From a virus (taxonomy: Duplodnaviria > Heunggongvirae > Uroviricota > Caudoviricetes), in IMG/VR virus record IMGVR_UViG_2563366840_000001: DNA of 64,000 nucleotides. One strand, given 5' to 3'. A model generated the notes under the pieces. That model searched no databases. It was given only the letters and a program-made list of their open reading frames with translations, and had not been told where the DNA came from. Below, one piece after another: positions 1 to 64,000 of this stretch. Positions within the stretch are counted from its first letter, which is position 1. The number at the start of each line of letters is the position of its first letter. The position numbers and the translations under genes are program-made.

Positions 1-18
1 AAACCAACGTTTTAGTCT
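1..18. other. Partial cix-type inversion crossover site, truncated by the window edge
   Basis: AAACCAACGTTTT resembles the core of Hin/Gin/Cin crossover sites and lies just upstream of the invertase gene; the left half-site is outside the window. Confidence 0.3.
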
Positions 19-73
19 TAATCCCTACCTATACCAACGATGTATTTTTAACTAAACAAAGAGGTTGTTTTTC

Positions 74-646
74 ATGCAAATTGGCTACATTCGTGTGTCA
101 ACAAATGACCAAAACACAGATTTACAAAGAAATGCACTGAACTGCGCAGGATGTGAACTGATTTTTGAAGATAAAATAAGCGGAACAAAGTCAGCCAGAC
201 CAGGCTTGAAAAAGCTGCTCAGAACGTTATCAGAAGGAGATACGCTGGTTGTCTGGAAGCTGGATAGGCTTGGCAGAAGTATGAAACACCTTATCACGCT
301 TATAGAGGAGTTGCGGGAAAAAGGTGTTAATTTCCGTAGTCTGACAGACAGTATTGACACATCAACACCCATGGGGCGTTTCTTTTTTCATGTCATGGGT
401 GCTTTAGCAGAAATGGAACGTGAATTAATTGTTGAGAGAACACTGGCCGGACTGGCAGCTGCACGCGAACAGGGACGCATTGGCGGACGTCGCCCGAAGT
501 TGACAAAAGAACAACATGAGCAAATAGCGAGGTTGATCGAAAATGGCTACAGCAGGAAACAGTTGGCAATTATTTACGATATCGGTGTATCGACGATTTA
601 TCGTTATCATCCTGTAGAGAAGCGCCAAACTCAATCTGAGCTGTAA
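74..646 (+). CDS. cin: Serine DNA invertase, Cin/Gin/Hin family
   Basis: N-terminus MQIGYIRVSTNDQNTDLQRNAL with catalytic Ser motif and C-terminal HTH; ATG at 74 follows AGAGG SD (track ORF starts at upstream TTG 65). Confidence 0.92.
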   Translation: MQIGYIRVSTNDQNTDLQRNALNCAGCELIFEDKISGTKSARPGLKKLLRTLSEGDTLVVWKLDRLGRSMKHLITLIEELREKGVNFRSLTDSIDTSTPMGRFFFHVMGALAEMERELIVERTLAGLAAAREQGRIGGRRPKLTKEQHEQIARLIENGYSRKQLAIIYDIGVSTIYRYHPVEKRQTQSEL

Positions 647-1081
647 TTCTAATGCCGCGTCGGTGTAATTTATCTTGATAGAATAGGTACATTTATCGCG
701 CGGCACATCAATTCGATGTATCTAGCGCCTGCTGACCGCTAATGAAAACTGTTCTCGAAATGTTGTCCCTAGTCCGAGACTAGGGTATCACCTCTGGAAA
801 GCATACGCAGAACCTTTTTTAACCCAGGGTGCCCAGCTTTTTTGCTGCTCGCCTTATTCGCAAAAATTAGCTCACATCCTGCGCTTTCAAGTGCTTTTCA
901 CTGCATAGCTGTGTTTTGTTCATTTGTCTATATGCGTACATAGCCTATTAGCATATTTTCTGCCCACTATCGTTATTTATTGCAAGCTACAGGTTTTAAT
1001 TAACAAAACCAGTGTGTGTGGAAATCACAAAGTGCATACCGTTCTCAAATGTTGTTCAACTTACTGTTGTATAGGTAAAAA

Positions 1082-1345
1082 ATGACATTTTATGTACATA
1101 TCGTGATGTTATCCCTTCTTGGTGGGGTGTATTCGTATTTGAGTGGGCTATGTGAAAACCGTTACGAGTCTTCATGCAAGAAATTGCTGGCCGAATGTAT
1201 TTCCGCCGTACTTGCTGGCTTTATTGGCATGTATCTCGCGGAATATAAGGACATGAATGAAAGCCTTCAGAGCTGCATGGTTCTTATTTTCAGCGCCAAT
1301 AGCAGGCTTATTATTGAAGGTTCCAAAAGTCGGTTGAATAGGTAA
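1082..1345 (+). CDS. Hypothetical small membrane protein
   Basis: 87-aa ORF with hydrophobic segments between cin and lydA; weak SD. Confidence 0.35.
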   Translation: MTFYVHIVMLSLLGGVYSYLSGLCENRYESSCKKLLAECISAVLAGFIGMYLAEYKDMNESLQSCMVLIFSANSRLIIEGSKSRLNR

Positions 1346-1393
1346 GTCTCTTATGCAACATAACCGGTTGAGAAGTTACTTTGCATACCATTA

Positions 1394-1413
1394 CCTCCTG
1401 ACAACGTAGGAGG
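1394..1413 (+). promoter_or_regulatory. Hairpin sequestering the lydA Shine-Dalgarno sequence
   Basis: CCTCCT-gacaacgt-AGGAGG inverted repeat; AGGAGG sits 6 nt upstream of the GTG start at 1420. Confidence 0.45.
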
Positions 1414-1419
1414 GAACTT

Positions 1420-1749
1420 GTGCTTGACACACAGGAATTAGCTCCAGTTGCTATTGCGCTCCTGCTTTCAGTAATTGGTGGGATAGGCACGTTCCTGATG
1501 GATGTCCGAGACGGTCGCCAGTCTGGCAATTTGTTGGGATTGGTTACGGAGATCTTTGTTGCAGTGACAGCTGGCGCGGTGGCGTACCTATTGGGGCAAC
1601 ACGAGGGCTGGGAGTTATCAATTACGTACTTAATGGTAACGATAGCCAGCAATAACGGTCATGAGGTGATTTCAGGGATGAAACGAGTGAATATCGATAG
1701 CATTCTGAATGTTCTTACAAGTTTGGTGAAAAAGGGAGGCGGGAAATGA
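1420..1749 (+). CDS. lydA: Holin LydA (GTG start)
   Basis: 109-aa protein with transmembrane segments, first gene of the operon preceding lydB/hdf/darA as in P1. Confidence 0.7.
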   Translation: MLDTQELAPVAIALLLSVIGGIGTFLMDVRDGRQSGNLLGLVTEIFVAVTAGAVAYLLGQHEGWELSITYLMVTIASNNGHEVISGMKRVNIDSILNVLTSLVKKGGGK

Positions 1750-2189
1750 TTGGCTGGGGTGTATGCGTTCTTGCGTTAGCCTTAGCCGATCGCTATTTGC
1801 TAAAACGCAAGGACATCACGCATTTAGAACTTGGTGATGTGGAAATTAAACCGGGTTTCATCCGGGTGCCGTTCAAATACCGGTCTAAATTCCCGTTTTT
1901 GCGCGGCGCAACGGTCAGATATTGGATCCGCGATGTTCAGAAGCCGACGACAGTGATTGAAGGCGAACAACGTTGTTTGACGTCGGCTGAACAGGGCGAA
2001 AACAGTGAATGGTTGTACATACCCACTGAATATATGGGTAAAGGAGAGCGACTGTGGCATTTCAACGTCATGGTTACGCATGGCGACTCGTTCATTAACC
2101 CGTTGTATCGGATTTTCCCTGTTACTCAGCAAATCCGCAGAAGTTACGTAATAAATCTCGCACAGGATGTGTCAGATGACGAAAAATAA
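1746..2189 (+). CDS. lydB: Antiholin LydB
   Basis: 147-aa ORF translationally coupled to lydA; position matches the P1 darA operon. Confidence 0.65.
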   Translation: MIGWGVCVLALALADRYLLKRKDITHLELGDVEIKPGFIRVPFKYRSKFPFLRGATVRYWIRDVQKPTTVIEGEQRCLTSAEQGENSEWLYIPTEYMGKGERLWHFNVMVTHGDSFINPLYRIFPVTQQIRRSYVINLAQDVSDDEK

Positions 2190-2778
2190 GTATGCAACGG
2201 TCGATTTTGACCAGGTTAATGAAAAGGGGCTGAAATCCCTTATCGCGGCGATCAATAAAACCGGTGTTACGGTAATTGAGGTTGACTCCAGCAACCGCGC
2301 AACAACGAAAGATGGCGTTAAAGTTAAAACCGCAAAGCTGGTTCTTAACGACGGACAAATTCTTGCCATACAGGTAAACGATACTGGCGATATATCGTCT
2401 GTGAGGCTGAATGGAAAAGCTATTCCTAACGCTCAGTCGCCGGATATCAAGACGCTTGGTACCGTCATGGGGCAAGCGGCCCGCAAAAACTCCGCAAAAT
2501 TCCAGAAATCACTGATCGCCAAAGCGAAACGTGTTGCCAATCCGGTAGACAAGAAACCGGCAGTAAAATCCAACTTTCAGCGCCTGCAAGAGGCAAAACA
2601 GCGGAATGCTCAGGTGGTTGCCGCTTATAAATCAGCGCAGAACTCGGTGTCTTTCAATCAACAGCAGATCACTGATTTGCGGGCGAAGCTGGATAAGGAG
2701 ACAGGCCGACTCAATAACGAAAAGGCCCGAAATGGCGAACTCAAACGCCGTCTTAAGCAACTGAAAGCAGGAAATTAA
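2167..2778 (+). CDS. hdf: Hdf, DarA-homologous antirestriction/capsid protein
   Basis: 203 aa; shares a KNSAKFQ-containing segment with the downstream DarA; directly precedes darA. Confidence 0.75.
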   Translation: MCQMTKNKYATVDFDQVNEKGLKSLIAAINKTGVTVIEVDSSNRATTKDGVKVKTAKLVLNDGQILAIQVNDTGDISSVRLNGKAIPNAQSPDIKTLGTVMGQAARKNSAKFQKSLIAKAKRVANPVDKKPAVKSNFQRLQEAKQRNAQVVAAYKSAQNSVSFNQQQITDLRAKLDKETGRLNNEKARNGELKRRLKQLKAGN

Positions 2779-2779
2779 C

Positions 2780-4699
2780 ATGGAACAGTTCAATATCAAT
2801 AAAGGGGTGACGATCAAGCCTGGGCTTGACGTGCTTCCCCCGCCAGTGACTGATGATGAATATCGCGCATTAATGGCCGGTGAGGACCGCTATCTGATGA
2901 CGGAATCCAACACCCTGGAGGAAATCGAGGCTACGTTCTTCTATGACACGCCGATCCACTGGTGTGCTACGGATTTACTGGAGGCGATTAGTTCTACTCG
3001 TTTGCAGTTACACCGGACCATGCAGGCATTTGTCCGGGCATTAAACCAGAAGCTGAATGGTACCGGAATCTCTGCGGGGAGTGATAAAACGGGGGATGTG
3101 GCCCAGAACGGTGCACGCGCGATCGGCGGGGCTGAAATTGGCCGGGCACGTAACGTTAACGGGCTGCCGGTCCTGCCAGCCATTATTCCGCTCAGTGATG
3201 GTCAGACTATCAGCATTCTGTTTCATAGCCCGACAGCGGAAAACCGGATCACCAATAGCGATACGCTGATTGCTTTCCAGTTCTTACTGAATAAAAAAGA
3301 CGTTACTCATACCGTTGCTCCGATGAGTGGACGTGATATGACGCTGGCGCAGGTCACCATGAAACTTGCCAACCTTGCAGAGAAAAACTCGGCAAAATTC
3401 CAGCGTGCGCAGAAGAAGAAAAAAGCCCTGGTTGATGAAATAACCCAACTACAGGCTGACAGTGACCAGAAAGAGGATGCCATGAGCGACCTCGCGGATC
3501 AGGTGGCAGCGGTAGAAGGGCAGAAGGTAGATCTGGAGCAGAAAATTAACGCTGTTGCATCGGAAGCGGATTCTCTTTATGAAGAGAATGAGCGTTTGCA
3601 GACGGAGATTGATCAGCTCAATCGAACTGGTGGGCGCGAAACCATTGCTCCTGCGGGGATGACTGGTGGACACTCTCGCGCGATGACGGATCGCCTTGCA
3701 AGTATCAAAAATCGTATGCATATGAACGGGGAAGTGACGCTCAGTAATGGTGCATCAATGAAGCAATTCATTGAGGACGGTGAAGGGTATATCCAGTTAA
3801 CCGATTCGGATGGCAGCGTGTACATGATCAAGGCTAAATCCATACAGGGTGTGGACATGGCAGATGCGATCGGCAAGCTGTTTAAAGCCTATAAAGCGGG
3901 TAATGTATCGGAATACCTGGTCCAACCAGAAGAACATAAACCGGAAAACGTCGAACCTGAACCAGCGGAGGATACCGGTAGCTCTTCGCCTGAACCAGAA
4001 GTCTCTGTAGGTGCATATCGATATGCCCTGCAAATGCGTCCGGCGGCCCCTGGCGCAATACCTGAAGGTAACAAAGCAATTCTGCCGCGCCCTGATGAAG
4101 GTGACCCGTATTATGAATATGCACGCTACGGCATTGCTACTTACGATACCCCGCTTTCTGATCAGCAAATGAGTGAGTACGACCTGAAGTTATTGCCTCG
4201 CGAGGATTCTTTCGACTTCTTGGCGAAGACACTTACTAATGGTCCGTTTGGCAAATATGCACAAAAAGCTCTGGAGCTGGCCACCAGCTCACCAGACGAG
4301 TTCCGCGTAATGCTGAAAACTCAGTTTCAAAAAACTTTCCCCAATATTGCGTATCCGGGGGGCGCTGGCACCGAAAAAATGGTGCAGAGCATGATCAATG
4401 CATTGCAGGCCGAAGTCGGTGAGATTACTCAGCCAGAACCTGCCCCGGCACAGCCTGATGAAACGGTTAGCGAAGCAGATGCAGAGGCTAATAAAGCCAT
4501 TGAATATCTCAATAACGTGATGGATATGCAAAGCACTGACATGGCGGAGATCCGTAACGCCCGGGGCAATGTCCGGGAAGCGATTGCAGCCCTTCAGGCT
4601 GCCGGGCGTTTTGAGGAAAACGAAGAGCTGGTTAATGGCGCTGCTCGCCACCTGGCTGATCTGCTGGTAGCAATCCAGAAAGCGGGGGTAGCGGCATGA
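2780..4699 (+). CDS. darA: DarA antirestriction capsid protein
   Basis: 639 aa, size and operon context as in P1 DarA; coiled-coil central region. Confidence 0.85.
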   Translation: MEQFNINKGVTIKPGLDVLPPPVTDDEYRALMAGEDRYLMTESNTLEEIEATFFYDTPIHWCATDLLEAISSTRLQLHRTMQAFVRALNQKLNGTGISAGSDKTGDVAQNGARAIGGAEIGRARNVNGLPVLPAIIPLSDGQTISILFHSPTAENRITNSDTLIAFQFLLNKKDVTHTVAPMSGRDMTLAQVTMKLANLAEKNSAKFQRAQKKKKALVDEITQLQADSDQKEDAMSDLADQVAAVEGQKVDLEQKINAVASEADSLYEENERLQTEIDQLNRTGGRETIAPAGMTGGHSRAMTDRLASIKNRMHMNGEVTLSNGASMKQFIEDGEGYIQLTDSDGSVYMIKAKSIQGVDMADAIGKLFKAYKAGNVSEYLVQPEEHKPENVEPEPAEDTGSSSPEPEVSVGAYRYALQMRPAAPGAIPEGNKAILPRPDEGDPYYEYARYGIATYDTPLSDQQMSEYDLKLLPREDSFDFLAKTLTNGPFGKYAQKALELATSSPDEFRVMLKTQFQKTFPNIAYPGGAGTEKMVQSMINALQAEVGEITQPEPAPAQPDETVSEADAEANKAIEYLNNVMDMQSTDMAEIRNARGNVREAIAALQAAGRFEENEELVNGAARHLADLLVAIQKAGVAA

Positions 4700-5061
4700 C
4701 ACTATCAGCTATTGAGTTAATGGATCTCAGCGATAAGTTGGATGCTCTGATGTCCAAAGCGGCTACCGCGAGTGGCATGGAGTTGCTGGATATCAGCGAT
4801 GAAATCGACCAGATCATGCAACAGATGGGGTACGGCGCGTCCGGCGGTGGTAGTGGCGAGGAAAAACAACCTTCGGAACATGATGGTGTGCCAAAACTGG
4901 TTGCTGATTTCCTGGCTGATAAATTCGTCGATCAGAGCACCGATGCATTTATCGGTACCTTGCAGGATTTGAGTCAATATGTTGGCACATACATCGACCT
5001 GGACCAGGTTAAACAGCACACGGCGGCATGGATAGCCGCCAACATTAAAGAGGCAGCATAA
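4696..5061 (+). CDS. ddrA: DdrA (Dar operon)
   Basis: 121-aa ORF overlapping the darA stop (ATGA coupling). Confidence 0.7.
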   Translation: MTLSAIELMDLSDKLDALMSKAATASGMELLDISDEIDQIMQQMGYGASGGGSGEEKQPSEHDGVPKLVADFLADKFVDQSTDAFIGTLQDLSQYVGTYIDLDQVKQHTAAWIAANIKEAA

Positions 5062-5073
5062 GGCGTAACAGGG

Positions 5074-8061
5074 ATGAGCTTAAGCGATCAGGTGGTAATG
5101 GCCACCAGCATAGAAACGCTGATCGAGCTGCTAAAGAACTTGCCCGATTATGGGCGGGTTTCGTATGTGGTGACAGCGAAGGGAGACGAGGTAAAAACAG
5201 CGTTTGATATCGTCGATGCCTCAGCTCTTTTGGTATCCAATACTCTGGATGGGAAAATTAATCCTGACTATCCCCAGGAACTTCAACCGCGCGACCGGAC
5301 CCGCGCATCCAGCCTTCTTCAGGTTAACCAGATATCCAAGGATTTGCGGCCTGCTCAGCTTACCGATTCCGGTCTATCCAGCCATGGCGCGCCGATAATT
5401 GGTGAGGACAATGCCGTTGAGTCAGGTAATGGACGGACCATGGGGATCATTAAAGCCTATCAGGACGGCAATGCGGATCGGTATCGTGAGTACCTGATTG
5501 ATCATGCGACCGAATTCGGCATACGACCTGAAAAGGTTGAATCAATGACGGCTCCGGTACTGGTGCGCCGCCGGTTAACTAAGGTTGACCGCGTTCAGTT
5601 TGCCAAGGACTCAAATATTTCTGATCTTCAGGAAATGGCAGCCAGTGAAAAGGCTTTTGTTGATGCCGACAGCATAACACCGGCGATGATGGCGCTTTTT
5701 AACCCGTCAGAAAGCGGAGATCTGCTTAGCCGCAGTAATGACACGTTTATTCGCGGATTTATGACGCAAGTTGGTGCCACACAGGCGGCTGGCCTTGTAA
5801 CTGAAGATGGGCGACCAACACGGCAACTTGTAGACCGTATACAAAACGCGATCTTTGCCAAGGCATATAAGGATGCGCGCCTGGTAAGGATGGTTGCAGA
5901 AGAACCTGATCCGGATATGCGTAATGTTCTGACGGCGCTTAATGCGGCAGCCAATGATTTTGTCCAGATGCAGGCTTTGTCAGGAGAAGCGCACAAGCAG
6001 GCTGTGACAACTATTGTTGATGGCATTGAGACAGCGGATAGCCTCGATAAAAAGGCGCTGGCGGCATTGAAAGATGCGGTAGACCTGGTAAGGCAATCGA
6101 AGGAGTCAGGCCAGCATATTACCGATGTTATTGCTCAGGGGGATATGTTCAGCGAAACGGCCCCGGAAGTGAAAGCACTCGCGTTGTTCATCGTCGCGAA
6201 TAACCGTAGCGCGAAGCGTATGGCCACCGCCTTTAAGTTGATGGCGCAACGTATCAATGATGAGTTACAGCACCAGGGCCAGGCGCTCGGGGATATGTTT
6301 GGCGGCGGCGATGTGTCGTTACAGGATATCCTTCGCCAGGTGTCTCAGGAACTGGAAAACGAAGGCATGCAAGGGATATCCGGCGGTCTTTTCGAGTCCG
6401 TTTCCGGCGGTAGTTACAACGGTGTTGCTCCATATACCAGCTTGCTATTACATCGGGCATCCGGCATCAAAGACATTATTCATCTGATCAGGCTGCTATC
6501 CCGCACCGATCCCCAGGATGAGCAGCTTGTACAAGTGCTTGCGCATTTTGTCCGAATGCCTGTTGCCGACGTAAAAAAATGGTGCCGATTATTCGGTATC
6601 AGCAATTCGTTACTTCGCGGATTGTTAAATCACGCATCCTCCCTTGGGCGCGACGGCTTTGATGAGATAGCGCAGGCGATAAAAAACGGAGATATGCCAC
6701 CAGCTATTGACTGGTTTTCCATTCGCCCAACCAGGGTGAAAGCATTCCTTAGCGCGGCGCATTCGGCATCACCATTGGCAGAAATGGTTCAGAGGTTGTC
6801 GCTCATATTCACAGACCATACCGCGTTGGGTGATCTGACTCTGGACGAGATGAAAGAAGCCTCCATTCAGTGGGCCGATCAACAAAATGAGGTTAACTCT
6901 GACTTCTTGCCAGCATTCAGGAAGGCCGTTAGTAAAGTGGATGATGCCCGTGGAATTCTGAAGGCATTTAAGGCATTGCAAAGTCGGGTTAATAAACATG
7001 TCGGTGATATCGATGGGGTAACGGCGGAAGGCAGGGATATCCTTAAAGAGCACGGCATAACGCCAGAGTTTATTGATGAGATCAGGACGGATATGCAGCG
7101 TGAGGTCGTATCGTCCCTGCAAATCGTAGCCAGAGCGTTGGCGGATGCTAATCCGAAGAGTGCGGCCATTGTTAACCGGGTTATTGGTGATATTGAAGCA
7201 TCGGAGGGCATGGGGGCGCTGAAACTCTTCCTTTCGCGAGCGTTTAATCCTAACGGCAATATTCTCCCCGGCATTATTTGTGAGGCTAAAAAGTATGTCA
7301 GCGAAGAAGAACTTGAGCATCTTGACCAACTACTTAAGCGATTCTCATATAACCCGCAGACACGCTGGCAAATGAATCAGCGAAGTATGGGTTCGGTCCA
7401 CGAGAAAGTGTTATCTGCCATGAACAGTGCGATCGCCAACTCATCCGTATCTGAAGAAAAAGCTCTTGAGTGGGCCGACTCTTTTATCACGGAAGAAGTG
7501 GAAGAAGCCCGCGCTGGACAGAATGGTGGGATAGACCTGCGCAAGGAACTTGCTGATATTTATCGCCTGACCGGCGGTAAAATTTCGACCTTATCAAAGG
7601 TGGTTCACCACCAGGGAAGGGCATATGCAAATCTAAATGGTGTTGTTGCTGTCAATTTGAACGATGAAAATGCAAGTGCACTGTGGCACGAGCTGGGTCA
7701 TCATCTTGAGTACAGTAACCCTGGTTTGTTAGAGAAAGCCCGGTCATTCCTGAAGGCCAATGTTGAAGGGGATAAGCCATCTTTCGTTAATATCGGTGGG
7801 CGTGGCAAGCCTGAATGGTGCTTCAGATCTCGATTGAGTAATATTTATATGGCGAAGGTATACCCGCCAGCCTCAGTAAGTAACACCGGGAAAATTCGGC
7901 AGAAATCACCGACTATTTCCAAAACGTCAGCAACGGAAGTATTCTCTATGGCTCTTCAGTTGTATCATGACAAAGAGGCCGCTGCCGCATCACTGATGAA
8001 TGGTGACGGATTGCTGGAACTGTTATTAGGTGTGGCAAAGGAGCTAAATAATGCAGATTAA
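5074..8061 (+). CDS. ddrB: DdrB, large Dar-operon capsid-associated protein
   Basis: 995-aa ORF following ddrA. Confidence 0.8.
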   Translation: MSLSDQVVMATSIETLIELLKNLPDYGRVSYVVTAKGDEVKTAFDIVDASALLVSNTLDGKINPDYPQELQPRDRTRASSLLQVNQISKDLRPAQLTDSGLSSHGAPIIGEDNAVESGNGRTMGIIKAYQDGNADRYREYLIDHATEFGIRPEKVESMTAPVLVRRRLTKVDRVQFAKDSNISDLQEMAASEKAFVDADSITPAMMALFNPSESGDLLSRSNDTFIRGFMTQVGATQAAGLVTEDGRPTRQLVDRIQNAIFAKAYKDARLVRMVAEEPDPDMRNVLTALNAAANDFVQMQALSGEAHKQAVTTIVDGIETADSLDKKALAALKDAVDLVRQSKESGQHITDVIAQGDMFSETAPEVKALALFIVANNRSAKRMATAFKLMAQRINDELQHQGQALGDMFGGGDVSLQDILRQVSQELENEGMQGISGGLFESVSGGSYNGVAPYTSLLLHRASGIKDIIHLIRLLSRTDPQDEQLVQVLAHFVRMPVADVKKWCRLFGISNSLLRGLLNHASSLGRDGFDEIAQAIKNGDMPPAIDWFSIRPTRVKAFLSAAHSASPLAEMVQRLSLIFTDHTALGDLTLDEMKEASIQWADQQNEVNSDFLPAFRKAVSKVDDARGILKAFKALQSRVNKHVGDIDGVTAEGRDILKEHGITPEFIDEIRTDMQREVVSSLQIVARALADANPKSAAIVNRVIGDIEASEGMGALKLFLSRAFNPNGNILPGIICEAKKYVSEEELEHLDQLLKRFSYNPQTRWQMNQRSMGSVHEKVLSAMNSAIANSSVSEEKALEWADSFITEEVEEARAGQNGGIDLRKELADIYRLTGGKISTLSKVVHHQGRAYANLNGVVAVNLNDENASALWHELGHHLEYSNPGLLEKARSFLKANVEGDKPSFVNIGGRGKPEWCFRSRLSNIYMAKVYPPASVSNTGKIRQKSPTISKTSATEVFSMALQLYHDKEAAAASLMNGDGLLELLLGVAKELNNAD

Positions 8062-8362
8062 AATCGCAGCGCCATTAGGCGGAGATGCCATTATCGAATT
8101 TGATGATAATGAAGAAGTTTCCGGGCGTTTAAGCATTATCTCCGGTGACATTACCGAGGACATGATCGCTGAAGCCATAGCTGGGGCAAATCCCAATAGC
8201 TATATGGGATTCGTTAACACCCTTGATGCTCCCGCAAGTGATGTTCTCCGAACGCTACATCTTTACGCTGGCTGGTTTGTTGATTGGCCAGCAGTAGATG
8301 GTGGCGATGAGGACGACGACGACGATGATTTTGGTGATCATGTAGACCAGATCGTATATTGA
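8051..8362 (+). CDS. Small highly acidic protein ending the Dar operon
   Basis: 103 aa, D/E-rich with a C-terminal DEDDDDDD run; overlaps the ddrB stop. Confidence 0.6.
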   Translation: MQIKIAAPLGGDAIIEFDDNEEVSGRLSIISGDITEDMIAEAIAGANPNSYMGFVNTLDAPASDVLRTLHLYAGWFVDWPAVDGGDEDDDDDDFGDHVDQIVY

Positions 8363-8365
8363 AGA

Positions 8366-8393
8366 AATCCCGCCAATCGGCGGGATTTTTTTT
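8366..8393. terminator. Rho-independent terminator (bidirectional) between convergent operons
   Basis: AATCCCGCC-aatc-GGCGGGATT stem followed by T8; A-run on the other side. Confidence 0.8.
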
Positions 8394-9180
8394 AATCGCT
8401 TTCCACTTCTTCCGTGGTGTTTTCTTGCAGTTCTGTTAATGCAGCACGACATAGGTTCCGGGCATTGGCTATAGCTACACTTTTGACTTCATCTGTCATC
8501 GTGCAGGTAATGTACTGATCGAGTTCTTCAGCGCGGATGATGCTTTTGCCAATCAGAAACTGTATTTGCCAGAGCAGATCGGCATCCATAATCAGAATTT
8601 CTGCCGGGCCTTCAGGGCCAGCCGGGAAGGAAACATAAGACTGTTTGCCCAGGCCGATAACTCGACAACTTGCTTCAAGAATTGCGCGATTGAGGTCTGA
8701 CTTTGTAACTGAAACAGGTTGATTTTCACCTGCGATTACGCCGTTGACATGGATGTGGAATGGCATGTAGCTTGAAATTCGCTCTACTTTCCATACGCCA
8801 GCAAGCGATCCTTCATGCAGCACAATGGGGGTAACCGCGAGTTTCATCTCACCATATAACTGCTGGCAGATGGCTGGATTGCTGAATACATCCAAAGGTT
8901 CACACTCAAACAGCGGCGCAATCTGCATGAGGTCCATCATGGTCATACCAGGGGTACGAGCAGTAATGAATCTGCGCATGCCAGTATCCATTGTGCGCCA
9001 GATAGCTACACCATGCTTTTTGCTCACTTCTTCAGTAAAGCCAAGGTGGCACATGATGGTTTTTTCGATAGCCAGATCAGAGATAGAAACCTTTTCGCCA
9101 GGTACACCATCATTATTGATGGCCACTTCGACACTCTGGCCATTACGCAGGCGGTATTGAATTGCTTTAGTATTTTCCAC
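8392..9180 (-). CDS. Hypothetical protein in the ssb operon
   Basis: 262-aa ORF directly downstream of the DUF2829 gene on the minus strand. Confidence 0.6.
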   Translation of the reverse strand: MENTKAIQYRLRNGQSVEVAINNDGVPGEKVSISDLAIEKTIMCHLGFTEEVSKKHGVAIWRTMDTGMRRFITARTPGMTMMDLMQIAPLFECEPLDVFSNPAICQQLYGEMKLAVTPIVLHEGSLAGVWKVERISSYMPFHIHVNGVIAGENQPVSVTKSDLNRAILEASCRVIGLGKQSYVSFPAGPEGPAEILIMDADLLWQIQFLIGKSIIRAEELDQYITCTMTDEVKSVAIANARNLCRAALTELQENTTEEVESD

Positions 9181-9186
9181 GTTAAA

Positions 9187-9864
9187 TCACTCCACTACAA
9201 ACCAGTCACATGCCAGTAAGTCGCCTACAGAAGGCACCCACGGAACAACTACACCTTGTGCATTTTTTAAGGCGAAATAAGCACCATACGGAACGAGGTC
9301 GCCGGGGAAATATCCCTTAATGGCTTCCATTCGTGCCGGGTACTGTCCTTCAGGAACCAGCCAGCAGAATTGGTTTTCGCCGTTCCACCCGCGTCGAGCA
9401 ACTTTCTTGCCATCCTTCAGCCACATCAGCGCGTCAGAAAAGTCGGCTGCTTCAAGGTCGATTTCTTCTTGTGTGGTAATGATGCCACTGGCAGCAATAG
9501 TTACGTCCCTGGCTGTAATGAATGTCACCCCATTGTGACCTTCAATACTGAGCGATACCCCATTTTCGAAGAAGTCGTTAGTCCGACTAAAGCCTTCTTC
9601 AAATGTTTTTTCTGGTGAATAGGACAGAGATCCGTCCTCATAAGCGACCAGATATCCGCCAATTTCTGGTCGGTGTTTTTGCAAAAACATTTTATCAACA
9701 TGGACTTTTACCCCTTCTGGCTCAACGACTTCGATGTTGCAAAAAAGGACCACATCCATTAGGGCGATAATTTCGATATCTTTGATTTTTGAGGCGCGAA
9801 CTGTTTTATGGCTTTTGTATTTTGGAAGTGCCGTCAAAAGCTCTTTCGTTGTCATGTTATTCAT
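9187..9864 (-). CDS. DUF2829 (Tad2-like) domain protein
   Basis: C-terminus ARRGWNGENQF...WVPSVGDLLACDWFVVE matches the DUF2829 signature; ATG at 9864 has an AGGAAAG SD; the track ORF extends to 10032 via a basic low-complexity N-terminus. Confidence 0.6.
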   Translation of the reverse strand: MNNMTTKELLTALPKYKSHKTVRASKIKDIEIIALMDVVLFCNIEVVEPEGVKVHVDKMFLQKHRPEIGGYLVAYEDGSLSYSPEKTFEEGFSRTNDFFENGVSLSIEGHNGVTFITARDVTIAASGIITTQEEIDLEAADFSDALMWLKDGKKVARRGWNGENQFCWLVPEGQYPARMEAIKGYFPGDLVPYGAYFALKNAQGVVVPWVPSVGDLLACDWFVVE

Positions 9865-10066
9865 AGTCTTTCCTCTGCTTAAAACCTGATGTATTGCGCC
9901 TTCAGGTGGGTCAGGAATGTTTTCCCACCAGCGAAAGCAATATCTCGGGGTGTTCTTTTCGTGAAAAGCGCGTGCCATTGCCAACTTTGGCGTTTTTTTG
10001 CGAGTTCGTGCTTTTGTCGGCGTCTTGACCACCGCTTTTCTTTCAGTCGTTTTTTACTCATAAACT

Positions 10067-10555
10067 CTAAAACGGAATATCGTCGTCAAAGTCCATTGGA
10101 GATTCGTTATTGGCGTTGCTCTGAGGTTTACCGCCACCACTGTATTGCTGGTGGTTTTGAGGTTGGTTTGATTGCCCCCAGCCATTTGAGGACTGTGAAT
10201 CGTCACGGCGAGCGCCGATCATTTGCATGGTGCCGCCCTGGCTGACGATAATTTCCGTCGTGTAACGTTCTACACCGGCGTCATCTGTCCACTTACGGGT
10301 TTTAAGTTTTCCTTCGATGTAGACCTGAGAACCTTTTCGTAAATACTCACTCGCAATTTCAGCAAGTTTCCCGAACAAAACGACTCTATGCCATTCTGTT
10401 TGCTCTTTCTGTTGGCCCGTTTGCTTGTCGCGCCATGATTCATTTGTTGCGATGCTTAGTCTTCCGACCGTTCCGCCATTTGGTATATACCTGATCTCCG
10501 GGTCTTGCCCCAGAGTACCAATCAGGATGACTTTGTTTACACCGCGTTGTGCCAC
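10067..10555 (-). CDS. ssb: Single-stranded DNA-binding protein
   Basis: [22 protein letters not shown]-fold N-terminus and acidic C-terminal tail DFDDDIPF; probable GTG start (track ORF starts at upstream TTG 10576). Confidence 0.93.
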
Positions 10556-10574
10556 TTTTCTTACCCAATAAAAC

Positions 10575-10591
10575 AAATTAATTAGAGCAAT
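10575..10591 (-). promoter_or_regulatory. C1 operator 17-mer (ATTGCTCTAATTAATTT on minus strand)
   Basis: 16/17 match to the P1 C1 operator consensus ATTGCTCTAATAAATTT; in the ssb/lyz divergent region. Confidence 0.7.
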
Positions 10592-10723
10592 AATGTATAT
10601 CTTTGAAACGTAGCTAACAAGTGATTTGCATTATCCTGTGTCTTCTAAAGGGATCGAGTCAGTCGGTATTGGCTGTGAATGGGTGTTTGTCCTGGAGCGT
10701 AAAAATTCGCTTATGAGGTCTTT

Positions 10724-11281
10724 ATGAAGGGAAAAACAGCCGCAGGAGGCGGTGCAATTTGCGCTATCGCGGTGATGATTACCATCGTAATGGGTAATGG
10801 CAATGTGCGAACCAACCAGGCGGGGCTTGAGCTGATTGGTAACGCTGAAGGTTGCCGACGTGATCCATACATGTGCCCGGCGGGGGTATGGACTGACGGG
10901 ATCGGTAATACACACGGGGTAACGCCGGGTGTGCGAAAAACCGACCAGCAAATCGCCGCTGATTGGGAAAAGAATATCCTGATCGCTGAACGCTGTATTA
11001 ATCAGCACTTCCGGGGCAAAGACATGCCCGATAATGCCTTTAGTGCAATGACAAGCGCGGCATTCAATATGGGATGCAATAGCTTACGGACCTACTACAG
11101 CAAAGCGCGAGGCATGCGAGTCGAAACGTCCATCCACAAGTGGGCGCAGAAAGGGGAATGGGTGAATATGTGTAACCATCTCCCTGATTTTGTGAACAGT
11201 AACGGCGTGCCCCTGCGAGGTTTAAAGATTCGCCGTGAAAAAGAACGCCAGCTTTGCCTGACGGGACTGGTCAATGAATAA
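10724..11281 (+). CDS. lyz: SAR endolysin (lysozyme)
   Basis: 185 aa; N-terminal signal-arrest-release hydrophobic segment GGGAICAIAVMITIVMG followed by a lysozyme domain; matches the recalled P1 Lyz sequence. Confidence 0.95.
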   Translation: MKGKTAAGGGAICAIAVMITIVMGNGNVRTNQAGLELIGNAEGCRRDPYMCPAGVWTDGIGNTHGVTPGVRKTDQQIAADWEKNILIAERCINQHFRGKDMPDNAFSAMTSAAFNMGCNSLRTYYSKARGMRVETSIHKWAQKGEWVNMCNHLPDFVNSNGVPLRGLKIRREKERQLCLTGLVNE

Positions 11282-11525
11282 ACTCCGGCAGCTCCGCAGA
11301 CTTTCGACAATGAAGTTATCGCTGGCAGCGATAGTTTTCGACTCGATTTTCATGGCGGTATATGTGCTTAATGAAACGTGGCCACTGGAACCGCTATTGT
11401 ATGCTGGGCTTCGGCTGTGCCTGACATTTTTGAGCATGGCCGCGAGATTGATGCAGCAGAAAGAAACCGCTTCAGATTGTCCACGCCGCGCGGTGCGCAA
11501 TTATATGGCACGCAGACGAAGGTGA
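11274..11525 (+). CDS. Small membrane protein downstream of lyz
   Basis: 83-aa ORF overlapping the lyz stop, hydrophobic N-terminal region; followed by a terminator. Confidence 0.4.
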   Translation: MNKLRQLRRLSTMKLSLAAIVFDSIFMAVYVLNETWPLEPLLYAGLRLCLTFLSMAARLMQQKETASDCPRRAVRNYMARRRR

Positions 11526-11541
11526 TAATAGTTAACGAGAA

Positions 11542-11567
11542 CCCCGGCACTCGCCGGGGTTATTTTT
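11542..11567 (+). terminator. Rho-independent terminator
   Basis: CCCCGGC-actc-GCCGGGG stem followed by TTATTTTT. Confidence 0.75.
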
Positions 11568-11572
11568 GGTGG

Positions 11573-14303
<2,731 letters not shown>

Positions 14304-14369
14304 TTAATTAGAATAATTCGCATCGTGTTTGAACGGAATTTAACACTAGTCACTTGTTAAGGATTACCA

Positions 14370-17300
14370 ATGAACAAGCTATCTATGGGTGTGTTTCGCT
14401 GTTCAAGTGTCAGCGAAATATTGAAATACATTAGGGCAATAACATCTCACCGAGCGCCGATTAAATACGGCGTGGAAAAGGTGGAAGGCAAAAGCTATGA
14501 CCGACTGCGCCGGGAGGCGAATCAGAAGGCGATAGATTTGCTTAATTCGCTGGTGGACGGCGCGACACTGACAGATGAACAGCGCCAGATCCTGGCCGGG
14601 TACACTGGTGAAGGCGGCATTGGCGGGTCCGTCTCCGAATATTACACACCAAAGCCTATCGCTGAAGGTGTCTGGGAGATCATGAAGCTCTACGGCGCGG
14701 ACGTAGGTAACACTCTGGAACCATCGGCGGGAACCGGCGTTTTTAATGAGACAAAACCGGTTGGTACGGTGATGACCGCGACTGAGATCAGCAGTGTTTC
14801 CGGTCGTATAAACCAGTTGTTACACCCGGAAGACAGCGTACAGATTTCCCCGTTCGAACAGCTGGCTATAAACACGCCTAACGATTCATTCGACCATGTT
14901 GTGGGTAACGTTCCGTTCGGCGGTCGTGATAACACACGCAACATCGATAAGCCTTACGCAGAAGAAACGGACATGGGGTCTTACTTCATGCTCCGCATGC
15001 TGGACAAGATAAAACCTGGCGGATTCATGTGTGTGATTGTGCCGCCGTCCATTGTTTCAGGTTCAAACATGAAGCGGTTACGCCTGCGCTTATCCCGTAA
15101 AGCTGAATTTCTTGGCGCTCACCGCTTGCCTACCGGTACTTTTGACGCAAACGGGACCAGTACAGTCGTTGATGTGGTGCTGATGCGCAAACATCCGGCA
15201 GAGATGGCTGAGAAAATCCCCCTGGTGGATGAAAGCACTCTTGAATCGGCAAATGTGCTTTGGCCAACGTTTATTTCTGGCAAGTGGTTTGAAAAGGACG
15301 GTCGCCGGTTTGTTCATGGCACCCAGGAAAAGGGCTTCCAGGGGCGTATTGAGGTTCGTGCCGACGGTCAGATTGATAACCAGGCTCTTAAAGCGAAGCT
15401 GATTCATCGTTTCGAAAGCCGTATCGACTGGTCTTTGCTCGATATGGCTGAACCGTCACCGACCGCAGACGTTGTTGGTGAAGGGGAAATGCGCCTGATT
15501 AATGGCGTATGGCAAAAATATGCTGGTGGTCGCTGGATTGAAGCTGATGCCGGGAAGGAACTTAAGATCGATGCTGCCAGTTATGGCGCGGATAGCTGGG
15601 AGGCTCTTCAGCGTAACCTGACTACAACAGAAGGCCGTCTCGGCATGACATTTACCCAGATGGCAAATGTCCGCGATAAGTACACCACATCAATCAGCGA
15701 CGATATGGTGCAGCTGGTGGACTGGATTAACAGCCAGCCTGAAAAATACCGTGAACGCTTGTATCGCGGGGCGATGATTGGCCGGATGTTAATTGAATAT
15801 CAGGACATGAAGGCCGCCGGGCATAGTGCTGAACAAATCGAACAGCAGCGCCTTTCTCTGGTATCCCGTTTGCAGGCAGAGATTGACCGTTTTGGTAACC
15901 CCGGTCGCGGTCCGATAGCGAAATTGTCGGGGAGCGGTGCGCGCGCCTGGTTTGCTTTCCGTGGTGCGATTAAGCTGGATGGCACTATTTCTGACGAGCT
16001 GACAGGAAAGCTGGTTACGCATGATTCCAGCGCCAGTTATGACTCCACCAGCTATCAGGACACCCTGCGTTATCTCTATAGCGATCTTACCCGCGATCCA
16101 ATCCAGCTCGATGATTTCCGCCTTGCGTTTACCGGCGAACTGCCAGCCAGTGATGAAGAGTTGCTTAATTTATTGGCCAGCACCCCTGGTATTGCGGTTT
16201 CACCGTATGGCGGGATTGTTCCGTTCGCCCGCGCCACCAGCGGCGACATTAACGAGATAGTGGCTCCAAAACAGGAATTTCTTGCCACACTCCCCGACGG
16301 TCCAGTAAAGAACAACGTCCTTAATCAGCTGGCAGCGATCGAAGAGAAGCGCATCAAGACGCCAGCAGAGAATATCCGCTTTAAGCTCAATAGCCGTTGG
16401 TTCGACCGCTCCGTCATTCTGGAATTTTTGCAGGAAAACGGCTATCCGGATCTGCGCTATGTGCAGTCAGTGCAGCTGGAAGGCGACGAAATGGTTTCTG
16501 ACACCTATCACGGTGGTGATGGTCTGTTCGTCGGGCACCGATACGGTGTCGTCCAGCGCAAGGATAAAGAAACAGGCGAGATCCGCTACGAGTGGGACCG
16601 TAAATCAGGTGAAAACGCGACCGGGTTCCCGGCACAGCTGGAAAAGTATCTCAATGGTGCGCGTATCGGTGGCAAAGATAGCGCGACGGCGAACGGCTAC
16701 CGCGAGCAGATGGCACTGCTTGAGGACCAGTTCAATAAGTGGATCAAGACGCACGATCGCTACGATGAACTGGTTGCCAAATACAACGATGTGTTCAATA
16801 GCAATATCCCGTATGAACACTCTGGCGATCCGCTTGGGTTGAAGGGATTAAGCGGTAAGCGCCAGCCATTTGATTACCAGAATAGCGAAGTGCGCCGACT
16901 GTCCGAAGATGGGCGCGGCATCCTGGGCTTCGGCACCGGGCTGGGTAAAACTACGACCGCGCTGGTGCTTGAGGCGTTCAACTATGAGAACGGTCGCTCC
17001 ACCCGTACTGCGTATGTAGTGCCTAAATCAGTGCTGGAAAACTGGTATTACGAAGCAAAAGAATTCCTGAGTGAAGAGGCATTCAGTAACTACCTGTTCG
17101 TCGGTCTTGATGTGCTGATGGATGGCGATCAGATTCGCCAGGTGCCGGTGCTCGATGAGAACGGTAAACCTGTTCTTGGTACTGATGGCACTCCAGTTAT
17201 GCGCGATGCCCTAAAACTGGCAGATGAAGCCACTATCACGGCGCGGATGAACGCGATCCCGCACTCAAATTACCGTGCAGTCGTGTTTACCAAAGAACAA

Positions 17301-20300
17301 TACGCCCGCATTCCGCTACGTGATGACACCGTAGATGAGCATGCACAGGATATGCTTTATGACTTCGTTGCCGCCGGGCGCGTAGCCAGCGCAATGGACT
17401 CCGACTCCCACCGCAAAGAGGCCGCGCGTCGCCGGGTATTGTCGGAGTATTCAGATACCGGCACCGAAAAAGCAGAGAAGTATCCGTACTTTGAGGATAT
17501 GGGCTTCGATAGTGTGATCGCTGACGAAGGTCACAACTACCGCAATAGCTATAAAAATGGTCGCGAAGCGTCACAACTGGCCTATCTGCCCACCAGCGCG
17601 GTGGCGCAATCGGCGCGGGATATGGCAATTAAAAACGCGTACCTGATGAAAAAGAATGGTGGGCGCGGACCGGTTCTCCTGACTGCAACGCCAGTCGTTA
17701 ACACCCCGATCGATGCATACAACATGCTTTCTCATGTGCTGCCGAAGGAATACTGGCAGAAGATGGGGATCTACGGTCCTGATGACTTCGTTAAATTCTT
17801 CGGCAAGACCAGGCTGGAAACGGTACAGAAAATCAGCGGTGAAGTTGAAGAAAAAATGGCGCTGGTGGGCTTTGAAAACCTTGATGCGCTGCGCGGCATA
17901 TTCCATCGCTGGACAACGCTTAAAACGGCGGAAGACGTTAAGGATACCGTGGAGATCCCGGAACTGGACGAACACCAGCAGGATGCACCACTTACGGAAG
18001 AACAACTGGCGGCGTATGAAGAATTGCGTCAGCAGGCGGAAGCGGCAGCCAAAGCCAACAATGGCGTAACGACCTCGGTCAATGAAGACGGCGTGATTGA
18101 GCACGAGAAAGCCCGTCCGATCTTCTCAATAATCAGGGATATGGACCGCGTATGTACTGACATGGACCTGTACTATCGCAGGATCACCTATCGTTTCCTG
18201 CCGGAGTACGCCGATGCGGTGCAGCAGCTGGCGGACAGTTTGCCTAAACAAGCCACCAGCGAAGACGACGACAGTGATGATTCGATCACGCAGCAATCGC
18301 AATACTCCCTGATAGATAAGGGCGAGTTTATTCAGTTGCAGGTACCGGAAGCATTTGAGCAGGAAGTGAATAAGCGCCTGGCCAGGTTTGGCATTGACGA
18401 ACAGACCGTAACTCACCCCGTTACGCCCAAATACGCGAAGCTGATTGCCACGCTGAAGGAGTTTTTCCCGGAAGGTAAGCAAATCATCTTCACCGATGAA
18501 AAAACGCAACACCAGAAGCTCAAGCGCATTATCTGCAATGCTCTTAACCTTGAACCTTCAAAGGTGGGGATCCTGAATGCTCAGACGGTTGCCGAGGCAG
18601 GTAAAACCGGTAAGAAACTGAAAGCGGTTAAACCACCGAAAGAGCTACCGGATGAACCAACAGATGCACAGATAGCGAAATACAACGAGCAAATGGCTCT
18701 GTATGACGCCTATATCGCGCAGCAAAATGAAATGTCGCTGGGTGGGCTGGAAAAGATTGCTGCCGACTTCCAGGAGGGCCGGACTCCGATCATCATCTGC
18801 AACAAAAAGGCAGAGGTGGGTATCAACCTGCATCGAGGAACGACTGACATCCATCATCTGACGTTGCCATGGACACCAGCCAGTATCGCACAGCGTAACG
18901 GTCGCGGTGCCCGAGTTGGTTCCAACCGTGCAAGCGTTCGCGTTCACTACTACTGCGGCAAGGGTTCTTTCGATGAATACCGACTGAAGACGCTGAAGCG
19001 TAAAGCAGGCTGGATCTCCGATATCCTCCGCTCAGATAAGTCTGAAATGGAGAACGCCGACGCCAACGATATGATCGAAATGCAGATGTATACCGCTAAG
19101 GATGATGGCGAACGTCTGGCAATGATGCAGGTTCAAATGGATAAGGCGAAAGCCGCGCAACGCGCTCGCCAGAAAGAACAGGCTACTATCGACCTTCAGA
19201 ACTACATCAAGGCGCAGCACGCAGCTGGCGAGGATGTGGAGGTACTTACCGCTGAATTAGAGCGAAGCAAAGCGGAACTTGAAAAGACCACCGCCGAGGT
19301 AGCTAAATTCAAACAGGCGGTAATGGCCAAAGCAGCTGATAACGCAGACTGGAAGGCCCGCTGGGGGAGCGTCCATCACACAGACCGTATGTTGTTAGCA
19401 CAGTATCGCGCGTCGTTGAAAAACGCCATTCAGCGCAAGGCTAATATCTCTCAAGCCATCTCCCGCTATGAGAAATTATTGAACCGTACTCAGAAGGCCG
19501 CGACGGATATCAAACGCCTGCGCCCGCTGGTGGAGGATGCAATAAATAAAGGCATTCTGGATGTTGATCCTGACCTGGTTAACCATGCGAGTGAGTTCCT
19601 TGTTATCGGCGATCGCTCATGGCGTGTAGGCCAATACTACGATTGTGCCGGTGATATCGTTCGCATTAAGTCGCTGGACTTCGACAGCCAGCGCGCAGAC
19701 GTGGAGATCATCTTTACCTTCAAAGGCACCAAATCGGGTAACTGGGATGTGAAGACGCTGGATAAACAGGTGGATGTAACTCCCGATGAAGATGCTGTTA
19801 TGCAGAAAATCAGTGGTGGCGTCTCCATCGCCGGGATTAACGACATCATTTCCTGTGACGATTTCTACCGTTTCCAGCAGCGCGGCATGATCAAAATAAC
19901 TGACTCGTACGGCGTTCAGACTACAGAGTCAGGCTATAGCATTGATTTTGTTGGTACCTATACGGACCCACTGAAGCATGCGGTTTACCCGGATCGCCGT
20001 GACGGCGCGCTGAAGTCGTCAATTGCAAAATGGGTGCTTGGTATGATGTCGGAAGGGAATAACCGCCAGATCCGTTCGGCAGAAACATTCCTGGTTGAAT
20101 TGTTTGGCTCCAATTATGGCGATGTAATCGCGTCATACGGAGATACGCTATCCCCTGAAGCAATTCAGGAGAAAATAGCGGATGCGATCGCCAGAATGCC
20201 GGAAAAAACAAGCCAGGGGGCTACTCGTAACGGGGATTCTGAACTTGAAGTCACCAATGCCATTTTCGGTACCAATGAGTTCCGGGGGTCAGATTATGAG

Positions 20301-21137
20301 ATCACCACAGCACAGTTTGGCACCATTGGCATTTACAGCAATAAAGCCGAGATCAAGCAGGCAATGGACGCAGCAAGCGCGCGCATCGCAGCAGAACGGG
20401 AAGCCAATCTGAATCATGCAGTCGCCGCGCTGACTCAATCGTGGGTAACAGCAATCAGGGAGGCCGCCACCACAGGGAAAATCACACCTGCAATAGCGGA
20501 TGTCGTAAACGACGGCTCTAAATTTATGGATGCCTATCAAATGGATGCGGTGAAGTTGCCATCAGCCTATGGTCAACTCAGCTATCGCATGACCTACAAC
20601 CTGGTATCAATGTTTTCCGACCTTGCCATCCTTGGGCTGGTGGATCTTAACGAGGTTACGCCGGAATTGCTCAGCATGCGCAAGAATCATGTGGAGATAT
20701 TGCAGAGAATTAACACGGTTCTTGCCGGGCGCACCGATGAAGAGAAACAGGCCGACGCTGATCGGATAAACCTAGCCCTTGGCAACATCACGGAGGAAGA
20801 GATTGCCGCCAGAAACGAGAAACAAGAAGAGTTATCATCAATACAGGGTGATGCCACCAGCATAGCTCAGTCTCTTGGTCTGAATTATCGCGTATCCACC
20901 GCCGACCTGAAGATGATGTACGCACCAAAATTCGCCGCTGGCGAGGTATTTGGGCTTCAGGAAGCCTCAGGCATGAAAGGCGTTCTTTTCCGTGCGAAAG
21001 ACGCAATCAAGGCGAAATTCGGCGCTCGCTGGCTGCCAGCGAAGGCGAAGAACAGCGATTTCCCGGGTAACTGGTGGATTATCGAGACAAAACACAACGT
21101 GGCGGACGTTCTGGCCGTCATCCAACAATACGCATAA
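14370..21137 (+). CDS. darB: DarB antirestriction protein (N6-adenine methyltransferase plus helicase domains)
   Basis: 2255 aa; methyltransferase-like motif HVVGNVPFGG, helicase Walker A GFGTGLGKTT and DEGH box; size identical to P1 DarB. Confidence 0.9.
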   Translation: MNKLSMGVFRCSSVSEILKYIRAITSHRAPIKYGVEKVEGKSYDRLRREANQKAIDLLNSLVDGATLTDEQRQILAGYTGEGGIGGSVSEYYTPKPIAEGVWEIMKLYGADVGNTLEPSAGTGVFNETKPVGTVMTATEISSVSGRINQLLHPEDSVQISPFEQLAINTPNDSFDHVVGNVPFGGRDNTRNIDKPYAEETDMGSYFMLRMLDKIKPGGFMCVIVPPSIVSGSNMKRLRLRLSRKAEFLGAHRLPTGTFDANGTSTVVDVVLMRKHPAEMAEKIPLVDESTLESANVLWPTFISGKWFEKDGRRFVHGTQEKGFQGRIEVRADGQIDNQALKAKLIHRFESRIDWSLLDMAEPSPTADVVGEGEMRLINGVWQKYAGGRWIEADAGKELKIDAASYGADSWEALQRNLTTTEGRLGMTFTQMANVRDKYTTSISDDMVQLVDWINSQPEKYRERLYRGAMIGRMLIEYQDMKAAGHSAEQIEQQRLSLVSRLQAEIDRFGNPGRGPIAKLSGSGARAWFAFRGAIKLDGTISDELTGKLVTHDSSASYDSTSYQDTLRYLYSDLTRDPIQLDDFRLAFTGELPASDEELLNLLASTPGIAVSPYGGIVPFARATSGDINEIVAPKQEFLATLPDGPVKNNVLNQLAAIEEKRIKTPAENIRFKLNSRWFDRSVILEFLQENGYPDLRYVQSVQLEGDEMVSDTYHGGDGLFVGHRYGVVQRKDKETGEIRYEWDRKSGENATGFPAQLEKYLNGARIGGKDSATANGYREQMALLEDQFNKWIKTHDRYDELVAKYNDVFNSNIPYEHSGDPLGLKGLSGKRQPFDYQNSEVRRLSEDGRGILGFGTGLGKTTTALVLEAFNYENGRSTRTAYVVPKSVLENWYYEAKEFLSEEAFSNYLFVGLDVLMDGDQIRQVPVLDENGKPVLGTDGTPVMRDALKLADEATITARMNAIPHSNYRAVVFTKEQYARIPLRDDTVDEHAQDMLYDFVAAGRVASAMDSDSHRKEAARRRVLSEYSDTGTEKAEKYPYFEDMGFDSVIADEGHNYRNSYKNGREASQLAYLPTSAVAQSARDMAIKNAYLMKKNGGRGPVLLTATPVVNTPIDAYNMLSHVLPKEYWQKMGIYGPDDFVKFFGKTRLETVQKISGEVEEKMALVGFENLDALRGIFHRWTTLKTAEDVKDTVEIPELDEHQQDAPLTEEQLAAYEELRQQAEAAAKANNGVTTSVNEDGVIEHEKARPIFSIIRDMDRVCTDMDLYYRRITYRFLPEYADAVQQLADSLPKQATSEDDDSDDSITQQSQYSLIDKGEFIQLQVPEAFEQEVNKRLARFGIDEQTVTHPVTPKYAKLIATLKEFFPEGKQIIFTDEKTQHQKLKRIICNALNLEPSKVGILNAQTVAEAGKTGKKLKAVKPPKELPDEPTDAQIAKYNEQMALYDAYIAQQNEMSLGGLEKIAADFQEGRTPIIICNKKAEVGINLHRGTTDIHHLTLPWTPASIAQRNGRGARVGSNRASVRVHYYCGKGSFDEYRLKTLKRKAGWISDILRSDKSEMENADANDMIEMQMYTAKDDGERLAMMQVQMDKAKAAQRARQKEQATIDLQNYIKAQHAAGEDVEVLTAELERSKAELEKTTAEVAKFKQAVMAKAADNADWKARWGSVHHTDRMLLAQYRASLKNAIQRKANISQAISRYEKLLNRTQKAATDIKRLRPLVEDAINKGILDVDPDLVNHASEFLVIGDRSWRVGQYYDCAGDIVRIKSLDFDSQRADVEIIFTFKGTKSGNWDVKTLDKQVDVTPDEDAVMQKISGGVSIAGINDIISCDDFYRFQQRGMIKITDSYGVQTTESGYSIDFVGTYTDPLKHAVYPDRRDGALKSSIAKWVLGMMSEGNNRQIRSAETFLVELFGSNYGDVIASYGDTLSPEAIQEKIADAIARMPEKTSQGATRNGDSELEVTNAIFGTNEFRGSDYEITTAQFGTIGIYSNKAEIKQAMDAASARIAAEREANLNHAVAALTQSWVTAIREAATTGKITPAIADVVNDGSKFMDAYQMDAVKLPSAYGQLSYRMTYNLVSMFSDLAILGLVDLNEVTPELLSMRKNHVEILQRINTVLAGRTDEEKQADADRINLALGNITEEEIAARNEKQEELSSIQGDATSIAQSLGLNYRVSTADLKMMYAPKFAAGEVFGLQEASGMKGVLFRAKDAIKAKFGARWLPAKAKNSDFPGNWWIIETKHNVADVLAVIQQYA

Positions 21138-21170
21138 CAGGAGCGCCCGGTTCGCCGGGCGTCGCATAAT

Positions 21171-21611
21171 ATGGCCACACTATCTGATACAATAAAACCG
21201 AATAAAACATATCTTGAGGCGGTACTCCGTACAGCGTTGTTAGGAAAGACAGAAGACGAATACGTTGATTTCTTCCTGTCAGGGCTACGCGGGCGATTAC
21301 TGAAAAATCCCCGCCTGTACCGCAGCTATGGTCCATACTGGCCGGAAATTAAAAAATTATTACTGGAGCGCGGTTATGGTAATTTCGGTCGTCTCGTTGA
21401 CCGTGACGTTCGCAAAATTTACCGTTATGACCGCCCGGCGCTGACGCTCATAGCCGCGACGCTCTACAGCCAGGAGCGTTTTGATAATGGTCAGATATAC
21501 TCAGCCTGGCATTTACTGCCAGTACCTGAAGAGGTTGACGACCAGGACTATGAGTTTGAGTCTTACGATTTGGAAGTTGAAGCCTTAGCACAGGCTGGAG
21601 AGAAAACTTGA
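21171..21611 (+). CDS. ulx: Ulx
   Basis: 146-aa ORF between darB and lxc, as in P1. Confidence 0.65.
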   Translation: MATLSDTIKPNKTYLEAVLRTALLGKTEDEYVDFFLSGLRGRLLKNPRLYRSYGPYWPEIKKLLLERGYGNFGRLVDRDVRKIYRYDRPALTLIAATLYSQERFDNGQIYSAWHLLPVPEEVDDQDYEFESYDLEVEALAQAGEKT

Positions 21612-21856
21612 AAAAGCGATACTACACAGTAAAGCATGGGACGCTACGAGCATTACAAGAGTTTGCTGATAAGCATAACGTTGAGGTGCGCAGGGAGGGG
21701 GGAAGTAAAGCTCTGCGCATGTACCGTCCGGACGGGAAATGGCGTACGGTCGTCGATTTCAAAACTAACAGCGTTCCCCAGGGCGTCCGCGATCGGGCAT
21801 TCGAAGAATGGGAGCAGATCATCATAGATAATGCATTGCTTCTCAATGCGGATTAA
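21608..21856 (+). CDS. lxc: Lxc/Bof, C1 co-repressor
   Basis: 82-aa ORF, size and position of P1 Lxc (Bof). Confidence 0.7.
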   Translation: MKKRYYTVKHGTLRALQEFADKHNVEVRREGGSKALRMYRPDGKWRTVVDFKTNSVPQGVRDRAFEEWEQIIIDNALLLNAD

Positions 21857-22015
21857 ACTTCCCCAAATAATGGCTGTTTGCTCGCCGAGCATCGCTCAAA
21901 GAAACACGATTATTCAAACATATAGATAGTGATAGTGCCCTCGTATAAGTGTGACAACTTCTGGCTCTAGTGGGCTGGGGAGGCGGCGCTTTGTTGCTAA
22001 ATGATCTGGTTTAAA

Positions 22016-23956
22016 ATGGATATGAAAAAAGAAACGATTTTTTCCGAAGTAGAAACGGCTAACAGCAAGCAACTGGCTGTGTTGAAAGCTAATTTCCCTC
22101 AGTGTTTTGATAAAAACGGAGCCTTCATTCAAGAAAAATTGCTTGAGATTATTAGGGCATCGGAAGTTGAACTCTCTAAAGAATCATACAGCTTGAACTG
22201 GCTGGGTAAATCTTATGCCCGTTTGTTGGCCAATCTACCACCGAAAACGTTGTTGGCAGAAGATAAAACTCATAACCAACAAGAAGAGAACAAGAACAGT
22301 CAACACCTGTTAATCAAAGGGGATAATCTCGAAGTATTGAAGCATATGGTTAATGCTTACGCTGAAAAGGTGAAGATGATTTACATTGACCCACCATACA
22401 ATACAGGTAAGGATGGGTTCGTTTATAATGATGATCGCAAATTTACACCTGAGCAGCTTTCTGAACTAGCAGGCATCGACCTCGATGAGGCTAAACGCAT
22501 ATTAGAATTTACCACCAAGGGGTCAAGCAGTCATAGTGCATGGCTGACATTCATTTACCCACGCCTTTATATTGCTCGTGAATTAATGAGAGAAGACGGG
22601 ACTATTTTTATTTCTATTGACCATAATGAGTTCAGTCAATTAAAACTAGTTTGCGACGAGATCTTTGGTGAGCAAAACCATGTTGGGGATCTAGTATGGA
22701 AAAATGCAACTGATAACAACCCTTCAAATATCGCTGTAGAGCATGAATATATTATTGTTTACACAAAAAACAAAGAGCAGCTTATAAGTGAGTGGAAATC
22801 TAATATCTCCGATGTAAAAAACTTACTTGTCAACATAGGTGAAGAATTTGCATCAAAATACACTGGCAATGAACTTCAGGAAAAATATACCCAGTGGTTT
22901 CGTGAACACAGATCTGAATTATGGCCTCTTGACCGATACAAATATATAGACAAAGACGGCATCTATACTGGTAGTCAGAGCGTCCACAACCCCGGAAAAG
23001 AGGGTTACAGATATGATATTATACATCCAAAAACTAAGAAGCCATGCAAACAACCTCTTATGGGGTATCGTTTTCCATTAGATACAATGGATAGGCTTCT
23101 GTCTGAAGAAAAGATCATCTTCGGTGATGATGAAAACAAAATTATAGAACTAAAAGTTTATGCTAAGGATTACAAACAGAAATTAAGCTCCGTTATCCAT
23201 CTTGATGGGCGTGTTGCAACGAACGAACTTAAAGAGCTGTTCCCAGAAATGACTCAACCATTCACAAATGCTAAAACTATAAAATTAGTAGAAGATTTAA
23301 TATCTTTTGCATGTGATGGAGAGGGTATTGTTTTGGATTTTTTTGCTGGGTCAGGAACTACAGCGCATACAGTTTTTAATTTGAATAACAAAAATAAAAC
23401 GTCGTATCAGTTTATTACAGTTCAACTAGATGAACCTACAAAAGATAAATCTGATGCCATGAAGCATGGCTATAATACAATATTTGACTTAACAAAGGAG
23501 CGTTTAATTAGGGCGTCTAAAAAAAATAGGGATCAGGGGTTTAAGGTATATCAACTAATGCCAGATTTTCGCGCTAAAGACGAATCAGAACTTACACTGT
23601 CTAATCATACATTCTTTGATGATGTTGTCTTGACGCCTGAACAATATGACACTCTATTAACTACATGGTGCCTGTATGATGGCAGTTTGCTAACAACACC
23701 TATTGAAGATGTTGATCTTGGTGGCTACAAAGCACATTTGTGCGATGGTCGTCTGTATTTGATTGCACCTAATTTTACTAGCGAAGCATTGAAAGCGTTA
23801 CTTCAAAAGGTGGATTCAGACAAAGACTTTGCTCCAAACAAAGTCGTGTTTTATGGCAGCAACTTTGAAAGCGCAAAGCAAATGGAACTCAATGAAGCAC
23901 TAAAAAGTTATGCTAATAAAAAATCTATTGAGTTAGATTTGGTGGTGAGGAACTAA
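22016..23956 (+). CDS. mod: Type III restriction-modification methyltransferase (Mod), EcoP1I-like
   Basis: N6-adenine MTase motifs DPPY and FFAGSGTT; start uncertain between ATG 22016 and 22022 (track 22001); AT-rich coding sequence. Confidence 0.93.
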   Translation: MDMKKETIFSEVETANSKQLAVLKANFPQCFDKNGAFIQEKLLEIIRASEVELSKESYSLNWLGKSYARLLANLPPKTLLAEDKTHNQQEENKNSQHLLIKGDNLEVLKHMVNAYAEKVKMIYIDPPYNTGKDGFVYNDDRKFTPEQLSELAGIDLDEAKRILEFTTKGSSSHSAWLTFIYPRLYIARELMREDGTIFISIDHNEFSQLKLVCDEIFGEQNHVGDLVWKNATDNNPSNIAVEHEYIIVYTKNKEQLISEWKSNISDVKNLLVNIGEEFASKYTGNELQEKYTQWFREHRSELWPLDRYKYIDKDGIYTGSQSVHNPGKEGYRYDIIHPKTKKPCKQPLMGYRFPLDTMDRLLSEEKIIFGDDENKIIELKVYAKDYKQKLSSVIHLDGRVATNELKELFPEMTQPFTNAKTIKLVEDLISFACDGEGIVLDFFAGSGTTAHTVFNLNNKNKTSYQFITVQLDEPTKDKSDAMKHGYNTIFDLTKERLIRASKKNRDQGFKVYQLMPDFRAKDESELTLSNHTFFDDVVLTPEQYDTLLTTWCLYDGSLLTTPIEDVDLGGYKAHLCDGRLYLIAPNFTSEALKALLQKVDSDKDFAPNKVVFYGSNFESAKQMELNEALKSYANKKSIELDLVVRN

Positions 23957-23958
23957 TC

Positions 23959-26871
23959 ATGTCAAAAGGGTTCACTCTCGAAAAGAACTTGCCGCATCAG
24001 AAAGCAGGAGTCGATGCGGTGATGAATGTTTTTGTTTCCGCAACACCTCACCTGACGGATAATGTTGCTGTTCGCCTTTTAGCTAATCCTGAACTGAAGC
24101 TGTCTGAACAACAATACTACAACAATATAAAAAATGTTCAGGCGTTCAATGGTATTGCGCACTCAAAAGATAATCACAATGCTAAAAGCAACATCATTGA
24201 TGTTTCTATGGAGACAGGTACAGGCAAGACGTACACCTATATCAAAACTATTTTTGACCTGAATAAATCATTTGGTATTAACAAGTTTATCATCATTGTT
24301 CCGACTCTATCTATCAAGGCCGGAACCGTTAACTTTTTAAAAAGTGATGCTTTAAAAGAACACTTCCGGGATGATTACAAGCGTGAGCTGAGAACTTACG
24401 TTGTTGAAAGTCAGAAAAACGCTGGCAAAAATACAAAATCGTATATGCCTCAGGCTATACATGATTTTGTTGAAGCAAGTAACTTCAATAAAAAATATAT
24501 ACACGTTCTTGTTATTAACTCAGGAATGATCAACTCTAAGTCTTTAACGGATACTTACGATACTGGCTTGCTTGATAATCAGTTTAATACTCCAGTTGAC
24601 GCGCTCAGAGCTGTAAAACCATTTATCATCATTGACGAACCACATAGATTTCCTACTGGTAAAAAAACATGGGAAAACATAGAGAAATTTAACGCACAAT
24701 ATATTATCCGCTATGGCGCAACCTTTAGCGAAGGCTATAAGAACCTGGTTTATCGTCTTACAGCCGTGGACGCATTTAACGATGATCTCGTTAAAGGTAT
24801 TGATGCATATATTGAGGATATAGTCGGCGATGGTAACGCAAACCTCAAATTCGTCAAATCTGACGGAAAGGAAGCTACATTTGAACTGAATGAAAACAAC
24901 AACAAAAAATCGTTTAAGTTAGCTAAAGGTGAATCACTGTCTAAGACGCATAGTGCGATCCATGATTTAACTCTTGATGCTTTAAACAAGAGCACAGCAG
25001 TGTTGAGTAATGGTATTGAGTTGAAGATTGGTAGCTCAATAAATCCCTATTCTTACGATCAGACACTCGCTGATAACATGATGCGTAAGGCTGTCAAAGA
25101 ACACTTTAAGTTAGAAAAAGAACTTCTGACACAAAGGCCACGCATAAAGCCTCTTACTCTTTTCTTTATTGACGATATTGAAGGCTATCGTGACGGTAAT
25201 GATATTTCCGGAAGCCTGAAGACCAAATTCGAAGAATACGTTCTGGCAGAAGCTAATGAACTGTTAAAAACAGAGCAAGATGCGTTTTATAAAAACTATC
25301 TTGAAAAAACAGTCACAAATATATCTTCCGTTCATGGTGGTTATTTCTCAAAAGATAACAGTGATAAGGATGATAAAATCGAGCAGGAAATCAACGAAAT
25401 CCTTCATGACAAAGAGCTTTTGCTGTCTTTAGATAATCCCCGTCGGTTTATTTTCTCAAAATGGACGTTGCGTGAGGGGTGGGATAATCCTAATGTTTTT
25501 CAGATCTGTAAGCTCCGTTCGAGCGGTAGTACCACATCTAAGCTTCAAGAGGTAGGGCGCGGTTTGCGTCTTCCTGTGAATGAATACATGTGTCGAGTGA
25601 AAGACCGCAATTTTACCCTTAAATATTATGTTGATTTTACAGAAAAGGATTTTGTTGACTCACTTGTTAAAGAGGTCAACGAGAGTTCTTTCAAAGAAAG
25701 GGTTCCAAGTAAGTTTACTCAAGAGCTTAAGGAACAAATCATGGCTCAGTATCCTGAGCTTTCATCCAGAGCACTAATGAATGAACTTTTCAATGATGAA
25801 ATCATTGATGACAATGATAATTTCAAAGATTCAGATGCCTATAGCCGCTTAAAATCCAAATATCCAGCAGCATTCCCTATAGGAGTGAAACCTGGTAAAA
25901 TCAAAAAAGCTACTGATGGAAAAAGACGCACTAAAATGCGTGTTGGTAAGTTCAGTGAGCTGAAAGAACTATGGGATTTGATCAATCAAAAAGCGGTGAT
26001 TGAGTACAAAATAAACAGTGAAAGTGAATTTTTATCCATTTTCAAGTCATTCATGCTCGAAGAAACAGAACGATTTACCAAATCAGGCGTTCATACTCGC
26101 ATTGATAAAATTTACATCCACAATGATATGGCAATGTCGAAAAGCATTGTCAGTGATGACGATGACTTTGCTAAGCTGAACACAATGAGCTATCGAGAGT
26201 TTCTCGATAACTTATCACAGACTATTTTTGTTAAACACGGTACTTTACATAAAGTTTTTTGTGATATAAAAGACACTATTAATATCACTGAATACCTTAA
26301 TATTCAAACAATCAGAAAAATTAAATCTGGTTTTAGTAAGTATTTGTTGAACAATTCGTTTAATAAATTCAGCCTCGGATATAATTTGATTTCGGGTTCA
26401 ATTCATCCTACAAAGTTCACAAATGCTGATGGTAATCCTCTAGGCGAGGTATTATCAAGTGATCTTGGTGTATTGCAGGATAATGCAAAAGCACCATTAG
26501 ATACTTATCTTTTTGAAGAAGTTTTTTATGATTCAGAGCTTGAAAGGCGTAATATAACAGATAGAGAGATCCAGTCTGTTGTTGTTTTTTCAAAGATACC
26601 GAAGAATTCTATTAAGATCCCGGTAGCTGGTGGATACACTTACTCACCCGATTTTGCTTATGTTGTAAAAACAGCGGAAGGTGATTATCTTAATTTTATC
26701 ATTGAAACAAAAAACGTAGATAGTAAGGATAGTTTACGGCTTGAAGAAAAACGGAAAATTGAACATGCCCAAGCGCTTTTCAATCAAATAAGTCAGTCTG
26801 TTAAAGTTGAATTCAGAACGCAGTTTGCTAATGATGATATTTATCAGTTAATCAAGAGCGCATTACCATAA
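23959..26871 (+). CDS. res: Type III restriction endonuclease (Res), EcoP1I-like
   Basis: 970 aa; helicase motifs ETGTGKT and IIIDEPH; immediately follows mod. Confidence 0.93.
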   Translation: MSKGFTLEKNLPHQKAGVDAVMNVFVSATPHLTDNVAVRLLANPELKLSEQQYYNNIKNVQAFNGIAHSKDNHNAKSNIIDVSMETGTGKTYTYIKTIFDLNKSFGINKFIIIVPTLSIKAGTVNFLKSDALKEHFRDDYKRELRTYVVESQKNAGKNTKSYMPQAIHDFVEASNFNKKYIHVLVINSGMINSKSLTDTYDTGLLDNQFNTPVDALRAVKPFIIIDEPHRFPTGKKTWENIEKFNAQYIIRYGATFSEGYKNLVYRLTAVDAFNDDLVKGIDAYIEDIVGDGNANLKFVKSDGKEATFELNENNNKKSFKLAKGESLSKTHSAIHDLTLDALNKSTAVLSNGIELKIGSSINPYSYDQTLADNMMRKAVKEHFKLEKELLTQRPRIKPLTLFFIDDIEGYRDGNDISGSLKTKFEEYVLAEANELLKTEQDAFYKNYLEKTVTNISSVHGGYFSKDNSDKDDKIEQEINEILHDKELLLSLDNPRRFIFSKWTLREGWDNPNVFQICKLRSSGSTTSKLQEVGRGLRLPVNEYMCRVKDRNFTLKYYVDFTEKDFVDSLVKEVNESSFKERVPSKFTQELKEQIMAQYPELSSRALMNELFNDEIIDDNDNFKDSDAYSRLKSKYPAAFPIGVKPGKIKKATDGKRRTKMRVGKFSELKELWDLINQKAVIEYKINSESEFLSIFKSFMLEETERFTKSGVHTRIDKIYIHNDMAMSKSIVSDDDDFAKLNTMSYREFLDNLSQTIFVKHGTLHKVFCDIKDTINITEYLNIQTIRKIKSGFSKYLLNNSFNKFSLGYNLISGSIHPTKFTNADGNPLGEVLSSDLGVLQDNAKAPLDTYLFEEVFYDSELERRNITDREIQSVVVFSKIPKNSIKIPVAGGYTYSPDFAYVVKTAEGDYLNFIIETKNVDSKDSLRLEEKRKIEHAQALFNQISQSVKVEFRTQFANDDIYQLIKSALP

Positions 26872-26882
26872 TGCTAGTTTAA

Positions 26883-26906
26883 AAGGAGGTGAAAACCTCC
26901 TTTTTT
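26883..26906 (+). terminator. Rho-independent terminator after res
   Basis: AAGGAGGT-gaaa-ACCTCCTT stem followed by TTTTTT. Confidence 0.8.
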
Positions 26907-26945
26907 GACATCCTACACGACCTGAAAGAAGTGGCGTTTAGGCCG

Positions 26946-27587
26946 TTAAAAATAGTTCCCCTCTCCAGTTAAGATTCCATGAGGAACTCTTTTTTCTGCA
27001 AGTCTCTGTGTGCCCCGAATTATGTTAATGAGAGGGCTTAGTAACGATGGTTCCTGGTGTGCCTCAACTTCTCCAGCCATTGCCCTGATGTAGTCGGCGC
27101 TGGCAACGTTGTTGTATTCCGTCGCAAAGCAACATAGTAACGTCAGAACATGCTCTGTCGTTATTTCGCTCCAGTTGATGTTGAAAAATTCATCGCCTTT
27201 TTTATCGTGTTCGGAATCGAAGATGCTTTGGTGGAGGATGTATTTGCCGGATTCCTTGCGCGGTAACTTGATTGCTTTCTGGCGTTCCAGCTCCTTATAA
27301 ATCTGCATTGCCTCAATTAGTACCGGCCTGCCGTTCATGAAGGGATCGCGCAACCTTACACGCTGGCCAACTCGACCAGTAATAAAGCTGTTTTCCTCTT
27401 CCACCAGCACGATAAAACCCTTTTCCTCTTTTTCTCGCAATTCGCGCAGCAGCTGGAGTTCCATATCGCGGCGGCGTTCAGGGTAGCTGGTCCGCTCAGC
27501 CATTATCAGCTCGTTATTGATCCATGCAGCAGTCATTGACGCCGGTTTGCCGACGCTCATCGAAACAACGCATATTTTCTTATCCAT
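26946..27587 (-). CDS. mat: Mat-like protein
   Basis: Position between res and ref as in P1; start at MDKKICVV (27587) follows a GGGGG SD; track ORF extends to 27734. Confidence 0.5.
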   Translation of the reverse strand: MDKKICVVSMSVGKPASMTAAWINNELIMAERTSYPERRRDMELQLLRELREKEEKGFIVLVEEENSFITGRVGQRVRLRDPFMNGRPVLIEAMQIYKELERQKAIKLPRKESGKYILHQSIFDSEHDKKGDEFFNINWSEITTEHVLTLLCCFATEYNNVASADYIRAMAGEVEAHQEPSLLSPLINIIRGTQRLAEKRVPHGILTGEGNYF

Positions 27588-27776
27588 AGCGCCCCCTACA
27601 AAAAAGAAAAGCCACCAGCGGCGGCTTAGCAATACAACTGAAGGTAGCGCCCGGTACTCAGACTGTGCCGTCCATGGAATATTTGAAAAGGGATCCATCC
27701 GTACCGGGCGTGTGATGATTCTGACTGAAGTCACTTGTCAGTTGTCAATCATTTATCATTAAAAATAATATATTTA

Positions 27777-28337
27777 TTAGTGCATGATGTTTGCCATCTC
27801 ATAGGCGTCAGCCAGTAACTCCATCTCTGACTTGTTCAGCAGGGTGAATTCTTTCTTGCCTCCAACCACACCATCGGCATGAACAGGGACCAGCCAGGGG
27901 TATTTTGCTCTTACTTCAGCCGGTGCTGCATGCTGGTGGTGCCATCTACAAAGTGGCAATTGCTTTTTATGACAACCCGGCGCGGTACGACCGGCGATAT
28001 GGTGCAGAGACACCTCATTAGATATTACTCCATGCATATAGCAGGCAATGCAGGGGAGAGTGCCAAGAGCATTGGCGATGCGCCGTTCCTCCGCCGTTGG
28101 TGTTCTCCCCTTCAAGCCACGAGATTTTATTTTTACCGCGCTTTTCCGCGTTTTGCTGGCTGGTGGGCGCTCTTTCTGTTTAGCGATACGGCGGTCGATA
28201 GTATCCCGCATTTTCTGATATTGAGATTCTCGCCAGACCGGATCAGCCAACTTCTCCCGTTGCCGAGCGATCGCTCGTTCTCTGGCTGCCTTCTGCCACT
28301 TGCGGCACTGTTCAATTTTTTGTTCGATTGTTTTCAT
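27777..28337 (-). CDS. ref: Ref recombination enhancement HNH nuclease
   Basis: 186 aa with Cys/His-rich HNH-type motif CIACYMHG...HHIAGR...CRWHH; matches P1 Ref. Confidence 0.9.
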   Translation of the reverse strand: MKTIEQKIEQCRKWQKAARERAIARQREKLADPVWRESQYQKMRDTIDRRIAKQKERPPASKTRKSAVKIKSRGLKGRTPTAEERRIANALGTLPCIACYMHGVISNEVSLHHIAGRTAPGCHKKQLPLCRWHHQHAAPAEVRAKYPWLVPVHADGVVGGKKEFTLLNKSEMELLADAYEMANIMH

Positions 28338-28436
28338 ATGGTCAAAAAAAAGGCGGCCTAATGGCCGCCTATGATGTCAAGGAGTGAAGTAATGGCAACG
28401 TCTTCGTAGTTGGCAAAAACTGCGACTCAATTATAG

Positions 28437-28453
28437 CAACCAATTAGAGCAAT
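28437..28453. promoter_or_regulatory. C1 operator-like site upstream of ref
   Basis: Contains the TTAGAGCAAT core of the C1 operator. Confidence 0.45.
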
Positions 28454-28584
28454 TAAAGTTGTTTATTTATCGCGAATCACATTTTTTCACTTCAGTACCT
28501 GTGTGCTATACTCCTTCTTGATTGATTGGATGCGGAATACAAACCCGCTCTTTTGTGCAGCCTGGATCCTTGCCAGGCTTTTTT

Positions 28585-28896
28585 TTATTTCATCATGGAA
28601 GCTGTTAACGCTTTGGACCTTGCTGAACTGATTGAGAGGGCTTTGTCAACGTGCCCCAAAAATTCGCCAAACTCAGACATCACTTTAGCAAAACCGCGCC
28701 GTGCTTCTTCCTCGGTGGCATTCATCACGAAATGTTCAGCACCACGCATACTTTTGACAGGGAACGCAACGGATATTGAATCAATATCAGGCATTCTATC
28801 GCTCAGCTTTACAGTGACAATGACGGCTGGCGACTGAATATTAGTGCTTACAGACAGCACTACATATTTTCCGTCGATGTTGAAATCCTTTCTCAT
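28585..28896 (-). CDS. cra: Cre-associated protein
   Basis: 103-aa ORF immediately downstream of cre. Confidence 0.6.
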   Translation of the reverse strand: MRKDFNIDGKYVVLSVSTNIQSPAVIVTVKLSDRMPDIDSISVAFPVKSMRGAEHFVMNATEEEARRGFAKVMSEFGEFLGHVDKALSISSARSKALTASMMK

Positions 28897-28912
28897 ATGT
28901 CACCATAAATAT

Positions 28913-28929
28913 CAAAGAATTAGAGCAAT
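28913..28929. promoter_or_regulatory. C1 operator-like site between cre and cra
   Basis: AATTAGAGCAAT core, about 13/17 to consensus. Confidence 0.4.
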
Positions 28930-28946
28930 CATTTACGCGTTAATGG

Positions 28947-29978
28947 CTAATCGCCATCTTCCAGCAGGCGCACCATTGCCCCTGTTTCACTATCCAGGTT
29001 ACGGATATAGTTCATGACAATATTTACGTTGGTCCAGCCACCAGCTTGCATGATCTCCGGTATTGAAACTCCGGCACGGGCCATATCTCGCGCGGCTCCG
29101 ACACGGGCACTGTGTCCAGACCAGGCCAGGTACCTCTGGCCAGAGTCATCCTTAGCCCCGTAAATCAATCGGTGAGTTGCTTCAAAAATCCCTTCCAGGG
29201 CGCGAGTTGATAGCTGGCTGGTGGGTGATGGCGAGGCAACACCATTTTTTCTGACCCGGCAAAACAAGTAGTTATTCGGATCATCAGCCACACCAGAGAC
29301 AGAAATCCATCGCTCGACCAGTTTAGTTACCCCCAGGCTAAGTGCCTTCTCTACACCTGCGGTGCTAACCAGCGTTTTCGTTCTGCCAATATGGATTAAC
29401 ATTCTCCCACCGTCAGTACGTGAGATATCTTTAACCCTGATCCTGGCAATTTCGGCTATACGTAACAGGGTGTTATAAGCAATCCCCAGAAATGCCAGAT
29501 TACGTATATCCTGGCAGCGATCGCTATTTTCCATGAGTGAACGAACCTGGTCGAAATCAGTGCGTTCGAACGCTAGTGCCTGTTTTGCACGTTCACCGGC
29601 ATCAACGTTTTCTTTTCGGATCCGCCGCATAACCAGTGAAACAGCATTGCTGTCACTTAGTCGCGGCAGCCCGGACCGACGATGAAGCATGTTTAGCTGG
29701 CCCAAATGTTGCTGGATAGTTTTTACTGCCAGACCGCGCGCCTGAAGATATAGAAGATAATCGCGAACATCTTCAGGTTCTGCGGGAAACCATTTCCGGT
29801 TATTCAACTTGCACCATGCCGCCCATGACCGGCAAACGGACAGAAGCATTTTCCAGGTATGCTCAGAAAACGCCTGGCGATCCCTGAACATGTCCATCAG
29901 GTTCTTGCGAACCTCATCACTCGTTGCATCGACCGGCAATGCAGGCAAATTTTGGTGTACGGTCAGTAAATTGGACAT
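28947..29978 (-). CDS. cre: Cre tyrosine recombinase
   Basis: 343 aa, MSNLLTVHQNLPALPVDATSDEVRKNLMDMF...; near-identical to Cre with a few substitutions. Confidence 0.99.
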   Translation of the reverse strand: MSNLLTVHQNLPALPVDATSDEVRKNLMDMFRDRQAFSEHTWKMLLSVCRSWAAWCKLNNRKWFPAEPEDVRDYLLYLQARGLAVKTIQQHLGQLNMLHRRSGLPRLSDSNAVSLVMRRIRKENVDAGERAKQALAFERTDFDQVRSLMENSDRCQDIRNLAFLGIAYNTLLRIAEIARIRVKDISRTDGGRMLIHIGRTKTLVSTAGVEKALSLGVTKLVERWISVSGVADDPNNYLFCRVRKNGVASPSPTSQLSTRALEGIFEATHRLIYGAKDDSGQRYLAWSGHSARVGAARDMARAGVSIPEIMQAGGWTNVNIVMNYIRNLDSETGAMVRLLEDGD

Positions 29979-30396
29979 TTGACACTCAGATAATGGTTTT
30001 AAGTAAAGTGTACAGGATCGGCTCTGCCTTTACCTGTTTATGGTTCTCGTCATAGAAACGCCAACGACCGCGACTGCGTTCTATCTTTTCTTCACCGCGC
30101 GATAATGACAGTTGACAACTATCACGATCAAACCCTTTTGCCCGCCAGTAACCACGATTTTTCTCAAGCTCAAGATGAGTGGACACTTTAGCAGCTGAAT
30201 ATCCCATTTTTCACCTCTGATTGATTGGTGGTGCTAAGTGCGCTACGCGAAATCTGGAGCACTAACACTGCCAACATTTCGCAGATTTTACGTAGCGCAA
30301 CCTTGATCAAATGATCAAGTGATCACTATTTGACCTGGTAAGGTATTGAACTGTATGGATTTACAGGTAAATTGATCATGTTCAATAACCCTTAAG

Positions 30397-30430
30397 ATAA
30401 CTTCGTATAATGTATGCTATACGAAGTTAT
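30397..30430. other. loxP site
   Basis: Exact ATAACTTCGTATA-ATGTATGC-TATACGAAGTTAT 34-bp sequence. Confidence 0.99.
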
Positions 30431-30473
30431 TAGGTCTGAAGAGGAGTTTACGTCCAGCTGCGCATAAAAATCA

Positions 30474-30490
30474 AGAATTATTAGAGCAAT
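30474..30490 (-). promoter_or_regulatory. C1 operator (Op99-type)
   Basis: AGAATTATTAGAGCAAT, 14/17 to the reverse consensus. Confidence 0.6.
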
Positions 30491-30550
30491 AAATTTTGAG
30501 AGAAAAATCCCACTCCACCAGCCAAAAACTGGATTGTTTTTCATAGTTGT

Positions 30551-30577
30551 TTGACAATTGCTCTAATAAATTATAGT
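30551..30577 (+). promoter_or_regulatory. coi/c1 promoter overlapped by a C1 operator
   Basis: TTGACA followed by ATTGCTCTAATAAATTA (16/17) and TATAGT. Confidence 0.75.
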
Positions 30578-30811
30578 TTTGCCGCCGTTACGTAATACGA
30601 CTTTGGATTCACTATTTAATGTGTCTTCAGCGTTGTAGAGCGGCTCAGAAGGAAATGAGCAAACAGGGAAACCTTATACAACGGCATTACAGCTATGCAT
30701 TGCTCATCTTACACACAGCGCAATGTTGTTAGATTACCCCAGCATGGATCATGGGTGAAACAGTAGGTCAGAGCTTCAGGCTCTGTGTTGTCAATACAGT
30801 GAGGCATAATT

Positions 30812-31021
30812 ATGGCTTTCATTCCACCAACCATCGACGACGTTAGACATTGCTCTAACGCTTTATCTGTAGACCCCGCCGAAACCGACGCTGCCCGCGC
30901 CATTGCTGAACACTACTCAAAGATATCCAATCAGGAGTACCGCATCACCCAAGACGACCTGGATGATCTCACTGACACAATCGAATATCTCATGGCCACT
31001 AACCAGCCAGACTCACAATAA
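30812..31021 (+). CDS. coi: Coi, C1 inactivator
   Basis: 69-aa ORF directly upstream of c1. Confidence 0.85.
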   Translation: MAFIPPTIDDVRHCSNALSVDPAETDAARAIAEHYSKISNQEYRITQDDLDDLTDTIEYLMATNQPDSQ

Positions 31022-31131
31022 ATGCACTAATAAATCTATTATTTTCGTTGGATCCTTCTATAATGGTGGCCAACAACTCCCAGTGTAATCCGCTGTGAGT
31101 TGTTGGCCATGTCAATTCTGGAGGAGGATCA

Positions 31132-31983
31132 ATGATAAATTATGTCTACGGCGAACAACTGTACCAGGAGTTCGTCAGCTTCAGGGATCTCTTTCTAAAA
31201 AAAGCTGTTGCACGCGCCCAACACGTTGATGCCGCCAGCAACGGTCGTCCTGTACGCCCGGTTGTCGTTCTACCGTTCAAAGAAACTGACAGCATTCAGG
31301 CTGAAATTGATAAATGGACTTTAATGGCGCGGGAACTGGAACAGTACCCAGACCTCAATATCCCAAAGACTATTTTATATCCAGTGCCTAACATCCTTCG
31401 CGGTGTGCGTAAGGTTACAACTTATCAGACAGAGGCTGTGAACAGCGTCAACATGACCGCTGGCCGCATTATTCATCTGATTGATAAGGACATTCGCATC
31501 CAAAAAAGCGCGGGGATCAATGAGCACAGTGCGAAATACATAGAGAACCTGGAAGCAACAAAAGAGCTAATGAAGCAGTACCCGGAGGATGAAAAATTCC
31601 GTATGCGCGTACACGGCTTTAGCGAAACAATGCTGCGCGTCCATTACATTTCTAGTAGCCCTAACTACAATGATGGTAAATCAGTTAGTTACCATGTGCC
31701 GCTATGTGGTGTGTTTATCTGCGATGAAACTCTCCGTGATGGAATTATCATCAACGGTGAATTCGAGAAAGCAAAATTTAGCCTTTATGACTCCATAGAA
31801 CCGATCATCTGCGACCGCTGGCCGCAAGCAAAAATATATCGCCTGGCAGATATTGAAAATGTAAAAAAACAAATTGCCATCACTCGCGAAGAGAAAAAGG
31901 TTAAGTCAGCCGCATCAGTTACGCGCAGTCGTAAAACCAAGAAGGGGCAGCCAGTAAACGACAACCCCGAAAGCGCGCAATAA
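31132..31983 (+). CDS. c1: C1 master repressor
   Basis: 283 aa, MINYVYGEQLYQEFVSFRDLFLKKAV...; matches P1 C1. Confidence 0.97.
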   Translation: MINYVYGEQLYQEFVSFRDLFLKKAVARAQHVDAASNGRPVRPVVVLPFKETDSIQAEIDKWTLMARELEQYPDLNIPKTILYPVPNILRGVRKVTTYQTEAVNSVNMTAGRIIHLIDKDIRIQKSAGINEHSAKYIENLEATKELMKQYPEDEKFRMRVHGFSETMLRVHYISSSPNYNDGKSVSYHVPLCGVFICDETLRDGIIINGEFEKAKFSLYDSIEPIICDRWPQAKIYRLADIENVKKQIAITREEKKVKSAASVTRSRKTKKGQPVNDNPESAQ

Positions 31984-32015
31984 ATTATGCCCGGCATCAA
32001 CCGGGCATTCTTCCA

Positions 32016-33128
32016 TTATTCAACCGCCACCGGTTTTAACAAGCCAGCATCGAGCAGTTTACGCGTCAACCACTGCTGGCCTTTACCCGTTAATTGAGGC
32101 GTCAACCGTATCTGGTAGCCATCTTCATCATCCAGCACCACTTCTTTCACCGTGAAATACCCCGCGTTGATGTACTGCTGGAACGGCACATTTTTACGTC
32201 CACCGGACGCTATCAGGATGCCGTTCTCCCGTAACCAGGCAAACAGCGCGTTTTGCTTAAGTCCAACAACCTTTGCAAAATTCCCAATCAGGATCCCTTT
32301 AGCTACTGATACCCGGTCGGCAAAATCGACCTTAGGAGCGGCGGCTACCAGCTGCTGATTTAGCTGGTGGGCTTTCTGTTCCAGAAGCTGCTTTTTTTCA
32401 GCCAGTTCGGCAGCCAGGCGTAGGGCTTCTGGTAATGTTTGGGGGATTGCAACCGGTTGCTGTTCTTTTTGCCGGAAGTAGCTGTCTTCCAGTTTTTCAA
32501 AGAATGCCCATGCTTCATTTGTGTCCACGATCTTAGACATGCGTGCCGCTCCGCGCTCGGCCCAGAGAATTACCTGACTTGTATATTTGCTAACCAAGTG
32601 ACTAATAGTCACTAGCCTTTTAAATTCCTTTAATTTTGAACCAGTTAAGAGATAGTAATGCTTACCTTCTTCAAAGCGATCGGGGTTGCGAGACAAATTT
32701 TTACGAATATTCGCTTCATCGGTCCCATACCCTTTAGCAAGAGTCTCAGTTGTCACTACACGCACTCCCAGCCATTCCAGAACGGGAATTTCATCAGACT
32801 GATTCTGAACAACCACCAGCTCCGATTCCTGAACTGAAGGTGCATGAATTTTTTCTGATTTAACGTTAGTTGCTTTCATTCTGTGTGCCTCCTTGCGTGC
32901 TTCGGCTGCGACGGTTGCGTAATTCAGATGACCCTGTTCGAGCAGGTATTCGCGGATATCAGACAACAGAATGCGGTGAACAGCGTTCTTGTCCTTTCTC
33001 CGGTAAAGTTGTTTGGTGATCATGAAGTAGTTGGCTATAACGCCTGGTATATCCCTGGTACTGATACAGGCAGTGTGCTGTTCAATTGCCTCGATCATCT
33101 CTTCACGGGTGACTAATGACGTTCTCAT
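32016..33128 (-). CDS. Antirepressor-like protein (ORF6N plus KilAC/ANT domains)
   Basis: Central ORF6N-like segment NPDRFEEGKHYYLLTGSKLKEFKR and C-terminal ANT-like segment VPFQQYINAGYFTVKE. Confidence 0.65.
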   Translation of the reverse strand: MRTSLVTREEMIEAIEQHTACISTRDIPGVIANYFMITKQLYRRKDKNAVHRILLSDIREYLLEQGHLNYATVAAEARKEAHRMKATNVKSEKIHAPSVQESELVVVQNQSDEIPVLEWLGVRVVTTETLAKGYGTDEANIRKNLSRNPDRFEEGKHYYLLTGSKLKEFKRLVTISHLVSKYTSQVILWAERGAARMSKIVDTNEAWAFFEKLEDSYFRQKEQQPVAIPQTLPEALRLAAELAEKKQLLEQKAHQLNQQLVAAAPKVDFADRVSVAKGILIGNFAKVVGLKQNALFAWLRENGILIASGGRKNVPFQQYINAGYFTVKEVVLDDEDGYQIRLTPQLTGKGQQWLTRKLLDAGLLKPVAVE

Positions 33129-33346
33129 AGTCCCTCCTGAGCAGAAGCGTTAACAGGGAGGCACCAGTAACTGAGAGAATTGCGCGAATCAGTAGAAAAA
33201 CGGGCGGAGAAAATACAGGGTGCATCAGGAAGCTGAGAGCGAGCCTCATCTTCTGTCGGTGCAATAACGAAGTGATAGTGACGTTTCTGGCAGGAGTAAA
33301 AGCGCCAGATAAATTCAGGATGAGTTGGGGTAGGGATAGTAGCCAT
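33125..33346 (-). CDS. Small protein translationally coupled to the antirepressor gene (icd-like position)
   Basis: 73-aa ORF whose stop overlaps the antirepressor ATG (ATGA). Confidence 0.5.
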   Translation of the reverse strand: MATIPTPTHPEFIWRFYSCQKRHYHFVIAPTEDEARSQLPDAPCIFSARFSTDSRNSLSYWCLPVNASAQEGL

Positions 33347-33520
33347 AATGGCAGCCTCCTTTGACTAAGTTAAGGAGCTACCGCGTGAGGTTCCAATCTC
33401 AATGGCGGTAGCACTGACTGGGTTGGAACTACCGGCGTCAAAGGGAACCGGCCTGCCTTTCGGCAGCCCAGCCAGCACTACCATTGATCTCTGAGCTAAA
33501 CGCTACGTATGGCCGTGCGA

Positions 33521-33685
33521 TGGCATGACACAAAAAAAGACGCTTTTGGCGTCTGTGTCGCCTTTGACATTATCCGGGGTTCCAATCCCGGCACCCGTTT
33601 TAATGAGGTGCCTGATAAGCATAAACCGAAAATGCCTCAAGGCGCAAGAGGTCAGGTTCAATGTAACATCGGTAGCTAAAAAACA
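33521..33685 (-). ncRNA. Candidate small structured RNA (c4-like antisense regulator) upstream of icd-like/ant-like genes
   Basis: C1 operator-bearing promoter region, hairpin-rich sequence with a GGTTCCAATC motif repeated in the downstream leader, ends in AGACGC-tttt-GGCGTCT stem plus U-run on the minus strand. Confidence 0.3.
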
Positions 33686-33702
33686 CAATTTATTAGAGCA
33701 AA
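33686..33702 (-). promoter_or_regulatory. C1 operator
   Basis: AATTTATTAGAGCAA, 15/17 to consensus. Confidence 0.65.
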
Positions 33703-33705
33703 TGT

Positions 33706-35190
33706 TCATTCATTAAGCCATGCCAGAGCTTCATCAACCTGCGCTTCGTCTTCGACGCTAAGCACTTCATCCTGGGGAACATAATCCGCCAGCATAGCGA
33801 AACAATATGTATCCCAATGGTCTGGTGAGTGCAGGTTGAGTTTTTTCTTCATATCCTCCTTACTCATCACCTTCCATTGACCTGCGGAGTTAATCCCTAC
33901 AGGGATTTTCGACGCTTCCTCAATAGTTTCATTACCCTTATCCAGTCTCATACGACCAGATTTTACGGCCTCTGCGGCTTGAACGTTGGCATAAGCACGT
34001 TTATCAAAGTACAGGCTCTTATCTTCACGGCTATGCATCTTTTTACCCCAGCGTATACGCTGTACGGTAATACCATAATACTCGTACATCAGATCCGCCG
34101 TTGCTTTACCCAGCCCATCACCGTCTATCGCTATGGTGATATTTGGGAATCGCTCAGGATTACATTCTGCGAAAATTTTGGCGGCAAGCTGCGTTTCTGT
34201 AACGTCTGTGTATTCCAGCATTCGATAGTTGATTACACGGCGTTTATTTCTCTGGCCGGACACCATCATGATATTGATAACGGACTTATCCCGTCCCGTA
34301 CCACCAGCAACGTCCACACATGCAAGCCAGCCCCATCCTTTGGCAATCTTGACTTTCCGCCGCGTCGCACGTTCAACCTCATCACGTCCAAGAAGGAAGC
34401 CATCCTGTGATTTAGGGAATAGTCCGCGTACCTTAATCATGTACATAGGGTTATCACGCCCGCCGTACTCCGCCAGCTTCATTTTGATAAATGCTGGCGT
34501 TACCAGCGGTGATTCCTCACTGTTAAGCGTGATCGCCGTATAAACGCCATCAGGGTTACCAGGACGCTTGGCCAGTTTATGGTGAGTATCGTAGAAATAG
34601 CCGCTTGGGCGTGTAGGCTGTGACAATAATAAGATGCGGTTATCCTGTCCGGTAAGAGCACCAGTGATGATACCGAAAGCTCTATCACTGACACCGGAGG
34701 CTTCATCGATAATATACAGAAGATGATCTGCGTGTTCACCGGCGAGAGCTTCTTCACTTCCCAGACGAAAGCCCTTCGGTACTACAGTCCATACACCTTT
34801 ACCAGTAACCTCATAGAAAGCGGTTTCTGTCAGAACAAAATAATCAGCAAGCCATGGAAAACGGCTGGTGGCAGTAGCCCAGTTTATCTTGATGTACTTG
34901 AATATACCGGTCATTACCTGCTGAATTTTGTTCGCAACGATAATGGCGCGGGCACCGGGATACATGATTATGAACAACATGATCATGATAGAAGTCATGT
35001 CTGATTTCCCGGTACCGTGACCAGACGAAACAGATGTCTTGCTACCCTGTTCCTGCACAGACTCAATAATCAGATCCTGCTGCCAGGTAGGTGTTTTGCC
35101 GAACAAAACATCAGCGGCAGCAATCCAGTCATAACGATATAGCGCCACCAGCTCGCGCCAACGTGGATCCGTTACGCAACTTCTGGCCAT
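33706..35190 (-). CDS. pacB: Terminase large subunit PacB
   Basis: 494-aa ORF overlapping the pacA stop; position as in P1. Confidence 0.85.
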
Positions 35191-36383
35191 TAATCATCAT
35201 CCCCGTATAGCTTGCGGGTAACTTCTTCGTCTTCCTCCTCGTCTTCGTCCAGGTCTTGTTCCAGCCATGGGTCGTTTGATACACCTTCAGTATCAACATC
35301 TCCATAACCGCCTGTATCAACGATATCGGCGATTTCTTCCCTACGCTGCTCAATCCACAATGCGGCATCGGCGCGGCGGTTGGCGGCCCGTTCTCGCGCA
35401 ACTTTGTCCAGATCTTCAAGAGAAGGGCCACCGACGGCTGTTTGCCTTTCCTCATCATCGGTATTGGTCTTAGGAGCACGCAGATCGGCTTTGATTTGCT
35501 CCAGCATCAGGGGCGGAACTTTCCCACCATGCGCCTCGATGAATTCAGCTGCTTCCAGCACTGACCAGTTATTTTCACGCTTTCGTTCGTATGCCAGCTT
35601 AACAATGCCAGCTTGCCCCATAGACAAAGCGTGCTTTTCCGCCTCCCGGCTTTCTTTTCGATAGTTATTCCGGATGCTGTAAATGGTGTTGATCAGACTG
35701 CTTATCTGCGCGGAACAGCTGTTTAGCATGCTCGCGATACGGTATTCAGGCGGAGTACCTCCATCATCGTCTTTTTGCTGATCGCGCATTTCCTGCACCA
35801 GGCGAATACACGTATCCCTGGCGTTCTCCAGCATAAGGAGATGAGAAAGAGACTTTTCAAGAAGAGTGGTTTCCAGAACATCGGCCCCGGACCGACGCAA
35901 CATAGCGCGCGCGGCCTTCCGCGCTTCAACGTTATCTATCAGGTAATCGCCAGCTTCGAATTCAAAGCGTTCACCATCATCATCCAGGGTGTCGCGTTCC
36001 AGACGATCACGTAAGGTCCGGTGGGCGCGGGTGATCACGTCATGATCATCTGAACGATCATTTATGCGCTTATTTTGGCGCTTCGCATTCTCGACTGCGG
36101 CACTGACAACGGCATTAACTCTCTGTTTTTCCGCTATTTCAGCCGCAATATGATCACCTGCATGTTGATCATTAGAGTGATCAATGATCATGCCTTTTAG
36201 TGGCTTCCTGACTGGCTTATTTGGCTTGCGGCTGTCCGCAGTCCTGGTGTCTTCTTTGAAGGCACGGAGATAACGACGTGCGGTATTAGGGTTAAGATTA
36301 AACTCGGCGGCATACTGTGCGATGGTGTAACCACCATCTCGCGCCAGGCGAGCAAAATTCTTCTTGTGATCGTCCCAGGTCAC
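35190..36383 (-). CDS. pacA: Terminase small subunit PacA
   Basis: 397 aa with acidic C-terminus; contains the pac hexamer cluster in its 5 prime third. Confidence 0.9.
36030..36190. other. pac packaging site (TGATCA/G hexamer clusters)
   Basis: Three to four TGATCA-type hexamers at 36004-36061 and four at 36151-36190 flanking a roughly 90-bp spacer, each containing a GATC Dam site. Confidence 0.85.
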
Positions 36384-36468
36384 TTATGCTTCCTTTCGTA
36401 AAAACTCTTTTTGACGCGAGGGTAACGAAAGTCACATGTCAAAAGGCCCGGAACGGGCAAGCAATCAA

Positions 36469-36921
36469 TCAGATACGTGCGGATGTGGCATTACCGTAAT
36501 GACGGTGCTGACGGGCCACCTTATTGAAAAGTTGACGCGCCATTACCCAAGGCTGGTGCTCCCGGCGTTCCTTTTCGTCCTGCGTCATATAGAGTTCGTT
36601 CTGGAGTTTTTCATCAAACCGGCGCGGAGCGCGGCTGCGGCGAAAGAATTCAGGATTCAGAGAGTGGATCTGAAATCTACGTGGGCGTGTACTGTCATCA
36701 ATCAAAACAGACGAATACTTAGACACAGCGATAGCCTTTAAGCGCAGATAAACATCGCGCTTATCGACATCCAGATGCGGGTATTCCTTTTCAAGAATTG
36801 CTGCGAGTTCTTTCGCTGATAGAAGAGATTTAGTGCGGATCATGTAATCCGCAATCTCGTACGATGTTATTCGTGAGTGATTTATTTCCATGAAGTGGCG
36901 TCCCTGCCAGTTAAGTAACAT
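36469..36921 (-). CDS. lpa: Late promoter activator Lpa
   Basis: 150-aa ORF (start may be the internal MEINHS) preceded by a C1 operator, between pacA and pdcB as in P1. Confidence 0.75.
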   Translation of the reverse strand: MLLNWQGRHFMEINHSRITSYEIADYMIRTKSLLSAKELAAILEKEYPHLDVDKRDVYLRLKAIAVSKYSSVLIDDSTRPRRFQIHSLNPEFFRRSRAPRRFDEKLQNELYMTQDEKERREHQPWVMARQLFNKVARQHRHYGNATSARI

Positions 36922-36991
36922 CCTGTCACCTACTGATTAGCCCATGTCAACTAATCAACGTCGAATATAATACCATCGATTAAAGAAATAG

Positions 36992-37008
36992 CAATGCATT
37001 AGAGCAAT
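36992..37008 (-). promoter_or_regulatory. C1 operator upstream of lpa (Op94-type)
   Basis: CAATGCATTAGAGCAAT, 14/17 to the reverse consensus. Confidence 0.6.
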
Positions 37009-37009
37009 T

Positions 37010-38053
37010 TCATCTAACGCTCGACGAATGACTTGTGATAGCGCCGACTCCAAGCGCGTAATCAAAGAACAATCGTTGATGCATCGCCAGCCTACCGTGC
37101 GTCTTCTCCCAATTATCGCGGTCACGCTCAATATCACGCTGGCATGACTGGCACAGAGGAATAGCATAAATGTCATGCGCGCATAATCGACTATGACGAA
37201 CGATATAAGGCGTAATGTGAGCGCCAGCTCCCGCAGCTCCACAGCCACAGCATGGACGGGAAGCCACAAAATCCATGTACTCGGGCAATTTTAGCGATTG
37301 AAGTTTTGGTATTTTGAAATGCGCCATGCTAGGGTCGGAGTCAACATCCACAGGGCATACTTTTGCACGCATCGGCGCGGCGCGTTCTTCCATCATCTGA
37401 ACATATGCTGTAGCGCGATCGTCATACGGGCGAATATCCGCCTCTTTCAGAGGTCCACTATCCTGCGGAGTAGCCTTCATCTTATTTATTGATATGCGGC
37501 AGACTTCTTCCGGCATCAGGTGCATCATGTTGCGCATGAAAGCCCACCAGCACAGCTCCTGAATACTTAAATCATGGCTATTTGAAAGGCCCATTTCCTG
37601 ACGGGCGACATCCAGTATCCAGTTAACGCGATTATTGTGCAGCGTTTCTTTCAGCTCATTAAAACCACGCATCCGGTAATGGTTATCGTGATGCCAGCAC
37701 AACAACACCGCGCTATTGTCTCGTTCAGCGTGGACAATATGGTTGTCACACCAACTACGATCTGCGGCCTGGCATTGACCCTCTTTCCTACGCAACCACG
37801 CAACCAGCGCGTCAATTCCACCAATACGGCGAAACAGTTCATCGCTGTTAAAAAACGGCTGCAACGCCTCATTTGTTGCCATGGTTTGCTCGGTAACAAC
37901 GAGGCCGTCTTCCATGTGCTCGATTAACTCACGCGGCACCGGCTCCATAATAAATTTACGGCCAGCCTCCACCAGCTTTCTGACCTCCTGATCCACTTTG
38001 AACGTGGCGAGGCCAAGCTCTTTCTGTACAAAGGGAGTAATTACGGCTTTCAC
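37010..38053 (-). CDS. pdcB: PdcB
   Basis: 347-aa Cys-rich ORF downstream of doc, as in P1. Confidence 0.7.
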
Positions 38054-38080
38054 ATCACACCTTTAATCACTGATTGGGCT

Positions 38081-38281
38081 TTATCTGCTGCCCGGCATTC
38101 TCTGTTTAAGCACAGCCATTTCCTGACGGCATAACACAGCAATAGCGGTCCTGGCACCAATTTGCCTACCAACCAGGTATTGCTTTACCTCGCGGCGACT
38201 CACGCCATCAAGAAGCATCTTTAACGCTTCACGGGACAACTTGTTGTATTTACGTGCCATTAATCTACTCCGCAGAACCAT
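38081..38281 (-). CDS. Small protein downstream of doc (pdcA position)
   Basis: 66-aa track ORF; likely start at internal MARKYNK (38260) just after the doc stop. Confidence 0.45.
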
Positions 38282-38645
38282 ACAATCTACGTAACGTGTC
38301 GGCGACAGAAGATACAGATATCTCGCCAGTCGCAGCGCCTACGGTAAGGTCTGCCAGTTCAGGTGAATCAAATACCTGCACCCCGTTACGGCGTAGAAAT
38401 AGCAGCGCACTGTTTAGCGCGGTACGCTTATTGGCATCATTGAATATATGCCCTCTCGCTGTAGCCACCAGGTAGGTGGCGGAGACTTCGAAAAGGTCGG
38501 TGATCTCTTCGTAGGCAACTCTGGCCTGAACTCTCCCGATAATGGCCTCTGCCCTACCCGGATCTGACATTCCCGGCAGGCCGCCGTAGCGGCTTATATT
38601 CGCATCATGAAGCGCAATAAGTTCTTCCGGTGATATATGCCTCAT
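38265..38645 (-). CDS. doc: Doc toxin (Fic-fold kinase)
   Basis: 126 aa with Fic motif [12 protein letters not shown]; matches P1 Doc. Confidence 0.97.
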
Positions 38646-38866
38646 TATCGGTTAACCAGTTCCTTGTTGGTGGAGTCCAGAGTGTCAAACAGGGATGCAA
38701 ATTCAGCATCCAGCGCCGCTTTTTTGTAGGCTTCGAAAGTAGCCTTGCTGACAATTACTGCTGGCTCACGGCCTCTGCGGGTGATTTCAACCTCTTCCCC
38801 GGCTTCAACATTGTTGAGCACTTCAGAAAGGTTGCCGCGCGCGGTACGGAAGTTAATGGATTGCAT
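38645..38866 (-). CDS. phd: Phd antitoxin
   Basis: 73 aa [39 protein letters not shown]; overlaps the doc start. Confidence 0.97.
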
Positions 38867-38872
38867 AAACAC

Positions 38873-38896
38873 CTCGTGTACTCGTTATGTGTACAC
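38873..38896. promoter_or_regulatory. phd-doc operator palindromes
   Basis: GTGTAC half-site plus perfect TGTGTACACA palindrome immediately upstream of phd. Confidence 0.7.
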
Positions 38897-38938
38897 AATT
38901 ATAAACTTCACAGGCATAAAGCACCAGCACTTTGCAGC

Positions 38939-39328
38939 TTAAATCACCGGACAATCATCAAACTCCCCACTTCGGGCATCATTGATGACATGAGTGATCA
39001 CACCAAAAACAGCATTACTGCCCGTGCATCCATCGTCATCTACTGGTAACGCCTCTTTCTTCCCGGTGCTTAAATCCTCCAGGTGCTGGCGCGGATACTT
39101 CCTGTATCTCTTTATGCGATATTCACCCTCCATAGCGCACACAAGCAGAGAACCATCAACCGGAGTAAGCGAGGAATCAACCACCAGCAAAGCACCCTGC
39201 AATATTCCCTCACGGTGATGGCTATCAGCTGCCCGCATGAAGTAGGTTGCTGATGGATGCCTGATTAGTTGCTGATCAAGAGAAATTCGGCTTTCAACAT
39301 AATCCGCCGCAGGAGAAGGGAAGCCCAT
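38939..39328 (-). CDS. humD: HumD, UmuD-like S24 peptidase
   Basis: 129-aa UmuD-prime-like protein; LexA box in its promoter region. Confidence 0.9.
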   Translation of the reverse strand: MGFPSPAADYVESRISLDQQLIRHPSATYFMRAADSHHREGILQGALLVVDSSLTPVDGSLLVCAMEGEYRIKRYRKYPRQHLEDLSTGKKEALPVDDDGCTGSNAVFGVITHVINDARSGEFDDCPVI

Positions 39329-39347
39329 AGCGTTTCCACCTCAATAA

Positions 39348-39367
39348 TACTGTTCATTTATACAGTA
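39348..39367. promoter_or_regulatory. LexA (SOS) box
   Basis: TACTGTTCATTTATACAGTA fits CTG-N10-CAG with flanking TA; lies between divergent humD and the downstream plus-strand gene. Confidence 0.85.
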
Positions 39368-39502
39368 TACATTAAAGAGACACCTTTGGTGCAAACGCGT
39401 TACGTACATCAACCACCGCTGATGATTTTGTGCGCTTTGCTACTATTCATCACCAACGGATCAGCGTAACCTCGTTGCCAATCAGTTAATAAGGAATTAG
39501 CT

Positions 39503-40087
39503 ATGCCTAATCGCATTCCTCTCGATCCTGTATTGCCCAAAAATTTTGACTGCACTCCTAACGAGAAACGCTTTAAAGCTCAGCTGGACGCCTAGTGGGA
39601 CCATCCATATGGGGTTACACAACCTGACGGGAAAATTGTAGTTTATTGTCTGAATGGTGGGGCGTGGGACCGTCCATCCGTGCTTTGTTTGGCAGATAAC
39701 TATGATGAAGCCTGTGAACTTGCCGAAAGACAGCAGGCAAGCTGGGTAAAAACACGGTCTGAACCGACATTCATGTTTTCAAAAGAACCGCCATTTATAC
39801 TGGCGAGGATGTCGCAGCGACCGGATCATCAACAAGAAATTGTTGCTGAATTTTCCTCAAGGGATGAGATGAATCTCTTCTCATTAAAGCAGGAAGAAAG
39901 GGATCGCGTCGAAGTGTCTCCAACTCTCGACCACAACCGGATGAACCTGGCCCAGCTCGCCTGGTACAGCAAAGAATTAGAGATGTCTATTGCCCGGCTT
40001 GAAAACGAAAAAGCCGCTATCCAAGTCCAGCACGAAGTAGTTCTGAACCGGATTAGAGAAATGCAAAACGATAACAGGGGATTTTGA
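39503..40087 (+). CDS. LexA-regulated gene (lxr position) interrupted by an in-frame TAG at codon 31
   Basis: ATG 39503 with AAGGA SD, TAG at 39593-39595, same frame continues to 40087; the track ORF alone begins at GTG 39680, which has no convincing SD. Confidence 0.5.
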
Positions 40088-40444
40088 ATGGCTAAAATCG
40101 AGTACCATCGCGATCGCAGTAATTACCTGGAAATATACGATCATGAATCTCTTAACGATATCAACGATGCGTTATATGAATACTGTGAAAAAACGAGCAT
40201 CACAGATGCACCTGATGCATTTGTCGAGCTGCCGGTATATCTCCGCGACATCTATGCAATACGAACACCGCCCGTATCGGTGATTCACATTGGCTATGTC
40301 CGCCTGTCCATCGAAGAAGATGAAGATCGTTATATCGTGCGCCACTATACATTGGACAGAAAAGAACTTCCTAATGAATGGAACATGAGTAATTTCTACA
40401 ACGGTGAATATGGCTTAAAATCCGCTAATAATTTACGGTCATAA
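40088..40444 (+). CDS. Hypothetical protein
   Basis: 118-aa ORF; its ATG abuts the upstream stop (TGAATG). Confidence 0.6.
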   Translation: MAKIEYHRDRSNYLEIYDHESLNDINDALYEYCEKTSITDAPDAFVELPVYLRDIYAIRTPPVSVIHIGYVRLSIEEDEDRYIVRHYTLDRKELPNEWNMSNFYNGEYGLKSANNLRS

Positions 40445-40997
40445 TCTATACAGGCATGTATAACAACAACGAGCCTATTAGCTGTCAACAACGTTATTTC
40501 CTCAAATAAGAAAAAGCAGAAAACAAATTGTTTAAGGTCACAAATTGTGGCCTTGATGGAGGAGGGAGGCTTATTGGCTATGGCTAAAAATCAAATTAGA
40601 CACTTCATGTTGCTGTAGCTCATCAAGATCCGAGGCCACAAAACCTTTTCCGAAAAACTTCACAAGTAACTCACTAGCCGCATCATTGTCACCTATTACA
40701 CGAAAGTCATACGGCAACGTCGCAAGTTGACGATGTAATCCTGCTGAGAAAGTCGAATCTAACAGCGCCCAGAATTCCCACCGCAGGATAATACTCGCCT
40801 CTTAATACTGTATATATGTTGTTACGATATGTTTTTCTGTCTCTAAAAAAAGATGTTAATAGAATGCTAACCATTGAAGGGGATAAAAATATACAATTCC
40901 AACAAACGTTATTTTTAACAATTTTTTTCTTTGCGTTGACTTTCCCGGACACCTTGTCTGACCGAAGGTGCGCGAAAGCCACTTTTTCCTTCCTGAG

Positions 40998-41006
40998 TTA
41001 TCCACA
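40998..41006 (+). promoter_or_regulatory. DnaA box consensus TTATCCACA in an AT-rich noncoding island
   Basis: Exact 9-mer match; single site, function unknown. Confidence 0.3.
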
Positions 41007-41306
41007 AAGTTATGCACTTGCAAGAGGGCCATTTTCTACATATTGTGGTGGCTAACAGATGAAATGAATGTAGATTAATTGAAGATAAGGAGAAAATTTG
41101 AGATGCAATCATGACGTTAATAGATAGGGTCTGCATTACAGACCCCACCCGCATCAAGGAATTAGCCGTTCCCTGATGTTTTTCCGAAAACATGTGCCGT
41201 AAGCTCACGTTAACGACTTTCATTCACCGAATCCAACTATATAGGGGTTGGGTTTCTACGTCAACGTGAGCAAGTGCACCTTTACATTTGACAAGGAACC
41301 ACCTGA

Positions 41307-41444
41307 ATGAACGCTTTTTTTCAGTTCCTGAGTGCATTTTTAGATGCGCCTATTATTAGCCAGATTCTGGCTATTATCCTCATCATCGTTTTGATTTTGC
41401 TTTTAAGGTCAGTAAAAAATGGAATTATGCACTGGCTTACTTAA
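41307..41444 (+). CDS. Small hydrophobic peptide (45 aa)
   Basis: MNAFFQFLSAFLDAPIISQILAIILIIVLILLLRSVKNGIMHWLT, single predicted TM helix; preceded by long inverted repeats. Confidence 0.3.
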   Translation: MNAFFQFLSAFLDAPIISQILAIILIIVLILLLRSVKNGIMHWLT

Positions 41445-41463
41445 TGTTTCAGTGAAACATTAA
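41441..41463. repeat. 23-bp perfect palindrome TTAATGTTTCAGTGAAACATTAA
   Basis: Overlaps the stop of the small peptide ORF and lies at the end of the convergent minus-strand operon. Confidence 0.6.
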
Positions 41464-41519
41464 AATCTCCTTGATGTGGAAACAATCATTTTCTGTATGT
41501 GCTGGTGGGCACCTGTAGT

Positions 41520-41882
41520 TCAGCTTTCGTTGGCATTTAACTTCGTCTTTGCTTTCTCCACCAGCAACTTCCAGATGCCTATTTCATTAGCAGCCGCCTT
41601 GATGGCGGCATAAAAAGCATCTTGCTGATCGTAACGCTGGATCTGTTTTTTCAGTTTTGCCTCCACCAATTTAATTTCATTACGTGCTTTCTGAAGCCGC
41701 ATCACCGCCCGGTTACGTCTGTTCTTGTATAGCGTGTTAATCTCTGACAATTGCTTTAATTTACCAGCCTGACTGCGGATTATCGCCTCCCTGGCTTCTG
41801 CCGTGCGTCTCATCTTATCTCTTAAGAGTTCACCGTTTTCGATAATTCTTTCAAGGTGTTTGATGTGATCTGCAACTCTCAT
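41520..41882 (-). CDS. Hypothetical coiled-coil protein
   Basis: 120-aa ORF, last gene of the minus-strand operon. Confidence 0.6.
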   Translation of the reverse strand: MRVADHIKHLERIIENGELLRDKMRRTAEAREAIIRSQAGKLKQLSEINTLYKNRRNRAVMRLQKARNEIKLVEAKLKKQIQRYDQQDAFYAAIKAAANEIGIWKLLVEKAKTKLNANES

Positions 41883-42760
41883 ACTTCACCCTCGCTTGTA
41901 TCACCAGCGTCCACCAACGACAATAAAGCCCTAGCCATCTTATGAACCAACAGTGCATCAATAATGCCAAGCGTATGCCCCGGCTTAATGTTTAATGCTG
42001 CCTCAAGATGACACCTTTCCAGACCGCTTTTCTCGGCTTGTTTATGATGATATGGCGTAATAACGTCGCCCAAAACACGGCTAATTCTTTCTCGTAATTG
42101 CTGGGTGCCAGCACACTTGATCGCTGTATCGTGGAGACGGTTAACCAGTTCGCGATAAACATGCGGCTTAATGCGGATACGTTCACCGGTGACGCCCTTT
42201 CCTGGCGCAGGCACCGAACTATCCGGAATATCCGGATAGTTGCCAGCCAGTCTACGCAAAACAGCCTTAATTGCATCAATACGGTCATCATCAACTTTTT
42301 CTACAATATTGGAATTTAAATACTTCGAAGCCTTGCTATGCCAATCGCTGGTTTTAGGGTCTTGTCCATCCATCAAACGCCAAGCTTCAGCGATTAACTC
42401 ATAGCCAGTAACAGTGGCTTCCTGCGCATCACCAATCAGTTGTGTGATCTCTCTTTCAAGCATGCTTAGAGCGTTAGGCATTGGTTTTTCTTCCGGTACT
42501 ACTGGAACGGGGGGAGCGGCGTAGACCTCAATAATTCCATTATCAATAGGCCATTCTCCATCCTTGAGGTAGTCACTTGTGCCGTCAACTTGCTGTTCTG
42601 CAATGTGGAATGCACCTATTGGTTTTGCGTCCAGCGATGCCAGAGCAATTCGTGCCAGTTCTTCCGCTTCTTCTGCTGGCAGTACAACGTTGCTACCAGG
42701 TCCGTATGTTTCGCGCCACTGCTTGATTGTCAGTAGTCGCTCTTTGGTAATAGTGGTCAT
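41879..42760 (-). CDS. Hypothetical protein
   Basis: 293-aa ORF, overlapping neighbours by 4 bp. Confidence 0.65.
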   Translation of the reverse strand: MTTITKERLLTIKQWRETYGPGSNVVLPAEEAEELARIALASLDAKPIGAFHIAEQQVDGTSDYLKDGEWPIDNGIIEVYAAPPVPVVPEEKPMPNALSMLEREITQLIGDAQEATVTGYELIAEAWRLMDGQDPKTSDWHSKASKYLNSNIVEKVDDDRIDAIKAVLRRLAGNYPDIPDSSVPAPGKGVTGERIRIKPHVYRELVNRLHDTAIKCAGTQQLRERISRVLGDVITPYHHKQAEKSGLERCHLEAALNIKPGHTLGIIDALLVHKMARALLSLVDAGDTSEGEV

Positions 42761-43272
42761 GCCGCGTTTCCTTCTTTCTTATTAACAATTACACCGTCAT
42801 ATATTTCATTAAGGTGCCCTCTCAACTCCATGCGCCTTAATGCAGATAACATGTAATCGCATTCAACCTGCTTATTTCCAGTAAATGGCTTATCGTCAGG
42901 ATTACCCCAACAGCAATTACCCTTGGGCCACCCATGTACTTTCCGTACTCTTCCGTTAACAACGTGAAGTAATCCCCAGCCAGGTGGTAAATCCTCAATT
43001 GAAATAATTCCCGGCTCACTAATAAAGAATCGCCAGTCGCCCATTCCAAGAGACGGATTTTTACGAAAACGCTTTTTTCTATCTGCCAACAAGTCAGCAC
43101 GAGAACACTTCGCCTCTATCAGGCATGATGCTGAATTTCTGAATCCCATAGCATCTGGCTGTTCTCCGGTACTGGTTACAGCTATAAAGCGGTCATGAAA
43201 ACAAACCTTGAACCCGTTGCGCTTAAGGAACTTGTACGCAATCTGACAGAGTTCGCGGTGTGTTAACGCCAT
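42757..43272 (-). CDS. Putative PD-(D/E)xK-type nuclease
   Basis: 171 aa with D...EAK arrangement (DAMGF...IEAKCS). Confidence 0.5.
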   Translation of the reverse strand: MALTHRELCQIAYKFLKRNGFKVCFHDRFIAVTSTGEQPDAMGFRNSASCLIEAKCSRADLLADRKKRFRKNPSLGMGDWRFFISEPGIISIEDLPPGWGLLHVVNGRVRKVHGWPKGNCCWGNPDDKPFTGNKQVECDYMLSALRRMELRGHLNEIYDGVIVNKKEGNAA

Positions 43273-43273
43273 A

Positions 43274-43963
43274 TCACTCTCCTTTGATGCGAATGCCAGC
43301 GTCAGACATCATATGCAGATACTCAACTGCATCCTGAACCCATTGACCGCCAATCCCGTAATAGCGATGCGTAATGATGTCGATAGTTACTAACGCGTCT
43401 TGTTCGATTAACTTCCGCAGAAACTCTTCCAGGTCACCAGTGCAGTGCTTGATGACAGGAGTTTTCCCAGGATGGCGAACAACAAGAAACTGATTTCCGA
43501 CTTCACGGACTTCGTTGCTTTCCAGTTCTGCTATGCGCTTACTTCCATCCGCGATTACTCCCTCGTAATATTCACGCTGCTCGTTGAGTTTTGATTTTGC
43601 TGTTTCAAGCTCAACGCGCAGCTTCCCTACCGTTAGCGCAATATCCTCGTTCTCCTGGTCGCGGCGTTTGATGTATTGCTGGTTTCTTTCCCGTTCATCC
43701 AGTAGTGCCAGCACGGTAGCTGGACTGGCTGCTGCGATGAATTCAGCATTGGCCTGCTGTTCCATTTGGAAATCTTCATCGAAACCGCTTTCTGGATGCG
43801 CTCCTTCAATTCTGCAAATGGGAATATATCCAGCAACTTCACGATGAATTAGCGCATCATCACCATCAAATCGGCTCTCTCCATATTCGAGCGACCATAC
43901 ACCACACGTTGCTTTTTCTGCCTTTTCACGCAGTGCCTGATAGTCAATTTTCATACTCGCCAT
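43274..43963 (-). CDS. Ea22-like coiled-coil protein
   Basis: N-terminus IDYQALREKAEKATCGVW typical of the lambdoid Ea22/ead family. Confidence 0.55.
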   Translation of the reverse strand: MASMKIDYQALREKAEKATCGVWSLEYGESRFDGDDALIHREVAGYIPICRIEGAHPESGFDEDFQMEQQANAEFIAAASPATVLALLDERERNQQYIKRRDQENEDIALTVGKLRVELETAKSKLNEQREYYEGVIADGSKRIAELESNEVREVGNQFLVVRHPGKTPVIKHCTGDLEEFLRKLIEQDALVTIDIITHRYYGIGGQWVQDAVEYLHMMSDAGIRIKGE

Positions 43964-44595
43964 CCTTCACAGTTGTAATCACGACATCCTTCAAAATCAT
44001 ATGGGCTGTACTGCCAGGTAATTTTTCCGCAATGCGGACAATTCCAGCGCACCTTACCGCTTCGCGACTTTTTTCTTCTGTTTTGTTTTTTCAACCAGTC
44101 AGGTATGACCAAACCTGCGCCCTGAACCATTGTTCTGCGGTTAAAATTATTGATATTGAACGTCCGGCGCTTTGCTACATCGGCAATGGAAAATGGCAAC
44201 CAAACTATTCCTGGCTCGTTTTTGTTAGCGACGCTAAAGATGGTTGCTTTACTGAAGTCATCTGTTGGCAATCCACCGTGTTGAAGCCAGTAAACATCGT
44301 TGCCGTTCCAGCTACCTTTTTTGTAGGCCACATACGCAGTGCAATCTGACTCAATCAGGCTTTCTGTGGGGATGTACTGGCAATCAACGTGCCACAGAGC
44401 CATTGCATCCACGCTATCAGCGCAAACAGGCTGATCGATATCTCGTCCACAATTCCAGGCTTTTTGGGCTTCTTCCAGCGTGTAAACATGAGCGCGATCG
44501 ATATCAGAACTGTAACCATTGCCGTTATGGCAATGGAATGAGGCGTTATTACCCACAGTTTCACGCAAGCACATCATGTAAAAGCGGTTATTCAC
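43951..44595 (-). CDS. Hypothetical Cys-rich protein with C-terminal zinc-ribbon
   Basis: 214 aa; CPHCGK...C..C motif. Confidence 0.6.
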   Translation of the reverse strand: MNNRFYMMCLRETVGNNASFHCHNGNGYSSDIDRAHVYTLEEAQKAWNCGRDIDQPVCADSVDAMALWHVDCQYIPTESLIESDCTAYVAYKKGSWNGNDVYWLQHGGLPTDDFSKATIFSVANKNEPGIVWLPFSIADVAKRRTFNINNFNRRTMVQGAGLVIPDWLKKQNRRKKSRSGKVRWNCPHCGKITWQYSPYDFEGCRDYNCEGWRV

Positions 44596-44872
44596 TGGTT
44601 GCCTCCGCTTCCCACGTTTTCAGACTTTCACCACAGAACGGGCAAAATGAAACTCGAATAGGCGATTTAGAAAATTCACCAGACCGCAGCATGATCAGGT
44701 CTTGTGAATGAATTAATTCATGGTTATAGATTTTGTATTTCAGCAGACCTTTTCGCGTCGTGTATTCAGCGTCATGCTCCAGGGATTGTGCCAACGCCGC
44801 GCACGGTTCTATCTTGTTGCCATTAATTTGGCATTTTGACTCACTCACTGGTTGCCCCCTGAATACGCTCAA
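44588..44872 (-). CDS. Small zinc-ribbon protein
   Basis: 94 aa with CxxC...CPFCG. Confidence 0.55.
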   Translation of the reverse strand: MSVFRGQPVSESKCQINGNKIEPCAALAQSLEHDAEYTTRKGLLKYKIYNHELIHSQDLIMLRSGEFSKSPIRVSFCPFCGESLKTWEAEATSE

Positions 44873-45422
44873 ACTCTATTACCCACACCCAAGGATTAGC
44901 GTTCCAACTATCTTCGCCATAAATTGATTTCCATAGGCTAGGGAAACCTGGGTAATGCTTATCGCCAATGAGGGTCGATTCTGTTGGTGCGCCCTCAGCC
45001 CTTGCATCGCATTCGCTGATATCGTTCAACCGCTCAACGCGAACGTTGGTAATTTCCAGAAGAATGCGCGATGCCCAGCGCGGCATGTGAATTGATGGCG
45101 TCCACTTTTCTGATACTGGTTTATTACAAACCTCGACCGGAACCCGGTGCGTTTGTTCTGTCCAGGAGTTACGCACGCTTGCGCGATAAACCAGCGTTGC
45201 GACGTCCGTCGCTTTGCCATGTACCCGGTAGGTTTCGCGAACCCAAATACGATCGCCCGGTTGACCATATGGACAATGCTTGGCAAGCAACTCTGCGGCC
45301 ACTGCCCGTCCATAGAATTTTTCTTCAACAATCCTGCGAGTCTGTGTTTTATTCCCGCCAAGAATTGCCCGGACCATCTCATCGTTAAAAATCATGCCGC
45401 GCTCTTTCACTTCGCCTTTCAT
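44841..45422 (-). CDS. Hypothetical protein, ASCH-like N-terminal region
   Basis: 193 aa; GGNKTQTRR...IWVRETY segment resembles the ASCH fold signature (uncertain). Confidence 0.55.
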   Translation of the reverse strand: MKGEVKERGMIFNDEMVRAILGGNKTQTRRIVEEKFYGRAVAAELLAKHCPYGQPGDRIWVRETYRVHGKATDVATLVYRASVRNSWTEQTHRVPVEVCNKPVSEKWTPSIHMPRWASRILLEITNVRVERLNDISECDARAEGAPTESTLIGDKHYPGFPSLWKSIYGEDSWNANPWVWVIEFERIQGATSE

Positions 45423-45431
45423 GCATCCCCC

Positions 45432-45518
45432 TTACCCATGAGCGACGATGCCGCCAAAAGTGATAGAGAACAGCCAGAAATAGATCGCGGCCATAATGAT
45501 TTTGAATGCCGTGTTCAT
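45432..45518 (-). CDS. 28-aa hydrophobic micro-ORF upstream of the ASCH-like gene
   Basis: MNTAFKIIMAAIYFWLFSITFGGIVAHG with AGGAG SD; downstream of a C1 operator. Confidence 0.25.
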   Translation of the reverse strand: MNTAFKIIMAAIYFWLFSITFGGIVAHG

Positions 45519-45600
45519 ATTTTCAGCTCCTGTGATTGATTGGATACATGCCGCGCCTTGCGGCATGTTTTTATTTTCACTTTCTCTGTTTTAAAAATCA

Positions 45601-45617
45601 ATATTTATTAGAGCAAT
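45601..45617 (-). promoter_or_regulatory. C1 operator
   Basis: ATATTTATTAGAGCAAT, 16/17 to the reverse consensus. Confidence 0.7.
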
Positions 45618-46123
45618 TATTGTTGATGAAGAAGCGCGTTTTCATACTCCCTGACCATTAACGTAAGCACGCCGTGCCTCCTGAAAACACGCGCCACTTC
45701 AATCTTATCTTCCAGCGCGAACGCGATTTTACTTAGACCAATTTTCTTAAGGAGATCAATCTTTGCTGGGCCGTCATTTCTGTCATCGGTGGCAGGACGC
45801 ATAGATAGCAAAGGCTCAGCCCCATTTGTTACGTGCTTACGCAACCAAGCTCGTGTTTTATCCCTGGCTATCTCACAGCGCCCGGTTACAAACCAGAGCG
45901 TGTAAATGCTGGACAACTGGCGCACCATATCAATAACTGGAGTGATGGGAGCATCAGTGTCACAGGCAAGGTTAAACTCGTTCCAGTGCTCTGTTAATGC
46001 ACCTTTGCCAGGTGGTGGAAGTAAATGCAGCCTGTCTTCCGTTGCCTCTGATATTGTTCCATCAATATCAACTATGACGATATACGGACGTTCCTGGTGT
46101 GCGTGTTTATTGAAAATACTCAA
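45617..46123 (-). CDS. HAD-superfamily phosphatase (polynucleotide 3-prime-phosphatase-like)
   Basis: 168 aa with HAD motif I IVDIDGT. Confidence 0.6.
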   Translation of the reverse strand: MSIFNKHAHQERPYIVIVDIDGTISEATEDRLHLLPPPGKGALTEHWNEFNLACDTDAPITPVIDMVRQLSSIYTLWFVTGRCEIARDKTRAWLRKHVTNGAEPLLSMRPATDDRNDGPAKIDLLKKIGLSKIAFALEDKIEVARVFRRHGVLTLMVREYENALLHQQ

Positions 46124-46195
46124 ATGCCCTCCTCATTGGACGAAAAAAATGCTGGTGGGCGCACTCCACCAGCATTAAAAGTGACACTGTAACTG

Positions 46196-47458
46196 TCAGC
46201 GAACGTAAATAGTGCCGCCGTTCTCTTTTTCCCATGCATCGCTACGTGCATAGCAAACATCGAGAAGTCTTCTTGCCGCTGTTTCCTCTAAACCCAATTC
46301 GACAACCAACTGCTCATGACGGCGGGTAACCACATCAAACAGGGTATGCAGCCCTTTAGCTGCCAGATCATCAATAAATTCCGGTTCGAACGGCAGCTCT
46401 GCCTCTGCCAACATAACCTCTTGCGCCCACTCAACTCGACGGACCAGTTCCGGGCGGCGGCTTTCCATCTCTTTACAGATCAATTCATGGAAGAACTCTA
46501 CCCAACCTTCCGGCTGGAACTCGCGGAAAATGGCCAACGGCTGGAAGTTTGGCATCAACCATTCGTTGATCCGGATATCAATGGCATAGCCCATGTCGCA
46601 GCAGAACTGATAAGCAAAGTCCAGCTTAGAAACGATATAAGGACGCTCGTTATTGAACTCTTTAGGCGATGAGATCCCATAAGCCAGGAGGCGCGGGAAG
46701 AAGGAGATTTGCCCTAACGTCGGATGAAGTTTGCTTGCAGGGAAACGGCGCTCAGTAATGCCATACATTTCCTTCTTGAGCGTCGCAAATTTGGCATTCT
46801 CATTAACCAGCGCGGTAACCTCTGCTTTTTTATTAGCAAATGCCACGCGCGCCTCGCTTGCATCTTTAATAGTTTTTTTGAGCTGTTGGTTAAGGTCGGC
46901 AACCTGCTTACGCAGTTCCTGTCGCTCGCTTTTAGCTTTGTTATAGCGTTTCTCAAGGTTAAAAGGATCAAGTTTCATGATCTCTTTATATTGAGATTTT
47001 AGCGTTGAAATCTGTGAGTTCCGCAGTTCAACCATCGCGGTCATTTCATTGAGTTTTGTTTCCAGCTCAATGCTTATACGTTCGGCATTATCAGCACGCT
47101 GGTTGGCGTCATGCGTCGCATCGTCGATCGCGTCCTGTTGCTGGCGTTTCAAATGTTCAATTTCCAGCTGAAGCTCTTCAATTTCTTTACCCTTCAGACC
47201 GAGATCCAACTGCATATTTTCAGCTGCATCTACCAGGGAGTTATGGCTATCAGCTTCTGCGTTATAAACATCAATAAGCTGTGCGTGAAGCATCTCCGCT
47301 GACTGAACCGCATTATCAAAAAAACGCGCTGTGAGGTCATCACAACTAACGCGGCGTTGCGCGGCCCGGATGTTCTGGATAATGGCCGGGATACCGGCAT
47401 TCAGGACGTCAGGGATAGATACATTTTCGATTGATTGGTTTTGTGCTGAAGTGCTCAT
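46196..47458 (-). CDS. Hypothetical protein with N-terminal coiled coil
   Basis: 420-aa ORF; about 230 aa of heptad-rich sequence then a globular C-terminal domain. Confidence 0.65.
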   Translation of the reverse strand: MSTSAQNQSIENVSIPDVLNAGIPAIIQNIRAAQRRVSCDDLTARFFDNAVQSAEMLHAQLIDVYNAEADSHNSLVDAAENMQLDLGLKGKEIEELQLEIEHLKRQQQDAIDDATHDANQRADNAERISIELETKLNEMTAMVELRNSQISTLKSQYKEIMKLDPFNLEKRYNKAKSERQELRKQVADLNQQLKKTIKDASEARVAFANKKAEVTALVNENAKFATLKKEMYGITERRFPASKLHPTLGQISFFPRLLAYGISSPKEFNNERPYIVSKLDFAYQFCCDMGYAIDIRINEWLMPNFQPLAIFREFQPEGWVEFFHELICKEMESRRPELVRRVEWAQEVMLAEAELPFEPEFIDDLAAKGLHTLFDVVTRRHEQLVVELGLEETAARRLLDVCYARSDAWEKENGGTIYVR

Positions 47459-47459
47459 T

Positions 47460-47678
47460 TCAAAGTTCCGTATTAGCTTGTGCTTCGGTCATTTTTCCTA
47501 AGTATGAAGGAGGAAGGACGACGCAATTTGTATCCAGTCCCTCACCTATGGCAGCCTGTAAAATTCTGGCTAAGGTGAGTCTCTTATTGCGATACCTGGT
47601 GATGACATGCCTGATACCGCCGGTCGGCGTAACAAAGGCGATCAGCCAGTAGTGATATTTCCGTCGGAATGGCCACAT
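47460..47678 (-). CDS. Small protein, first gene after the C1-controlled promoter
   Basis: 72-aa ORF with AAGGTG SD directly downstream of paired C1 operators. Confidence 0.45.
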   Translation of the reverse strand: MWPFRRKYHYWLIAFVTPTGGIRHVITRYRNKRLTLARILQAAIGEGLDTNCVVLPPSYLGKMTEAQANTEL

Positions 47679-47692
47679 AGTGCACCTTATAG

Positions 47693-47709
47693 ATTGCTCT
47701 AATAAAAAA
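47693..47709 (+). promoter_or_regulatory. C1 operator
   Basis: ATTGCTCTAATAAAAAA, 14/17. Confidence 0.6.
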
Positions 47710-47740
47710 CGTGATGAGTGTACATCACGTTTTAAAAATA

Positions 47741-47757
47741 TGGAATTATTAGAGCAA
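47741..47757 (-). promoter_or_regulatory. C1 operator (inverted partner)
   Basis: GGAATTATTAGAGCAAT, 14/17; with the site at 47693 flanks the palindrome ACGTGATGagtgtaCATCACGT. Confidence 0.6.
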
Positions 47758-48116
47758 TATTATTCTGATTCTTGCTCAAAAAACGAGCTAATAAGGGGAA
47801 GCCAATCCTCTGACACTTCGCGAGGTCGCGGTTTGCCGTGGAAAAAGATTATTCGGCAGTCTTTTGGTAATGCCCCATTCCCCCTGGAGTAACGCGCGCT
47901 CGCATATTTCGAACCAGGTTCCACAACATCGGCCTTGTAACTTACAAACCATCCCGGATACAGATCCTGAAATGCTGGTGTATCATCACCCATAACCTTC
48001 CGCAAAAACCCCTGATCACCCCAGCATTCAGTAGTAACACAACGAGCAACCCAACCTTCCGGATCTTGCCAGAATGAACCGCCCCGGGTTTCCTGGAGAG
48101 TGTTTTATCTGTGAAC

Positions 48117-49007
48117 TCAGGCTGCCAGATCATCGTTTCCGATGGAAGCATAATAAGCTTTTTCTGCTTCTGCCGGAGGAGTATGGCCCAGCCTTTCCAG
48201 CAATCGTCGATTGTTATACCAGTCCACCCACGTGAGTGTGGCCAGTTCCACTTCTGCACGGTTTTTCCAGCTCTTACGGTGTATTACCTCCGCTTTGTAA
48301 AGACCATTGATGCTCTCCGCCATCGCGTTGTCATACGAGTCGCCTGTACTTCCTGTTGATGCCAGTAATCCGGCTTCCTTAAGCCGCTGTGTGTAGGCCA
48401 GCGATACATACTGAGAACCTTTATCACTGTGATGGACCGTGCCGGACGGTCGACGGGCCCATAACGCCTGCTCCAGTGCATCCAGCACGAATGTCGTTTC
48501 CATGGACGATGAGACCCGCCACCCCACGATGTATCCGGCAAACACATCAATGATGAACGCCACATAGACGAAGCCCCGCCATGTGCTGACGTAAGTAAAA
48601 TCAGCCACCCACAGCTGGTCAGGTCGTTCTGCCACGAACTGACGGTTTACGCGGTCGCCTGCGGCAACGGCTTTCCGGCTGATGGTCGTACGGACCTTTT
48701 TACCCCGGAGAACACCGGCAAGTCCCATAACCGCCATGAGACGTGCCACAGTGCATCTGGCCACTCTGATACCTTCCCGTAACAACTGACGCCAGACTTT
48801 ACGCACACCGTATACCTTGTGATTTTCATCGTATACGCGCTGTATCTCTTTCTTCAGCCAGTCATCGCGCTGCGCACGGGCACTGCGTTTATCCGGATGA
48901 TGTCGCTGTTGCTGACAGTGGTAATACGTTGACGGGGCAATATGCAGTTCGCTGCATAGCGGTCCGACCCCGTACTGCTCACGCAGCTTATCCAGCAGTG
49001 GCATCAT
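48117..49007 (-). CDS. IS3-family transposase OrfB (DDE catalytic domain), expressed by -1 frameshift from OrfA
   Basis: DDE integrase core; frame overlaps the orfA end at the A6 slippery sequence. Confidence 0.9.
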
Positions 49008-49330
49008 TTTTTCCAGAGGCGGTCGAACTCCGCCTTCGCAAAATAAGCGGAAGCCTGGCGAAGGATATCGTTACTGCGGCGCAGTTCACGATTTTCACGT
49101 TCCAGCTCTTTCAGACGCTGACGTTCAGCGGTGGTGAGCCCTCCATCACCGCCCCCGGTATCCCGCTCATGCTGGCGAACCCAGACACGCAGAGTCTCCG
49201 GCGTACAGCCAATCTTTGGAGCAATGGAACAAATTGTCGCCCATTGTGAGTCATATTCGCTCTGACTTTCCAGAACCATACGGACTGCCCGTTGACGGAC
49301 TTCGGGGGAAAAACGAGTATTTTTAGTCAT
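49004..49330 (-). CDS. IS3-family transposase OrfA
   Basis: 108 aa with HTH and leucine zipper; ends WKK at an AAAAAA run. Confidence 0.9.
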
Positions 49331-49770
49331 CCTGTTTACCTCTTTCTCAGGAAGTTTAGTCTCCAGGATTCCCGGGGCGGTTCAGAATGCACTCCAGATA
49401 TGCGCTTTTACACTATTTGGTATCCACAGGGCACCGCTACCACGATATTGTGGATGGTAAAAATCCCTAAGCATGGTGAAGCTGGTTGGTGGATTCTCAA
49501 GGATTGGGCGTATATCACCGGCAATAACCGTGTCCAAATCCAGATAGAACAGATCATCGGTTATATCCGGTCGGAACAACTCGATTTTCGCCCACCAGCC
49601 ACGGCACTTTTGCCACTGGTTGATCAATGGGATAACTTTGACGCCAGGTACATGTAAACGCTTCAGGTCTGTCAGGCAAATAATTTCATAGCCTTTTGGC
49701 AGTTGATTAACCAGCCACTGCACATCGGAAGCGTTATAGTCACCACCAGAGCGAAGAACTAAAGCAATCT

Positions 49771-50463
49771 TCATGCTGCACCATCACCTTTCACTTTCAT
49801 CAATGTCAGGTTTCCGCAAAATACGGCACCAGTATCGATATAATGCTGATTCCAGAATGTCTTCGGGCTTTTCACCAGAGTGTGACCAAAGATAAAACGA
49901 TCTGCGCCCGAAATTTCGCCACCAATATCATCCATCGAATCACTGATACGCTCGCGCGCCCAGACAACGTTGAAAAGCGGCACCTCCTTACCGAATTGAT
50001 ATTCATTATCCGGATAGTCGGCATGGGCTATAACGATAGTTTCTTGCCCGGTGTTCAACTCAATGATATAGGGCAGTCGTCTTACCAACTCCACCAGCGC
50101 CCTGGCTAATATTTCCTGATCAGCGTCCAGCATGAAGAACCATTGACCGCCATTCATTAGCCAGTTATTCACGTTGCCATCAGGACTTAACGCATCAATC
50201 ATCAGCCGCTCATGGTTGCCCATAACCGCTCTGAACCATGGCATCTGCAATAGCTCCAGGCATTTAACATTTTCGGTGCCGCGATCGATAAGGTCGCCGA
50301 CCGATATCAGTAAATCCTGCGCAGGGTCAAAATCCACACGATGGAGTTCGGACATCAGTCTGGTGTAGCAACCATGCAGATCACCAACAACCCAGATATT
50401 CCTGTATTTGGTACCGTCGATACGGTGATAAATTGTGGGTGCCATCATGTATTCTTCAGCCAT
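49771..50463 (-). CDS. Ser/Thr protein phosphatase, calcineurin-like metallophosphatase
   Basis: Motifs GDLHG, GDLIDRG, GNHE. Confidence 0.85.
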
Positions 50464-51071
50464 TCTTTAAGAGTCATCTGCGGAATACCTCCCATTTTCC
50501 CGCATGAAACAACGTCAATCTGTTCACGCGCAGACTGGAATAACAAAGGCAGGTGACTTAGATTTTTTGGCGTGCCGCCGGAGTGAACGCGTGGTTCTTG
50601 CGTAGCGTCAACGCCCACCAGGGCTACATGTTTGAATCCGATATGGAAAGCCAGGTTCAGAGCACCATATGCACTATTGCCACTGGCAATTTCATTCTCA
50701 TCTTCACAAAGGCCGAAATGTGCGGACCAGCGCCACGCCCACCACTCGGGAGAATTCGTATTTTTTGGCTCGATGCCGCGTTCAGCCACACGACGGAAGC
50801 ACAGAACGCCGTCTCTGACTTCACGTTCTTTAACATCGGGTAGTGCCATGCAATAACAAACACCACGGCGACGGCGGCCACGACCAACGCGCCGCATATT
50901 GTCTGGGGATGGATCAAGGGTGAAAAAATAAGAAGCGCGGTTAAGCCAGTCGATAGCCCCATTGACCGCTATAATCGGCACTCCGCGCGGCGCAACAAAG
51001 TTTGCGGCGCTTGGGCCACTGCCGACGATAATAACGCGATCACTGCCTCTAAATTTATTCTTGGGAAACAT
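50445..51071 (-). CDS. MptE-like (DUF115) protein, paralog 2
   Basis: N-terminal VIIVGSGPS...IIAVNGA Rossmann-like motif; overlaps the upstream paralog by about 100 bp. Confidence 0.6.
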
Positions 51072-51631
51072 TGAATTGCACTGCTCCTACTTGCATTCAA
51101 AATATGTAAATCTGCGTGTTTTTTGCGGGTATCCAAGAACTGCTGTTGCCATTTTGAAATAGACACCTGCGTTGGATTCCGTAGGGCTTGAGGGTGCGCA
51201 CCATGCCAATGAAGGCCGTTTTGCAGAGAACAGTCATAGCCGACTAATACCACTACTTCAGCCCCTGATTCAGCAGCCAGACTGATAGCCTGCGCGCCGC
51301 TATTTACCCCTTCCGCCGGTCCACAATATCGCCTGTACTCCAACGAAAATGATTTCGCCGCCGCCAGGTTGGCTGTCACTTTGCGGAATCTCCCTCCCGG
51401 TATGGTGGAGCCGTATTGCTTCCACCATGACAAATCACCGGCGTATAAGGCATAAATGTCATCGAACATCTGCCAGGAATTGTTAACCGCGATGATTGAA
51501 CAGCCAGTTTTTTCTATAGCAGCACAGTCCTCACGAGTGAGTGACGGACCGCTACCGACACAAAAAACAGTCCTAGTCGCCCTGGGTGGTATGTTCATTC
51601 TCAGCTGCAAATTCAGCCTCCAGGCGAGCAT
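50969..51631 (-). CDS. MptE-like (DUF115) protein, paralog 1
   Basis: N-terminal VFCVGSGPS...IIAVNNS motif. Confidence 0.6.
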   Translation of the reverse strand: MLAWRLNLQLRMNIPPRATRTVFCVGSGPSLTREDCAAIEKTGCSIIAVNNSWQMFDDIYALYAGDLSWWKQYGSTIPGGRFRKVTANLAAAKSFSLEYRRYCGPAEGVNSGAQAISLAAESGAEVVVLVGYDCSLQNGLHWHGAHPQALRNPTQVSISKWQQQFLDTRKKHADLHILNASRSSAIQCFPRINLEAVIALLSSAVAQAPQTLLRRAECRL

Positions 51632-51794
51632 TCATTTCAGCGATTACAGGGTCCACTACAGCATCTGTTTCCTGTTCATTACGCGGCATGATCGATGCCA
51701 GCGATTCATAATTAGCCTTGGATGACACGATTATTCTCCCGATGTTAATGTGCGCTATATCAAATGGCGCATATGCGCTAATTAATTTATTATT

Positions 51795-64000: not shown

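Follow-up and report, generated by a model that had tools for sequence, protein, structure and literature searches.

A probable P1-type packaging initiation site within pacA of a Punavirus-like phage-plasmid

A 161-bp segment within the gene pacA is very probably the site (pac) at which a P1-like phage-plasmid of the Punavirus type initiates packaging, to judge from its sequence, and nothing in that sequence speaks against this identity. The segment lies in a 64-kb stretch of viral DNA, which we will call the window. Its parts are as follows.

36030..36190, minus strand: pac site, from a gap-free alignment to P1 AF234172 90722-90882, about 161 bp
36151..36190, minus strand: hexamer arm HEX4, TGATCA at 36190-85, 36183-78, 36171-66, and 36156-51
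36116..36128, minus strand: predicted IHF-type site, mapped by alignment from the P1 annotation at 90784-90796
36099..36108, minus strand: predicted cleavage centre, transferred from the P1 annotation at 90804-90813
36032..36060, minus strand: hexamer arm HEX3, TGATCG at 36060-55, TGATCA at 36048-43, and TGATCA at 36037-32
36004..36009, minus strand: eighth hexamer, TGATCG, 22 bp past HEX3, outside the minimal pac and outside the range given in a preliminary description of this DNA

In P1, pac covers 161 bp of pacA and holds the seven TGATCA/G repeats of HEX4 and HEX3 as well as an IHF site and a site of cleavage in the centre; when the P1 hexamers were mutated synonymously, the titre was about 9-fold lower (PMC10028697, 2023). 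The window's segment is identical to that of bacteriophage P1 (AF234172/NC_005856, about 90722-90882) at 159/161 nucleotides, with the same spacing and no gaps, and all 42 of the 42 hexamer bases are unchanged. The likeness covers the place within pacA, the 4+3 hexamers and their spacing, and the sequence of the cleavage centre; also, in P1 as here, pac is flanked by lpa, LPpac, and pacB. The two differences from P1 are both synonymous: the window has T where P1 has C at 36150, which adjoins hexamer 4, and G where P1 has A at 36123. Thus, the match to the roughly 160-bp P1 pac that the preliminary description had recognized is borne out by the alignment, down to the seven unchanged hexamers. 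The site is the already known P1 pac: real but ordinary. (The P1 pac site is said to have been described by Sternberg and Coulby in 1987 and by Skorupski et al. in 1992 and 1994.)

The same description had proposed that clusters of TGATCA/G, each hexamer carrying a Dam GATC, flank a central region in pacA, with four hexamers on one side and three on the other. A scan for TGATCR (both strands were read over 35850-36400) agrees with this: there are seven hexamers within 36032-36190, four of them at 36190-36151 and three at 36060-32, with a 90-bp centre without hexamers separating HEX4 from HEX3. There is one GATC in each hexamer, and GATC is otherwise absent from the pac stretch. All seven hexamers are inside the pacA ORF (gene positions 194-352), and the pac segment as a whole is nucleotides 194-354 of this 1194-nt ORF, that is, in the 5' third of the coding sequence. 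As there are 78 TGATCR in the 64-kb window, 0.196 would be expected per 161 bp, and the Poisson probability of seven or more is 1.9e-9. This is the densest TGATCR cluster in the window, and in 200 dinucleotide-preserving shuffles the maximum per 161 bp was two (123 shuffles), three (75 shuffles), or four (2 shuffles). The eighth hexamer, beyond HEX3, is shared with P1 and is invariant in the 35 distinct pacA sequences from close relatives that are described below. In relatives at about 70% identity, there is a TGATCG or CGATCA near this place, but shifted (364, 390).

The putative IHF site is at the homologous position, between HEX4 and the cut sites, and reads AAACAGAGAGTTA in the window versus AAACAAAGAGTTA in P1. 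With the synonymous A>G at 36123, the IHF core is CAG instead of CAA, which gives two mismatches to the consensus WATCAANNNNTTR as compared to one in P1. We considered whether the altered core marks an unusual pac and rejected this idea because G and the A of P1 are about equally common: G is found in 17 of the 35 distinct pacA sequences, and exact-match scans of IMG/VR gave G in 23 contigs and A in 20. HU can reportedly replace IHF (a result attributed to Skorupski et al., 1994).

For the cleavage centre, the P1 record places the primary pac cuts of the upper strand at 90806/07 and 90812/13 and those of the lower strand at 90804/05 and 90810/11. In the window, the predicted main cuts are accordingly at 36106/36105 and 36100/36099 in the pacA-sense strand and at 36108/36107 and 36102/36101 in the opposite strand. 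Over 35 bp around the annotated cuts, the window and P1 are the same, which is a statement of sequence identity only. When P1 virion DNA was sequenced, two main termini were found 6 bp apart, in agreement with the mapping by Sternberg and Coulby (PMC5557969). A remark on PhageTerm in the same paper, that coverage is higher past the packaging site, is a hint as to the direction of packaging.

The genes that would act on this site are in the same order as in P1 (lpa-pacA-pacB) and are listed here with their neighbourhood:

37010-38053, minus strand: DUF968 gene (pdcB in P1)
36469..36921, minus strand: lpa, late promoter activator for LPpac (Pfam BPP1_LPA, E = 3e-57), positioned as in P1
36419..36437, minus strand: late promoter LPpac, annotated in P1, with -22 element ATGTGACTT and -10 element TACCCT
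35190..36383, minus strand: pacA, pacase (terminase) subunit, 397 aa, GTG start, 96% amino-acid identity to P1 PacA over the full length
33706..35190, minus strand: pacB, second pacase subunit, 494 aa, 89% amino-acid identity to P1 PacB over the full length

Further neighbours on the minus strand are doc, phd, and a humD-like gene. The intergenic DNA between lpa and pacA, including LPpac, is 100% identical to P1. At the nucleotide level, pacA is 96.1% identical to that of P1, 98.5% to that of RCS47, and 100% to that of the E. coli IncY plasmid pJIE250_3 (NZ_MN510445.1), and it was found in a further 578 PLSDB plasmids, mainly from Escherichia. In Pfam, PacA has only a sub-threshold helix-turn-helix (HTH) match, and a Pfam search of PacB and C1 gave no match, so the identification of these proteins rests on homology to P1. 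As pacA, pacB, lpa, and LPpac all match P1, the window is part of a P1-like (Punavirus) phage-plasmid. Among the large ORFs listed for the 64-kb window, there is none of the size of the phage methylase gene dmt (754 aa). Just after lpa and before LPpac, at 36438-36457, there is a small hairpin rich in GC with a run of T behind it (CCCGTTCCGGGCCTTTT in pacA sense). It resembles a terminator placed between lpa and pacA; P1 has it in identical form, and the relatives at about 70% identity retain part of it.

A true homologue of pac might now be idle, if the element has become defective as a plasmid prophage and has ceased to package DNA. The window covers only part of the element, and many P1-like plasmids carry insertions or deletions. 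Also, pJIE250_3, which is the closest pacA record, is 78 kb long as compared to 94.8 kb for P1, so shortened derivatives do exist. However, none of pacA, pacB, and lpa is truncated or interrupted by stops, LPpac and the seven hexamers are intact, and there is no decay in the pac module. We therefore consider an idle site to be improbable, and we prefer to read the segment as a pac site that would be used together with its intact cognate genes.

If this pac site works as it does in P1, then late in lytic growth, Lpa would activate LPpac and so the expression of pacA and pacB. The PacA/PacB pacase would bind both hexamer arms, HEX4 and HEX3, while IHF or HU would bend the DNA between the arms, and staggered cuts would be made in the centre over about one helical turn (predicted 36099-36108). 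Cutting is expected to need methylation of the hexamers' GATC adenines by host Dam or by a phage methylase. A newly replicated, under-methylated pac would be bound but not cut, which would limit the cutting of pac copies within a concatemer. Headful packaging would then proceed in one direction from the cut, along the direction of pacA transcription and towards lower coordinates (pacB, then c1, then loxP); in P1, packaging runs in the direction of pacA transcription towards loxP. What is said here of binding, of the need for methylation, of the cut positions, and of the direction of packaging is all carried over by analogy with P1, for which this mechanism was reportedly worked out by Sternberg and Coulby (1987, 1988, and 1990) and by Skorupski et al. 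(1992 and 1994).

Another explanation is that the hexamers are a mere by-product of the PacA protein, which has repeated Asp-His, Asp-Gln, Asp-Arg, and Ile/Val-Ile dipeptides there, and that they have no role as DNA. As the pac stretch is coding, we also redrew its synonymous codons while holding the PacA protein fixed (5000 recodings). The protein alone does lift the expectation, to a mean of 3.4 hexamers in the pac stretch, and two of the aspartates (Asp68 and Asp72, whose GAT codons belong to two of the left-arm hexamers) are invariant across the family's PacA alignment, in a segment that is otherwise poorly conserved. However, all 7 of the 7 possible sites are realized, and this top count was reached in only 11 of the 5000 recodings. 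The P1 mutations mentioned above point the same way: synonymous changes in the hexamers leave the protein as it is and still lower the yield of P1 (PMC10028697).

Variation among close relatives also bears on this question. We compared 39 full-length, ungapped pacA sequences (from IMG/VR, genome, and phage loci) and the window's own, which together make up 35 distinct sequences. The sample was drawn by exact matches to a 24-mer at gene positions 250-273, where variation is thereby suppressed, so variation in the pac centre can only be understated. The 60-bp bin that contains the pac centre is the most variable bin of the gene. Within pac, 1 of the 42 hexamer columns is polymorphic, versus 23 of the 119 other columns. 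The sole hexamer variant is a TGATTA in the fourth hexamer of HEX4, in one sequence, and HEX3 is invariant. At third codon positions, none of the 14 in hexamers varies, as compared to 13 of the 40 elsewhere in pac. When hexamer columns were compared to all other columns of pacA in these close relatives, Fisher's test was borderline (P = 0.052). Among named Punavirus phage-plasmids (RCS47, P7, SJ46, JL22, and pJIE250_3), pacA is 96-100% identical to the window's at the nucleotide level. RCS47 has hexamers identical to those in the window, and the pac regions of the group differ from the window's just by scattered synonymous changes, most of which lie between HEX4 and HEX3.

More distant relatives give stronger evidence for constraint on the hexamers than this test does. 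Distant PacA homologues were identified by a protein search, after which the encoding DNA was fetched, and a PacA-alignment scan of genome contigs gave 9 loci. (One locus, L009 from Xenorhabdus szentirmaii, has a broken frame with 12 stops and was left out of the codon alignment.) In a group from Klebsiella and Salmonella at about 70% identity, there are hexamers at the window's gene positions 201, 213, and 228 and at 324, 336, and 347. The hexamer columns of this group are 88% identical to the window's, as compared to 48-49% for the DNA between them and 70-71% for the remainder of pacA. (The protein match of Cronobacter phage JK004 is comparable, at about 70%.) As the hexamers are kept while the centre has diverged, we conclude that the hexamers are constrained as DNA and that the centre is not constrained in its sequence.

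Thus, we reject the idea that the hexamers are a by-product of the protein sequence, which we rate as extremely improbable. The recoding results, the invariant third positions, the contrast in the relatives at about 70% identity, the persistence of the hexamers in what is otherwise the least conserved part of the protein, the non-coding cluster in a divergent clade with five TGATCA upstream of pacA (see below), and the published mutations all stand against it. Hexamers that serve as the arms of a pac site remain our explanation for the cluster.

A third proposal, that the GATC cluster has some other role involving Dam or SeqA (origin-like sequestration, or an internal promoter controlled by methylation), has in its favour that clustered GATC sites act in these ways elsewhere and that the window also contains a Dam-regulated promoter cluster upstream of cre, but it is again hardly credible, as the homologous DNA of P1 has been functionally mapped as pac, the P1 record annotates no promoter there, and two clusters around a variable centre are in keeping with a recognition site that has two arms.

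The two arms of the pac site can be followed beyond the relatives at about 70% identity. In homologues from Pantoea (53%) and Xenorhabdus (about 30%, at 29-30%), clusters of 3-4 and 2-3 TGATCA are found at the homologous place, and these are the densest in their loci. More generally, the distant P1-family plasmid prophages (from Klebsiella, Salmonella, Enterobacter, and Cronobacter JK004 at about 70%, and from Pantoea and Xenorhabdus) have two TGATCA/G clusters that are 100-170 bp apart, which we regard as candidate pac sites. They differ from the window in having 3+3 or 3+2 hexamers rather than 4+3, and their centres are unrelated to the window's, also with regard to the IHF-like site and the cleavage sequence.

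We see about an even chance that the two-arm TGATCA layout with Dam sites is ancestral to the whole PacA family, from Escherichia to Xenorhabdus (about 30%), that the DNA between the arms has been freely replaced, and that in one clade an arm has moved to the non-coding DNA upstream of pacA. If so, then pac sites, and perhaps methylation-gated packaging, would be predictable from sequence across this family of phage-plasmids.

The clade in question, at 35-38% identity, comes from public sequencing-run assemblies. Its pacA is preceded by five TGATCA, which lie in non-coding DNA at a distance of 40-102 bp, and another three are within the gene:

L014, 2904-2966 and 3155-3188: TGATCA clusters
L015, 2898-2965 and 3171-3200: TGATCA clusters

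In this clade, an arm of pac may have been relocated or extended.

Outside of this family, the pac sites of P22, SPP1, and Sf6 have sequences unrelated to the window's pac. Also, no relation was detected between PacA and the small terminases of these three phages, as Pfam gives just the faint HTH match for PacA. P22, SPP1, and Sf6 do have pac within the gene for the recognition subunit, with imprecise cutting and one-directional headful packaging. Their pac sites are not known to be gated by Dam methylation.

Because this is a textbook P1 pac in a P1-like plasmid, with a pacA that is identical to a deposited sequence, the site counts for little as a discovery. Its use is in annotation, as it provides a predicted headful start (about 36099-36108) and an expected direction for the element. 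Together, the start and the direction of packaging indicate which neighbouring DNA is expected in the terminal redundancy. The comparison with distant PacA homologues, in which the hexamers are conserved, the centre is variable, and the layout is kept, is a modest but testable by-product.

On the side towards which packaging would proceed, the features are:

32016-33128, minus strand: 370-aa ORF with ORF6N and KilAC/ANT antirepressor domains, between pacB and c1
31132-31983, plus strand: c1, 283-aa ORF
30397..30430, plus strand: loxP, an exact 34-bp match

The loxP site is about 5.7 kb from the predicted cleavage centre, as compared to about 4.0 kb in P1. The distance is longer here because of the antirepressor-like gene between pacB and c1. 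In P1 and pJIE250_3, c1 directly follows pacB, but the window's arrangement is common to many other P1-like plasmids.

The second-densest TGATCA/GATC cluster in the window is also in this region, at 30304-30378 (sites 30304, 30312, 30320, and 30373), between loxP and the minus-strand gene cre (28947-29978). Its counterpart in P1 is annotated as "Dam methylation sites 1-3 in the regulatory region of cre." Relative to P1, there is an additional GATC in the window (GTGATCAC here, GTGACCAC in P1), which makes four sites instead of three. Finally, beyond cre, there are large plus-strand ORFs at 14370-21137, 22001-23956, and 23959-26871 (2255, 651, and 970 aa), which by length only are like P1 DarB and a type III mod/res pair.

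What the first reader, a model, noticed from the sequence alone, without database searches (positions are those of the whole stretch)
39348..40087. In-frame amber codon in the LexA-regulated gene next to humD
A perfect SOS box precedes an ATG with a strong SD at 39503. The frame hits TAG after 30 codons and then continues open for another 163 codons to 40087. The only downstream start is a GTG with no convincing SD. This looks like an amber mutation, a recent pseudogene, or a suppressor-dependent gene.
Basis: seen in the sequence. Interest (0 to 1): 0.55.

Follow-up and report, generated by a model that had tools for sequence, protein, structure and literature searches.

The report
Natural amber allele of P1 lxr
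The in-frame TAG is real: one G-to-A change turns an invariant tryptophan codon of the SOS-regulated phage-P1 gene lxr into a stop, and this knock-out allele is carried by about one in eight to one in six lxr-bearing P1-like plasmids, so it is ordinary.

Summary
A unique consensus LexA box (39348-39367) lies between humD and an SD+ATG at 39503. The frame stops at TAG 39593-39595 after 30 codons and stays open for 163 more codons to 40087.

The gene is lxr (P1 'LexA regulated function', P7 upf94.2). P1, P7, SJ46 and pJIE250_3 all have TGG (Trp31) at this codon, so the window carries a G>A transition at 39594.

Trp31 is nearly invariant in a conserved N-terminal domain found across Proteobacteria. 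The first in-frame restart, GTG 39680, would lose most of the conserved N-terminal residues. The allele is therefore a null.

It is neither an error nor private. The same TAG is in 24 of 193 complete-genome E. coli plasmids, 30 of 164 PLSDB plasmids (E. coli, Salmonella, Shigella), 3 of 39 IMG/VR contigs and many metagenome contigs.

RefSeq annotates these plasmids with the truncated 135-aa ORF.

Other independent nonsense alleles exist (Q40*, E112*, E137*). pN/pS is 0.39 for lxr and 0.04-0.09 for humD, phd and doc. lxr is non-essential in a P1 CRISPRi screen.

There is no tRNA and no other in-frame nonsense codon in the window, so nothing supports suppression or recoding.

Verdict: ordinary, already-sequenced loss-of-function polymorphism; low interest.

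The parts
38939..39328 (-). humD (UmuD'-like, S24 peptidase family), intact, divergently transcribed from lxr
   Evidence: 129-aa ORF. Annotated humD in P1, P7 and SJ46 at the aligned position.
39348..39367 (.). LexA (SOS) box TACTGTTCATTTATACAGTA in the humD-lxr intergenic region
   Evidence: Only match in the window, 0.06 expected by chance. Annotated in P1 as 'LexA binding site in the regulatory region of lxr and humD'. Binding and regulation were not tested here.
39491..39495 (+). Shine-Dalgarno AAGGA, 7 nt before the lxr ATG
   Evidence: Read directly from the sequence.
39503..39595 (+). What is left of translatable lxr: ATG, 29 further sense codons, then the amber stop (30-aa peptide MPNRIPLDPVLPKNFDCTPNEKRFKAQLDA)
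   Evidence: Some gene callers call this 30-aa ORF in identical contigs.
39593..39595 (+). TAG replacing TGG (Trp31); G>A at 39594
   Evidence: TGG in P1, P7, SJ46, MH422554, pJIE250_3 and others. W31 is invariant in two family alignments and at least 90% conserved in the third.
39596..40087 (+). Remaining 163 codons plus stop of the lxr frame, still open but behind the stop
   Evidence: 98-99% identical to intact P7-type lxr.
39680..40087 (+). 135-aa GTG-start ORF, the form RefSeq/PGAP annotates in TAG-carrying plasmids (WP_001354543.1, 'hypothetical protein'). It lacks residues 1-59 of the conserved domain.
   Evidence: Domain boundaries from the AF2 model.
39573..39573 (+). C>T, Ser24Phe. 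Lineage-specific missense change that arose after the TAG.
   Evidence: Absent from other TAG+S104 contigs L061 and L063-L065 and from all TGG sequences.
39812..39812 (+). C>T, Pro104Ser. Shared with the TGG plasmid pJIE250_3.
40088..40444 (+). Downstream gene (P7 upf93.6 homologue, 118 aa), intact. Its ATG abuts the lxr TGA, so it is likely co-transcribed and may suffer polarity.
   Evidence: The polarity is inference only.

Best explanation
The window is part of a P1/P7-like phage-plasmid, and the gene is lxr, which sits back to back with humD across a LexA box. A single G>A transition at 39594 changed the near-invariant Trp31 codon (TGG) to amber (TAG).

Shown here: the base change, its position in a conserved domain, and its spread among plasmids.

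Inferred: when LexA is cleaved and the region is transcribed, ribosomes start at ATG 39503 and release a 30-residue peptide at 39593-39595. The remaining 163 codons are not translated to any useful extent. Any restart at GTG 39680 would give a protein missing most of the conserved N-terminal residues. The allele is therefore a null (an unannotated pseudogene). It may also reduce expression of the downstream upf93.6 homologue.

The null is tolerated because lxr is dispensable for the plasmid-prophage. It has persisted and spread with its plasmid lineages, by descent and recombination and possibly by recurrence.
For: - Orthologues have TGG at codon 31, with the same ATG and a 190-194 codon CDS.
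- W31 and most of residues 1-57 are invariant or near-invariant in homologues from Enterobacteriaceae, Pseudomonas, Xanthomonas, Bradyrhizobium and Burkholderia.
- The AF2 model (pLDDT 88-92) puts residues 1-~118 in one compact domain, so a start at codon 60 cuts it in half.
- The same TAG is in 24 E. coli complete-genome plasmids against 169 with TGG.
- It is in 30 PLSDB plasmids against 134, and in 3 IMG/VR contigs against 36.
- The window's exact 135-aa truncated product is on record in at least 51 blocks of the assembly collection. This excludes a sequencing error.
- Dispensability: independent nonsense alleles Q40*, E112* (16 E. coli plasmids against 155 wild type) and E137*, plus apparent frameshifted or deleted forms.
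- pN/pS is 0.39 for lxr, against 0.07 for humD, 0.09 for doc and 0.04 for phd.
- Nonsense variants occur at about the mutational expectation: 4 of 29 non-synonymous variants against 5.9%, P about 0.09.
- lxr scored non-essential in the P1 CRISPRi screen (PMC10695390).
Against: - No expression data exist here: absence of full-length protein, use of the 39503 start, and LexA control of lxr are inferred from sequence and from the P1 annotation.
- The downstream 163 codons have no second disabling mutation in any TAG carrier examined. That is expected at this low divergence, but it does not prove decay.
- The four-gamete pattern between 39594 and 39812 shows the history includes either recombination or recurrent mutation. 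A simple single clonal origin is not established.
Confidence: 0.85

Rival explanations
1. Adaptive loss. Lxr is costly or toxic when the SOS response is induced, so null alleles, including this TAG, have been positively selected repeatedly in P1-like plasmids.
For: - At least four different nonsense alleles plus apparent frameshift and deletion forms.
- Two of them are at appreciable frequency: W31* about 12-18% and E112* about 9%.
- TAG sits on at least two haplotype backgrounds.
Against: - The share of nonsense among non-synonymous variants is not significantly above the mutational expectation (P about 0.09).
- Most plasmids keep an intact gene, and the N-domain is strongly conserved in distant relatives.
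- The frequencies can be explained by hitch-hiking in successful plasmid lineages. TAG plasmids are typed 'mobilizable' far more often, 16 of 30 against 3 of 134, which points to a distinct lineage.
Confidence: 0.12
2. A shortened functional protein. The 135-aa product from GTG 39680, as annotated by PGAP, is made by independent initiation or re-initiation and keeps a function through the C-terminal coiled coil.
For: - The downstream frame is intact in all TAG carriers.
- The C-terminal helix 149-193 is a confidently modelled separate element.
- One TAG carrier (L009) has GTG>ATG at exactly codon 60.
Against: - There is no convincing SD before 39680.
- The product would begin inside a beta-strand and lack most of the invariant N-terminal residues: W31, C49-G53 and W55-D56-R57.
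- Met60 also occurs in intact homologues (P0011, P0038), so it is not evidence of compensation.
- Divergence is too low for ORF intactness to mean anything.
Confidence: 0.06
3. A suppressor-dependent or read-through gene. TAG is decoded by a host or phage suppressor tRNA or by programmed read-through, giving conditional expression of full-length Lxr.
For: Only that the downstream frame remains open.
Against: - TAG is a minority allele of a site that is TGG in most relatives.
- There is no tRNA gene in the window.
- No other annotated gene shared with SJ46 has an in-frame nonsense codon; the only other hit is an IS3-type insertion.
- Carriers are wild isolates from many hosts.
- From general knowledge, not tested here: a U after UAG is a poor context for suppression, and supE or supF would insert Gln or Tyr at a near-invariant Trp.
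Confidence: 0.03
4. A sequencing or assembly error in this one record.
For: None beyond it being a single-base difference.
Against: An identical TAG is found in many independent assemblies made with different technologies, including sequences 100% identical to the window over 38900-40500 (L011) and 39340-40500 (L060, L062).
Confidence: 0.01

Closest known systems
lxr of phage P1 (NC_005856 gp102, 'LexA regulated function')
   Same: Same position, divergent from humD and sharing the LexA box next to phd-doc. Same ATG. 96.7% nucleotide identity over the first 61% of the 1.2-kb query.
   Different: P1 has TGG at codon 31 and an intact 190-codon CDS. P1 has a different C-terminal end and hot downstream instead of the upf93.6 homologue.
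upf94.2 of phage P7 (AF503408) and the SJ46 and pJIE250_3 orthologues (194 aa, PGAP 'DNA-binding protein')
   Same: Same 194-codon gene followed by upf93.6; 98.9-99.8% identical. pJIE250_3 differs from the window at only three bases over 37900-40907.
   Different: All have TGG at codon 31.
The same TAG allele in public plasmids, e.g. pMRE162, pEC21Z048-103K and Salmonella and Shigella P1-like plasmids (135-aa 'hypothetical protein' WP_001354543.1)
   Same: Identical G>A at the same codon, with the same truncated ORF called by annotation pipelines.
   Different: The ones examined (pEC21Z048-103K, pMRE162 and IMG/VR contig L010) carry Pro104, Ser24 and G at 40118; L009 and L010 also have a different humD/intergenic haplotype. 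The window's sub-type (TAG + Ser104 + Phe24) is shared with KB732924.1 and some metagenome contigs.
E112* (GAA>TAA) allele of lxr in pO111_2-type plasmids of O111 E. coli; also Q40* and E137*
   Same: Independent single-base nonsense knock-outs of the same gene in natural plasmids. The fragments are even represented as separate PHROG families 17145 and 10721.
   Different: Different codons, and ochre instead of amber.
Laboratory amber mutants of P1 (conditional-lethal am alleles in essential genes; from general knowledge)
   Same: TGG>TAG-type nonsense change in a P1-family gene.
   Different: Those were selected in suppressor hosts and lie in essential genes. This allele is in a non-essential gene and occurs in wild isolates and metagenomes.

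Membership tests
lxr / upf94.2 orthologue of P1-like phage-plasmids | Located divergently from humD, next to phd-doc | tested here: met
   ORFs and annotated relatives.
lxr / upf94.2 orthologue of P1-like phage-plasmids | Consensus LexA box in the humD-lxr intergenic region | tested here: met
   39348-39367 is a unique match. It is annotated in P1 and P7. LexA binding itself was not tested.
lxr / upf94.2 orthologue of P1-like phage-plasmids | High sequence identity over the whole CDS | tested here: met
   98.8-99.7% to P7-type genes, 96.7% to P1; PHROG 6164 at E 1.5e-133.
lxr / upf94.2 orthologue of P1-like phage-plasmids | Uninterrupted 190-194 codon reading frame | tested here: not met
   TAG at codon 31. 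It is a disrupted allele of the gene.
Nonsense null allele (pseudogene by point mutation) | The orthologous codon is a sense codon in relatives and differs by one base | tested here: met
   TGG against TAG.
Nonsense null allele (pseudogene by point mutation) | The truncation removes conserved, structurally required sequence, and no in-frame restart preserves it | tested here: met
   Conservation; model; the first restart is codon 60.
Nonsense null allele (pseudogene by point mutation) | Heritable variant, not an artefact | tested here: met
   Independent assemblies.
Nonsense null allele (pseudogene by point mutation) | No full-length protein is produced | not testable with these tools
   Needs a western blot, proteomics or ribosome profiling.
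Nonsense null allele (pseudogene by point mutation) | Signs of relaxed constraint or secondary decay | tested here: inconclusive
   All window-lineage changes in the operon are non-synonymous (S24F, P104S, and G11S in upf93.6), and gene-wide pN/pS is 0.39. There is no second disabling mutation, and divergence is too low to judge.
Suppressor-dependent, recoded or programmed read-through gene | The stop codon is conserved at the site among orthologues | tested here: not met
   Minority allele at 8-18%. Distant homologues have Trp.
Suppressor-dependent, recoded or programmed read-through gene | A suppressor tRNA is encoded by the element | tested here: not met
   No tRNA in the 64-kb window. The rest of the element is outside the window.
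Suppressor-dependent, recoded or programmed read-through gene | Further in-frame TAG codons in other conserved genes | tested here: not met
   Comparison of all SJ46 ORFs with the window. Only lxr has a nonsense substitution; the hdmD hit is an IS insertion.
Suppressor-dependent, recoded or programmed read-through gene | Measurable read-through at the site | not testable with these tools
   Needs a reporter assay in sup0, supE and supF hosts.

The most novel reading that the evidence does not exclude
Loss of Lxr is adaptive, not merely tolerated. The SOS-induced Lxr protein has a conserved, structurally unclassified N-terminal domain plus a coiled coil. On this reading it imposes a cost on the plasmid-prophage or its host, and independent null alleles (W31*, Q40*, E112*, E137*, apparent frameshifts) have been selected repeatedly. 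The W31* allele may even have arisen more than once.
Probability: 0.12. Interest if true: 0.4.

Novelty: already known. Interest (0 to 1): 0.14.

Why it matters
It matters little for biology at large. It is a common knock-out allele of a non-essential accessory gene.

It has three practical uses:
- Annotation. RefSeq calls the 135-aa GTG ORF a normal 'hypothetical protein' in TAG-carrying plasmids, where 'lxr, disrupted by a nonsense codon' would be more accurate.
- A lineage marker for P1-like phage-plasmids.
- A natural set of lxr-null and lxr-intact plasmids that could be used to find out what this uncharacterised SOS-regulated gene does.

Tried and rejected
- Sequencing error: rejected. 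The same TAG is in many independent assemblies.
- Orthologues starting at the downstream GTG: rejected. All intact orthologues use ATG 39503, and the N-terminus is highly conserved.
- Suppressor tRNA or wider amber use: no tRNA and no other nonsense-interrupted gene.
- Function by sequence families: no Pfam, NCBIfam or PADLOC hit. Only PHROGs of unknown function match, and there is no PDB sequence hit.
- SOS linkage in distant homologues: no CTG-N10-CAG box upstream of the gene in the Pseudomonas/Xanthomonas plasmid or Klebsiella phage-plasmid contexts; the one match, in L049, lies about 730 nt upstream beside merR.
- Promoter scan: no sigma-70 consensus match between the LexA box and lxr by the simple scanner, so the lxr promoter is not located.
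- Enrichment of nonsense variants as evidence of positive selection: not significant.
- The P1 genome paper (PMC523184) is not held.

Full report
**What is there**

The region 38200-40450 has the gene order doc, phd and humD on the minus strand. An intergenic region follows, and then two plus-strand ORFs.

The window matches P1-like phage-plasmids (Punavirus). The 1.2-kb query 39300-40500 is 99.3% identical to Salmonella phage SJ46 and 98.9% identical to P7. It is 96.7% identical to P1 over the part they share, and 99.8% identical to E. coli plasmid pJIE250_3.

In those records the plus-strand gene is lxr ('LexA regulated function', P1 gp102) or upf94.2 (P7). It is followed by upf93.6 in P7-type genomes and by hot in P1.

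**Observation check**

- The LexA box TACTGTTCATTTATACAGTA at 39348-39367 is the only match to TACTGT-N8-ACAGTA in the window; 0.06 are expected by chance. P1 annotates the same site as the LexA site of lxr and humD.
- AAGGA (39491-39495) precedes ATG 39503.
- The frame reads 30 codons and hits TAG at 39593-39595. It then stays open for 163 codons to TGA 40085-40087.
- The first in-frame start after the stop is GTG 39680, codon 60.

**Nature of the TAG**

In an alignment with P1, P7, SJ46 and MH422554, every orthologue starts at the same ATG and has TGG at codon 31. The window differs by G>A at 39594. The same holds for all other TGG loci fetched.

- 190-199 aa full-length forms, mostly from Enterobacteriaceae.
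- 130-135 aa proteins from Salmonella, Klebsiella, Pseudomonas, Xanthomonas, Bradyrhizobium, Mesorhizobium and Burkholderia, which align only with residues 1 to about 125.

In these alignments the N-terminus is among the best conserved parts. M1, I5, P6, P9, L11, P12, F15, T18, N20, R23, L28, D29, W31, W32, D33 and the C49-L-N-G-G, W55-D-R motifs are invariant or conserved in at least 90% of sequences.

AlphaFold models (pLDDT 88 and 92) show one compact alpha/beta domain covering residues 1 to about 118. In the P1-like proteins a long C-terminal helix follows at 149-193.

A product starting at codon 60 would begin inside a strand and would lack most of the invariant N-terminal residues. The TAG is therefore a nonsense mutation in a real coding sequence.

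**Not an error and not private**

I used allele-specific 31-mers, built so that every 28-base BLAST seed spans the SNP. Counts were:

| Collection | TAG | TGG |
|---|---|---|
| Complete-genome E. coli plasmids | 24 | 169 |
| PLSDB plasmids | 30 (17 E. coli, 11 Salmonella, 2 Shigella) | 134 |
| IMG/VR contigs | 3 | 36 |

The E. coli carriers come from human, chicken, pig, mink, deer, fish, crayfish, soil and wastewater isolates. They include three sub-strains of MRE162.

In the TAG plasmids examined, RefSeq annotates the 135-aa GTG ORF (WP_001354543.1, 'hypothetical protein'). No feature is annotated over the TAG site in any of the TAG plasmids.

The window's own 135-aa truncated product, which also carries Pro104Ser, is on record in at least 51 blocks of the assembly collection. 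Scaffold KB732924.1 of GCA_000351905.1 is identical to the window over 39340-40500.

**History of the allele**

Over 37900-40907 the window differs from the TGG plasmid pJIE250_3 at only three bases:
- 39573 (S24F)
- 39594 (W31*)
- 40118 (G11S in the downstream gene)

All three are G:C>A:T changes in the window. The TAG carriers compared directly (L009, L010, pEC21Z048-103K, pMRE162) have Pro104; L009 and L010 also have a different humD/intergenic haplotype.

All four combinations of 39594 and 39812 exist. TAG has therefore either recombined between backgrounds or arisen more than once. I cannot tell which.

Some TAG+Ser104 contigs still have C at 39573, so S24F came after the stop.

**Why a null is tolerated**

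- Other natural nonsense alleles of lxr exist: Q40* (CAA>TAA, pPK5086-95kb), E112* (GAA>TAA) and E137*. E112* is in 16 complete-genome E. coli plasmids, including pO111_2-type, against 155 wild type.
- Shorter forms that look frameshifted or internally deleted are also present among protein clusters.
- Across about 47 sequences, pN/pS is 0.39 for lxr and 0.27 for the downstream gene, which has two nonsense alleles of its own. It is 0.07 for humD, 0.09 for doc and 0.04 for phd.
- Nonsense variants make up 4 of 29 non-synonymous variants, against 5.9% expected from mutation alone (P about 0.09). Nulls are not being purged, but positive selection is not demonstrated.
- lxr was scored non-essential in a genome-wide CRISPRi screen of P1 (PMC10695390).
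- The hot-lxr-humD block is one of eight variable regions of P1-like phage-plasmids (PMC9603915).

**Tests of the suppressor or recoding idea**

- ARAGORN finds no tRNA in the window.
- I compared all SJ46 ORFs of at least 70 aa with the window. Only two annotated genes show an in-frame stop. One is lxr. The other is an hdmD-like gene, which is in fact interrupted by an IS3-family element.
- TAG is the minority state at this site.
- From general knowledge, not tested here: U after UAG is a poor suppression context, and supE or supF would insert Gln or Tyr at a near-invariant Trp.

**Mechanism**

Shown: the base change, its location in a conserved domain, and its population spread.

Inferred: on LexA cleavage the divergent humD/lxr region is transcribed. 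Ribosomes start at 39503 and terminate at 39593-39595, releasing a 30-residue peptide, so no functional Lxr is made. The roughly 490 untranslated bases may cause some polarity on the downstream gene, whose ATG abuts the lxr stop and which has its own GGGGA SD.

**Function of intact Lxr**

This remains unknown.
- There is no Pfam, NCBIfam or PADLOC match, and the matching PHROGs have no known function.
- PGAP's name 'DNA-binding protein' is not backed by anything I could reproduce.
- Distant homologues sit in other contexts and have no LexA-type box upstream of the gene. In Pseudomonas/Xanthomonas plasmids the gene precedes a resolvase gene. In Klebsiella phage-plasmids it sits next to a HEPN/Toprim gene.

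**Verdict**

This is an ordinary nonsense knock-out of a known, dispensable gene. The allele is already present in many public records, and the finding is of low interest. The mild curiosity is that lxr is knocked out repeatedly in nature.

Noticed in passing
window 39745-39776 (+), PAM position 39742-39744; L069 1502-1533: About 1,000 E. coli chromosomes carry a type I-E CRISPR spacer identical to 32 nt inside lxr. It is the trailer-end spacer of the cas2-iap array. In the window and 46 other loci the protospacer is perfect but the PAM is CTG. The 10 P1-type loci have an ATG PAM but a seed mismatch at position 4, plus others. No locus combines a consensus PAM with a perfect match. A paper already reports the oldest CRISPR2.1 spacer matching P7 and pO111_2 (PMC4422515).
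   Followed up: partly
lxr in related loci: L006 (codon 40), L020/L030/L035/L040/L043/L044 (codon 112), L016 (codon 137): There are three further independent nonsense alleles of lxr. E112* is in 16 complete-genome E. coli plasmids. PHROGs 17145 and 10721 look like the two halves of the E112* allele.
   Followed up: yes
window 40088-40444 and homologues in L006, L007, L027: The downstream gene (upf93.6 homologue) also has natural nonsense alleles: K35* in L006 and L007, E77* in L027. Its pN/pS is 0.27. L006 has both genes knocked out. The gene is intact in the window.
   Followed up: partly
Lxr protein family (P0001-P0120): The N-terminal ~125-residue domain of Lxr is a widespread, strongly conserved and uncharacterised family. 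It occurs on plasmids and phage-plasmids of Enterobacteriaceae, Pseudomonas, Xanthomonas, Bradyrhizobium and Burkholderia. It has no Pfam model and no convincing PDB fold match despite a confident model. The C-terminal coiled coil is found only in the longer (about 190-aa) homologues.
   Followed up: partly
window about 48900-49774 (-); Rfam ALIL pseudoknot 48933-49049 (-): The hdmD-like gene is cut after about 130 codons by an IS3-family insertion, shown by an orfA-like transposase reading frame and the ALIL frameshift pseudoknot.
   Followed up: partly
window 30351-30366: A second CTGT-N8-ACAG motif (CTGTATGGATTTACAG) lies in the GATC-rich region next to loxP, upstream of cra/cre. Whether LexA binds it is unknown.
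   Followed up: no
PLSDB typing of plasmids with TAG or TGG: TAG-carrying plasmids are typed 'mobilizable' in 16 of 30 cases, against 3 of 134 TGG plasmids. This suggests the main TAG lineage carries an extra mobilisation module or oriT.
   Followed up: no
L009 (IMGVR_UViG_2778261693_000004), codon 60 of lxr: One TAG carrier has GTG>ATG at exactly the first in-frame restart codon (V60M). Met60 also occurs in intact homologues, so this is probably coincidence or recombination.
   Followed up: partly
window 40445-41500; divergence from pJIE250_3 begins at 40908: This stretch downstream of the operon is AT-rich (38.9% GC against 47.9% for the window) and has no long ORFs. It occupies the position where P1 has hot-upfO-upfN-upfM. 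Its content was not examined.
   Followed up: no
window 33401-33488 (-) and 33533-33611 (-): Rfam finds C4 antisense RNA and isrK, as expected for the P1 immI region.
   Followed up: no

What the first reader, a model, noticed from the sequence alone, without database searches (positions are those of the whole stretch)
40445..41465. AT-rich noncoding island with DnaA box, long inverted repeats and a hydrophobic mini-ORF
About 850 bp without a convincing gene contains an exact DnaA box (40998), a 7-bp perfect stem (GGGTCTG...CAGACCC), 13-bp inverted arms 41203-41215 / 41259-41271, and a TTGACA directly before a 45-aa single-TM peptide ORF that ends inside a 23-bp perfect palindrome. The arrangement resembles small-toxin loci or a regulatory/origin-like region.
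Basis: seen in the sequence. Interest (0 to 1): 0.5.

Follow-up and report, generated by a model that had tools for sequence, protein, structure and literature searches.

The report
P1-family DnaA-promoter small peptide module
The "empty" interval in this P1/P7-type phage-plasmid is part gene debris and part conserved unit: a copy of the E. coli nrdA promoter (the DnaA box) pointing at an unannotated 45-residue membrane peptide gene, with a strong opposing promoter in the leader, an arrangement like an antisense-controlled small-toxin locus but untested.

Summary
The window is a P7/SJ46-type P1-family phage-plasmid.

- **Left half (40445-40907):** debris. It holds the 3' remnant of a primase-like gene and a humD-upstream remnant with a decayed LexA box. 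P7 carries IS903 here.
- **DnaA box:** not origin-like. Bases 40908-41036 are about 95% identical to the E. coli nrdA promoter (two DnaA boxes, -35, -10), already annotated in P1 as "nrdA-like promoter".
- **Right half:** a conserved module. The promoter faces a roughly 250-nt leader and a 45-codon single-transmembrane ORF ending in a hairpin.

Against a clade only about 77% identical overall:
- DnaA boxes plus -35 are 97% conserved, the leader 91%, the ORF 76% and the flanks 56-67%.
- The ORF is intact in 61 of 61 loci.
- The leader contains an invariant minus-strand sigma-70 site (TTGACG-17-TATAGT), one of 7 sites this good in 64 kb.
- The GGGTCTG/CAGACCC stem shows one compensatory change.

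Best reading: an antisense-gated small membrane peptide with type I toxin-antitoxin architecture, wired to a DnaA-regulated promoter. Transcription and toxicity are untested, and the peptide belongs to no known family. The minus-strand ORFs annotated in P1/P7 (upfM/N/O, upf91.x) are not conserved.

The parts
40571..40776 (-). 3' remnant (about 63 codons) of a primase-like (Toprim) gene; pseudogene
   Evidence: About 90% identical to the 3' end of a 174-aa gene that is intact in phage PhiR41_1 (L007 2554-3078). That protein matches phage DNA primase families (phrog_849, E=9.5e-54). Homology ends near 40776. P7 has IS903 inserted after about 40707.
40785..40907 (+). Remnant of a humD-upstream region with a decayed LexA box (TACTGTATATATGTTGTTAC, 40796-40815)
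   Evidence: Aligns to the humD-proximal region of phage-plasmid Cyrano, which carries a perfect LexA box TACTGTATACACATACAGTA. In the window, only the left half-site survives an 11-nt deletion.
40908..41036 (+). Copy of the E. coli chromosomal nrdA promoter region (upstream activating region, two DnaA boxes, -35)
   Evidence: 94-95% identical over about 130 bp to the sequence just upstream of nrdA (under ypaB) in all 5426 complete E. coli genomes, in the same orientation as nrdA.
40998..41018 (+). DnaA boxes TTATCCACA (40998-41006) and TTATGCACT (41010-41018)
   Evidence: Identical to the two boxes of the E. coli nrdA promoter. Invariant in window, P1 and the divergent clade. Annotated as 'dnaA box' in P1 record M95666.
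41018..41046 (+). nrdA-like sigma-70 promoter: -35 TTGCAA, 17-nt spacer, -10 TATTGT; predicted start near 41053
   Evidence: Same -35 and spacing as E. coli nrdA (TTGCAA-17-TATCTT). It is the only plus-strand site with at least 8/12 matches between 40900 and 41320. Activity is inferred.
41084..41270 (.). Highly conserved leader / sense-antisense overlap
   Evidence: 91% identical to the divergent clade, against 76% for the ORF and 56-67% for the flanks. No conserved ORF explains this. Both strands fold unusually well, with z of about -4.
41087..41176 (+). Shine-Dalgarno AAGGAG (41087-41092), mini-ORF ATG CAA TCA TGA (41103-41114; ATG TAA in the divergent clade), overlapping 21-codon ORF (41111-41176)
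   Evidence: The Shine-Dalgarno sequence and first ATG are invariant. The 21-codon frame stays open, but 6 of 21 residues differ with only 1 synonymous change, so there is no sign of selection on the peptide. Role unknown.
41127..41145 (.). Stem-loop GGGTCTG-CATTA-CAGACCC; on the minus-strand RNA it extends to 13 bp through G-U pairs and is followed by UAUCUAUU
   Evidence: One compensatory change, T:A to C:G, in the divergent clade, plus G-U to A-U changes in the extension. It may mark the 3' end of the antisense RNA; this is inferred.
41236..41264 (-). Strong sigma-70 promoter TTGACG-17-TATAGT (P1 annotation 'PupfN'); predicted start near 41229, reading leftward
   Evidence: 10/12 match. It is one of only 7 sites this good on both strands of the 64-kb window. 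The hexamers are invariant in all clades.
41100..41229 (-). Predicted antisense RNA (about 110-130 nt, 3' end uncertain) complementary to the peptide mRNA leader
   Evidence: Folds at -45.5 kcal/mol, z=-4.2. In the consensus structure, the stems are kept and the loop of the second hairpin takes 3 substitutions. No transcript data.
41203..41271 (+). Inverted repeat GCTCACGTTAACG / CGTCAACGTGAGC enclosing an inner hairpin and the minus-strand promoter
   Evidence: 12/13 complementary. The MFE fold of the plus-strand leader contains a long stem in the part of the leader that holds the inverted repeat. In the divergent clade, a C-to-T change gives U-G on the plus strand and the outermost pair is lost.
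41307..41444 (+). 45-codon ORF for a single-pass membrane peptide: MNAFFQFLSAFLDAPIISQILAIILIIVLILLLRSVKNGIMHWLT
   Evidence: Intact, 45 codons and no indels in 61 of 61 loci across three clades. At 24% nucleotide divergence, 7.5% of random-substitution trials stay open and 1.5% stay open and as similar. dN/dS is 0.41. Shine-Dalgarno AAGGA/GAGGA lies 8-9 nt upstream. Annotated only in SJ46 as J46_0085.
41441..41463 (+). 23-bp palindrome / RNA hairpin overlapping the stop codon
   Evidence: Perfect in window and P1. It has a 1-nt deletion in a P1 subclade and is degenerate in the divergent clade. A plus-strand RNA hairpin persists at -7.8, -4.7 and -5.5 kcal/mol with one compensatory change (U-A to C-G) and one G-C to G-U change; the minus-strand hairpin is lost in the divergent clade. 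No U-tract on either strand.
41464..41510 (+). Conserved block downstream of the ORF; right edge of the module
   Evidence: 67% identity including indels, with a conserved core CATTTTYTGTRTGTGCTGGTG. Similarity drops to 33% beyond 41510, and the flanking genes differ between clades.

Best explanation
The interval has two halves.

The left half (40445-40907) is recombination debris: a truncated primase-like gene and a humD-upstream fragment with a dead LexA box.

The right half (about 40908-41510) is a self-contained, conserved expression module of P1-family phage-plasmids.
1. A captured copy of the host nrdA promoter, with its two DnaA boxes, fires rightward from about 41053.
2. It transcribes a roughly 250-nt structured leader and then a 45-codon gene for a single-pass membrane peptide. 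The message ends in a hairpin at the stop codon.
3. Inside the leader, a strong constitutive-looking sigma-70 promoter on the other strand (41264-41236) makes an antisense RNA of about 110-130 nt. It overlaps the leader, including its Shine-Dalgarno/mini-ORF region or the sequence just downstream of it.
4. By pairing and/or convergent transcription, the antisense RNA holds peptide expression down.

The peptide would therefore be made only when the DnaA-regulated promoter outruns the antisense RNA, for example when host DnaA or replication status changes, or when the plasmid and its short-lived RNA are lost. This is type I toxin-antitoxin architecture.

Shown here: the homology, the conservation footprint, ORF retention, promoter quality and one compensatory change in each of two hairpins.

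Inferred: that both promoters fire, that the peptide is translated, that the RNAs interact, and that the peptide is membrane-toxic rather than merely regulatory.
For: - Promoter identity: the nrdA promoter copy is about 95% identical over 130 bp, in the same orientation, in all 5426 E. coli genomes. DnaA regulation of nrdAB is established (PMC8203912).
- Conservation footprint against a clade about 77% identical overall: boxes plus -35 97%, leader 91%, ORF 76%, flanks 56-67%, 33% beyond the module.
- Linkage: leader and ORF co-occur in 54 of 54 IMG/VR contigs, while the flanking genes vary. On the left, hot is present or absent. On the right, the neighbour is pmgV, hsdM or other genes.
- ORF: intact in 61 of 61 loci with conservative substitutions. 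Chance of staying open is 7.5%, and of staying open and as similar 1.5%.
- Minus-strand promoter: 10/12 match, invariant, one of 7 such sites in 64 kb.
- Plus-strand promoter: the nrdA-like site is the only candidate upstream of the ORF.
- RNA structure: z of about -4 on both strands. One compensatory change each in the 41127-41145 stem and the 3' hairpin, and loop-biased substitutions.
- No C1 operator or late promoter in the interval, so expression in the plasmid-prophage state is possible.
- Location: the module lies a few kb from phd-doc and humD, in the SOS/replication accessory region.
Against: - No transcript, translation or toxicity data exist for either strand.
- The comparative signal rests on essentially two deep lineages. 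dN/dS of 0.41 is unremarkable: an alternative frame scores similarly, although that frame contains stops.
- Mosaic recombination, rather than selection, could explain the uneven identity.
- The peptide matches no toxin family in Pfam or NCBIfam. The best PHROG hit is phrog_1184 at E=0.058, a family of unknown function.
- Neither RNA has a canonical intrinsic terminator.
- The leader ORF does not overlap the peptide ORF, so there is no mok/hok-type coupling.
- One natural recombinant replaces the peptide's C-terminus, and frameshifted C-termini occur.
- P1 knock-outs or knock-downs of the overlapping annotated ORFs have no plaque phenotype (PMC10695390, PMC9024508). This is neutral for a lysogeny-stage function.
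Confidence: 0.4

Rival explanations
1. Same module, but the peptide is a benign small membrane protein, such as a modulator of a host membrane protein or an exclusion or lysogenic-conversion factor. Its level is tuned by the DnaA-regulated promoter and the antisense RNA. It is neither a toxin nor an addiction system.
For: All the architecture evidence applies equally. There is no homology to any toxin family. C-terminal variants and a C-terminal replacement are tolerated in nature. The element already carries the phd-doc addiction system nearby.
Against: The combination of a very hydrophobic 45-aa peptide, a long conserved leader and a strong opposing promoter is the typical signature of type I toxin-antitoxin loci (established knowledge). 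No partner protein or function can be proposed.
Confidence: 0.25
2. The conserved leader and the minus-strand promoter ('PupfN') are mainly the prophage-state promoter and 5' UTR of hot, the DNA polymerase III theta homologue that lies downstream on the minus strand in P1. The DnaA boxes and the opposing nrdA-like promoter modulate that transcript by roadblock or interference. The 45-aa ORF is incidental.
For: In P1 and in the divergent clade, hot sits about 100-330 bp downstream on the minus strand. No clear minus-strand terminator intervenes. A link between DnaA and a replisome-subunit homologue is biologically sensible.
Against: In this window, and in P7, SJ46 and the RefSeq plasmids inspected, hot is absent from the interval between humD and the module. 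The minus-strand transcript would run only into gene debris, yet the module is kept nearly unchanged. This reading does not explain ORF retention or the plus-strand-specific 3' hairpin. hot already has its own mapped late promoter.
Confidence: 0.15
3. The whole interval is non-functional mosaic debris. The nrdA fragment is a recombination scar, and the ORF, promoter match and hairpins are chance features preserved by recent common ancestry.
For: The left half demonstrably is debris, and P7 tolerates IS903 there. The region is one of the hypervariable regions of P1-like plasmids (PMC9603915). Promoter-like sites as a class are not enriched: 3 found against 3.4 expected. Gene finders almost never call the ORF.
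Against: The conservation footprint has sharp boundaries while the flanks fall to random similarity. The 10/12 promoter and the DnaA boxes are invariant at about 23% background divergence. The ORF stays open with no indels while indels accumulate on both sides. There are compensatory changes in two hairpins. The module is kept in different genomic contexts.
Confidence: 0.12
4. The region is an origin-like or DnaA-titrating DNA element that acts at the DNA level.
For: There is one perfect and one near-consensus DnaA box, the region is AT-rich, and it contains several inverted repeats.
Against: The two boxes are exactly those of a host promoter and sit immediately upstream of its -35. There is no cluster of boxes, no iterons or repeated 13-mers, and no adjacent initiator gene.
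Confidence: 0.03

Closest known systems
Stress-promoter type I toxin-antitoxin loci of E. coli with an antisense RNA directed at the 5' UTR (tisB/istR-1, dinQ/agrB, zorO/orzO, ldrD/rdlD)
   Same: A small, very hydrophobic single-transmembrane peptide. A long structured 5' UTR. A separate strong promoter for a small RNA that is complementary to the UTR well upstream of the toxin start, not to the ORF itself. The toxin promoter responds to DNA or replication status (LexA for tisB and dinQ; DnaA boxes here). These family features are from established knowledge.
   Different: No sequence similarity to any of these toxins. The promoter is a captured nrdA promoter rather than a LexA-controlled one. 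The antisense RNA is fully cis-encoded and convergent, with an overlap of about 175 nt. The locus is carried on a phage-plasmid. Toxicity and the RNAs themselves are unverified.
hok/sok (and pnd, srnB, flm) plasmid post-segregational killing loci
   Same: Plasmid-borne. A membrane peptide of about 50 aa. An antisense RNA against the leader. A leader reading frame with a strong Shine-Dalgarno sequence. Adjacent to other addiction genes.
   Different: No Hok/Gef domain. The leader ORF ends 130 nt before the peptide ORF, so mok-type translational coupling is impossible. Fold-back (fbi/tac) elements were not demonstrated.
E. coli nrdAB promoter (regulated by DnaA, Fis and IciA)
   Same: About 95% identity over 130 bp, covering the upstream activating region, both DnaA boxes and the -35, with 17-nt spacing to a TAnnnT -10.
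   Different: Homology stops in the spacer/-10 region. The -10 is TATTGT instead of TATCTT. The nrdA 5' UTR, which in E. coli carries further regulatory sites, and the nrdA gene itself are absent, replaced by the phage leader and peptide gene.
P1 annotation of this interval: 'nrdA-like promoter / dnaA box' in M95666; upfM, upfN, upfO, PupfN and P1/P2upfM in NC_005856
   Same: The same sequence: P1 is 96% identical from 40968 rightward. The DnaA box, the nrdA-like promoter and the minus-strand promoter had already been predicted there.
   Different: P1 and P7 annotate minus-strand ORFs that are not conserved: the start codon is lost and a frameshifting indel occurs. They do not annotate the plus-strand 45-aa ORF. 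P1upfM and P2upfM are destroyed in the divergent clade. The window carries a longer, more host-like nrdA fragment than P1 and lacks hot.

Membership tests
Type I toxin-antitoxin system (generic) | Small (under about 60 aa) hydrophobic membrane peptide ORF | tested here: met
   45 aa with one transmembrane segment (Kyte-Doolittle maximum 3.1) and a basic/aromatic C-terminal tail. Conserved in 61 of 61 loci.
Type I toxin-antitoxin system (generic) | Antisense RNA with its own promoter, complementary to the toxin mRNA | tested here: inconclusive
   An invariant 10/12 sigma-70 site on the minus strand inside the leader. The predicted RNA is well folded and shows one compensatory change. No transcript evidence is available.
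Type I toxin-antitoxin system (generic) | Peptide is toxic when expressed, and the RNA neutralises it | not testable with these tools
   Requires inducible expression and rescue experiments.
Known type I toxin families (Hok/Gef, Ldr, TisB, ShoB, Ibs, DinQ, ZorO) | Sequence membership in the family profile | tested here: not met
   No Pfam or NCBIfam hit above noise. Only same-locus relatives were found in the 5.8-billion and 1.8-billion protein searches.
hok/sok | Overlapping mok reading frame that couples translation to the toxin ORF | tested here: not met
   The leader ORFs end at 41114 and 41176. The peptide ORF starts at 41307.
E. coli nrdA-type DnaA-regulated promoter | Two DnaA boxes immediately upstream of a -35/-10 pair, homologous to the nrdA promoter | tested here: met
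   TTATCCACA and TTATGCACT abut TTGCAA-17-TATTGT. About 95% identity over 130 bp to all E. coli chromosomes.
E. coli nrdA-type DnaA-regulated promoter | Promoter activity and response to DnaA | not testable with these tools
   Needs reporter fusions in dnaA mutants or overproducers. Regulation of the host original is documented (PMC8203912).
Replication origin (oriC or P1 oriR type) | Cluster of several DnaA boxes with iterons or AT-rich repeats and an adjacent initiator gene | tested here: not met
   One perfect and one near-consensus box. No repeat family with 3 or more long copies. No rep gene adjacent.
C1-repressed or Lpa-activated P1 operon | C1 operator (ATTGCTCTAATAAATTT) or the late-promoter -22 element | tested here: not met
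   11 operator-like sites in the window, none between 36992 and 45601. No exact copy of the LPhot-type -22 element with a suitably spaced -10 was found anywhere in the window; only that exact motif was searched.
Curated RNA families (Rfam 15) | Covariance-model match | tested here: not met
   Only two sub-threshold chance hits in 39500-42500: STAXI at 15 bits and BsrG at 15 bits.

The most novel reading that the evidence does not exclude
P1-family phage-plasmids carry a previously unrecognised type I toxin-antitoxin family. Its toxin gene is driven by a captured copy of the host nrdA promoter, so host DnaA and replication status (or loss of the plasmid-encoded antisense RNA) gates a membrane-active 45-aa peptide. 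This would be a replication-sensing addiction or abortive module, a few kb from phd-doc, in one of the best-studied phages.
Probability: 0.22. Interest if true: 0.65.

Novelty: new member of a known kind. Interest (0 to 1): 0.4.

Why it matters
P1 is a classic model phage and the prototype of phage-plasmids that now spread resistance genes. About 4% of complete E. coli genomes carry this module: 216 of 5426, with all but one of the 133 matched places on plasmids.

If the reading holds:
- the P1/P7 annotation of this interval (upfM/N/O, upf91.x) should be replaced by one plus-strand small-protein gene and an antisense RNA;
- it would add a second, RNA-based control or addiction module near phd-doc;
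- it would be a clear case of a mobile element copying a host cell-cycle promoter to read DnaA status.

The 130-bp identity with the chromosome is also a practical matter. It is a recombination and assembly hotspot: many contigs break there, and one contig joins plasmid sequence to nrdA.

If the reading fails, the finding is just an already-annotated promoter look-alike inside mosaic debris.

Tried and rejected
- **Rfam:** a scan of 39500-42500 found nothing real.
- **Peptide family searches:** Pfam, NCBIfam and PHROGs gave no family; the only hit was phrog_1184 at E=0.058, of unknown function. A PADLOC call failed because of a bad coordinate and was not repeated.
- **Homologue searches:** the two large protein searches returned only the same locus and frameshifted variants of it.
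- **Wider relatives:** species-representative genomes gave no relative by peptide pattern or by a leader DNA pattern, so no deeper phylogeny is available.
- **Minus-strand ORFs** annotated in P7 and P1 (upf91.3/.4/.6/.7; upfM/N/O) were rejected. Start codons are lost, a 1-nt indel and a 17-nt insertion shift the frame, and they overlap the host promoter copy.
- **Plus-strand 25-aa ORF at 41192** was rejected: no Shine-Dalgarno sequence, and all 3 substitutions are non-synonymous.
- **21-aa leader ORF:** the frame is kept but there is no protein-level constraint, so it is unresolved.
- **TTGACA (41288) as the peptide's promoter** was rejected: there is no -10, the start would fall inside the ORF, and it is not conserved.
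- **P1upfM and P2upfM** minus-strand promoters were rejected: they are destroyed in the divergent clade.
- **Palindrome as an intrinsic terminator:** there is no U-tract on either strand.
- **Direct repeat 41030-41051 / 41487-41508** as module-flanking repeats: it weakens to about 10/22 in the divergent clade, so it is probably chance.
- **Long-range pairing 41149-41160 / 41468-41479:** not maintained in the divergent clade.
- **Cyrano comparison:** the leader and ORF show no homology to the sequence downstream of the Cyrano promoter.
- **Literature:** no paper was found describing this ORF, an sRNA or a type I system at this P1 locus. The P1 genome paper could not be opened.
Full report
**Identity of the window**

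The 1.3 kb around the finding is 99.8-99.9% identical to phage P7, Salmonella phage SJ46 and about 90 P1-like (IncY) plasmids. P1 itself matches only from 40968 rightward, at 96%. The interval lies between upf93.6 (40088-40444, plus strand) and the pmgV homologue (41520-41882, minus strand). It is a few kilobases from humD and phd-doc.

NCBI's PGAP annotation leaves 40445-41519 empty. The P7 and P1 annotators filled it with overlapping minus-strand ORFs: upf91.3/.4/.6/.7 in P7 and upfM/N/O in P1. SJ46 alone annotates the plus-strand 45-aa ORF, as J46_0085.

**Observation check**

- DnaA box TTATCCACA is at 40998.
- The stem is GGGTCTG at 41127 and CAGACCC at 41139.
- The arms 41203-41215 and 41259-41271 are 12/13 complementary, not perfect.
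- TTGACA is at 41288.
- The ORF is 41307-41444.
- The palindrome is 41441-41463, one of only two in the 64 kb with arms of at least 10 nt.
- GC is 0.39 against 0.48 for the window.

**Left half: debris**

- Bases 40518-40776 are about 90% identical to the end of a 174-aa minus-strand gene and the sequence just downstream of it; the gene is intact in phage PhiR41_1. Its product matches phage DNA primase (Toprim) families at E=9.5e-54.
- Only about 63 C-terminal codons remain here (40571-40776), so this is a pseudogene.
- P7 carries IS903 inserted after about 40707.
- Bases 40785-40907 align to the humD-proximal region of the SSU5-like phage-plasmid Cyrano. Cyrano has a perfect LexA box, whereas the window keeps only the left half-site at 40796-40815.

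**The DnaA box is a host promoter copy**

Bases 40908-41036 are 94-95% identical to the sequence immediately upstream of nrdA in all 5426 complete E. coli genomes, in the same orientation as nrdA. The alignment shows these shared features:
- the upstream activating region;
- both DnaA boxes, TTATCCACA and TTATGCACT;
- the -35 TTGCAA;
- a 17-nt spacer.

The -10 is TATTGT here and TATCTT in E. coli. Homology then stops, so the nrdA 5' UTR and gene are absent.

P1 records already annotate this as "nrdA-like promoter" and "dnaA box" (M95666), and as a region 94% identical to E. coli DNA with two DnaA boxes (NC_005856). DnaA, Fis and IciA regulation of the host nrdAB promoter is established (PMC8203912).

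There are no box clusters, iterons or neighbouring initiator gene. The origin-like reading therefore fails.

**Right half: a conserved module**

A clade of plasmids and IMG/VR contigs (L009, L010, L058-L063) is about 77% identical across the module (78% over the 553-base query) and sits in different contexts. On its left is hot. On its right is a type I restriction-modification gene or other genes.

Segment identities between the window and this clade:

| Segment | Identity |
|---|---|
| nrdA-like upstream region | 56% |
| DnaA boxes plus -35 | 97% |
| -10 and early leader | 60% |
| Leader 41084-41270 | 91% |
| Spacer before the ORF | 61% |
| ORF | 76% |
| 3' block | 67% |
| Beyond 41510 | 33% |

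The leader motif and the peptide co-occur in 54 of 54 viral contigs. In E. coli complete genomes, the module is on plasmids in 132 of 133 places.

**The 45-aa ORF**

- It is intact, exactly 45 codons and free of indels in 61 of 61 loci across three clades. Indels accumulate on both sides of it.
- The window and the divergent clade differ at 33 of 138 nt and about 19 of 45 residues. The changes are mostly conservative: I/V/L/F, R/K and D/N.
- In a random-substitution simulation with the same changes, 7.5% of trials stay open and 1.5% stay open and as similar.
- dN/dS is 0.41, which is not discriminating on its own.
- A Shine-Dalgarno sequence (AAGGA or GAGGA) precedes the ATG and is predicted to be paired in all clades, though by different partners.
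- The peptide has one strong transmembrane segment and a basic/aromatic tail.
- It belongs to no known family. Its only relatives in the 5.8-billion and 1.8-billion protein sets are the same locus.
- The window and P1 alleles are not even present as called proteins in the 15-billion-sequence collection.

**Promoters**

The only plus-strand site with at least 8/12 matches upstream of the ORF is the nrdA-like promoter. TTGACA at 41288 has no -10 and reads TAGACG or TTGACG in the divergent clade.

On the minus strand, TTGACG-17-TATAGT (41264-41236, P1's predicted "PupfN") matches 10/12. It is one of seven sites this good on both strands of the 64-kb window, and its hexamers are invariant in all clades.

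The two promoters face each other. The predicted starts are about 41053 and about 41229, so the transcripts would overlap by roughly 175 nt.

**RNA structure**

- The minus-strand RNA 41229-41100 folds at -45.5 kcal/mol, z=-4.2. The plus-strand RNA 41054-41470 folds with z=-4.0.
- The middle hairpin keeps its stem, apart from the terminal pair, while its loop takes three substitutions. It is perfect only on the minus strand, where G-U replaces an A-C mismatch.
- The hairpin at the stop codon survives as a plus-strand RNA hairpin in all clades (-7.8, -4.7 and -5.5 kcal/mol), with one compensatory change and one G-C to G-U change. It is lost on the minus strand in the divergent clade.
- These are single events in few lineages, so they are suggestive rather than conclusive.
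- No conserved ORF accounts for the leader's conservation. upfN/Upf91.4 loses its start codon and suffers a frameshift. A 25-aa plus-strand ORF has only non-synonymous changes and no Shine-Dalgarno sequence. A 21-codon leader ORF keeps its frame, but 6 of 21 residues differ.

**Regulatory context**

No C1 operator lies between 36992 and 45601, and no copy of the searched LPhot-type late-promoter motif is present. The module could therefore be expressed in the plasmid-prophage state.

P1 deletions or CRISPRi knock-downs of upfN and upfO give no plaque defect; upfM was not targeted by CRISPRi and is listed as nonessential from the deletion survey (PMC10695390, PMC9024508). This is uninformative for a lysogeny-stage function.

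**Interpretation**

The best-supported reading is a module made of four parts:
1. a DnaA-regulated host-type promoter;
2. a structured leader;
3. a membrane-peptide gene;
4. a convergent antisense RNA.

This is the architecture of type I toxin-antitoxin loci in which the RNA targets the 5' UTR (tisB/istR-1, dinQ/agrB, ldr/rdl). It is not a member of any known toxin family, and hok-type mok coupling is excluded.

Rivals:
- a benign, regulated small membrane protein;
- a hot leader/promoter unit, weakened because this window and all P7/SJ46-type copies lack hot yet keep the module;
- pure debris, weakened by the conservation footprint;
- an origin, rejected.

**Caveats**

- There are only two deep lineages.
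- Mosaic recombination could mimic selective constraint.
- No expression or phenotype data exist.
- Literature searches found no description of this locus beyond the annotations.

Noticed in passing
L008 (phage-plasmid Cyrano, same length as pLF82) 2456-2800; also L121, L124-L133, L135: SSU5-like phage-plasmids carry their own nrdA-promoter look-alike next to humD and a perfect LexA box: DnaA boxes, -35, and -10 TATCTT as in E. coli. About 60 nt downstream is a strong bidirectional intrinsic terminator (AAAAAGCCCAG-TTGACT-AGGCTGGGCTTTTT). This looks like a 75-80-nt sRNA gene under a DnaA-box promoter. Two sequence variants exist. It has no similarity to the window's leader or ORF.
   Followed up: partly
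L134 (IMGVR_UViG_2778261537_000017) about 9820-10270; contig ends in L018, L021, L029, L043: One contig has P7-type plasmid sequence upstream of the DnaA boxes and the genuine E. coli nrdA 5' UTR and gene downstream. Several other contigs begin or end inside the 130-bp shared segment. The host-plasmid identity acts as an assembly breakpoint and could be a real recombination site between the phage-plasmid and the chromosome.
   Followed up: partly
window 40908-41036 compared with L001 (P1) 3934-4070: The P7/SJ46-type copy of the nrdA promoter is much closer to E. coli (about 95% over 130 bp) than the P1 copy (94% over only 56 bp; upstream part diverged). This suggests a second exchange or gene conversion with a host chromosome after the original capture.
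   Followed up: no
window 42217-42241: The only other long perfect palindrome in the 64 kb (11-nt arms, 3-nt spacer). It lies inside the 293-aa minus-strand ORF 41879-42760.
   Followed up: no
L008 3102-3185 (+): A 27-aa hydrophobic ORF (MVNLLFKIVPPMFAIIKAIIEYVNQRP) followed by a GC-rich hairpin in Cyrano, in the equivalent intergenic region. Another small-peptide candidate.
   Followed up: no
window 41414-41419 (A6 run in the ORF); P0001, P0003, P0004; L136 3001-3207: Natural variants alter only the peptide's C-terminal tail. There are frameshifts at or near the A-run. One NCBI contig has a recombination junction after codon 31 that fuses the transmembrane segment to unrelated sequence (68 aa). 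The transmembrane core is always retained.
   Followed up: partly
window 40856-41032 (-): The 58-aa minus-strand ORF over the promoter copy corresponds in position to E. coli ypaB, an annotated small ORF that lies on top of the nrdA promoter. Its presence here is a by-product of copying the promoter, which casts doubt on it as a gene in the phage.
   Followed up: no
window 40534-40554: Hairpin AAGGTCACA-AAT-TGTGGCCTT just downstream of the primase-gene remnant (a perfect stem in PhiR41_1). Probably the remnant's former terminator.
   Followed up: no

What the first reader, a model, noticed from the sequence alone, without database searches (positions are those of the whole stretch)
41520..47760. 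C1-repressed accessory operon rich in nuclease, phosphatase and zinc-ribbon genes
A minus-strand block of ten tightly packed genes starts at a promoter flanked by two inverted C1 operators and has a second internal operator at 45601. It encodes a coiled-coil 420-aa protein, a HAD phosphatase with the DIDGT motif, an ASCH-like protein, two zinc-ribbon proteins, an Ea22-like protein and a PD-(D/E)xK-like nuclease. These functions are typical of phage early defence or counter-defence modules, not morphogenesis.
Basis: partly seen in the sequence, partly recalled or inferred. Interest (0 to 1): 0.55.

Follow-up and report, generated by a model that had tools for sequence, protein, structure and literature searches.

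The report
Known P1/P7 early operons with swappable cargo
This stretch is the already annotated, repressor-controlled pmgR-pmgS-pap and "hea" gene block of a P1/P7-type phage-plasmid: one gene is needed to build the virus particle, and the rest are dispensable early genes, many swapped in from lambda-like phages, with no match to a known defence system.

Summary
The window is a P1/P7-like phage-plasmid. Positions 41520-47760 (minus strand) carry ten tightly packed genes, plus an unlisted 28-codon ORF. They lie behind three C1 operators that are base-identical to P1 Op86a/Op86b and P7 Op(hea).

The block is 98.6% identical to the P7 sht and hea operons, which GenBank already annotates with their operators. 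It is not one operon. A strong intrinsic terminator separates pmgS from pap, and Op88 heads a second promoter.

- **Protein calls:** Pap is a PNKP-type HAD phosphatase. Upf86.8 is a YqfB-type ASCH protein. Upf89.0 has a PD-(D/E)xK nuclease fold with invariant catalytic residues. The Ea22-like call is solid. Both zinc-ribbon proteins have invariant cysteines.
[quoted passage not shown] No gene matches a known defence family. P1 knockouts of pmgS, pap and pmgT/U/V showed no plaquing or anti-restriction defect.
- **Origin of the cargo:** the interior genes are 93-99% identical to the exo-xis ("ea") genes of lambdoid, Stx and P22-like phages. They sit in a documented variable region of P1-like elements.

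Verdict: ordinary and already known, with modest annotation gains.

The parts
47742..47758 (-). C1 operator Op86a / Op(sht[a]); contains the -35 hexamer TTGCTC (47757-47752) of PpmgR. The -10 TAAAAC lies at 47734-47729 after a 17-nt spacer.
   Evidence: P1 and P7 GenBank annotation
47693..47709 (+). C1 operator Op86b / Op(sht[b]), inverted relative to Op86a and downstream of the promoter. With Op86a and an inner inverted repeat (47712-47741) it forms a composite palindrome.
   Evidence: fold -26.9 kcal/mol, z -8.2
47460..47678 (-). pmgR / shtA, 72 aa. [quoted passage not shown]
   Evidence: PMC9024508
46196..47458 (-). pmgS / shtB, 420 aa. Central coiled coil plus a C-terminal globular part. 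Dispensable in P1.
   Evidence: (phrog_1660)
46141..46176 (-). Intrinsic terminator: 11-bp stem with 6 GC pairs, 7-nt loop, U7 tail. It lies between pmgS and pap.
45617..46123 (-). pap, 168 aa, TTG start behind a GAGGAGGG ribosome-binding site. HAD phosphatase of the polynucleotide kinase-phosphatase (PNKP) type; motif I is DIDGT.
   Evidence: PF25109, 45.8 bits against a cut-off of 27.6; phrog_415; Pnkp1, 4xrp
45601..45617 (-). C1 operator Op88 / Op(hea). It starts at the last base of the pap stop codon and overlaps the promoters annotated in P1 as P1pmgT/P2pmgT.
45546..45568 (.). 9-10 bp GC-rich hairpin in the 5' leader of the hea transcript. It scores as a terminator only on the + strand. 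Conserved in P1 and P7.
   Evidence: z -3.5
45432..45518 (-). 28-codon hydrophobic small ORF (MNTAFKIIMAAIYFWLFSITFGGIVAHG) with an AGGAG ribosome-binding site. Not annotated in P1 or P7; called 'membrane protein' in SJ46.
   Evidence: the only variable site among the three genomes is synonymous; pN/pS 0.11
44841..45422 (-). Upf86.8, 193 aa. ASCH-like protein with the YqfB-type octapeptide G-x-K-x-x-T-x-R (G23, K25, T28, R30). Homologous to residues 1-232 of P1 PmgT.
44588..44848 (-). Upf87.4, 86 aa from a GTG start. Small 4-Cys protein (C-x9-C ... C-x2-C).
   Evidence: (phrog_4030 aligns from residue 9 of the longer ORF)
43951..44595 (-). Upf87.6, 214 aa. Confidently modelled protein with no known fold relative and a C-terminal CPxCG...C...C zinc ribbon.
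43274..43963 (-). Ead/Ea22-like protein, 229 aa. Residues 5-148 are the conserved N-terminal and coiled-coil module; the C-terminal domain is divergent.
   Evidence: (PF13935, E 7e-38)
42757..43272 (-). Upf89.0, 171 aa. Stand-alone PD-(D/E)xK nuclease-fold protein with E37, D40, E53 and K55 invariant.
41879..42760 (-). 293-aa mosaic protein. The N-terminal ~90 aa match lambdoid 'DUF551-type' proteins and P7 Upf89.5; the C-terminal 111 aa are P1 PmgU (93%).
41520..41882 (-). pmgV / upf90.8, 120 aa, predicted coiled coil. It is the conserved distal end of the cassette.
   Evidence: phrog_4403

Best explanation
The region holds two adjacent C1-repressed early transcription units of a P1/P7-type phage-plasmid.

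Unit 1. PpmgR has its -35 hexamer inside Op86a, with Op86b inverted about 33 bp downstream. [quoted passage not shown] The unit ends at a strong intrinsic terminator. The PNKP-type HAD phosphatase gene pap sits just after that terminator and is probably expressed by read-through (inferred).

Unit 2. A promoter overlapped by Op88/Op(hea) drives a hairpin-capped leader, a 28-codon hydrophobic ORF and seven translationally coupled genes.
- The first gene (a YqfB-type ASCH protein, equivalent to the N-terminal part of P1 PmgT) and the last part (the PmgU domain and PmgV) form a frame conserved across the P1 family.
- The interior is exchangeable cargo from the lambdoid exo-xis/'ea' gene pool: a 4-Cys 86-aa protein, an orphan-fold zinc-ribbon protein, an Ea22-like protein, an Hjc/SPO1766-like PD-(D/E)xK nuclease, and the N-terminal module of DUF551-type proteins.

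How it works. C1 keeps both promoters shut in the plasmid prophage. After infection or induction they fire early. Except for pmgR, the products are dispensable in the laboratory. They most likely act on nucleic acids or host factors to tune early development and the lysis-lysogeny decision, as shown for exo-xis genes of lambda and Stx phages, rather than forming a recognisable defence or anti-defence system.

Shown here: operators, gene order, terminator, domain and fold assignments, mosaicism, purifying selection. Taken from the literature on P1, lambda and Stx phages: the essentiality pattern and the Ea22/exo-xis phenotypes. Inferred: timing of expression, pap read-through, biochemical activities and biological role.
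For: - Identity with P7 (98.6% over 86% of the region) and P1, with annotated operators and promoters.
- Operator enrichment: 11 sites against 0.32 expected.
- Terminator between pmgS and pap.
- PmgR essential; pmgS, pap and pmgT/U/V dispensable.
- pmgT-humD is a documented variable region of P1-like phage-plasmids.
- Only 1 of 1294 matching plasmid records shares the full cassette.
- Interior genes are 93-99% identical at nucleotide level to Stx, lambdoid and P22-like phages, with the same Ea22 -> 171-aa -> DUF551-type order between exo and xis.
- Upf87.4 lies in a P1-like context in only 23 of 80 viral contigs, with varying neighbours.
- P1 pmgT/pmgU are remnants of the larger cassette.
- Domain evidence.
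- Pooled pN/pS of 0.09-0.23 shows that the ORFs are maintained.
- Ea22 and other exo-xis genes influence lysogenisation and induction.
Against: - No transcript data were examined here, so promoter use, terminator efficiency and pap expression are inferred from sequence and from the P1 annotation.
- The lysis-lysogeny role is extrapolated from lambda and Stx Ea22, whose C-terminal domain differs from this protein's.
- P1 is a plasmid prophage without Int/Xis, so the exo-xis phenotypes may not transfer.
- Most cassette proteins (Upf87.4, Upf87.6, the 293-aa protein, PmgV, the PmgS C-terminal part) have no function that could be assigned.
- Hypervariability and early expression are also what a counter-defence island would show.
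Confidence: 0.6

Rival explanations
1. Counter-defence island. The early, C1-repressed cassette supplies inhibitors or repair enzymes that neutralise host immunity. Pap would heal 3'-phosphate RNA ends made by anticodon nucleases. The ASCH enzyme would remove a cytosine N4-acyl mark. The nuclease or the orphan-fold protein would antagonise a host system.
For: - Early expression is implied by the operators.
- The cassette lies in a hypervariable hotspot with rapid gene turnover.
- It is enriched in nucleic-acid enzymes.
- Established precedent: T4 polynucleotide kinase-phosphatase repairs tRNA cut by the PrrC anticodon nuclease.
- Upf87.6 is a confidently folded orphan, as many anti-defence proteins are.
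Against: - No homology to any characterised system was found. PADLOC covers defence systems only and gave only coiled-coil noise; no anti-defence library was available.
- P1 knockouts of pap, pmgS and pmgT/U/V were among those with no change in anti-restriction or plaquing, although only Type I restriction on laboratory hosts was tested.
- A lone 3'-phosphatase without a kinase or ligase is not a complete repair pathway.
Confidence: 0.22
2. Prophage-encoded defence or superinfection-exclusion module that protects the lysogen.
For: P1-like elements and other temperate phages often carry defence genes in variable regions (general point). A PD-(D/E)xK nuclease is present.
Against: - Both promoters are overlapped by C1 operators, so the genes should be off in the lysogen, exactly when defence is needed.
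- No PADLOC family matches.
- The genes shuffle independently rather than as a fixed multi-gene system.
Confidence: 0.04
3. Morphogenetic operon, as the historical names imply (pmg = putative morphogenetic; P7 shtA/shtB = sheath structure and contraction).
For: PmgR is essential for producing joined heads and tails. The P1, P7 and PHROG labels follow this reading.
Against: - pmgS, pap, pmgT, pmgU and pmgV deletions plaque normally.
- The cassette differs between viable P1-like phages.
- The cassette genes are shared with lambdoid and P22-like phages that have unrelated virions.
- Enzyme-like domains (HAD, ASCH, PD-(D/E)xK) are not structural.
Confidence: 0.06
4. Recombination and repair helper set. 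The Hjc/SPO1766-like nuclease, the 3'-phosphatase and the partners process branched or damaged DNA ends during early replication and recombination, in line with their position next to exo-bet-gam in lambdoid phages.
For: - Location between exo and xis in Stx phage AU5Stx1.
- PNKP-type phosphatases heal 3'-phosphate DNA ends (established knowledge).
Against: No recombinase partner lies in this operon. No phenotype is known. The genes assort independently.
Confidence: 0.08

Closest known systems
Phage P7 sht operon (shtA-shtB-pap) and hea operon (upf86.8 to upf90.8), GenBank AF503408
   Same: 98.6% nucleotide identity over 86% of the region, with identical operators and the same gene order for nine of the ten genes.
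   Different: The ninth gene encodes 293 aa here and 432 aa in P7 (Upf89.5); the central part is replaced. The upstream gene pmgQ/hdmD is interrupted here by IS629.
Phage P1 pmgR-pmgS-pap and pmgT-pmgU-pmgV (Op86a/b, Op88), GenBank AF234172
   Same: Same operators, promoters, pmgR, pmgS, pap, leader, small ORF and pmgV.
   Different: P1 lacks the five interior genes. Its PmgT is the ASCH gene (47% identity, with insertions) running out of frame into the remnant pmgU, which equals the C-terminal 111 aa of the 293-aa protein.
exo-xis ('ea') region of lambdoid, Stx and P22-like phages
   Same: The Ea22-like gene, the 171-aa nuclease-fold gene and the N-terminal module of DUF551-type proteins occur at 93-99% nucleotide identity and in the same order. 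In both settings the region is an early, repressor-controlled, non-essential gene set.
   Different: Here the genes are driven by a C1-controlled sigma-70 promoter on a plasmid prophage, not by pL/N antitermination. The C-terminal domains of the Ea22-like protein and of the 293-aa protein differ. int, xis, exo, bet and gam are absent.
E. coli YqfB, an ASCH-domain N4-acetylcytidine amidohydrolase (PDB 1te7, 9kyf)
   Same: The N-terminal ASCH octapeptide G-x-K-x-x-T-x-R is shared, with K25/T28/R30 aligned to the catalytic K21/T24/R26.
   Different: Upf86.8 is 193 aa against 103 aa and carries large insertions. The window protein itself has no significant Pfam ASCH hit. Neither activity nor fold was tested.
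SPO1766 (PDB 3dnx) and Hjc-type PD-(D/E)xK nucleases
   Different: Sequence similarity alone is not significant (E 0.52). SPO1766 is itself uncharacterised. From memory, not checked here, it represents the DUF1052/MmcB-like family.

Membership tests
P1-family C1-controlled operon | 17-bp asymmetric operator close to ATTGCTCTAATAAATTT, overlapping or flanking a sigma-70 promoter | tested here: met
   Three sites with 1-3 mismatches, against 0.32 chance hits expected in the whole window. They are base-identical to the annotated P1 Op86a/b and P7 Op(hea), with the -35 hexamer inside the operator.
P1-family C1-controlled operon | C1 binding and repression in the lysogen | not testable with these tools
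   Inferred from sequence identity with the operators annotated in P1 and P7.
HAD phosphatase, PNKP type (PF25109) | Profile match above the curated cut-off, and the motif I DxDxT nucleophile | tested here: met
   45.8 bits against a cut-off of 27.6. The sequence reads VDIDGT. phrog_415 'polynucleotide kinase' matches at E 5.5e-56.
HAD phosphatase, PNKP type (PF25109) | 3'-phosphatase activity on polynucleotides | not testable with these tools
No kinase domain is present (168 aa, phosphatase part only).
ASCH domain (PF04266) | Profile match at the gathering score | tested here: inconclusive
   The window protein gives no hit. Of 55 diverse relatives, 31 hit ASCH weakly, and one (P0490, 49% identical) reaches 21.8 bits against a cut-off of 21.2.
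ASCH domain (PF04266) | N-terminal octapeptide GxKxx(E/T)xR | tested here: met
   The sequence reads G23-N-K25-T-Q-T28-R-R30. K25, T28, R29 and R30 are invariant in the family. The motif aligns to YqfB K21/T24/R26 by hhalign (sequence identity of the recalled YqfB confirmed).
ASCH domain (PF04266) | PUA-like beta-barrel fold | not tested
PD-(D/E)xK nuclease superfamily | Restriction-endonuclease-like alpha/beta core fold | tested here: met
   [not shown]
PD-(D/E)xK nuclease superfamily | Conserved catalytic D...(D/E)xK on the core strands | tested here: met
   E37, D40, E53 and K55 are invariant in 39 sequences. 15 of 39 members give weak Pfam Hjc hits.
PD-(D/E)xK nuclease superfamily | Nuclease activity | not testable with these tools
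Ead/Ea22 (PF13935) | Profile match above the gathering score | tested here: met
   130.7 bits against a cut-off of 27, residues 5-148.
Ead/Ea22 (PF13935) | Same C-terminal domain as lambda Ea22, the part proposed to bind a host partner | not tested
   The C-terminal 80 aa differ even from the Stx-phage homologue compared here. No comparison with lambda Ea22 was made.
Zinc-ribbon proteins | Two CxxC-type knuckles with conserved cysteines | tested here: met
   In Upf87.6, C186, C189 and C204 are invariant and C209 is conserved in at least 90% of 48 sequences. In Upf87.4, C6, C16, C69 and C72 are invariant in 50 distinct sequences, all at least 72% identical. Metal binding was not tested.
Known anti-phage defence systems (PADLOC-DB 2.0) | Significant match of any gene to a defence-system model | tested here: not met
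   Only weak matches appeared (E 1e-4 to 8e-3): the PmgS coiled coil to LmuB/JetC, and the 293-aa protein to PglZ. There were no system-like hits.
Lambdoid exo-xis / 'ea' accessory genes | Homology and shared local order with genes between exo and xis | tested here: met
   93-99% nucleotide identity to more than 400 lambdoid, Stx and P22-like records. The order Ea22 -> 171 aa -> DUF551-type is the same in AU5Stx1.
Phage morphogenetic genes | Required for virion assembly | tested here: not met
   From the literature, only pmgR is required. pmgS, pap and pmgT/U/V are dispensable.

The most novel reading that the evidence does not exclude
The Op88-controlled cassette could be an early host-RNA/DNA manipulation and counter-defence island. 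Its conserved lead gene would be a phage YqfB-type ASCH amidohydrolase that strips N4-acetylcytidine from host tRNA (in E. coli, the wobble base of elongator tRNA-Met) or removes another N4-acyl-cytosine mark. Pap would heal 3'-phosphate ends left by anticodon or other RNA nucleases. The orphan-fold zinc-ribbon protein Upf87.6 would be a new type of immune inhibitor.
Probability: 0.12. Interest if true: 0.65.

Novelty: already known. Interest (0 to 1): 0.2.

Why it matters
As found, it matters little. The operators, the two operons and the variability of this region are already recorded for P1, P7 and P1-like phage-plasmids.

The useful by-products are annotation corrections:
- The 'pmg/sht' (morphogenesis/sheath) labels, and the RefSeq 'DNA primase' label on upf86.8, are misleading for all genes except pmgR.
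- P1 pmgT and pmgU are deletion scars of a larger cassette.
- The cassette's lead gene is a YqfB-type ASCH protein.
- Upf89.0 is a PD-(D/E)xK nuclease-fold protein.
- Upf87.6 is a confidently folded orphan.
- P1-like plasmids and lambdoid or Stx prophages exchange near-identical early accessory genes. This is relevant to gene flow in EHEC-type hosts, and the IS629 insertion next door points the same way.

If any of these genes proved to be a counter-defence factor, the conserved Op88 frame would be a convenient, regulated 'cargo slot' to mine across more than 1000 P1-like plasmids.

Tried and rejected
- PADLOC scan of all ten proteins gave only coiled-coil noise.
- Pfam and NCBIfam single-sequence scans gave nothing for 6 of 10 proteins.
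- Single-sequence PDB searches found nothing useful for Upf86.8, Upf89.0, the PmgS C-terminal half and the 293-aa protein. A profile search of the ASCH-like family against PDB also found nothing.
- I looked for conserved gene partners of Upf87.6 in distant prophages (Acinetobacter, Methyloprofundus). There were none; the upstream genes are unrelated to PmgT or Upf87.4.
- An Rfam scan of 40500-48200 gave no hits.
- A crude search for a P1 late-promoter -22 box modelled on LPhot found none upstream of these genes; the only hit in the block is on the opposite strand inside pmgS, so there is no evidence of late control.
- The GC profile shows no compositional island apart from the IS.
- Two accessory-gene counter-defence screen papers mention neither P1-like phages nor ASCH or Ea22.
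- The P1 genome paper (PMC523184) is not held.
- I rejected the single-operon idea because of the terminator and the second operator-promoter.
- I rejected the idea that the cassette is decaying junk, because pN/pS is 0.09-0.23 and the ORFs are intact and coupled.

Full report
**What the window is.**
Megablast of 41520-47760 against phage records gives phage P7 as the best hit (AF503408; 98.6% identity over 86% of the query). Next come Salmonella phage SJ46, JL22 and other P1-like elements. Phage P1 itself covers 52% of the query. In the P7 record the stretch is annotated as shtA-shtB-pap, followed by the 'hea operon' (upf86.8 to upf90.8), with three 'phage repressor C1' binding sites: Op(sht[a]), Op(sht[b]) and Op(hea). 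In P1 the same positions are pmgR-pmgS-pap with OpmgRa/OpmgRb (formerly Op86a/b), and pmgT-pmgU-pmgV with OpmgT (formerly Op88). Predicted sigma-70 promoters PpmgR and P1/P2pmgT are also annotated there.

**Check of the observation.**
A search with the C1 operator consensus (recalled from memory, then validated against the annotated P1 and P7 sites) finds 11 sites in the window with at most 3 mismatches, against 0.32 expected by chance. Alignments show that the Op86 pair is identical to P1 and P7, and that Op88 is identical to P7 and one base different from P1. The -35 hexamer TTGCTC of PpmgR lies inside Op86a, and TAAAAC follows after 17 nt.

The ten minus-strand ORFs are present. PHROG and P7 coordinates show that the fifth gene starts at the GTG at 44848, giving 86 aa rather than 94. 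The seven distal genes overlap by 4-13 nt or are separated by 1 nt, so they are tightly packed and probably translationally coupled.

**It is not one operon.**
- Between pmgS (which ends at 46196) and pap (which starts at 46123) lies a canonical intrinsic terminator: an 11-bp stem with 6 GC pairs, a 7-nt loop and a U7 tail. A strong ribosome-binding site and the TTG start of pap follow immediately.
- Op88 begins at the last base of the pap stop codon and overlaps the promoters annotated in P1.
- Downstream of Op88 come a conserved GC-rich hairpin in the leader (z -3.5) and a 28-codon hydrophobic ORF with a good ribosome-binding site. This ORF is conserved in P1, P7 and SJ46. Its only variable site among the three aligned genomes is synonymous, and pN/pS is 0.11. 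P1 and P7 do not annotate it; SJ46 calls it 'membrane protein'.
- The architecture is therefore: PpmgR (Op86a/b) -> pmgR, pmgS -> terminator; then pap, probably expressed by read-through (inferred); then the Op88 promoter -> leader, small ORF and seven genes.

**What the proteins are.**

| Gene (aa) | Finding |
|---|---|
| PmgR (72) | No family beyond a PHROG of unknown function. In P1 its deletion abolishes infectious particles, gives separate heads and tails, and is complemented in trans. |
| PmgS (420) | Only coiled-coil noise. |
| Pap (168) | Passes Pfam HAD_PNKP (45.8 bits, cut-off 27.6), has the DIDGT nucleophile motif, and matches the PHROG 'polynucleotide kinase' over its phosphatase part. 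|
| Upf86.8 (193) | ASCH-like, YqfB type; details below. |
| Upf87.4 (86) | Four invariant cysteines (C-x9-C ... C-x2-C) in 50 distinct sequences. |
| Upf87.6 (214) | Orphan fold with a C-terminal zinc ribbon; details below. |
| Ea22-like (229) | Strong Pfam Ead_Ea22 match (E 7e-38) over residues 5-148. |
| Upf89.0 (171) | PD-(D/E)xK nuclease fold; details below. |
| 293-aa protein | Chimera; details below. |
| PmgV (120) | Coiled-coil-like; unknown. |

- **Upf86.8.** It has no Pfam hit itself, but it belongs to a very large family of 44,164 clusters at 50% identity.
  - Of 55 diverse members, 31 hit Pfam ASCH weakly, and one (49% identical) reaches the gathering score.
  - The invariant G-x-K25-x-x-T28-x-R30 aligns to the catalytic K21/T24/R26 of E. 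coli YqfB, an ASCH N4-acetylcytidine amidohydrolase (PMC6972931).
  - A 2026 preprint reports that ASCH proteins of both octapeptide types (GKTR and GKER) deacetylate ac4C in tRNA.
  - Upf86.8 is also 47% identical to residues 1-232 of P1 PmgT.
- **Upf89.0.**
  - It has no Pfam hit.
  - E37, D40, E53 and K55 are invariant.
  - 15 of 39 relatives give weak Pfam Hjc hits.
- **The 293-aa protein.** Its first ~90 aa match P7 Upf89.5 and lambdoid 'DUF551-type' proteins. Its last 111 aa are P1 PmgU at 93% identity.

**Evolutionary picture.**
- P1 pmgT (the ASCH gene running out of frame) and pmgU (the C-terminal remnant) look like the scar of a deletion that removed the five interior genes.
- Across P1-like elements the interior differs. 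SJ46 has six extra genes, and JL22 has a methyltransferase set.
- Of 1294 plasmid records with a match, only pJIE250_3 shares the complete arrangement.
- A published survey lists pmgT-humD as one of eight highly variable regions, and pmgR and pmgS among the most conserved genes.
- The interior genes are 93-99% identical at nucleotide level to more than 400 lambdoid, Stx-converting and P22-like phages. There they lie between exo and xis, or in the P22 'ea' region, in the same order Ea22 -> 171-aa protein -> DUF551-type protein.
- Module boundaries are conserved while C-terminal domains are swapped.
- Upf87.4 occurs in 80 viral contigs. Only 23 of these are P1-like, and the neighbours vary.
- Distant Upf87.6 homologues sit in early regions of unrelated prophages without conserved partners.
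- Pooled pN/pS of 0.09-0.23 shows that the genes are under purifying selection.
- The cassette is therefore a regulated cargo slot filled from a gene pool shared with lambdoid phages.

**Function.**
- P1 in-frame deletions of pmgS, pap, pmgT, pmgU and pmgV were made. All mutants in that collection other than the five essential ones plaque normally, with unchanged anti-restriction. CRISPRi also scores these genes non-essential.
- PADLOC gives no defence-system match.
- Because C1 operators overlap both promoters, the genes should be silent in the lysogen (inference). That argues against a lysogen-protecting defence role. It leaves early functions: host takeover, development tuning or counter-defence.
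- The only experimentally studied relatives are Ea22 and other exo-xis genes, which are among the earliest transcribed genes. Ea22 favours lysogeny, while others such as orf63 favour lytic growth.
- I therefore favour an early accessory module acting on nucleic acids or host factors and tuning development (confidence about 0.5-0.6 for this role; about 0.9 for the architecture). Counter-defence is the main rival at about 0.2.
- 'Not morphogenesis' is wrong for pmgR.

**Comparison and novelty.**
This is the P7 sht/hea region with one recombinant gene, so the finding is already known. New details of limited weight are the ASCH (YqfB-type) assignment for Upf86.8/PmgT, the PD-(D/E)xK fold for Upf89.0, the orphan fold of Upf87.6, the small ORF, the terminator that splits the block, and the reading of P1 pmgT/pmgU as a deletion scar. 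Interest is low (0.2).

Noticed in passing
window 48006-49381 (approximate ends 48066-49384): An IS629 element (IS3 family; orfA 49004-49330, orfB 48117-49007, GC 0.55) is inserted in pmgQ/hdmD, the gene just upstream of PpmgR. It splits the gene into 49382-49774 (5' part) and 47760-48005 (3' part). The insertion would block read-through from the upstream pmgN-pmgQ operon into pmgR. IS629 is typical of EHEC-type E. coli, which fits the near-identity of the cassette genes to Stx phages.
   Followed up: partly
window 45432-45518 (-): A 28-codon hydrophobic small ORF (MNTAFKIIMAAIYFWLFSITFGGIVAHG) with an AGGAG ribosome-binding site is the first reading frame after Op88. It is conserved in P1, P7 and SJ46 but not annotated in P1 or P7. 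The only variable site among the three genomes is synonymous, and pN/pS is 0.11.
   Followed up: partly
window 47690-47765: Op86a and Op86b, together with an inner inverted repeat (AAAACGTGATG-N6-CATCACGTTTT followed by a T-run), form one long composite palindrome (-26.9 kcal/mol, z -8.2). In transcripts arriving from pmgQ it would act like a terminator placed inside the PpmgR control region.
   Followed up: partly
L002 (P1 AF234172) 3360-4429, compared with window 41879-45422: P1 pmgT and pmgU appear to be a deletion scar. PmgT residues 1-232 are the ASCH gene, and PmgU is the C-terminal 111 aa of the 293/432-aa protein. The 'putative morphogenetic' names are therefore misleading. RefSeq labels P7 upf86.8 'DNA primase' and P7 upf87.6 is noted as a 'putative tyrosine phosphatase'; neither label is supported here.
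   Followed up: yes
[not shown]
   Followed up: partly
window 45546-45568: A GC-rich hairpin just downstream of Op88 scores as an intrinsic terminator only on the + strand (antisense to the operon), where no + strand gene lies nearby. On the - strand it would be a 5' stem-loop of the hea mRNA. Its role is unexplained.
   Followed up: no
window 10575, 14424, 30474, 30557, 31021, 33686, 36992, 52679: Eight further C1-operator-like sites lie elsewhere in the window, as expected for the dispersed C1 regulon of a P1-type genome. I did not examine them individually.
   Followed up: no
L002 (P1) 4435-4654, equivalent to window ~45430-45650: The P1 record notes that the Op88/leader/small-ORF segment is 96-98% identical to sequences downstream of the plasmid-borne Type I hsd loci EcoDXXI and R124/3. 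This hints at past recombination between this slot and restriction-modification plasmids.
   Followed up: no

Follow-up and report, generated by a model that had tools for sequence, protein, structure and literature searches.

The window, a 64,000-nucleotide stretch of DNA, matches a scaffold of a P1-like phage-plasmid from E. coli KTE119. It contains a complete insertion sequence (IS) within a homologue of the phage P1 gene pmgQ, next to homologues of the P1 genes ppp, pmgP and pmgO. The features of this region, with the evidence for each in brackets, are:

47695 to 47758, minus strand: region just past the pmgQ stop codon (operator matches, P1 annotation, fold)
47760 to 48074, minus strand: C-terminal pmgQ remnant, codons 131-233 and stop (in-frame rejoining, invariant residues)
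48072 to 48074: target-site duplication, copy 1, GAA (junction sequence; single GAA in uninterrupted loci)
48075 to 49384, minus strand: complete 1310-bp IS3-family insertion sequence, IS629/IS1203/IS3411 group (length, inverted repeats, identical copies, transposase domains)
48075 to 48099: terminal inverted repeat, orfB-distal end, TGAACCGCCCCGGGTTTCCTGGAGA (23/25 complementary to the other end)
48117 to 49007, minus strand: IS orfB, 296 aa, HTH_21 and rve integrase core (ORF list, domain match)
48933 to 49049, minus strand: ALIL pseudoknot (Rfam RF01497), frameshift element of the IS3 family, extending across the A6 site (Rfam match)
49004 to 49330, minus strand: IS orfA, 108 aa, HTH_Tnp_1 (ORF list, domain match)
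49360 to 49384: terminal inverted repeat, orfA-proximal end (end comparison, end-motif search)
49385 to 49387: target-site duplication, copy 2, GAA (junction sequence)
49385 to 49774, minus strand: N-terminal pmgQ remnant, codons 1-130, with the invariant D79-L80-D81 (ORF list, rejoining, alignment)
49771 to 50463, minus strand: ppp, lambda-type Ser/Thr phosphatase, Metallophos (ORF list, domain match, P1 annotation)
50445 to 51071, minus strand: pmgP homologue, PHROG 2111 (P1 annotation, PHROG, sub-threshold MptE-like match)
50969 to 51631, minus strand: pmgO homologue, PHROG 4603, named 'alpha-2,3-sialyltransferase' (P1 annotation, PHROG, sub-threshold MptE-like match)
51792 to 51820, minus strand: promoter-like site GCGACA-17-TAAAAT at the position of P1 PpmgN (sequence, P1 annotation and comparison)

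The initial annotation of this locus, made from the sequence, had described an IS3-family, IS629-like element of 1310 bp with inverted repeats, and the present analysis bears this out. The element falls within the length range of the IS3 family (about 1.2-1.5 kb) and has the imperfect 5'-TG...CA-3' inverted repeats of that family. Of the outermost 25 bases at its ends (TGAACCGCCCCGGG... and ...CCCGGGGCGGTTCA), 23 are inverted-complementary. Within the 64-kb window, a 14-mer end motif has just two occurrences (0 expected by chance), one at each IS end and inverted relative to each other. The transposase genes point in the same direction as pmgQ. The orfB gene lies in the -1 frame relative to orfA, with an ATGA overlap that follows a run of six A residues (AAAAAA), and the ALIL pseudoknot was matched over the full model (1-117) with 120.2 bits (gathering score 50). 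The equivalent 404-aa OrfAB product is annotated by RefSeq as a programmed frameshift. The transposase scored 314.6 bits against the NCBIfam model transpos_IS3 (cut-off 160). The DDE motif is well established for the IS3 family, and a DD(35)E triad could be read off the OrfB sequence as D136, D195 and E231, the last two of which have 35 residues between them.

All parts of the IS are intact, and full-length copies with 100% identity are present in many E. coli replicons. The IS proteins are 97-98% identical to those of a copy annotated as IS629. The element resembles IS629/IS1203/IS3411 of E. coli and Shigella in its length of 1310 bp, its TG...CA repeats, its orfA/orfB -1 frameshift, its ALIL element, its 3-bp duplication and its preference for prophage DNA; prophages hold 62% of the IS629 copies in O157 genomes (PMC3271280). 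No structural difference from these elements was apparent, and the IS was assigned at the level of the group.

The GAA direct repeats that had been noted on either side of the IS are present at the listed positions, and their size is within the 3-4 bp reported for target-site duplications of IS629 (PMC3271280). Excision in silico of the IS and one GAA left 702 nt with a single frame of 233 aa. The frame was broken when 1, 2, 4 or 5 extra bases were removed with the IS. Excision of the IS alone kept the frame open with one added Phe codon, and therefore an open frame by itself is no proof of a 3-bp duplication. The proof comes from seven uninterrupted loci, P1 and six others, in which the site has a single GAA and, beside it, one SNP with respect to the window. 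Thus, the frame can be rejoined as had been proposed, with a product of 233 aa in place of "about 230 aa". The second of the two ORFs originally reported, of 81 aa, is merely the TTG-initiated tail of a 103-codon C-terminal remnant, in which codon 131 follows the second of the two copies of the Phe codon. The other, a called ORF of 130 aa (49382-49774, minus strand), terminates at a TGA contributed by the IS end; in E. coli KTE119, an identical N-terminal remnant is recorded as ELF05057.1.

The rejoined DNA is 97.4% identical to pmgQ of phage P1 over 702 nt, with the same length, and 97.0% identical to hdmD of P7; the closest intact DNA allele differs at 5 of 702 positions. Full-length identity and the position between ppp and the pmgR promoter identify the gene as the orthologue of P1 pmgQ. 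As in P1 (P1_gp091) and P7, the gene is preceded by ppp and followed by the pmgR promoter and its C1 operators. Unlike the gene of the window, P1 pmgQ is intact, and it is reported to be non-essential. In a CRISPRi study, the efficiency of plating was 1.4; the same study cites Gonzales et al. 2022 as also having found the gene to be non-essential. P1 pmgQ is annotated with a "putative morphogenetic function" or as a "glycosyltransferase". Our literature search on the function of pmgQ, hdmD, pmgO and pmgP returned essentiality tables and expression lists only.

By its layout, pmgQ is predicted to be the last gene of a C1-controlled pmgN-pmgO-pmgP-ppp-pmgQ unit. The promoter-like site at 51792-51820 presumably marks the start of this unit. 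At its other end, two inverted C1-operator-like sites (47693-47709 and 47742-47758) are the equivalents of P1 OpmgRb and OpmgRa, and a hairpin between them (47706-47733; fold -24.6 kcal/mol, z = -9.6) is followed by a T run. At 47695-47758, the pmgQ unit thus probably ends and a separate pmgR-pmgS unit, with an intact promoter/operator region, begins. The initial annotation had pmgQ co-transcribed with the phosphatase and MptE-like genes. The gene layout and the overlap of the ppp stop codon with the pmgQ start codon (ATGA) are those of the P1 unit, from which we infer co-transcription. The Pfam matches behind the MptE-like labels score 20.9 and 23.4 bits, below the gathering score of 34.6.

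In order to obtain a structural view of the PmgQ protein, we turned to an AlphaFold2 (AF2) model of an intact homologue (P0001) that is 97% identical to the rejoined protein. The model (pLDDT 95.1) has a GT-A fold resembling glycogenin or LgtC. Its best Foldseek matches in the PDB were 6mw5 (AgtA), glycogenin and 1g9r (LgtC), all of them GT8 enzymes (probability 1.00, E about 1e-8 to 1e-7, TM 0.5-0.6). PmgQ thus models as a single-domain GT8-like GT-A glycosyltransferase. Residues D79-L80-D81 and H208 are invariant in 55-56 PmgQ homologues, and we suggest, by analogy, the DxD motif and H208 as putative Mn2+ ligands. The C-terminal part also contains the invariant residues S174, K176, G209 and P211 and a conserved G148-D-Q. 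PmgQ shares its predicted fold, the DxD motif and the C-terminal invariant His with retaining GT8 enzymes (glycogenin, LgtC, AgtA, GlyE). Unlike in these enzymes, a Glyco_transf_8 match is missing, and sequence identity to them is only 11-17%. A Pfam and NCBIfam profile search with rejoined PmgQ at E <= 0.01 returned zero families, Glyco_transf_8 included, and the sole sequence match to a solved structure was a weak one to 6mw5 (E = 0.086). For these reasons, we speak of a GT8-like fold, not of a demonstrated GT8 member. Glycosyl transfer is a putative function of PmgQ, on which the literature searched contained no biochemical data.

The conserved residues also bear on the consequences of the insertion. 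Invariant residues are split between the two remnants (DLD 79-81 on one side of the break; S174, K176 and H208 on the other), and inactivation of the gene, as originally claimed, is therefore well supported, with the loss of activity being a prediction from this arrangement.

The same insertion allele was found outside the window. Two contigs from gut metagenomes and one sequencing run contain the pmgQ-IS junction, and the 2-kb flank beside the junction is 100% identical in both contigs. Because these contigs end inside the IS, both junctions are found on one molecule only in the scaffold that matches KTE119. No complete RefSeq E. coli genome and no PLSDB plasmid had the IS at this site; five to seven complete records that cover the whole query have it at other positions. 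The presence of one allele in an isolate, two metagenome contigs and a run argues for an established circulating lineage and not for a one-off event. The earlier view that the insertion is recent agrees with an IS copy without divergence, a perfect duplication, the absence of secondary lesions, and a rejoined protein equal to an extant intact one.

In other P1-like plasmids, pmgQ and neighbouring genes have been hit independently by IS elements and frameshifts. The closest parallel is the pmgQ::IS1203 pseudogene of pO111_2 (E. coli O111:H- 11128, NC_013370), also with a 1310-bp IS and a 3-bp duplication, which likewise yields an intact frame of 233 aa when its halves are joined in silico. Unlike the insertion in the window, it is placed 189 bp nearer the pmgQ 5' end and has the duplication GTC, which makes it an independent event. 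The two IS copies (the one of pO111_2 is labelled IS1203 by RefSeq) differ at 49 of 1310 positions (96.3% identity). There are also at least three different frameshifted pmgQ alleles, one of them with 71 member sequences, and one further foreign junction. Additional IS629-group insertions were found in ppp, in pmgS, between pmgN and pmgO, and downstream of pmgS. All neighbouring IS copies found shared the orientation of the one in the window; this was not taken as an orientation bias, since the search joins same-strand pieces only and an insertion in the other orientation could not have reached full coverage.

Altogether, we consider it about 95% probable that a single, simple transposition of an IS629/IS1203-group element into pmgQ of a phage-plasmid that matches strain KTE119 in sequence produced a presumably null lesion, most likely tolerated and near-neutral. 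IS3-family elements transpose by a copy-out/paste-in mechanism. In this way, the 1310-bp IS would have entered pmgQ of a P1-like E. coli phage-plasmid at codon 130/131 and duplicated the 3-bp target GAA. The break would part the DxD motif for nucleotide sugar and metal (D79-L-D81) from G148-D-Q, S174, K176 and H208, so that neither fragment should be able to form the active site. The lesion would then have persisted in a circulating plasmid lineage. Near-neutrality is most likely, because pmgQ comes last in its unit, pmgR-pmgS has its own promoter and operators, and P1 is reported to form plaques without pmgQ; this judgement draws on laboratory data for P1.

It is hardly conceivable that the ORFs are two separate genes by nature which happen to rejoin in frame. 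Apart from the two ORFs listed by ORF callers nothing speaks for this, and the homologues refute it. Over its entire length, the rejoined protein aligns with PHROG 1962 (E = 3.5e-127), and an intact protein of exactly its sequence is encoded by other E. coli, on 53 contigs; EES5037404.1 is one accession of this intact allele. Nearly all of 137 homologues are single proteins (190-240 aa) that cover more than 90% of it. The search for an uninterrupted gene, recommended at the outset, found pmgQ contiguous in 595 complete E. coli records and in P1. Placement of the IS by an assembly or scaffolding error, with the repeat collapsed into the wrong gap, is very improbable as well. Compatible with such an error are the draft status of the matching record, a 141-kb scaffold, the multiple copies of IS629 that E. 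coli carries, and the absence of the insertion site from complete RefSeq and PLSDB records. However, the 3 bp found once in empty sites are perfectly duplicated around the IS, which an assembly error would not bring about, and three further datasets yielded the pmgQ-to-IS junction in independent assemblies.

Less improbable than either, although still unlikely, is a real insertion that was selected because loss of PmgQ benefits plasmid or host. Selection of this kind would account for the repeated inactivation of pmgQ, by IS1203 elsewhere in the gene in pO111_2, by the frameshifts and by the further foreign junction, and the allele of the window persists across several samples. Against this, the IS629-group insertions are spread over the whole non-essential block and not concentrated in pmgQ, and intact alleles dominate, with a cluster of 2479 members (13 of the 15 members listed have 230-233 aa) and near-full-length genes in 595 of 675 records. 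The pattern of lesions fits relaxed constraint on a dispensable gene.

A more specific proposal, which we also regard as improbable, is that pmgO, pmgP, pmgQ and ppp form a lytic-cycle glycosylation module and that the recurrent pmgQ knock-outs reflect selection on its activity. The parts would be two MptE/Maf-like proteins (pmgO, pmgP), a GT8-like transferase (pmgQ) and the phosphatase ppp; possible targets are the LPS core, which is the P1 receptor, or virion proteins. If the proposal were true, the KTE119-type plasmid would offer a naturally occurring mutant with which the target could be sought.

Returning to the simple transposition as the preferred reading, the IS629-type insertion in pmgQ is a real, well-resolved and ordinary event, and little consequence of the loss of pmgQ is expected. 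Its significance beyond annotation is small: a single pseudogene (pmgQ::IS629-group) should be recorded in place of the two ORFs, which should not be entered as hypothetical proteins of their own. The junction is unique, and with it the lineage of this P1-like plasmid can be traced among isolates and in gut metagenomes. A modest gain is that PmgQ, labelled with a "putative morphogenetic function", confidently models as GT8-like and is repeatedly lost in nature; the natural mutants make its dispensability and its substrate experimentally approachable.

We also note a parallel in Shiga-toxin-producing E. coli O121:H19, where inactivation of lacZ by an IS629-group element is reversible through excision mediated by the IS-excision enhancer (IEE) (PMC9397093). 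Like that lacZ gene, pmgQ in the window would have been silenced by a simple insertion of an IS whose target duplication is still intact, and in principle it might be restored by excision promoted by the same enhancer.

The initial annotation had proposed that an IS629-like element of the IS3 family, with inverted repeats and GAA direct repeats on either side, splits a gene, and inspection of the ends supported this. On the plus strand, the sequence reads ...CTTGCCAGAA / TGAACCGCCCCGGGTTTCC...(1310 bp)...GGATTCCCGGGGCGGTTCA / GAATGCACTCC..., with slashes at the element borders. Comparison of the two termini shows inverted complementarity at 23 of their first 25 bases, and a 14-nt end motif occurs just twice in the 64-kb window, both times at an end of the element (0 occurrences expected by chance).

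47760-48074 and 49385-49774, minus strand: remnants of the split gene, pmgQ
48072-48074 and 49385-49387: GAA flanking repeats, one on each side of the IS
48075-49384: IS element, 1310 bp
48117-49007: OrfB, 296 aa, HTH_21 and rve integrase core
49004-49330: OrfA, 108 aa, HTH_Tnp_1

In silico excision of the element together with one GAA left 702 nt with a single open frame of 233 aa on the minus strand, rejoining the two ORFs as predicted; excision offset by 1, 2, 4 or 5 bases broke the frame. Since the frame also stays open when the element alone is removed, it is by itself no proof of a 3-bp duplication. The duplication is shown by the empty sites of phage P1 and six other uninterrupted loci, CCAGAATG(A/C)ACTCC, which carry a single GAA in all 7 cases. 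Duplications of 3-4 bp have been reported for IS629 (PMC3271280).

The element is a complete IS3-family insertion sequence. OrfB scored 314.6 bits against NCBIfam transpos_IS3 (cut-off 160), orfA and orfB overlap by ATGA right after an A6 run, with orfB in the -1 frame, and a full-length ALIL pseudoknot (Rfam RF01497, 120 bits) spans this site. Equivalent copies in RefSeq are annotated as a 404-aa programmed-frameshift product. Residues D136, D195 and E231 of OrfB, read from the sequence with knowledge of the family, show the DD(35)E spacing. OrfA and OrfB are 98% and 97% identical to the proteins of a copy annotated as IS629, and the DNA is 96.3% identical to a copy labelled IS1203 in plasmid pO111_2; we therefore assign the element at group level, to the IS629/IS1203 group. 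Many E. coli chromosomes and plasmids carry full-length 1310-bp copies with 100% identity, and the IS was matched in 4264 of 5426 complete genomes. In O157 genomes, 62% of IS629 copies sit in prophages (PMC3271280).

The split gene is pmgQ. The rejoined 702 nt aligned in one piece with P1 pmgQ (97.4%), with P7 hdmD (97.0%) and likewise with other Punavirus genomes, in 595 complete E. coli records, nearly all plasmids, at 95-99%, and in 588 PLSDB plasmids. The uninterrupted gene thus exists as a single contiguous gene in related phage-plasmids. The gene order matches P1 gene for gene, with pap, pmgS and pmgR downstream of pmgQ and ppp, pmgP, pmgO, pmgN and pmgM upstream; the window is therefore a P1-like phage-plasmid, as had been guessed. 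E. coli KTE119 has the truncated 130-aa product as ELF05057.1, and scaffold KB732924.1 (assembly GCA_000351905.1) matches the window over 2.2 kb with 100% identity. At 141 kb, this scaffold is far larger than the P1-like plasmids compared, which typically measure approximately 90-100 kb; the excess may reflect extra cargo or a scaffolding join.

A database search identified 137 PmgQ homologues, nearly all of them undivided proteins 190-240 aa long that align over more than 90% of the query. In alignments of 55-56 homologues, the N-terminal part has D79, L80 and D81 as invariant residues and the C-terminal part has S174, K176, H208, G209 and P211, while G148-D149-Q150 is nearly invariant. For an intact homologue with 97% identity, AlphaFold predicts one compact domain (pLDDT 95.1, pTM 0.91). 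The closest solved structures, AgtA (6mw5), glycogenin, LgtC, WbbM and GlyE (probability 1.00, TM 0.5-0.6, identity 11-17%), are GT8-type retaining GT-A glycosyltransferases, which PmgQ resembles in predicted fold. GT8-type enzymes rely on a DxD motif together with a distal His for binding Mn2+ and the nucleotide sugar. The rejoined protein also matched PHROG 1962 ("glycosyltransferase") end to end (E = 3.5e-127). As PmgQ matched no Pfam or NCBIfam model, we describe it as having a GT8-like fold, short of GT8 membership; this is a mildly interesting by-product of the analysis.

The break falls at residue 130/131 and so places the DxD motif and the distal His on separate fragments. The C-terminal remnant has no evident start codon, its "81-aa ORF" opening at an internal TTG. 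On both grounds, inactivation of pmgQ, also claimed in the initial annotation, is strongly inferred.

The pmgQ ATG overlaps the stop codon of the Ser/Thr phosphatase gene ppp (ATGA), and ppp overlaps pmgP. A promoter-like site lies at the position of P1 PpmgN, beside an operator-like sequence similar to P1 Oppp. Within 51745-51790, this Oppp-like site upstream of pmgN differs from P1, reading TATGCGCTAATTAATTT here and CATGCACTAATTAATTT in P1; the 30 bp preceding it are unusually diverged from P1, compared with 97-99% identity around them, and they form a short palindrome, TGGCGCATATGCGCTA.

47695-47758: immediately past the pmgQ stop codon, two C1-operator-like sites in inverted orientation and a strong hairpin with its T run

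The hairpin (-24.6 kcal/mol, z = -9.6) and both operator sites are identical to P1, the one base that differs in this interval lying outside them. Base pairing between the two operator-like sites is possible and would enclose an inner hairpin of 11 bp, after which comes the T run. A consensus terminator scan missed the hairpin, probably due to the stem reaching into A and T runs. In P1, the arrangement is the same, and PpmgR opens the next unit there. This suggests that its unit ends with pmgQ and that the downstream unit retains its own control region, so that polar effects of the insertion should be small. When P1 pmgQ was knocked down by CRISPRi, the efficiency of plating was 1.4, and the gene is tabulated as non-essential with reference to Gonzales et al. 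2022 (PMC10695390). By analogy, since pmgQ is non-essential in P1, the lesion would be expected to be tolerated.

The homologues of pmgP and pmgO (50445-51631) matched Pfam MptE-like at 20.9 and 23.4 bits, below the gathering score of 34.6, and PHROGs names the PmgO family "alpha-2,3-sialyltransferase". PmgO, PmgP and PmgQ would thus be three putative glycosyltransferases in one unit with a Ser/Thr phosphatase. PmgQ beside two MptE/Maf-like proteins, the latter with sub-threshold Pfam scores, may be a sign of a glycosylation module, so far uncharacterised, in P1-like phages. Some RefSeq records label a neighbor in the pmgQ block "motility associated factor glycosyltransferase", which is probably the pmgP or pmgO homologue. 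The pmgO and pmgP ORFs as called overlap by 103 nt.

Several observations are evidence for a young insertion, as originally suggested: the IS copy shows no divergence, the GAA duplication is perfect, there are no secondary lesions, and an intact allele identical to the rejoined protein still exists, its 233-aa sequence being present on 53 contigs. Yet the allele is not restricted to one culture. The pmgQ-to-IS junction was also found in human-gut metagenome contig ERZ919709, JGI metagenome contig 3300045988 and sequencing run SRR640119, with 2 kb of flank 100% identical to the window in both contigs. None of the complete RefSeq E. coli genomes and PLSDB plasmids carries the insertion at this site.

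The initial annotation was thus right in what it observed and in how it read it. This is a classic case of IS3-family insertion in a known, non-essential phage-plasmid gene, ordinary and of a kind already known. Five other independent IS629/IS1203-group sites were found in the pmgN-pmgS block of P1-like plasmids.

pO111_2 (L001), 3961-5270: IS1203 copy inside pmgQ
pUMNF18_103 (L003): IS629-group copy downstream of pmgS
p812A1-65K (L004): IS629-group copy inside pmgS
pUTAK-13-1 (L005): IS629-group copy between pmgN and pmgO
pF1200-2 (L006): IS629-group copy inside ppp

The insertion in pO111_2 (E. coli O111:H- 11128) lies 189 bp nearer the 5' end of pmgQ than the one described here and has a GTC duplication; like pmgQ here, it rejoins to an intact frame. 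Common orientation of the IS copies was rejected as evidence, because the search joins same-strand pieces only. Among the PmgQ homologues P0009, P0023, P0024 and P0031 are three different frameshifted alleles sharing the out-of-frame tail ...ICIQDGL (one represents 71 member sequences, another 16) and a 128-aa product that ends in another foreign junction past residue 84. Thus pmgQ is a pseudogene in further P1-like elements too. The E. coli genome search with pmgQ gave 685 matches distributed over 675 records, which leaves room for about 10 records at most with pmgQ in two separated places. No clear excess of lesions was seen in pmgQ itself, and the whole pmgN-pmgS block appears dispensable and tolerant of lesions.

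No tRNA genes were found across the whole window. On the minus strand at 33401-33611, Rfam identified a C4 antisense RNA (77 bits) adjoining an isrK-type RNA (63 bits), a pair that fits the P1 immI region. An ORF of 2255 aa, whose size suggests that it may be P1 darB, is located as follows.

14370-21137, plus strand: ORF, 2255 aa
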